A stretch of DNA of 23,261 bases from Armatimonadota bacterium (GTDB taxonomy: Bacteria > Armatimonadota > Hebobacteria > CAIYQO01), in assembly GCA_038248345.1 (NCBI GenBank), contig JBBRXO010000038.1:1-23261 (forward strand). The letters run 5' to 3'. The position numbers were made by a program, and so were the translations under genes. Of this stretch, positions 1 through 23,261 are shown piece after piece; the stretch's first letter is position 1; every line of letters begins with the position of its first letter. Below the pieces are notes generated by a model. That model was not told the DNA's origin. It worked only from the letters and a program-made list of their open reading frames with translations, and made no database searches.

Positions 1-35
1 ACACCACCCAGGAGGAGATAACGGCGGCGAAATAA
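1..35 (+). CDS. Possible 3' end of an upstream gene (...TTQEEITAAK*), product unknown
   Basis: Frame from position 3 is open to TAA at 33-35 with GC-rich third positions; too short to identify. Confidence 0.25.
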   Translation, partial: TTQEEITAAK

Positions 36-93
36 GTGTAGCATGGGTGGGATTTCCCCCTCGATTTTTGCGTTATTGTGGTAATATAGCTAT

Positions 94-408
94 ATGAGCA
101 CGGCAGAGATCATTGACTTGATGGTGCAGGAGATAGTCACGCGCTTTCACCCGGAGCGGATAATCCTCTTCGGGTCGCAAGCGCGCGAGGACGCACGCCC
201 CGATAGCGACGTAGACCTGATGGTAGTGATGCCCGACGACACCAACCGGCGCAAGGCTAGTATCGAAATACTGGTAGCGCTGGCCAAAATGCCAATGCCT
301 AAAGACGTTATTGTAACCACCCCGCACGAGATTGCCACGCGCGGCCACCTGAAAGCCACCATCCTGAATGTGGCGATTGCAGAAGGGAGAGAGATTTATG
401 CAAGATGA
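94..408 (+). CDS. Minimal nucleotidyltransferase (MNT) domain protein, antitoxin of MNT-HEPN type
   Basis: 104 aa with the pol-beta-like motif ILFGSQAR-EDARPDSDVDLMVV (GS...DxD) and C-terminal AIAEGREIY; its stop overlaps the start of a HEPN-like fragment. Confidence 0.9.
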   Translation: MSTAEIIDLMVQEIVTRFHPERIILFGSQAREDARPDSDVDLMVVMPDDTNRRKASIEILVALAKMPMPKDVIVTTPHEIATRGHLKATILNVAIAEGREIYAR

Positions 409-508
409 GGTGAAAAGTTACAATACTGCACGCTGGCTGGCATATGCACTAGAAGATTTGGCGGCGGCACAATACGTGACCGCGCAACCGAGAACCACCG
501 CTCATTGA
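398..508 (+). pseudogene. Truncated HEPN-domain gene (N-terminal helix only)
   Basis: Hand translation from ATG 398, overlapping the MNT stop: MQDEVKSYNTARWLAYALEDLAAAQYVTAQPRTTAH*. WLxxAxEDLxxA is the typical HEPN first helix; the QQAxEKxLKA and RxxxxY parts are absent. Confidence 0.65.
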
Positions 509-678
509 GTGCGGAGGTTATTAATGAATTGGCGCAGCTAGCGAAACAACAAGAAGAAGCGTTGCAGGATAGACTCGACCTGCTAGCCGTGCGTGAAGCA
601 TTGGCTGATTATGAAGCGCATGGTGGAACGCCGTGGAAAACAGTCATAACTGAAATGAAGCAGGCTGGCAATACGTGA
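472..678 (+). pseudogene. 5'-truncated Arc/FitA-like ribbon-helix-helix antitoxin remnant
   Basis: Hand translation: IRDRATENHRSLSAEVINELAQLAKQQEEALQDRLDLLAVREALADYEAHGGTPWKTVITEMKQAGNT*. RAxxNHRSLxAEV is RHH helix A-B and the tail resembles type II antitoxins. No ATG/GTG/TTG lies in frame between the stop at 406-408 and the RHH motif. Confidence 0.6.
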
Positions 679-759
679 TGCCGAGGGCGATATGATGGCG
701 GGTTTGAACACGCGATACCAGCCCTTATAACTTGGAACTATTTTCGATGGAGAATCACC

Positions 760-1377
760 ATGCCCGATAATGAGAAGAGTCTGACCTTAGATGACAACTC
801 GCAGGCGAGTAACCCCGGCGCGTTGCCGGTGAATTACTGGAGCTGGATCACCCACAAGCCCTTGTGGCCGCTCATCTGGGGGTTGGCGCTCGTGGGCACC
901 ATCGCTCTGGCGGTGGTGGTCAATCACTTCTTCTGGGTACTCTTTGTGCTGGTATTGTTCGTCAATCGCCTCTACTGGGCGCGTGTGCGCGAGCAGTTTT
1001 TCCTCGGATGTATCAACCCCTCGGTGGTCATCTCCACAAATCCGCTGCTCATCGCCACCTATACAGATTTATCGATGGGCAAAGGTGAATACCCCGCCAT
1101 CAGGATAACCAACCCCACGCTGCGCCGCATCGCCGGGCAAGCGCCGGAGAAGGGTATGCCGGTGGCTACCATCTCTCTCTATCAGCGTGCCGTAGATAGT
1201 AGTATCCGCCACTGGGAGGATTTTGACCCCATCCCCGCCGACTACGGCACGCCAGACATCCGCGAGCACCAACGTATCCTCGCCACACTCACGCCGGACG
1301 AATATGCCGAACTCCAAAAATACCTGGAGAAAGTCCCCACTCCGAATGTGCCGGGCGTGTATTATATGTTTGAGTAG
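760..1377 (+). CDS. DUF3239-like membrane protein
   Basis: 205 aa; N-terminal hydrophobic hairpin (LWPLIWGLALVGTIALAVVV / FFWVLFVLVLFV) and C-terminal HWEDFDPIPADYGTPD...EYAELQKYL, recalled as DUF3239-like; GGAG SD upstream. Confidence 0.65.
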   Translation: MPDNEKSLTLDDNSQASNPGALPVNYWSWITHKPLWPLIWGLALVGTIALAVVVNHFFWVLFVLVLFVNRLYWARVREQFFLGCINPSVVISTNPLLIATYTDLSMGKGEYPAIRITNPTLRRIAGQAPEKGMPVATISLYQRAVDSSIRHWEDFDPIPADYGTPDIREHQRILATLTPDEYAELQKYLEKVPTPNVPGVYYMFE

Positions 1378-1403
1378 GCGGAAGTGTTCGGGAGGATAGT
1401 ATT

Positions 1404-3101
1404 ATGATCACAAGTATCACGGTAGAGAATTTTAAACAGTTTGAAAGAGTGGAATTTGAACTAGGTCGATCAGCGCTGTTGATCGGGCCCAATAATTCCG
1501 GCAAGACTACAGCGCTGCAGGCCTTAACGTTGTGGAATATTGGTGTCCGGCAGTGGCTGGCAAAGCGGCAGGGGAAGGGTGCACCGGAGAAGCGCCCCGG
1601 CGTCACCATCAACCGCAAAGACCTTATTGCCATTCCGGTGCCAGATGCCAACCTGCTCTGGCGTAATCTGCGCATCCGCGCTGCAGCCGAACCGGGAAAT
1701 GGAACCCAGAATATCCGCATAGCAATCATCGTCAAAGGCATCACGAAGGGCAAGGAGTGGGAGTGTGGCCTGGAGTTCGACTATGCCAACGAAGAATCTT
1801 TCTACTGTCGCCCTCTACGGATTGACCATAATGCTGTTGCACGTATGCCCGTCCCTGACGAAGCTGGATTCACGAAAATAGCTTTCTTGCCACCGATGTC
1901 CGGTTTGGCTGCTGTTGAGACCAAGTTGGAATCGGGACGTATTGATGTACTAATCGGCGAAGGGCAAACGGCACAGGTGCTACGCAACCTCTGTTACCAG
2001 ATAGCGGCTAATGCGCCCGAAGATTGGACAAAGGTCACCAACCACATTAAAGAAATGTTCGGGGTGAACATACAGGAACCGAAATATGATGCTGTGCGTA
2101 GCGAAATAACCATGACTTACAGCAATCGTGACCAAAGTAAGATACTCCTCGATATTTCCACCACCGGGCGCGGGATACAGCAGACGCTGTTATTACTTGC
2201 CCACCTTTATACTCACCCGAATACCGTACTTCTCCTTGATGAGCCGGATGCCCACCTGGAGGTGCTCCGTCAGCGACAAATATATCAGTTGCTGACAGAC
2301 ACCGCAATCAAGCTCGGTTCGCAGGTAATTACTGCCAGTCATTCGGAGATAGTGTTAGAGGAAGCTGCTGGGCGCGATATTGTAATAGCTTTCGTCGGCA
2401 AGCCCCACCGTATCGATGACCGTGGTAGCCAGGTGTTAAAATCGCTGAAGGATATCGGCTACGAGCAGTATTACCTGGCGGAGCAGAAAGGATGGGTGCT
2501 TTATCTGGAGGGTTCTACCGATCTGGCGATATTGAAAACCTTTGCAGATATCTTGCAACACCCGGCTAAAGAGCAGCTAGAAAGTCCGTTTGTGCATTAC
2601 ATCGGTAATGTGATGGCGAAGGCGCGTGACCACTTCTACGGCCTGCGCGAGGCCAAACACGACCTGCGCAGTATCGCTATACTAGACCGAGATGAAAGAG
2701 ATATGCCCCAAAATGGCGCTCTGCGTGAACTCCGCTGGCGGAGAAGAGAAATAGAGAATTACCTCACCAGTGAGAATGTCTTGTTGGCCTACGCACGAGG
2801 TGGCGATAGTGATGCTGATTTGTTTGCAGCCGATAATGAGTCAAAAATGCGGACGGCAATTATTGCTATATCTGGAGCACTAAAGGTCTTCGACAAAGAC
2901 CCGTGGTCAGTGGATACCAAAGCCACTGATGACTTCCTTGATCCGCTCTTCAAGCGTTATTACACCGATATAGGCCTGCCAATACTGACGCGCAAATCCG
3001 ATTACCATGAGCTGGCGCGCTTCATATCCCCGGCGGATATTGATCCAGAGATCATTGAAAAATTGGATGCAATTGTGGAAATCGCCACAAATTTAGGGTG
3101 A
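1404..3101 (+). CDS. ABC-type (AAA_15/AAA_21) ATPase fused to a TOPRIM nuclease domain; OLD-family or fused PARIS-like protein
   Basis: N-terminal ITVENFKQF, Walker A GPNNSGKT, degenerate signature STTGRG, Walker B/D-loop LLLDEPDAHL, H-loop TASHS; C-terminal TOPRIM motifs YLEGSTD, ILDRD, REIENYL; GGAGG SD. Confidence 0.85.
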   Translation: MITSITVENFKQFERVEFELGRSALLIGPNNSGKTTALQALTLWNIGVRQWLAKRQGKGAPEKRPGVTINRKDLIAIPVPDANLLWRNLRIRAAAEPGNGTQNIRIAIIVKGITKGKEWECGLEFDYANEESFYCRPLRIDHNAVARMPVPDEAGFTKIAFLPPMSGLAAVETKLESGRIDVLIGEGQTAQVLRNLCYQIAANAPEDWTKVTNHIKEMFGVNIQEPKYDAVRSEITMTYSNRDQSKILLDISTTGRGIQQTLLLLAHLYTHPNTVLLLDEPDAHLEVLRQRQIYQLLTDTAIKLGSQVITASHSEIVLEEAAGRDIVIAFVGKPHRIDDRGSQVLKSLKDIGYEQYYLAEQKGWVLYLEGSTDLAILKTFADILQHPAKEQLESPFVHYIGNVMAKARDHFYGLREAKHDLRSIAILDRDERDMPQNGALRELRWRRREIENYLTSENVLLAYARGGDSDADLFAADNESKMRTAIIAISGALKVFDKDPWSVDTKATDDFLDPLFKRYYTDIGLPILTRKSDYHELARFISPADIDPEIIEKLDAIVEIATNLG

Positions 3102-3213
3102 GGGTGATAACCGTTCTCATGGGCACCCCTGGGTACGCAGGTGTCCTGCCTGCCCCGTAGCACGTAGCCCGCCGTGGCGCGTATCGTGGTGTTAGGAATA
3201 TCAACCCACGGTT

Positions 3214-3250
3214 CATGGGCGGGACGCCCATGCTACGGCGTCCCGCCCAT
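3214..3250. repeat. REP-like palindrome, possibly a bidirectional terminator between convergent genes
   Basis: ATGGGCGGGACGCC (3215-3228) and GGCGTCCCGCCCAT (3237-3250) form a perfect 14-bp inverted repeat. The minus strand of 3214-3236 reads GTAG-CATGGGCGTCCCGCCCATG, the GTAG+palindrome layout of REP sequences. Confidence 0.6.
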
Positions 3251-3259
3251 TACGGCAAC

Positions 3260-4420
3260 CTACCGCCCCATGCCCACATGCTGGGCGTGTTGTTCTACTT
3301 TGCCTTCGGTGGGCATGCTGGGGGCGATTATCATTTCGGCGTGTTGCATCTCCTGCAGGTTGAGGGCGCCAACGCTGGCCATGCTCAGGCGCAGGGCGTC
3401 GACGTAATTCATCAGGCCGTCGTCGCGCTTGGCGGGGCCGAAGAGGATCTGTTGCAGCGTCCCACGGGTGCCCACCTGGATGCGTGTGCCGCGTGGCAGG
3501 TTGGCGCTGCTGGTGGCCATACCCCAGCTGCAACCTTTGGCGGGGGCCTCGGTGCTGGCGGCCAGCTGTGACCCCAGCATGACGGCGTCGGCACCGGCGG
3601 CTATCGCCTTGCAGATGTCGCCGCCGGAGCGGATGCCGCCATCGGTGATGATGGCCACGCGCCGCCCGTGGGCCTTATAGAAGTCTTCGCGTGCGGCGGC
3701 GCAGTCTGCCGTGGCGGTGATCTGTGGCACGCCCAGTCCGCACACGCGGCGCGTGGTGCAGATAGCACCGGGGCCGACGCCGACGAAGATGCCGTCCGCG
3801 CCCGCTTCCATCAGCTCGTAGGCCGCCTCATAGCTGACGCAGTTGCCGAGGATCAACGGGGACTTGATGGCATCCTTGACCACGCTGAAATTGGGCGAGG
3901 TGTAACGGTTGGAGAGGTGGCGCACGGTGGTGATGGTGGCGATGACGGCGAAAGCGTCTACCACATTCGGGCCGATCAGACGCGCGATGCGCTCGCAGCT
4001 ATTCGGCGTCACCGACACTGCCACCGGCACACCCGCAGCCCTCACCTCGGCGATGCGCTGCATAATCAGCTCATCCTTCACTGGCTCTTTATAAATCTCC
4101 TGGATGGTCGAGACGACATCCTCCGGGGCGGCGTTGACGATACGGTCGATCTGCTCCTGCGGGTTAGCGTACTTCGTCTGCACGCCCTCCAGATACATAA
4201 AAGCGAGGCCGCCCAGCTTCCCCATCGCAATGGCGAAGTTAGGGTCTACCAGCGCATCCAACGAAGCGCCGATGATCGGCAGTTCCAGCTTCTTCTCGCC
4301 TAACTGCCAGCTGATATCGCACATTTCCGGGTCGCAAGTAAGTGCTCCCGGCACAATTGCTACCTCATCAAATCCATAACCCCGGCGCGCCGTCCGGTTT
4401 CTCCCGATTTCCAATGACAT
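3260..4420 (-). CDS. guaB3: GuaB3-family IMP dehydrogenase-related protein (no CBS domains)
   Basis: [23 protein letters not shown]-terminus, catalytic loop [49 protein letters not shown] 4420 with GAGGGG SD 9 nt upstream. Confidence 0.9.
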
Positions 4421-4789
4421 GATCAAATACCCCTCGGTTCGCGGTCTCCGCGAAATTTGTACCTATAGCTATTACTCTTTCGCCGCAAGGCAAGGTGGTT
4501 CCTGCTAGAGGTAGGGAAGATTTTTTGCTAGGGGATGGTGATGTTATAGACATCTGTCGGTTATTTGATAGAATATTAAGCAATAAACGTATGGCTCTAT
4601 TTGAGAAATGCCATATTTGACACGCTAAAAATGCATGAATTGAGGATGGAGTAGCGCAGGGAGAACGGTAAGCACCAAAAAGAATACTCCTACACTCCCC
4701 CGCCCAATCCCATAATACCGTGCGCCGGTCGTCCGCTTTCGCGGACTTTTCTGAAGCGAAAGATAGCGACCTTCGAGGTGACGAAGGTA

Positions 4790-4820
4790 TAGACATCTAC
4801 CCCGCCCTGAAGGACGGGGG
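4790..4820 (-). mobile_element. Orphan IS200/IS605-family right-end-like hairpin (no tnpA/tnpB nearby)
   Basis: Minus strand CCCCCGTCCTTCAGGGCGGGGTAGATGTCTA resembles the IS605-group end pattern recalled as CCCCGTCCTTYAGGGCGGGG-agga-TGTCAA. Confidence 0.5.
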
Positions 4821-4948
4821 TATGGTCAGCTACTATTTACATTGCGATTCAGTTGGGCTATTATTTGCGAGTGGCTTTTGGTGTGATTACAGGTTATTCA
4901 TCCTAACCTGTAATTGTCTCTACGTTGTTTAAGTGCCGGGTAATATTT

Positions 4949-5140
4949 ATGGATAATTTTACGAAAGAAGAATTAGAAGAAGCTTTCCGGGCTATAGTTT
5001 CAACAATTAGCAAGTGTGAGAAGGTACAGCCAAAATTGAAACAAGGTACTTCGCAGCACACTCTGCTCATACGCAGGATTAAGGCACTCCATATCGCATC
5101 GTCATTGATAATGCAAGCGCTGGAGGGTCACAATGAATAG
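4949..5140 (+). CDS. Small helical hypothetical protein (63 aa)
   Basis: MDNFTKEELEEAFRAIVSTISKCEKVQPKLKQGTSQHTLLIRRIKALHIA resembles, from memory, a conserved Clostridia-type hypothetical family; AT-richer codon usage than the flanks. Confidence 0.7.
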   Translation: MDNFTKEELEEAFRAIVSTISKCEKVQPKLKQGTSQHTLLIRRIKALHIASSLIMQALEGHNE

Positions 5141-5164
5141 CTTGTCCACTTCTGGGAGCACAAT

Positions 5165-6064
5165 TCATGATCGCTGCAATAGTAGACGCATCCCAACAAT
5201 CGCCAAGTCATCGAGTTCATATTTTTCAAATCTCGGCGCTAACTTCAGGGAGGATATTGCATCAAATGTAGCTGGTCGGAATATCTCCTGCGTTACAATT
5301 TTCAATGGAGTCTGCGCTAGCAAAGCCATATAATCAGAATATCGCAACCTGTTCTGATAATGAATGGGGGAGTTTAGGAGTGCCCAGGCAGTATCGCTAA
5401 GGGTGAGAAAGTTGTAAGGATTGATGTTTTTATCGAAGTAGGAATAATGGTCAGCAAAATCAATTACACAACTTAGCAAGGCTCCCGGTTTCAGCAGGCG
5501 GTAACATTCCTTAAGAATGAGCAGAATATCATCAGCGGGAATGTGTTCAAGTGTTGCAGTGTTCGACATAAAATCAATTGAAGCCGTTGGCAAACCAGTG
5601 TTACGTGCGTCCAGTGGCGCTATCCAATTAATTCCCAGTTGCGCTAACTCGTCAATATGTTTTATCTGCAATTGGCGCGGTGTAAACGGTATGGACAGTC
5701 TATTTTGTATCTTATCGGCGTGTTTATTGATCCGAGTGATTGAATCGTTTATGAGATCAATCATAGCTAACGGTCTGATATCGATGACCGTCTGTTGCGC
5801 TACGCCGCAAAAGGCATATGTCAATGGATTAGTAAGATCCCAACCAGCGCCGAATTCGTAAAAATGCGCCGTTCTAACGTCAGCTGACTCCCCCGCAGAG
5901 AATTGTCACAGGTGGTATGTGGCTGAATCTACTCGATTGAAAAATTCTGCGTCACTAAATGGGAGTGATCTGGTGATCCAACGTTGAGAAAGATAGTTGA
6001 TCTTCTCCCCATAGGGCATATAACTGAAGATATTCTGTACTAACGCTTTGGTGATATAATGCAT
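5165..6064 (-). pseudogene. Class I SAM-dependent methyltransferase interrupted by one in-frame TGA
   Basis: Frame runs from ATG 6064 (MHYITKALVQNIFSYMPYGEKINY...) to stop 5165, about 299 aa, with a single TGA at 5908-5906 (codon 53). SAM motif FYEFGAGWDL, then TLEHIP, LLKPGA, QNRLRYSDY. Confidence 0.75.
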
Positions 6065-6132
6065 CTAAGTACCCATTTTTGTTACTATTTCTTACAGGCT
6101 ACCAGATCTTTACCATTCAAGTAAAGGTCGAC

Positions 6133-6741
6133 TCAATAATTTCTGCAACCGCCTCGGATGACTAGCGACTCGCGCACCATCCCCAGAAAGTACGCATGTA
6201 TGCGCGTATCCTGCGTCAGCTCCGGGTGGAAGGCGCTGGCCAGCAGGAGGCCCTGGCGGATAAGCACCGGGTGGCCCTGGTATTCGGCGAGGATATCTAC
6301 GCCTGCACCGACGTTGGTGATGAAGGGGGCGCGGATGAAGACGGTGTGGACGGGGCCGCCGGCGATGCCTTTCACCGGCAGGTTGTCCTCGAAGCTGTCT
6401 ACCTGGCGGCCGAAGGCATTGCGGCGCACGGTGACGCGCATGGCGCCGATACGCGGCTGGTCGCTGCCCTCGATCTCATCCGCCAGCAGGATCATGCCGG
6501 TGCAGGTGCCGTAGATCGGCTTGCCCGCGGCGGCGAAGGCCTTCACCGGCTCCATCAATCCGAAGCGCACCAGCAGTTTGCCCACGGTAGTGCTCTCGCC
6601 GCCGGGGATAATCAGCCCGTCGACGCGGTCAAGTTCTTCCACAGTGCGCACGGTGATAGACTCACCCCCCGCACGCGCTATCGCCTGCATATGTTCACGC
6701 ACGTCGCCTTGCAGCGCCAGTACGCCGATTAAATTACCCAT
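6133..6741 (-). CDS. pdxT: Pyridoxal 5'-phosphate synthase glutaminase subunit
   Basis: IGVLALQGD, IIPGGESTT, GTCTG (catalytic Cys), RRNAFGRQVDSFE, VFIRAP, FHPE; ATG 6741 preceded by GGGAG. Confidence 0.95.
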   Translation of the reverse strand: MGNLIGVLALQGDVREHMQAIARAGGESITVRTVEELDRVDGLIIPGGESTTVGKLLVRFGLMEPVKAFAAAGKPIYGTCTGMILLADEIEGSDQPRIGAMRVTVRRNAFGRQVDSFEDNLPVKGIAGGPVHTVFIRAPFITNVGAGVDILAEYQGHPVLIRQGLLLASAFHPELTQDTRIHAYFLGMVRESLVIRGGCRNY

Positions 6742-6942
6742 AGACTCCCATTCTTCCCTTGATGACCACTGGTAATCATACCTTTTTAGCTGAATATTTG
6801 AAAGATTCCACATGGAAAGGTTACCCGCTGTCGCGTCGGGGTATACCAAAAACGGATAACAAATGCGATTAATATAGTCGTATTAGACACCAGCGTAAAG
6901 TTATGGTAAAGTTGGTAGAAATCACGCGGAAGGAGTGTTGAT

Positions 6943-7164
6943 ATGGAAGATAAAGTACGTGCTGCATTAGAGCAGATTCGCCCGATGTTGCAGGCCGATG
7001 GTGGCGATGTAGAGTTAGTAGCCATCAAAGAAGGCGGTATTGTGGAAGTTAAGCTCACCGGAGCTTGCGGCGGTTGCCCGATGGCGCAGATGACGCTGAA
7101 AAATGGCGTTGAGCGCATTGTGAAACAGGAAGTACCGGAAGTCACCGAAGTTGTGGCTGTCTAA
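6943..7164 (+). CDS. NifU/Nfu-like Fe-S cluster carrier (NifU C-terminal domain)
   Basis: IRPMLQADGGDVEL...KLTGACGGCPMAQMTLKNGVE with CxxC; AGGAG SD. Confidence 0.92.
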   Translation: MEDKVRAALEQIRPMLQADGGDVELVAIKEGGIVEVKLTGACGGCPMAQMTLKNGVERIVKQEVPEVTEVVAV

Positions 7165-7180
7165 ACCGGTGGATAGTGAC

Positions 7181-7221
7181 AAAAGCGAGCGGTGACTGTT
7201 AACAGTCACCGCTCGCGTTTT
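7181..7221. terminator. Bidirectional intrinsic terminator between convergent nifU and rny
   Basis: Perfect 32-bp palindrome GCGAGCGGTGACTGTTAACAGTCACCGCTCGC (7185-7216) flanked by AAAA and TTTT. Confidence 0.8.
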
Positions 7222-7234
7222 GTTGGTTTAAGGT

Positions 7235-8767
7235 TTATTTCGCGTAGTCTACCTGGCGGGTTTCGCGGATAACCGTTACTTTTATCTGGCCAGGGTACTG
7301 CATTTGTGCTTCAATTTCGCGCGCGACGTCGTGGGCGATCATGAAAGCAGCATTGTCGTCTACCTGCTCAGGTTTCACCATGATACGGATCTCACGGCCT
7401 GCCTGAATGGCGAAACAACGCTCGACTCCCGGACGGGAGACGGCGATCTCTTCTAATTTCTGCAAGCGTTTGACGTAATTCTCCAGCGACTCACGTCGGG
7501 CTCCGGGGCGGGCAGCGGAGATAGCATCGGCGGCTTGCACCAGAATTGCCTCTACAGTCTCCGGGTGCGGGTCGCCATGGTGGGCGCCGATGGCGTGGAT
7601 GACTTCAGCGCGCTCGCGTCCCTTCTTCGCCAGTTCGGCGGAGATAGCGGCATGTGCCCCTTCGTTTTCACTCTCCGAAGCTTTACCGATGTCATGTAAA
7701 AGACCAGCGCGGCGTGCGATTTCCACATTCGCGCCCAGCTCCTCGGCCATCATGCGCGCCAGGTGGCATACTTCGATTGAGTGATCGAGTACATTTTGTC
7801 CATAACTGGTGCGGTAGCGCAAGCGCCCCAGATAGCGGACTAGCTCGGAGTTCAACCCAGTAATGCCTGTAGCCATCACTGCGCGGTCACCCGCTAGTTT
7901 AATCTGTCGATCAACTTCGGCTTTAGCCCGGTCAACGCACTCTTCAATTCGCGTCGGGTGGATACGGCCATCTTCGATGAGGCTAACCAGCGCCAGTCGG
8001 GCAATTTCGCGGCGTACGGGGTCGAAGCCGGAGATCACCACCGCTTCCGGGGTGTCGTCAATGATCAGATCAACGCCGGTGAGCGTTTCAAAGGTGCGGA
8101 TGTTACGGCCTTCGCGCCCGATAATGCGGCCTTTCAGTTCGTCACTGGTGATGGGCACCACCGAGACGGTGCTCTCCATTGTCTGCTCAACCGAGACCCG
8201 CTGAATCGACATGGTGACGATACGGCGTGCTTCGGATTCGGCGCGTTCCACCGCTTCTTCCTCAATGCCACGTGCCAGCCGGGCGGCATCCAGTACAGCT
8301 TCGTCACGCACGATCTCCAGTACCATCTCGCGCGCCTGCTCTTGTGTTAGCCCACTCACGCGGAATAATGCTTCCTGGCGGTTGGCAACCAGAGTCTCTG
8401 CCTCCTGCAACTTAGCGCCGATCGTAGATTCGCGCTGGCCGAGGTCGATTTCACGACGCTCCGCTGTCTCCAGCTTGCGATCCAGCGTCTCATCTTTTTG
8501 CGTCAAACGACGTTCAATGCGCTGCAATTCCGTGCGTGTTTCTTTCTGTTCAGTCTCCAACTCTCCGCGCAGGCGGAGAACTTCATCGGCAAGTTTCAAT
8601 TGCGCTTGTTGATGTACAGTCTCTAAATCTTTTCGCGCCAGGTCACGCTGATGTTCTGCATCCTGTAATTGAATTTTGGCAGCATTTAAATTCCGATAAA
8701 GTAATAATGCTACAATCACGCCGCCAATTATTGATATAATGGCCGCGGCTAGATAAAGATATTCTAT
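7235..8767 (-). CDS. rny: Ribonuclease Y (membrane anchor, coiled coil, KH, HD); probable ATA start
   Basis: [13 protein letters not shown] (KH), [20 protein letters not shown] (HD), [33 protein letters not shown] lies 8 nt upstream of ATA 8767, which restores the full hydrophobic anchor. Confidence 0.95.
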
Positions 8768-8829
8768 TGTCCAGTCCTCCTAAAATATAGATGACGCATA
8801 CCGGGCGGGCGGTATACGAGTAACGGAAC

Positions 8830-9321
8830 TTACTCCAGCCAGTCTTCTTCTGCGGATGAACTATCATTCAAACGGGCACACACCCGATTAATTGTCTCAT
8901 ATCTGAAACCGCGCCTTAACAGCAGGCGGCGGATTTTTATCAGCAATTCAGGGCCTGGAGATTCGGTCGCCCCCCGCAAGGAACGAACAGCAACTGACCA
9001 GGCATCCTGGTATTCCTCGTCCGCAGAAATACCCGTTGTCATTATAGCTTCGACAAGTTCCCGGCTAATTCCTTTTTGCTGTAATTCTTTCCGTAGTCGC
9101 ACTGCTCCATAGCCGCGGCGCGACTCTATCCAGCTCTGCGCAAAATCACGATCATTCAGCAGCTCCAGGTGCTGCAATCGCTGCAGCACCTGTGCGGTAG
9201 CCGCTTCGCTTACCCCACGAGTGGCCAGCTTTCGGCGCATCTCCTGCACGCTGCGCGCTCGATAACCGAGGAAGCGCAGCGCGTATTGCAGGGCTTTTTC
9301 TGCTTCAGCTTCTTCATCCAT
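8830..9321 (-). CDS. recX: RecX regulatory protein
   Basis: ALRFLGYRARSVQEMRRKL, LLNDRDFA, LRKELQQKGI, LLRRGF; directly downstream of recA. Start is either ATG 9321 or 9363. Confidence 0.92.
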   Translation of the reverse strand: MDEEAEAEKALQYALRFLGYRARSVQEMRRKLATRGVSEAATAQVLQRLQHLELLNDRDFAQSWIESRRGYGAVRLRKELQQKGISRELVEAIMTTGISADEEYQDAWSVAVRSLRGATESPGPELLIKIRRLLLRRGFRYETINRVCARLNDSSSAEEDWLE

Positions 9322-9328
9322 CGTAGGA

Positions 9329-10435
9329 CTAATCGGTATCTTCGACAGCTGCAGCTTCTGCATTGATGCCTACCAGGCGTTCAGCGGCGGTATTCAGCGC
9401 CAGTTTACCTGTAGTCATCTCCCGTATTTTGCCTTCAATTTCAGCAGCAATGACAGGATTTTCATCGAGGAAGACGCGTGAGTTATCGCGTCCGTGGCCG
9501 ATGCGGGAATCATTGTAGGTGAAGAAAGCACCGGTTTTGGTGATAATCCCATGCTCCACCCCGAGGTCGAGGATGCCGCCGGACTGGCTGATGCCGGAGC
9601 CGTAGAAGATATCGAACTCTGCCTGCCGGAAGGGAGGAGAGATTTTATTTTTCACCACTTTAGCGCGGGAGCGGGAGCCGACCACCTCAGTGCCGTTCTT
9701 CAGGTTTTCAATACGCCGCAATTCGATACGCACAGAGGCCCAGAATTTCAATGCACGGCCGCCGGGGGTGACTTCGGGGTTGCCGAACATCACCCCGACT
9801 TTTTCCCGGAGCTGATTGATAAATACGCCTGCGCAGCGGCTTTTATTGAGCGAGCCAGCGAGTTTGCGTAGCGCTTTTGACATCAGGCGTGCCTGCAGGC
9901 CCACCTGGCTGTCGCCCATCTCACCCTCTAACTCCGCGCGCGGCACCAATGCTGCAACCGAGTCGATGACGAAGATGTCGATAGCGCCCGAGCGCACCAG
10001 CAGATCGGCGATATCGAGTGCCTGTTCGCCGGTGTCCGGCTGGCTAAGGAGTAAGTTGTCCACATCAACGCCGCATTTACGCGCATAATCGGGATCCAGC
10101 GCATGCTCGGCATCGATGAACGCACAGGTGCCGCCCAGCTTCTGTGCCTGGGCGATGACGTGATAGGTGAGCGTGGTCTTGCCGGAGGACTCGGTGCCGT
10201 AGATCTCCGAGATACGCCCACGAGGAATACCGCCCACCCCTAGCGCGATGTCCAGGGGCAAACAACCGGTGGGGATGACCTCTGTCTGGATGCGTGTCTG
10301 CATCTCACCCAGGCGCATCACCGCCCCTTTGCCGAACATTTTGTCGATCTGCCCCATCGCCAGGTCGAGCGCACGCTCTTTATCGGCAGGGGTCGATTGT
10401 TTGGTATTACTGGTATTACTGGAATTACTCGCCAT
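9329..10435 (-). CDS. recA: Recombinase A
   Basis: [75 protein letters not shown]. Start is either ATG 10435 or GTG 10453. Confidence 0.98.
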
Positions 10436-10504
10436 CTCTAATCTCACTTTCACCCGGAGGTTACAAAAACACCCGAAAACAATGCTCGGGTACTACATGG
10501 AAAT

Positions 10505-10528
10505 ATTATAACATAGAAACAGCTGTTT
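10505..10528 (-). promoter_or_regulatory. recA promoter (extended -10) with adjacent candidate LexA box
   Basis: Minus strand TGtTATAAT (10513-10505), preceded by the palindrome AAACAGCTGTTT (10517-10528) with the spacing of the GAAC-N4-GTTC SOS box. Confidence 0.55.
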
Positions 10529-10548
10529 GCGTAGCAAGAGCTACGCAA
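10527..10548. terminator. Hairpin immediately after the prepilin stop codon
   Basis: TTGCGTAGC-AAGA-GCTACGCAA, 9-bp perfect stem; no clear U tract. Confidence 0.4.
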
Positions 10549-11178
10549 TTATAATTTTATTTTTTCGCTCAGCATCCAGAAGGTGGTGCTACTGGTAGGG
10601 GCGGTGAAATCTACACTGCCGTCCACGCGCAGTATCATATACCGGCTCTTATTGTCTTTATGGTAGGGACATACGGTGACGATGGTGTTGCGCGGGGGGG
10701 TCGGATTTAACAAGCCAGGGAAGTCAGAGTCCGGCGAGCCATCCACGCCGCCTTCACTGCGCCAATATAGCTTGCCGGTATCCGTAATCACAGTTTTGGG
10801 CAGGTATGCAATTTGGGCGGCATTGCGGTTTGCTATTGGCGTGGGAGGCGCAGATTCTTGGTAGCCATAGTAGTTATACAGGATATTGTAGGTGTCAGCT
10901 TTACTAACCCTATCAGGATCCATAGGACAGGTGAGGATTTCCGGGAGCTTTTTTGCCTGGCGCAACGCGGGGCCCAGGTTGCCGGGTGGCGGGTACATCC
11001 CCGCCTCCTGCCGGTATATCTCAATGGCATGGCTCAGCTGCACCAGTTGTGTCTGGCATTTGGCTTCATTGACATGGCGGCGCGCCGAGCTTAACACTGG
11101 TAACAATATTGCCATCAATAAAGCAATAATCGAAACCACTATCATAATCTCTACAAGTGTAAAGCCTCGTTTCTTCAT
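10549..11178 (-). CDS. Prepilin-type N-terminal cleavage/methylation protein (DUF1559-like pilin/pseudopilin)
   Basis: MKKRG/FTLVEIMIVVSIIALLMAILLP class III signal with E5, then AKCQTQLVQLSHAIEIY, LTCPMD and C-terminal CPYH...RVDGSV. Confidence 0.85.
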   Translation of the reverse strand: MKKRGFTLVEIMIVVSIIALLMAILLPVLSSARRHVNEAKCQTQLVQLSHAIEIYRQEAGMYPPPGNLGPALRQAKKLPEILTCPMDPDRVSKADTYNILYNYYGYQESAPPTPIANRNAAQIAYLPKTVITDTGKLYWRSEGGVDGSPDSDFPGLLNPTPPRNTIVTVCPYHKDNKSRYMILRVDGSVDFTAPTSSTTFWMLSEKIKL

Positions 11179-11211
11179 TCGTTAATTATACCCCAAATCC
11201 GCCGGTGTAAC

Positions 11212-12204
11212 CTAACCCATGAATGGATTAGCGTATATCCACCAGTTCATCAACCTGCCCGCCTGTTCCATCCACCAGGTGGGGGCCAGGTAGACCACCA
11301 CCGCACAGGCGGTGAGGAAGGGGCCGAAGGGCATGTACGTTCCCTCGGGCAGTTCTTCTTCTTCCTCGGGTTCCGGCTCTTTTTGCTTTTTGCGCTGCAC
11401 CGCGTTCTTCTCGGCCCGCTCCTCCACCGCTCCAGGGGCGGGGGCTTTTTTGATACGGCCAGCTATGATAAGACATATGCCGACTGCTGCCCCCAACGCG
11501 ATGGCCATGCCGAAGGAGAGCAGCGCCGCCCACGGGCCGAGCATGGCCCCGATGGCGGCCCCGATATAGGCATCGCCCAGCCCCATGCCGGGCTTGCGAA
11601 ATACCAGCCTCCCGAAGACATCCATCAGCACAAAGACGAGAAATCCGATGATCATACCGGGGATGGCCGCTGGCAAGTAGGGGATGGTTATCCCCGCAAT
11701 GCTGAAAGATATCGACTCAGTACGCATTAACTTCTCGAGCAGTTCTGCTCCCAGCCCCGCCCCCATGGCCAACCAGGTGACTGATTCAATGACGTAAGTA
11801 GTCTCTAGGTCGATCTGGAAAGTAACCAGCATGGTGGCGATAAATACCCACCCTGCTAGCAGGAGCAGCGGGCCAACTCCCAAGAGGAGGGTCTCACCGA
11901 ATTGCGCGGCCAGCGCCCACCAGCTCGCCAGGAATAATAGTCCGGTGACGGCCTCGATGATGGCATAACGGGGAGTAATTTTTACATGGCAATAGCGGCA
12001 TTGGCCACGTAAAAACAGGTAGCTAAAAATCGGAAAAAGATCAAAGAAGCCCAGGCGATGATTGCAATTAGGACAATGCGACGGCGGGTGGGAGAGTGAT
12101 TCCCCCCGCGGCAGGCGATAGATGCAGACATTGAGGAAACTCCCCACCACCGTGCCCAGCACAGCGGAGAAGATTGCTCCGAATATGAACAAAGAGTTTG
12201 GCAT
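11212..12204 (-). CDS. pilD: Prepilin peptidase/N-methyltransferase
   Basis: GSFLNVCIYRLP, two CxxC (CPNC, CRYC), GMGLGD, PFGPF and multiple TM helices. Confidence 0.93.
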   Translation of the reverse strand: MPNSLFIFGAIFSAVLGTVVGSFLNVCIYRLPRGESLSHPPSHCPNCNHRLGFFDLFPIFSYLFLRGQCRYCHVKITPRYAIIEAVTGLLFLASWWALAAQFGETLLLGVGPLLLLAGWVFIATMLVTFQIDLETTYVIESVTWLAMGAGLGAELLEKLMRTESISFSIAGITIPYLPAAIPGMIIGFLVFVLMDVFGRLVFRKPGMGLGDAYIGAAIGAMLGPWAALLSFGMAIALGAAVGICLIIAGRIKKAPAPGAVEERAEKNAVQRKKQKEPEPEEEEELPEGTYMPFGPFLTACAVVVYLAPTWWMEQAGRLMNWWIYANPFMG

Positions 12205-12226
12205 AGATTGTCGTTAACCTCATGCG

Positions 12227-12259
12227 AAAAAACGGCGCGAACCGGGAGGTCCGCGCCGT
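12227..12259 (-). terminator. Intrinsic terminator between pilC and pilD
   Basis: Stem ACGGCGCG...CGCGCCGT followed by a T run on the minus strand (AAAAAA on plus). Confidence 0.6.
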
Positions 12260-12271
12260 AGAAAGTTACTG

Positions 12272-13516
12272 CTACGCCGATAGCGACTCGATGATCTTCA
12301 CCAGCGGCATGAACATGGCGACGACGATGAACCCCACCACGCCGCCTAGGAATACGATGAGTACCGGCTCCAGCGCCGCAGTGAGACTTTCCAGTGCAGC
12401 ATCTACCTCAGATTCATAGAAGTCCGCCACTTTGGCGAGCATGGCATCCAACGCACCAGTTTCTTCACCGATGGCGATCATCTGTACTACCATCGGCGGA
12501 AATAGTTTACTCCGCACAAGTGGCTCGGCGATGCGTTCACCTTCGCGGATGGCGGTGCGGGCACCCAGTAGCGCTTCCGAAATTATCTCATTATCCAAGG
12601 CTCCCGCCACCGTCTCCAATGCTTGCAAAATAGGTACACCCGAGGCGAGCAAGGTGGACATGGTACGCGCGAAACGCGCCAGGGCTATCTTATGGTTCAA
12701 ACTACCGAAAACCGGCACCTTCAGCATCGCCATATCGTAATATTTCTTCCCCGTTTTTGTCCGTTTAATGGCTTTGATACCCACGGATAATCCGAAGATT
12801 GTGCCGACAAGGATGATGTCGTTAGTCCAGTTGGTGAGGAACTGGGAACAGGAGATCAAGAACTGCGTCGCGGGCGGCATCTCAATATTGAAGTCCTTGA
12901 ACAGCTCCATGAACTTCGGCACGATGAAGGTTACCAACCCGATGACGATACCTACCGCCATCACCATAACAATGACCGGGTAGGTCATGGCCGCTTTCAC
13001 TTTTCGCTTCAGCTTCAGGTCTTCCTCAAGGAAGGTGGCCAGCCGTTCCAGCGTATCGTCAAGCACACCGCCCACTTCGCCAGCGCGTACCAGACCGATA
13101 AACAGGTTGCTGAAGATATTGGGGAAGTACGCGAGCGCGCGGGTGAGCGTCTCACCGTTCTCGACATTATGTTGGACTTCGCGGATCACGGCCTTCAGGT
13201 TGGCGCTACCTGCCTGCTGTTCCAGCACCGCCAGACAGCGCACCAGCGAGACGCCCGCGTTGATCATCGTGGAGAATTGGCGGCAGAACATCGTGAGGTC
13301 ACGGGCTTTCACTTTTCCGATTTTCTTCTGTTTGGGAGCTTTGGGCACGGCCACCTGTGCGTCGGCCTTTTTGGCTTGCCCCAGCTGATTAACTGTCTGC
13401 ACCACTAGGCCGCGCGCAGATAACTGGCGACGTAATACCTGGTCGTTCTCCGCCTCCTGCGTACCGCGTTGCTCCTGTCCCGCTTTGTCTTTCGCTACAT
13501 AAGAAAAGGTAGGCAT
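12272..13516 (-). CDS. pilC: Type IV pilus inner-membrane platform protein (T2SS F family)
   Basis: FCRQFSTMINAGV, RAGEVGGVLD, AMTYP, FIVPKF, GEETGALD, LEPVLI. Confidence 0.93.
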   Translation of the reverse strand: MPTFSYVAKDKAGQEQRGTQEAENDQVLRRQLSARGLVVQTVNQLGQAKKADAQVAVPKAPKQKKIGKVKARDLTMFCRQFSTMINAGVSLVRCLAVLEQQAGSANLKAVIREVQHNVENGETLTRALAYFPNIFSNLFIGLVRAGEVGGVLDDTLERLATFLEEDLKLKRKVKAAMTYPVIVMVMAVGIVIGLVTFIVPKFMELFKDFNIEMPPATQFLISCSQFLTNWTNDIILVGTIFGLSVGIKAIKRTKTGKKYYDMAMLKVPVFGSLNHKIALARFARTMSTLLASGVPILQALETVAGALDNEIISEALLGARTAIREGERIAEPLVRSKLFPPMVVQMIAIGEETGALDAMLAKVADFYESEVDAALESLTAALEPVLIVFLGGVVGFIVVAMFMPLVKIIESLSA

Positions 13517-13566
13517 TTTCTCCCCCTTTACATCTTCACATCATCATTATTGACGAACTGGCAAGG

Positions 13567-14757
13567 CTAGGCTTTGCCATAAGCATTCATTGATGCTCCA
13601 TCTTCCGTGGGTAAGGTGCCGTCGGAGAGCATCATCTTTTTCAATTCTTCCACATTCATGGCACGTTCAATCGCCAATTGGTATGGTATTAACCCCTGGT
13701 TATACAAGTCACGCAGGCACTGATCCATAGTTTTCATACCCAGGTGCGCGCTAGTCTGGATAGTAGAGTTGATCTGGTGCGCTTTTGCTTCACGGATCAG
13801 GTTTCTAATTGCCGGTGAGGCGATCATAATCTCCTGGGCGCAGACACGGCCCCCGCCGATTTTGGGCAATAACTGCTGGGTGACAACTGCCACCAGGTTG
13901 TTGGAGAGCATGACGCGGATCTGCTCCTGTTGCGCGACCGGGAAGACGTCGACGATACGGTCTACCGTCTGCGAGGCGCTGTTAGTATGGACGGTGGCAA
14001 AGACAAGGTGACCGGTCTCCGCCGCGTGGATGGCCAGCTCCATGGTATCAAGGTCACGCATTTCGCCCACCAGCAAGATGTCCGGGTCTTCACGGAGGGC
14101 GGCGCGTAGCGCATTGGCGAAACTCTTGGTATCCTGGCCCAACTCGCGTTGGTTAATAATGCAACTGCGATGTGTGTGTAGATACTCAATCGGGTCTTCA
14201 ATGGTAATGATATGTTTGCGGTAATTGCGGTTTATTTCGCCGATCATCGCCGCCAGGGTAGTCGATTTACCCGATCCTGTCGGGCCGGTGACGAGAATCA
14301 GGCCGCGGTGTTTCAAGGTTAAATCGCGGACGACCTCTGGTTGCCCCAGATCTTCCAATGTGGGAATCTTATAGGGAATGGTTCGGAACGCCCCGGCTAC
14401 GTTGCCTTTATCGCGGAAATAGTTGACACGGAAACGGCTGGACTTGCCTAACTGGTAGGAAAAGTCGAGTTCCATGTTATTCTCAAACACCTGGATTCGA
14501 TCGTCGGTGAGGATGTCGTAACACATGCGCTGCAATACTTGCGCGGTAAAGGGCGTGTATTTGCCCGCGATCAAGTCACCGTCTACACGATATACGGGAG
14601 GTATACCTTCCGCAATATGTAAGTCGGAGCCTTTGATTTCGACGACGAGTTCGAGCAACTCGTCAATATGCACTTCCGAAAGATCTCGCACCACGTTCGG
14701 GTCATTTGCCTTTAAACAAGCTGCCGGCTGTTCCTGGTTTTCGCTATTTGCTTCCAT
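13567..14757 (-). CDS. pilT: Type IV pilus retraction ATPase
   Basis: GSDLH, RFRVN, TGPTGSGKST, TIEDPIE, LREDPD, GEMRD, AETGHLV and the PilT-specific AIRNLIRE motif. Confidence 0.95.
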   Translation of the reverse strand: MEANSENQEQPAACLKANDPNVVRDLSEVHIDELLELVVEIKGSDLHIAEGIPPVYRVDGDLIAGKYTPFTAQVLQRMCYDILTDDRIQVFENNMELDFSYQLGKSSRFRVNYFRDKGNVAGAFRTIPYKIPTLEDLGQPEVVRDLTLKHRGLILVTGPTGSGKSTTLAAMIGEINRNYRKHIITIEDPIEYLHTHRSCIINQRELGQDTKSFANALRAALREDPDILLVGEMRDLDTMELAIHAAETGHLVFATVHTNSASQTVDRIVDVFPVAQQEQIRVMLSNNLVAVVTQQLLPKIGGGRVCAQEIMIASPAIRNLIREAKAHQINSTIQTSAHLGMKTMDQCLRDLYNQGLIPYQLAIERAMNVEELKKMMLSDGTLPTEDGASMNAYGKA

Positions 14758-14819
14758 TTATGGATTCACCTTTAAATTTTACATGTTATGACTACGGGAG
14801 CACATGCTCCGTTCGATCC

Positions 14820-16676
14820 CTATTTAATTGATATCACACGTAAGATCTCTTCAATTGTAGTCATACCCCTCTTCACCTTATCCAAACCATCACGCATCAA
14901 CGTGGTCATACCTGCGGCAATGGCCGCCTGGGTAACTTCTGACACTGGGGCACGGCGAATGATCATCTCCGATAGTTCCTCGGTAATGGTGAGGAGTTCG
15001 TAGATACCGATTCGACCGCGAAAACCGCGGTTATTGCAATCCGGACACCCGACGCCTTTAAAGAAGGTAGCGTCGTGCATCTCTTCCTCTTTCATGCCCA
15101 GGCGCATCAGCGCTTCCACCGGTGGTTCGATCGGTTCCTTGCACTTGTCGCAGAGCCGCCGACCCAGCCGTTGCGCAACTACTCCCACGATGGCCGCCGC
15201 AATGAGGAACGGCTCCACCCCCATGTCACCCAGGCGCACCATGGTGGCCGGCGCGTTATTGGTGTGCAAGGTGGAGAGCACCAGGTGACCAGTTAGCGAA
15301 GCCTGTACGGCGATCTCCGCCGTTTCCAAGTCACGAATTTCACCGACCATGATGATGTCCGGGTCCTGGCGGAGGAAAGAGCGCATCGCCACCGGGAAAG
15401 TAAGGCCGGATTTTCGGTTGACGATTACCTGGTTGATCCCCGGGAGCTGATACTCGACCGGGTCTTCGATGGTGACGATGTTCTTATCCACCGAGTTGAT
15501 TTTGTTGAGCATGGAATAGAGCGTCGTCGTTTTACCTGAACCGGTCGGGCCGGTTACCAGCACCATACCGTTGGGTAGTTCAATTAGCTCTTCCAGCTCC
15601 GCGAGCATATCCGGCATGAAACCAAGGCGCCCCATGCCAATGAGCACCTGGCTCTGATCCAGGATACGCATAACGCATTTCTCGCCAAATACGGTGGGCA
15701 ACACGTTGACGCGCATGTCATAATCACGCTTATCGTGGCGGATGTGCATACGGCCGTCCTGCGGCACACGGCGCTCGGCGATATTCATCTCCGACATGAT
15801 CTTCAGACGCGAGAGCAACGGCTGCTGCGCGAAGCGCGGCAACGTCATCATCTCATAGAGCACGCCGTCAATGCGGTAGCGGATACGCACATTTTTTCGA
15901 TCCGGTTCCACGTGAATATCTGAAGCGGCTTCTTTGATGGCGTTCTGGATGAGCACATTCACCATGCGGATGATCGGGGCGTCATCAGAGACCTCTATTG
16001 ACTCATCGCCACTGTCACCTTTGCCGTCATCTGGCTTGCGCATCGACTCCAGCATGGCGTTGATATCCGCCGAAGATGTGGCCGGGGTACTATCCGCGGA
16101 GGCGGGTGCAGGCGCTTTGCCCTTTAATTCTGGTGGTTTGGGACGGAAAGAAAAACCGCCGGTGGTGGCAGGTTTCGCAGGGGCGGTCGCCGGAACATTA
16201 GGCGCTGCCGCTGCCGCCGGTGCCGGTGCTGATGCCGTGGACGAACTGGCACGCCGCAAAGTAGTCAACTCATCCATAGTGGCCAGCAGGGGCTCAATGT
16301 CGAGATTGGTGATCATCCGAATGTCATCGAGCGCAAAGACGTTAGTGGGGTCTACCATCGCGACGACTAATTTTCCGCCATTACGCCGCAGCGGCACGAT
16401 ATTATAACGTTGTACGAGGTTGTCGGGGATGATACGCGCCACTGCAGGATCCGCAGTTATCCGCGCTGCGTCATACAGCTGAATATTCAGTTGCTGCGCA
16501 TAAGCACGATTAACATCACGCTCAGAGCAGAACTGAAGATCAATCAGCAGACGACCCAGCTTCTCGGTGGTCGTTTTTTGCATGGCGAGGGCCTGCTTTA
16601 ATTGATCTGGCGTGATTTTACCTTGATCCAGCAGGATCTTGCCTATTGGAACTTTCGGACCTCGCGTCACAGACAT
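14820..16676 (-). CDS. pilB: Type IV pilus assembly ATPase with N-terminal MshEN-like domain
   Basis: IGKILLDQGKITPDQLKQALAMQ..KLGRLL, ASDIHVEP, ERRVPQDGR, GPTGSGKT, LRQDPD, GEIRD, STLHTN, Zn-binding CDKC/CPDC. Confidence 0.93.
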   Translation of the reverse strand: MSVTRGPKVPIGKILLDQGKITPDQLKQALAMQKTTTEKLGRLLIDLQFCSERDVNRAYAQQLNIQLYDAARITADPAVARIIPDNLVQRYNIVPLRRNGGKLVVAMVDPTNVFALDDIRMITNLDIEPLLATMDELTTLRRASSSTASAPAPAAAAAPNVPATAPAKPATTGGFSFRPKPPELKGKAPAPASADSTPATSSADINAMLESMRKPDDGKGDSGDESIEVSDDAPIIRMVNVLIQNAIKEAASDIHVEPDRKNVRIRYRIDGVLYEMMTLPRFAQQPLLSRLKIMSEMNIAERRVPQDGRMHIRHDKRDYDMRVNVLPTVFGEKCVMRILDQSQVLIGMGRLGFMPDMLAELEELIELPNGMVLVTGPTGSGKTTTLYSMLNKINSVDKNIVTIEDPVEYQLPGINQVIVNRKSGLTFPVAMRSFLRQDPDIIMVGEIRDLETAEIAVQASLTGHLVLSTLHTNNAPATMVRLGDMGVEPFLIAAAIVGVVAQRLGRRLCDKCKEPIEPPVEALMRLGMKEEEMHDATFFKGVGCPDCNNRGFRGRIGIYELLTITEELSEMIIRRAPVSEVTQAAIAAGMTTLMRDGLDKVKRGMTTIEEILRVISIK

Positions 16677-16766
16677 GCGCTCTGCCCATCCCTCTTAGTT
16701 GGCGAGTTGATCACCCGCGCACGTACAGAAATAACAAAACCTGATGAATAGGTGATAATATACCTT

Positions 16767-16775
16767 ATTATACCA
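16767..16775 (-). promoter_or_regulatory. Extended -10 promoter element upstream of pilB
   Basis: Minus strand TGgTATAAT about 90 nt upstream of the pilB ATG; no well-spaced -35. Confidence 0.5.
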
Positions 16776-17034
16776 CATGATGGCAATATCAACACCTCTG
16801 GGAGAATTGTACCGTAAAATGCCACTATATGCTAGCTTTGCGAGAAAATCTTACCGTTTTGGTGGCGCTGCGCATCCGGTTTGCAACAAAATAACCGCTG
16901 GCCCACTGCTACCCGCCCATCAATTATCGCTTAATCTGATCCTTGTGGCTATCAACTGCCCGGTTAGATCGTTAATACAGCCTCCAACTTTTCCATGACT
17001 ATTTGCAATTATAGCGACTTCTTCTACCAATGCA

Positions 17035-17064
17035 CAGACCCCCCGGCATATGCCGGGGGGTCTG
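17035..17064. terminator. Strong hairpin downstream of the SLH-collagen gene
   Basis: Perfect 30-bp palindrome CAGACCCCCCGGCATATGCCGGGGGGTCTG about 25 nt past the stop; weak U tract. Confidence 0.65.
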
Positions 17065-17088
17065 CCTGGTTACTACCTGTTGTCTGAT

Positions 17089-19137
17089 TTAGAAGTGGAC
17101 ATCAATCTGTCCCATCAGAGCGTGCAGGGTGTTACCGGTGAGGCCAGCTACGTTATTGTCGAGGTTCACACGGCGACCGTAGATGACAGATGCGTCAACG
17201 TTCTTAGCAATGTTTTTGCCCAGAGTGGCAACAACTACATTACCAGCATTGTCGTTGAAGTTACCGTATACGCGGAGTCCGGCTTTCCATGTCTGGTTGG
17301 TGCCGAAGCCGTAGTTCATTTTGCCTTCCCAGCCATTTTTGATGTTGGACTTGCTCAGGAAGAGCGGGCGGTCGATCCAGCTTACTTCATAGCCATTTAC
17401 GTCAGCAAATGGATTCAAAGCAGAGTAGGTCATGGCATAATTTTTACCTAATGAACCGTAACATACGGTAGTATCAAGATTTTTTATGCCCAGCGGAATT
17501 TCAATACCTGCGACAATGGCGCCATCATCACGGGTGAGATCGCCGTAGTCTGTGCTACCTTTGTTGATGGCTGCTTCGCCGAAAATGCGGGTGCCGAGGA
17601 ACGGGCCATCAAAGGAGATGCTGCCGCCCTTTTCTGCGCCAAGGCCACTGATAAGTCCAGTTGCAGTGATGTTGTAGCTACCAGCTTCAAAGCCGATATA
17701 ACCGGCAATAACATGGTTGTCGTGGGTAGGCAACATGACGGTGGACTGACGATTTTTCAGGAACATATCCATACCGAAAGTGAAACTTCCAGCTTCGGTT
17801 TCTGCTACTAGACCAGTAAGTGGTGCGCCGGTGGTGTCGAACAAAAGGCCCATGCCATGTTTTACACCATTGCGTCCGAGCATCATGTCGAATTCCTGAC
17901 CGAAGATTTTGGTGTCAAAGTCAGCAGCCCATTTGTACAGCTGAACCTGATCGGTCATTGCAAGACCGGAATATACTCCCGGTGTTGGGATAGCAGATGG
18001 ATATGCCGAGGAGATTGCGCGAAGCGTCGCTGATATGGAAGAGTCTGCGGAGATTGCCTGTTTGAGGGTGACATCAACGATGGATACACCCGAGGTTGTT
18101 CCGCGCTGTGCATCTTTGCGCATGCCCAGATCGTTATTTGCGACGGAGCCTAGCAGTACGTTGTCTTTGGATACATTTTCAGCATCCGAAGGTTTCTGTT
18201 CCAGGTAGGTGCCCATCAAGCCGTAGCGATAATGTGCATCTACGCCGATCTGTACCGATGACATCATGGAGCCATTTCCGTTGTTGCCGCCGGATACTAC
18301 ACCGCCGGTGCCCATTACTTTTTCGAGGGCGGCCAGGCGCTGGTCGTACAGTGCGTAGTTGCCGCGCATTAGTTCGATTTCAGGCAGCACGGTTTTGATC
18401 ATGCTGGTGATCTGTGCGAGAGCGGCTTTCTCTTCTTTGGTCAGCTGTGCGCCAGCGGGGCCAGCAACGCCAGCTACTCCGGTTTCGCCTTTGTCGCCTT
18501 TAGCGCCAGTTGCGCCCACGGTGCCGTTGCCGGTACCGGTTCCGTTACCTGCGGGGCCAACATTTCCGGGTACGCCTTGTGCGCCTTCCGGACCACGCAT
18601 ACCAGTTGTGCCGGTTGCGCCGGTTGCGCCGGTTTCACCCTTGGTGCCAGCGGCGCCTTGCATGCCGGTATCACCTTTGATACCCTGCACACCCTGAACT
18701 CCCGGCAAGCCCATCGGGCCCATCACGCCGTTCTGTCCCTGGTTGCCTTGTACGCCCTGAGGGCCTTGAACGCCCTGCATGCCACGCTCACCAGCTACAC
18801 CGGCAGGGCCGGTCAGCTTGGCGGCCAGTGCCGGATTGTTCATGATCTCTTTGACGAGACCGGCAACAATCTGATCCTGGGTTGCGGTGGGGGACATGTT
18901 CATTTTCAGCATCAGGCGCGCCATCATCTGGGCAACCTCATACCGGGTCATGGGGCGGTCACCACCAAAGGTGCCATCCGGATAACCGATGAACAATCCT
19001 GCGTTGGATACTGTCGTGACAGCCGGGATAGCCCAGTGGGCTTCCGGGATGTCGGTGTAGGTTGTTGCTTGGGCAAAAGTCGGGATGACTGATGCCATGA
19101 GCGCTCCAACCATGAGTACACCTAGATACTTTCTCAT
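17089..19137 (-). CDS. SLH-domain outer-membrane protein (OmpM-like) with collagen-like stalk and C-terminal putative beta-barrel
   Basis: Sec signal (MRKYLGVLMVGALMASVIPTFA), SLH motif (YTDIPEAHWA...GYPDGTFGGDRPMTRYEVA), Gly-X-Y run at aa 110-231, coiled coil (EIELMRGNYALYDQRLAALEK), about 390 aa of amphipathic beta-strands ending QIDVHF; AAGGAGG SD. Confidence 0.8.
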   Translation of the reverse strand: MRKYLGVLMVGALMASVIPTFAQATTYTDIPEAHWAIPAVTTVSNAGLFIGYPDGTFGGDRPMTRYEVAQMMARLMLKMNMSPTATQDQIVAGLVKEIMNNPALAAKLTGPAGVAGERGMQGVQGPQGVQGNQGQNGVMGPMGLPGVQGVQGIKGDTGMQGAAGTKGETGATGATGTTGMRGPEGAQGVPGNVGPAGNGTGTGNGTVGATGAKGDKGETGVAGVAGPAGAQLTKEEKAALAQITSMIKTVLPEIELMRGNYALYDQRLAALEKVMGTGGVVSGGNNGNGSMMSSVQIGVDAHYRYGLMGTYLEQKPSDAENVSKDNVLLGSVANNDLGMRKDAQRGTTSGVSIVDVTLKQAISADSSISATLRAISSAYPSAIPTPGVYSGLAMTDQVQLYKWAADFDTKIFGQEFDMMLGRNGVKHGMGLLFDTTGAPLTGLVAETEAGSFTFGMDMFLKNRQSTVMLPTHDNHVIAGYIGFEAGSYNITATGLISGLGAEKGGSISFDGPFLGTRIFGEAAINKGSTDYGDLTRDDGAIVAGIEIPLGIKNLDTTVCYGSLGKNYAMTYSALNPFADVNGYEVSWIDRPLFLSKSNIKNGWEGKMNYGFGTNQTWKAGLRVYGNFNDNAGNVVVATLGKNIAKNVDASVIYGRRVNLDNNVAGLTGNTLHALMGQIDVHF
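18445..18810 (-). repeat. Collagen-like Gly-X-Y repeat (29 triplets + GNGTGTGN + 9 triplets)
   Basis: Counted from the translation GPAGVAGER...GNVGPA-GNGTGTGN-GTVGAT...GPAGAQ. Confidence 0.92.
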
Positions 19138-19332
19138 GTGCTTTCCTCCTTTAACGATTACTACTGCCTATTATAGTGCGAATTCCGTGGGAGAGAAGAG
19201 CAGCTACCTTTAGTTACCTACTCGTCCCGAACACGGCTAATCGCCTTGGCTCGCTGAAACTACACCTTAAAAATGCTCTACCTTGTTCTACATCTTTATA
19301 ATGCTTCCATGCTTTCTTTAAGCATTAAAAGT

Positions 19333-19361
19333 ATTTTATCATGCGGAAATAGGCCTGTCAA
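19333..19361 (-). promoter_or_regulatory. Near-consensus sigma70 promoter for the SLH-collagen gene
   Basis: Minus strand TTGACA-N17-TAAAAT with TG extension and AT-rich upstream DNA, about 195 nt before the ATG. Confidence 0.75.
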
Positions 19362-19628
19362 TTTAATTCTTGTCTAATTTTCATACTATTTGTCACTATT
19401 TGGTTGTTTTTTACGACTTCTTGGAACTATTTTTCATTATTTGCCTATATTGGTGCACATTAGCCGTAAATACATAGGTGGAATTTCCGCATTTCGTGGT
19501 GGCTAATCCACGGCAGAGCTTCACATAATGCACGTACTTGACACTGGCGATAAGTAGCTGTACCTTGGTGATGGGGTACCCAGAAGAAACTGGTGAGTAC
19601 TACCGAATAAAAGGCGAAGGAAAAAAAC

Positions 19629-21314
19629 ATGCATACTAGAACCATTAACATCTGGCACTTGGTTTGCCTAGGGTTATTCCTGGCAACTGCAGGCTGCGCG
19701 CAACCGCCTACGGTTGTCGGCATAAAGCCTACCGACCGTGTCCTCTTCGTGGGTGACAGCATCACCGGGCAGGGCGGAAACGGCGGATTTGTCGTCATGA
19801 TGCGCGCAGCTTATAAGGAAGTTCACCCGAATTCAACAGCTACCTTCATCCCCCTCGGTGGCAGTGGACAGACAGTCGGTAGCTGGGGCGGCATGGAAAA
19901 ATCCAGTCGGGGCAAAGACGCCAAAGACAATGATCTGGATGTCAAAGGTTTCGGCCTCAAATCCAATCTGGACCAACCCGCTGATGTGGTGGTCATCATG
20001 CTCGGTATGAATGACATCCTATGTCCCTATATGGGGGAAAAGACCGCCGATTATGATAATTGGGCCGCACAGTATACCACGCTGCTAACTGCGCTGCGCG
20101 AACGGTTGAAGTCTCCGGCAACAACACAGCCCGATCCGGTGAAGCCCCGCATTATCGCCCTGGCGACCTTTACCAATAATACCGACGACATGAACTCTCC
20201 TAAAAATATAGTACGCGCAGAACTCAATAAGCGTGTGGTAGAGATCGCCCGCGCCAATGGCTGTGTGCTGCTGCCCGTCGGGCAAGCTGTAGAAGCCCTA
20301 TTATATGAAGGACGCACATTGCAGCCGGACTTCCATGTGACGAATGATCTGGTACACCCTAACCAACTCGGTCATGCGGCTATCGCCCAAGCTATGCTGG
20401 CAGGTCTGGGGGAAACGGCGGCGGCAAAAAAAGTGGAAGAAAAGTATCTGACACCATTCTTCAACGACCCCAAACTCTATCCCGCGCTCTCCTATACGTT
20501 GGAGCTGGTCGCGACGCCACTGGTGGATAGCCAGGTAACCTACAAATTGAATTACTGGTGGACACCTGTACTGACCCAGAAGATACCCATCTCCAAAGTA
20601 ACGCTGCAAGCGCCAGCTGACTGGACAGTAACTCCGGCCATGCAAATGACCTCCGCGGGAAGCTTTACCATCACCGGTACTCCTGATAAGTTAGTTAATG
20701 TCATGACACTACGCGCCCAATCCGGCGAACTCAGCAAAGAGCTAACCATTAATATCCCCGCTCCCTGGCTAATCGGCTCCGGTATAGTAAGCTACGAAGC
20801 CTGGCCTGGACAGAAGTTCAATGTAGAAGGTTCCAAATTTCCCTTTGAAGCCGCATTGATAAAAGGTGAAGGACTCGGCGAACCGCAGAAAATAAATAAT
20901 GGGGAGACCATGAAATGGAAGCGCTACAGCGCCAGTGTAAATTACGTGGGGGGTAGTGATCCGGGCAGCGTAGACCTGACGCAGGTAAGTTTTGCCAGAA
21001 CCTTTGAAGCGGCCTACTGCGCCCGGTGGATATATAGCCCCACAGCACGCCCGCTCAATCTGGAGATCGGCGCCAACACCTTCGCTGGTAGCCCAGCGTT
21101 GACAATATACATGAACGAAAAACAATGCTTTTCAAGTGTGCTTGAACACACTACCGTCACCACCACACTCAATAAGGGTTGGAACCTGCTGTTGGTGAGA
21201 TCCAATCATTTAACATGGCAGTGGCAATTCTTCTGCAAATTATCCGGAGCTGCGGGTGATGATTTGAATGACCTCCGCTTCTCAGCATCCAGCATAAAAC
21301 CAGAAACGAAGTAA
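19629..21314 (+). CDS. SGNH/GDSL hydrolase lipoprotein with C-terminal beta-sandwich domains
   Basis: Lipobox-like LATAG-C; blocks FVGDSIT, GGSG, MLGMND, DLVHPN; C-terminal ARWIYSP...LNKGWNLLLVR region. Confidence 0.8.
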   Translation: MHTRTINIWHLVCLGLFLATAGCAQPPTVVGIKPTDRVLFVGDSITGQGGNGGFVVMMRAAYKEVHPNSTATFIPLGGSGQTVGSWGGMEKSSRGKDAKDNDLDVKGFGLKSNLDQPADVVVIMLGMNDILCPYMGEKTADYDNWAAQYTTLLTALRERLKSPATTQPDPVKPRIIALATFTNNTDDMNSPKNIVRAELNKRVVEIARANGCVLLPVGQAVEALLYEGRTLQPDFHVTNDLVHPNQLGHAAIAQAMLAGLGETAAAKKVEEKYLTPFFNDPKLYPALSYTLELVATPLVDSQVTYKLNYWWTPVLTQKIPISKVTLQAPADWTVTPAMQMTSAGSFTITGTPDKLVNVMTLRAQSGELSKELTINIPAPWLIGSGIVSYEAWPGQKFNVEGSKFPFEAALIKGEGLGEPQKINNGETMKWKRYSASVNYVGGSDPGSVDLTQVSFARTFEAAYCARWIYSPTARPLNLEIGANTFAGSPALTIYMNEKQCFSSVLEHTTVTTTLNKGWNLLLVRSNHLTWQWQFFCKLSGAAGDDLNDLRFSASSIKPETK

Positions 21315-21357
21315 CATCCCTGCTAATTGGGTGATGCATCGTTGTAAACACCAGTAC

Positions 21358-21389
21358 TGTTAGCCCAGCCATGAACGGCTGGGCTAACA
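21358..21389. terminator. Hairpin downstream of the SGNH gene
   Basis: TGTTAGCCCAGCC-ATGAAC-GGCTGGGCTAACA, 13-bp perfect stem; no U tract. Confidence 0.5.
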
Positions 21390-21441
21390 CGCAGATGGCT
21401 TGTAAATATGAAAGAAACTCTTGCGTAAAACGCGCCAGCTC

Positions 21442-21470
21442 TTGCATCCAACCCCGCCCTCTGTTATAAT
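21442..21470 (+). promoter_or_regulatory. sigma70 promoter of rpsT
   Basis: TTGCAT-N17-TATAAT with TG extension, 43 nt upstream of the GTG start. Confidence 0.75.
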
Positions 21471-21513
21471 TCCCTAGTTGTAAATAGCGACATTTACCTG
21501 AAGGAGCATATCT

Positions 21514-21789
21514 GTGCCCAATACTAAATCGGCGAAAAAAGACCTGTTGACCAATCGACGTAATCAACTGCGTAACCAGGCGGTGAAATCACGCTTAAAA
21601 ACCCTGCGCACTAAAGCGCAAGTAGCGGTGAAGACCGACGGCGCAACAGCAGTACCAGCGGTGCTGGATGCCTTGAAAGCGTTCGACAGCGCGGCCACCA
21701 AGGGCGTAATTCACAAGAACACCGCCGCCCGCCGCAAATCACGCCTGGCAAAACAGCTTAATGCTGCAACTAAATCAGCGCAGGCCTGA
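21514..21789 (+). CDS. rpsT: 30S ribosomal protein S20
   Basis: MPNTKSAKK...RNQAVKSRLKT...DSAATKGVIHKNTAARRKSRL; AAGGAG SD, GTG start. Confidence 0.97.
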   Translation: MPNTKSAKKDLLTNRRNQLRNQAVKSRLKTLRTKAQVAVKTDGATAVPAVLDALKAFDSAATKGVIHKNTAARRKSRLAKQLNAATKSAQA

Positions 21790-21814
21790 TCGTAACAACT
21801 TAACCCGAATTTAT

Positions 21815-21852
21815 CGGGGTGTTTTCCCGGCATCACCGGTGAAAACACCCCG
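21815..21852 (+). terminator. Terminator-like hairpin after rpsT
   Basis: CGGGGTGTTTTC-CCGG...CCGG-T-GAAAACACCCCG stem followed by TGTTGT. Confidence 0.65.
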
Positions 21853-21870
21853 TGTTGTCGTTGGTAGTAC

Positions 21871-22013
21871 GTTCAATGTTCAATGTTCAATGTTCAATGT
21901 TCAATGTTCAATGTAACATGGGCGTCCCACCTTCTCGTGTGCGCCATTCGAGAGCCTCATGACCTTCGGGGACACCCCGTACTACATTCAACGTTGAACA
22001 TTGAACATTGAAC
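21871..22013. repeat. Heptamer tandem repeats in inverted orientation enclosing a degenerate REP-like doublet
   Basis: (GTTCAAT)x6 at 21871-21912; GTTGAAC-ATTGAAC-ATTGAAC at 21993-22013. Between them GTAACATGGGCGTCCC ... GGGACACCCCGTACTAC. Confidence 0.8.
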
Positions 22014-22042
22014 CGATATACTATACCGAGGGGGAAAGAGCA

Positions 22043-23164
22043 GTGGAAAAAGTACTACTATATGATACCACCTTGCGCGATGGGGCGCAGACGGCAGGGA
22101 TCGCCTTCTCGGTCAATGATAAAATTCGCATTGTGAAGCACCTGGATGCGCTGGGGATGGATTATATCGAGGGCGGCTGGCCTTCGCCCGCCAATGCACG
22201 CGATCTTGAATTCTTTCACGCCATGCGTGACATTCCCCTTTCCCACGCCAAATTCGCCGCTTTTGGCTCCACTTGCCGCGCCGGGGTAGTGGCTAGTGAA
22301 GACGCACAACTGTTGCAACTCGTCGCTTTCGGCGTCCCAGTGGTCACCATCTTCGGCAAAACGTGGGATTTACACGTGACCGAAGCGCTGCGTATCCCCC
22401 TGGAAGAGAATATCCGCATGATCGAGGATTCGGTAGCTTTCCTCGTCAGCACCGGTGTTGAGGTGATCTACGACGCGGAGCATTACTTCGACGGCTACCT
22501 GGCCAACCCCGCCTATGCGCTGGAGACCTTGCGCGCGGCGGCACGGGGCGGCGCCCAGTGCATCGTGCTCTGCGATACCAACGGCGGACGCCTGCCCACG
22601 GAAGTGCGCGAGATGCTGCGCCTGGCGCAACAGACGGTGAGCGTGCCCATCGGAATGCACGCGCACAACGACGGCGAACTGGCGGTGGCGAACACACTGG
22701 TGGCCATCGAAGACGGCGTACGGCATATCCAGGGCACCATGAACGGCTACGGCGAGCGCTGCGGCAACGCCAACCTGTGCAGCATCATCCCCACGTTGGA
22801 GCTGAAGATGGGCTATGCGGCACTGCCGGAAGGGAAACTGCAACATTTATACGAGGCCGCGCACTTCGTCGCCGAGATCGCCAATGTCCACGCCCCCGAG
22901 CAATCCGCCTATGTGGGCAGCAGCGCCTTTGCGCACAAGGGCGGCGTGCATATAGATAGTATAATGAAGGTGAAGCGCAGCTACGAGCATATCACCCCGG
23001 AACTGGTGGGCAACCACACGCACCTGCTGGTGAGTGACCAGGCGGGTGGGAGCACCGTGGTGGATGCCGCGCGCAAGATGGGCATTGAGCTGGAGAAGAA
23101 ATCCCCGGCGGCGCGCGCCATCCTTGAACGTATGAAGGATGCCGAGAACGCGGGCTACTCCTTC
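22043..23164 (+). CDS. cimA: Citramalate synthase (LeuA family), 3'-incomplete
   Basis: Absent from the ORF track because it has no stop. Hand translation from GTG 22043: EKVLLYDTTLRDGAQT..DYIEGGWP..AFGST..TIFGKTWDLHV..DAEHYFDG..LCDTNGG..HAHND..GYGERCGNANL..AFAHKGGVH..YEHITPELVGN..ENAGYSF. Genuine sequence ends at about 23164. Confidence 0.9.
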
Positions 23165-23261
23165 GTACGTTCAAGGATGGCGCGCGCCGCCGGGGATTTC
23201 TTCTCCAGCTCAAGGCCCATCGTGCGCGCGGCATCCACCACGGTGCTCCCACCCGCCTGGT
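23037..23261. other. Fold-back inverted duplication at the window end (probable chimera/assembly artifact)
   Basis: 23159-23261 is the reverse complement of 23037-23139 (103 bp, 3 mismatches) with a 19-nt loop. Confidence 0.9.

Follow-up and report, generated by a model that had tools for sequence, protein, structure and literature searches.

The window analysed here, a 23,261-nucleotide stretch of DNA from an Armatimonadota bacterium (contig JBBRXO010000038.1), carries on its minus strand a 682-aa open reading frame with an ATG start. Its product, P0001, is laid out from N to C terminus as signal peptide, SLH domain, helix, collagen-like tract, coiled coil, and beta-barrel. The features of the gene and its flanks are as follows.

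17035..17064, no strand assigned: perfect 30-bp inverted repeat 3' of the stop, likely a terminator hairpin, with no T-run (self-match)
17089..19137, minus: OmpM-type gene encoding P0001 (682 aa)
17092..18255, minus: predicted 18-stranded outer-membrane beta-barrel, aa 295-682, with terminal Phe (AlphaFold2 and fold searches)
18256..18312, minus: Gly-rich flexible joint between coil and barrel, aa 276-294 (pLDDT under 50 at aa 278-288)
18313..18441, minus: predicted trimeric coiled coil, aa 233-275 (model helix aa 234-274; 3-4 spaced contacts at aa 240-275)
18445..18525, minus: collagen tract 2, 9 triplets, aa 205-231
18526..18549, minus: GNGTGTGN interruption, aa 197-204, a likely hinge (lacks confident contact in the trimer model)
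18550..18810, minus: collagen tract 1, 29 Gly-X-Y triplets, aa 110-196
18811..18930, minus: SLH exit helix and family-conserved helix (aa 87-108) capping the collagen N terminus (inter-chain contacts in the trimer model)
18931..19062, minus: single SLH domain, aa 26-69, with W35, G59, and TRYE at 64-67 (Pfam)
19072..19137, minus: Sec-type signal peptide, about aa 1-22 (by eye)
19145..19150, minus: AGGAGG ribosome-binding site, 7 nt 5' of the gene start (sequence)
19333..19361, minus: near-consensus sigma-70-type promoter, TTGACA-17-TAAAAT with extended TG (11/12 match)

The gene appears to be solitary, with pilB to one side and, to the other, a GDSL hydrolase gene encoded on the opposite strand. 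The inverted repeat beyond its stop folds at -39 kcal/mol (z -6.8). Five promoter-like sites were found in the region against 3.2 ± 1.7 in shuffles, which is no excess, and an Rfam scan of the whole window gave 0 matches. A single contig of run X1 covers the entire gene with 1 difference; since X1 may be the source of the window, this match speaks for assembly consistency only. Immediately 3' of the gene, on the same strand, lies a type IV pilus cluster (10549-16676) with recognisable motifs of PilB, PilT, PilC, a prepilin peptidase, and an N-methyl pilin; recA, recX, and rny come next. At the contig end (23037-23261), a LeuA/CimA-like ORF contains a 103-bp inverted duplication, 97% complementary with its copies 19 nt apart, that is probably an assembly artefact.

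The SLH domain was placed by Pfam at aa 26-69 (E 2.8e-10, above the cut-off). W35, G59, and R65 were invariant across 31 aligned rows, and W35, G59, and T64-R65-Y66-E67 correspond to the conserved Trp, Gly, and TRAE/TRYE motif of the single SLH domain of the OmpM type. The SLH domain of Veillonella parvula OmpM1 has the same W/G/TRYE motif (PMC10628300). In a PDB sequence search, aa 2-100 of P0001 matched the OmpM1 entries 8bys and 8bz2 (E about 1e-11, best 1.2e-11), and OmpM1 was the best non-collagen match to the N terminus. A first-pass annotation of this DNA had listed a signal peptide, one SLH domain, and a short coiled coil. All three were recovered, the signal peptide by eye only and the coiled coil as a modelled helix (aa 234-274) with 3-4 spaced contacts, but the flexible joint at aa 276-294 and the helical segment between SLH and collagen (aa 70-109) had been overlooked. 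The capping helix within that segment is conserved in the window's own family, f1, and the helix-collagen module is repeated in some relatives: in L006, L036, P0008, and P0019, a unit of capping helix plus short collagen is duplicated in tandem. Judging from these units, the stalk may grow by whole modules as well as by triplets.

For the C-terminal half, a single-sequence AlphaFold2 prediction of aa 233-682 was uninformative (pLDDT 31.5) and was replaced by one built on a 64-row alignment (pLDDT 86.2, pTM 0.79). In the latter, a helix (aa 234-274) is followed by a Gly-rich joint of low confidence (aa 278-288) and then by 18 long strands, counted from the DSSP list, of which the last ends at aa 681, just before the terminal Phe. 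OmpM1 occupied Foldseek ranks 1 to 3 for the barrel (E 5e-11 to 9e-11), with V. parvula OmpM1 first (5.4e-11), and a language-model atlas returned SLH/porin clusters at 0.92-0.94. VIA-align gave Campylobacter MOMP as the best match (Z 23.2, rmsd 4.4 Å, 330 aligned). Occ, AlgE, chitoporin, and maltoporin came next, and OmpM1 scored Z 17.8. The barrel region had no covering model in Pfam or NCBIfam and none by PDB sequence search. Occ and AlgE barrels are monomers, which counts against a trimeric barrel in P0001. A barrel of ~390 aa ending in Phe had been read from the sequence beforehand, and the 18-stranded model agrees, the Foldseek search having returned OmpM1 at its top and not a non-barrel S-layer fold.

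OmpM proteins are defined as having an SLH domain together with a porin of the beta-barrel type on one chain; Armatimonadetes are among their hosts, and co-occurrence of CsaB and SLH domains is reported (bioRxiv 10.1101/2021.05.31.446380). With its modelled barrel, P0001 is an OmpM under this definition. Its host appears as a diderm with CsaB: the genome, 95.7% complete, contains csaB (above the TIGR03609 cut-off), Omp85, and lpxC, and the SLH domain was matched in only 1 gene, that at 17089-19137. Lpp had no match in this 95.7% complete genome. OmpA-like domains were limited to one above the cut-off and one weak fragment at a contig edge; the former is fused, in one protein, to a kinase-like domain, a membrane segment, and a PstS-like binding domain (L081, G000:C52). 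Other collagen-like matches in the host genome fall in open frames of about 145-400 aa (L085, L087, and L089; G000:C16 and C47). The named relatives of P0001 are Armatimonadota, some labelled Ca. Hebobacteria. Because of the sole SLH gene, csaB, Omp85, lpxC, and the Armatimonadota relatives, P0001 fits the OmpM definition and is the only candidate tether of this kind found. We have little doubt that it is an OmpM-type tether; the first-pass annotation had called it OmpM-like, and the OmpM1 match at aa 2-100, the barrel fold, the sole SLH gene, and csaB all uphold that call.

As a class, OmpM/SlpA-like tethers are homotrimers that bind the wall and conduct solutes, and their loss detaches the outer membrane. 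Two characterized proteins resemble P0001 most closely. OmpM1 of V. parvula (PDB 8BYM, 8BYS, 8BYT, and 8BZ2; PMC10628300) likewise has one SLH domain per chain with W/G/TRYE, a helical stalk, and a C-terminal porin barrel, but its stalk is short and all-helical and its barrel has 16 strands, whereas P0001 has 122 inserted collagen residues and 18 modelled strands. P0001 retains a coiled-coil segment between SLH and barrel, and its collagen is inserted in addition. SlpA of Deinococcus radiodurans (PMC9388160) shares the order of SLH domain, long trimeric stalk, and barrel but has a coiled-coil stalk and a 30-strand barrel, and its 28-29-nm stalk, matching the 30-nm distance from wall to outer membrane, is a precedent for a spacer role; the computed stalk of P0001 is longer. 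S-layer proteins of the Sap/SpaA type differ from P0001 in combining three tandem SLH domains with a non-barrel lattice, where P0001 has one SLH domain and a porin-like barrel.

The collagen-like tract consists of 29 + 9 = 38 triplets and 122 residues including the GNGTGTGN interruption, which is the count, and the single break, given in the first-pass annotation. Pfam recognized it as Collagen (E 7.1e-16, above the cut-off), and it shows the long uninterrupted Gly-X-Y run of bacterial collagen-like proteins; when the tract was shuffled 5,000 times, the longest triplet run averaged 4 and reached at most 12, against 29 observed. The tract DNA contains only three short 9-bp arrays of 2-3 copies each, and an origin by recent DNA tandem duplication was rejected on this ground. 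In P0003 and P0004, the tract is broken at a similar place. Between P0001 and P0003, tract identity is 52%, with the X and Y residues diverged and the Gly register kept. The P0001 tract is Pro-poor (8/76 X/Y positions), so the stability of a triple helix is uncertain. The rise per residue is 0.286 nm for collagen and 0.149 nm for a coiled coil. At these values, the computed lengths are 32.6 nm for the collagen, in line with the ~30 nm estimated earlier, 6.4 nm for the coil, and about 40-45 nm for the whole stalk from SLH to barrel.

We modelled the stalk as three copies of aa 24-295. It reached a score of 0.48, where none of 3 controls rose above 0.00, on a scale where 20/30 solved pairs and 1/23 single chains reached the mark and which is only rough for a three-copy job with a custom alignment. 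At least 80% of contacts agreed between runs, and pLDDT was at least 64. Confident inter-chain contacts covered aa 107-196 and 208-233, were absent at 197-204, and then followed a 3-4 spacing over aa 240-275; the best were Gly-Gly contacts at aa 140-161, accompanied by i/i-1 and i/i-2 staggered pairs. This pattern supports a staggered collagen triple helix, predicted to be clamped by helical bundles at both ends. The pass may also reflect solved collagens and coiled coils that the model has memorised. A homotrimer prediction had been proposed as a check on P0001, and its outcome was favorable for the stalk; the earlier suggestion that the coiled coil could nucleate a collagen rod gains support from the modelled clamps. 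We regard a real triple helix in P0001 as highly probable. The OmpM1 stalk, described as highly mobile, also crystallized in a compact form (PMC10628300), so full extension of the P0001 stalk is not guaranteed.

To see how widespread this architecture is, we searched 140 Armatimonadota genomes and could read an OmpM-like N terminus in 131. The other nine were G004, G009, G017, G027, G028, G065, G043, G085, and G104; the last three had only short or unlike SLH proteins, and seven such rows were left out of the counts. Because collagen was part of the search profile, which favours positives, the 23 genomes with no listed match were re-searched at a looser threshold. The barrel was modelled for P0001 only, and other members were taken by profile matches and aromatic C termini, some loci being cut before the end; P0028, a repetitive match judged spurious, was excluded from the alignments. 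The stretch from SLH to coil contained 5 or more uninterrupted triplets in 74/131 genomes and 21/37 families, and 16 families had none. Judged by sequence, collagen-bearing OmpM is thus a trait of the phylum Armatimonadota and not a peculiarity of P0001. As 57/131 genomes lack a tract, collagen is dispensable for tethering in general. Beyond the phylum, in a non-systematic look, SLH and collagen were seen together only in Trueperaceae-type proteins without a barrel. In these secreted proteins (P0073, P0074, P0075, and P0081), two SLH-like domains are accompanied by a short coil and by a C-terminal collagen that a Cys-flanked DxNxDG repeat interrupts; as their last part is collagen and a barrel is lacking, they were rejected as the same architecture. 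A single OmpM copy was seen in most genomes of the window's class, unlike several genomes of other classes (G091:C57, G113:C45, G132:C77, and G138:C43), which have two or three OmpM-like paralogues in tandem.

The number of triplets varies by lineage, the point on which a survey had been proposed. Totals ranged from 5 to 44 with a median of 11 in 72 complete tracts, by a script that may overcount by one (39 for P0001). Only 3/72 complete tracts had at least 39 triplets by this script count, which puts P0001 among the longest; a metagenomic protein, P0010, has 62. Most families were tight: 5-7 triplets in f2 (n=12), 10-12 in f9 (n=5), 18-20 in f12 (n=4), 15-16 in f19, 9-10 in f27 (n=4), and 15-17 in f33 (n=5). 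The least constant was f1, the window's own (13-42). Family accounted for 68% of the variance in triplet number, or 91% without f1, values that are descriptive only, kin not being independent, and a constant count within families may reflect inheritance. In collagen-free lineages, the same slot is filled, by eye, with coiled-coil-like or Pro/Gln-rich sequence, the latter as linkers in f18. A single pair within f19 has a 145-residue coiled-coil-like spacer in one genome and 16 triplets in the other, with computed lengths of 22 and 20 nm. A quick-mode tree of 117 rows and 134 columns, with the spacer left out, needed 12 changes, only 2 of them forced by well-supported branches, and cannot date the origin of the tract.

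Composition also differed between families. Pro fills 93% of X positions in the Fervidibacter-like f33 and 20% in f1, and the Pro-rich f33 tract is as would be expected if the helix must survive heat. The f12 tracts (L052, L098, L109, and L119) consist of 18-20 triplets in near-perfect (GPE-GPR)n repetition; with their alternating charges, they are candidates for a collagen made heat-stable by salt bridges. Close relatives of the f33 protein, with about 15-17 Pro-rich triplets, are listed with Ca. Fervidibacter as their source. Cryo-EM of F. sacchari, which was grown at 65-87.5°C, is reported to have shown a 55.5-nm periplasm with a 12.5-nm wall; an SLH-domain protein stands second in its proteome table, and its envelope has been imaged by cryo-ET (PMC11535203). 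That protein, WP_259094301.1, is likely the collagen-bearing OmpM. The computed f33 stalk, about 22-25 nm, fits the 43 nm of F. sacchari periplasm outside the wall, a fit that is no test since the source gives no wall position.

Comparison with close relatives suggested that the two halves of the gene have different histories; the barrel-coding half was compared at 17026-18237. Against the closest relative (L031, P0003), barrel DNA was 99-100% identical over aa 301-682, and the stalk half and flanks were only 57-86% identical (SLH, helix, and coil 75-81%, flanking genes about 83-85%). P0004 showed the opposite, with 98% identity in the SLH domain and helix and 68% in the barrel. In run X2, from the same study as X1, a 1,199-bp contig matched 17026-18102 with 3 differences and then departed. 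The barrel, the surface-exposed half, seems to move between species independently of the stalk, which suggests recent exchange of barrel alleles, as would be expected for a phage receptor or surface antigen; a co-assembly artefact may be an alternative.

We propose, as the probable overall explanation, that P0001 is an OmpM-type tether with a three-chain collagen stalk of 38 triplets. The chain would be exported by Sec, and the terminal Phe and the Omp85 gene suggest that the barrel is inserted by BAM. Three chains would then associate; a coiled coil under the barrel and, above the SLH domains, the helical bundle would set the register and clamp a hinged collagen rod whose two parts measure about 25 + 8 nm. 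The stalk would sit in the periplasm, and the SLH motif and csaB point to binding of the three SLH domains to a CsaB-pyruvylated wall polymer. By analogy with OmpM1, the barrel is probably also a diffusion pore. The stalk would act as a leash limiting the distance from wall to outer membrane, and lineages would adjust how long it is, either with extra triplets or with coiled coil placed in that slot. A leash is more likely than a rigid strut because of the two flexible joints. The first-pass annotation had offered a ruler or an unusually long tether: the second part stands, the tract (about 33 nm) being among the longest, and a rigid ruler is disfavoured by the same joints. For comparison, the length of the trimeric rod of Lpp (Braun's lipoprotein), which has a lipid anchor and a covalent link to the wall, determines how far apart the envelope layers lie. 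The proposed rod of P0001 would be of the same spacing type, with an unrelated fold.

Whether the length of the stalk sets the gap between wall and outer membrane is a separate matter, on which we lean slightly to the negative. We are just as hesitant about its more specific form, in which the triple helix would be an adjustable ruler of ~0.86 nm per triplet, interchangeable with coiled coil, and the gap of this host among the widest in the phylum. It is conceivable, to a similar degree, that P0001 is a tether with a real triple helix whose length is not under selection for envelope geometry, the stalk being a passive, bendable extension that lets the SLH domain reach its ligand and drifts by lineage. 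The spread of f1, the flexible joints, the high mobility of the OmpM1 stalk (PMC10628300), and a poorly resolved tree on which the tract was gained or lost at least 2 and perhaps as many as 12 times are all consistent with such drift. It accords less well with the slippage-prone repeats of f2, f9, f27, and f33, which stay within 1-2 triplets across several genera, and with P0001, P0003, and P0004, which hold about 38-42 triplets each despite tract identities of only 51-75%.

It is improbable that the Gly-X-Y tract of P0001 is instead an unfolded Gly-rich linker between SLH and coil that forms no triple helix. Its low Pro content, the many relatives with only 5-7 triplets, which is short for a free helix, and the Pro/Gln-rich linkers in the slot in f18 could be read this way, but strict Gly periodicity over 29 triplets lies far beyond the shuffles, the Gly register is kept while X and Y diverge, and the trimer model predicts staggered Gly contacts flanked at each end by trimeric bundles.

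Known bacterial collagens serve as surface adhesins or spore fibres, among them Scl1/Scl2, Lcl, BclA, and the trimeric autotransporters that bear collagen. They have a Gly-X-Y tract adjoining a trimerising domain, which in P0001 is predicted on both sides, and they differ in that the tract of P0001 lies between a wall-binding domain and a barrel, which would place it in the periplasm, in what is likely a core envelope protein. Trimeric autotransporter adhesins have a short C-terminal YadA anchor with four strands per chain. That P0001 displays its collagen outside the cell as an adhesin stalk of the trimeric autotransporter or Scl/Lcl type, or is an S-layer subunit, is very hard to credit: NCBIfam matches to SclA, SclB, and Lcl were all far under the cut-off and restricted to the tract, and one row combining collagen with a YadA stalk exists (P0083), but the Pfam scan found no YadA family in P0001, each chain is modelled as a whole 18-strand porin-like barrel, and the N-terminal tip is a wall-binding SLH domain, the only one of the genome.

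The first-pass annotation knew of no characterized OmpM with a collagen stalk, and our full-text literature search, which covered main texts mostly outside subscription journals, turned up no report that connects collagen to OmpM, SLH barrels, or Armatimonadota envelopes; the data sheets of the 2021 preprint may list such proteins. There are 0 occurrences of the word collagen in the main texts of three OmpM/SlpA papers (bioRxiv 10.1101/2021.05.31.446380, PMC9388160, and PMC10628300) and of PMC11535203. Automatic annotation already names the SLH and collagen pair for P0230.

It has been proposed that OmpM was the ancestral outer-membrane tether of Terrabacteria; for the idea that the length of its stalk sets envelope spacing, the evidence consulted here is one length match, that of Deinococcus. 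The Armatimonadota provide a natural series of stalks in countable units, from 0 to 44 triplets, within a single phylum, some of whose members are in culture, and Pro-rich collagen tracts are available from its hyperthermophile lineages. If our reading is true, bacterial collagen would occur in the periplasm, on a core envelope protein, and not only on surface adhesins.
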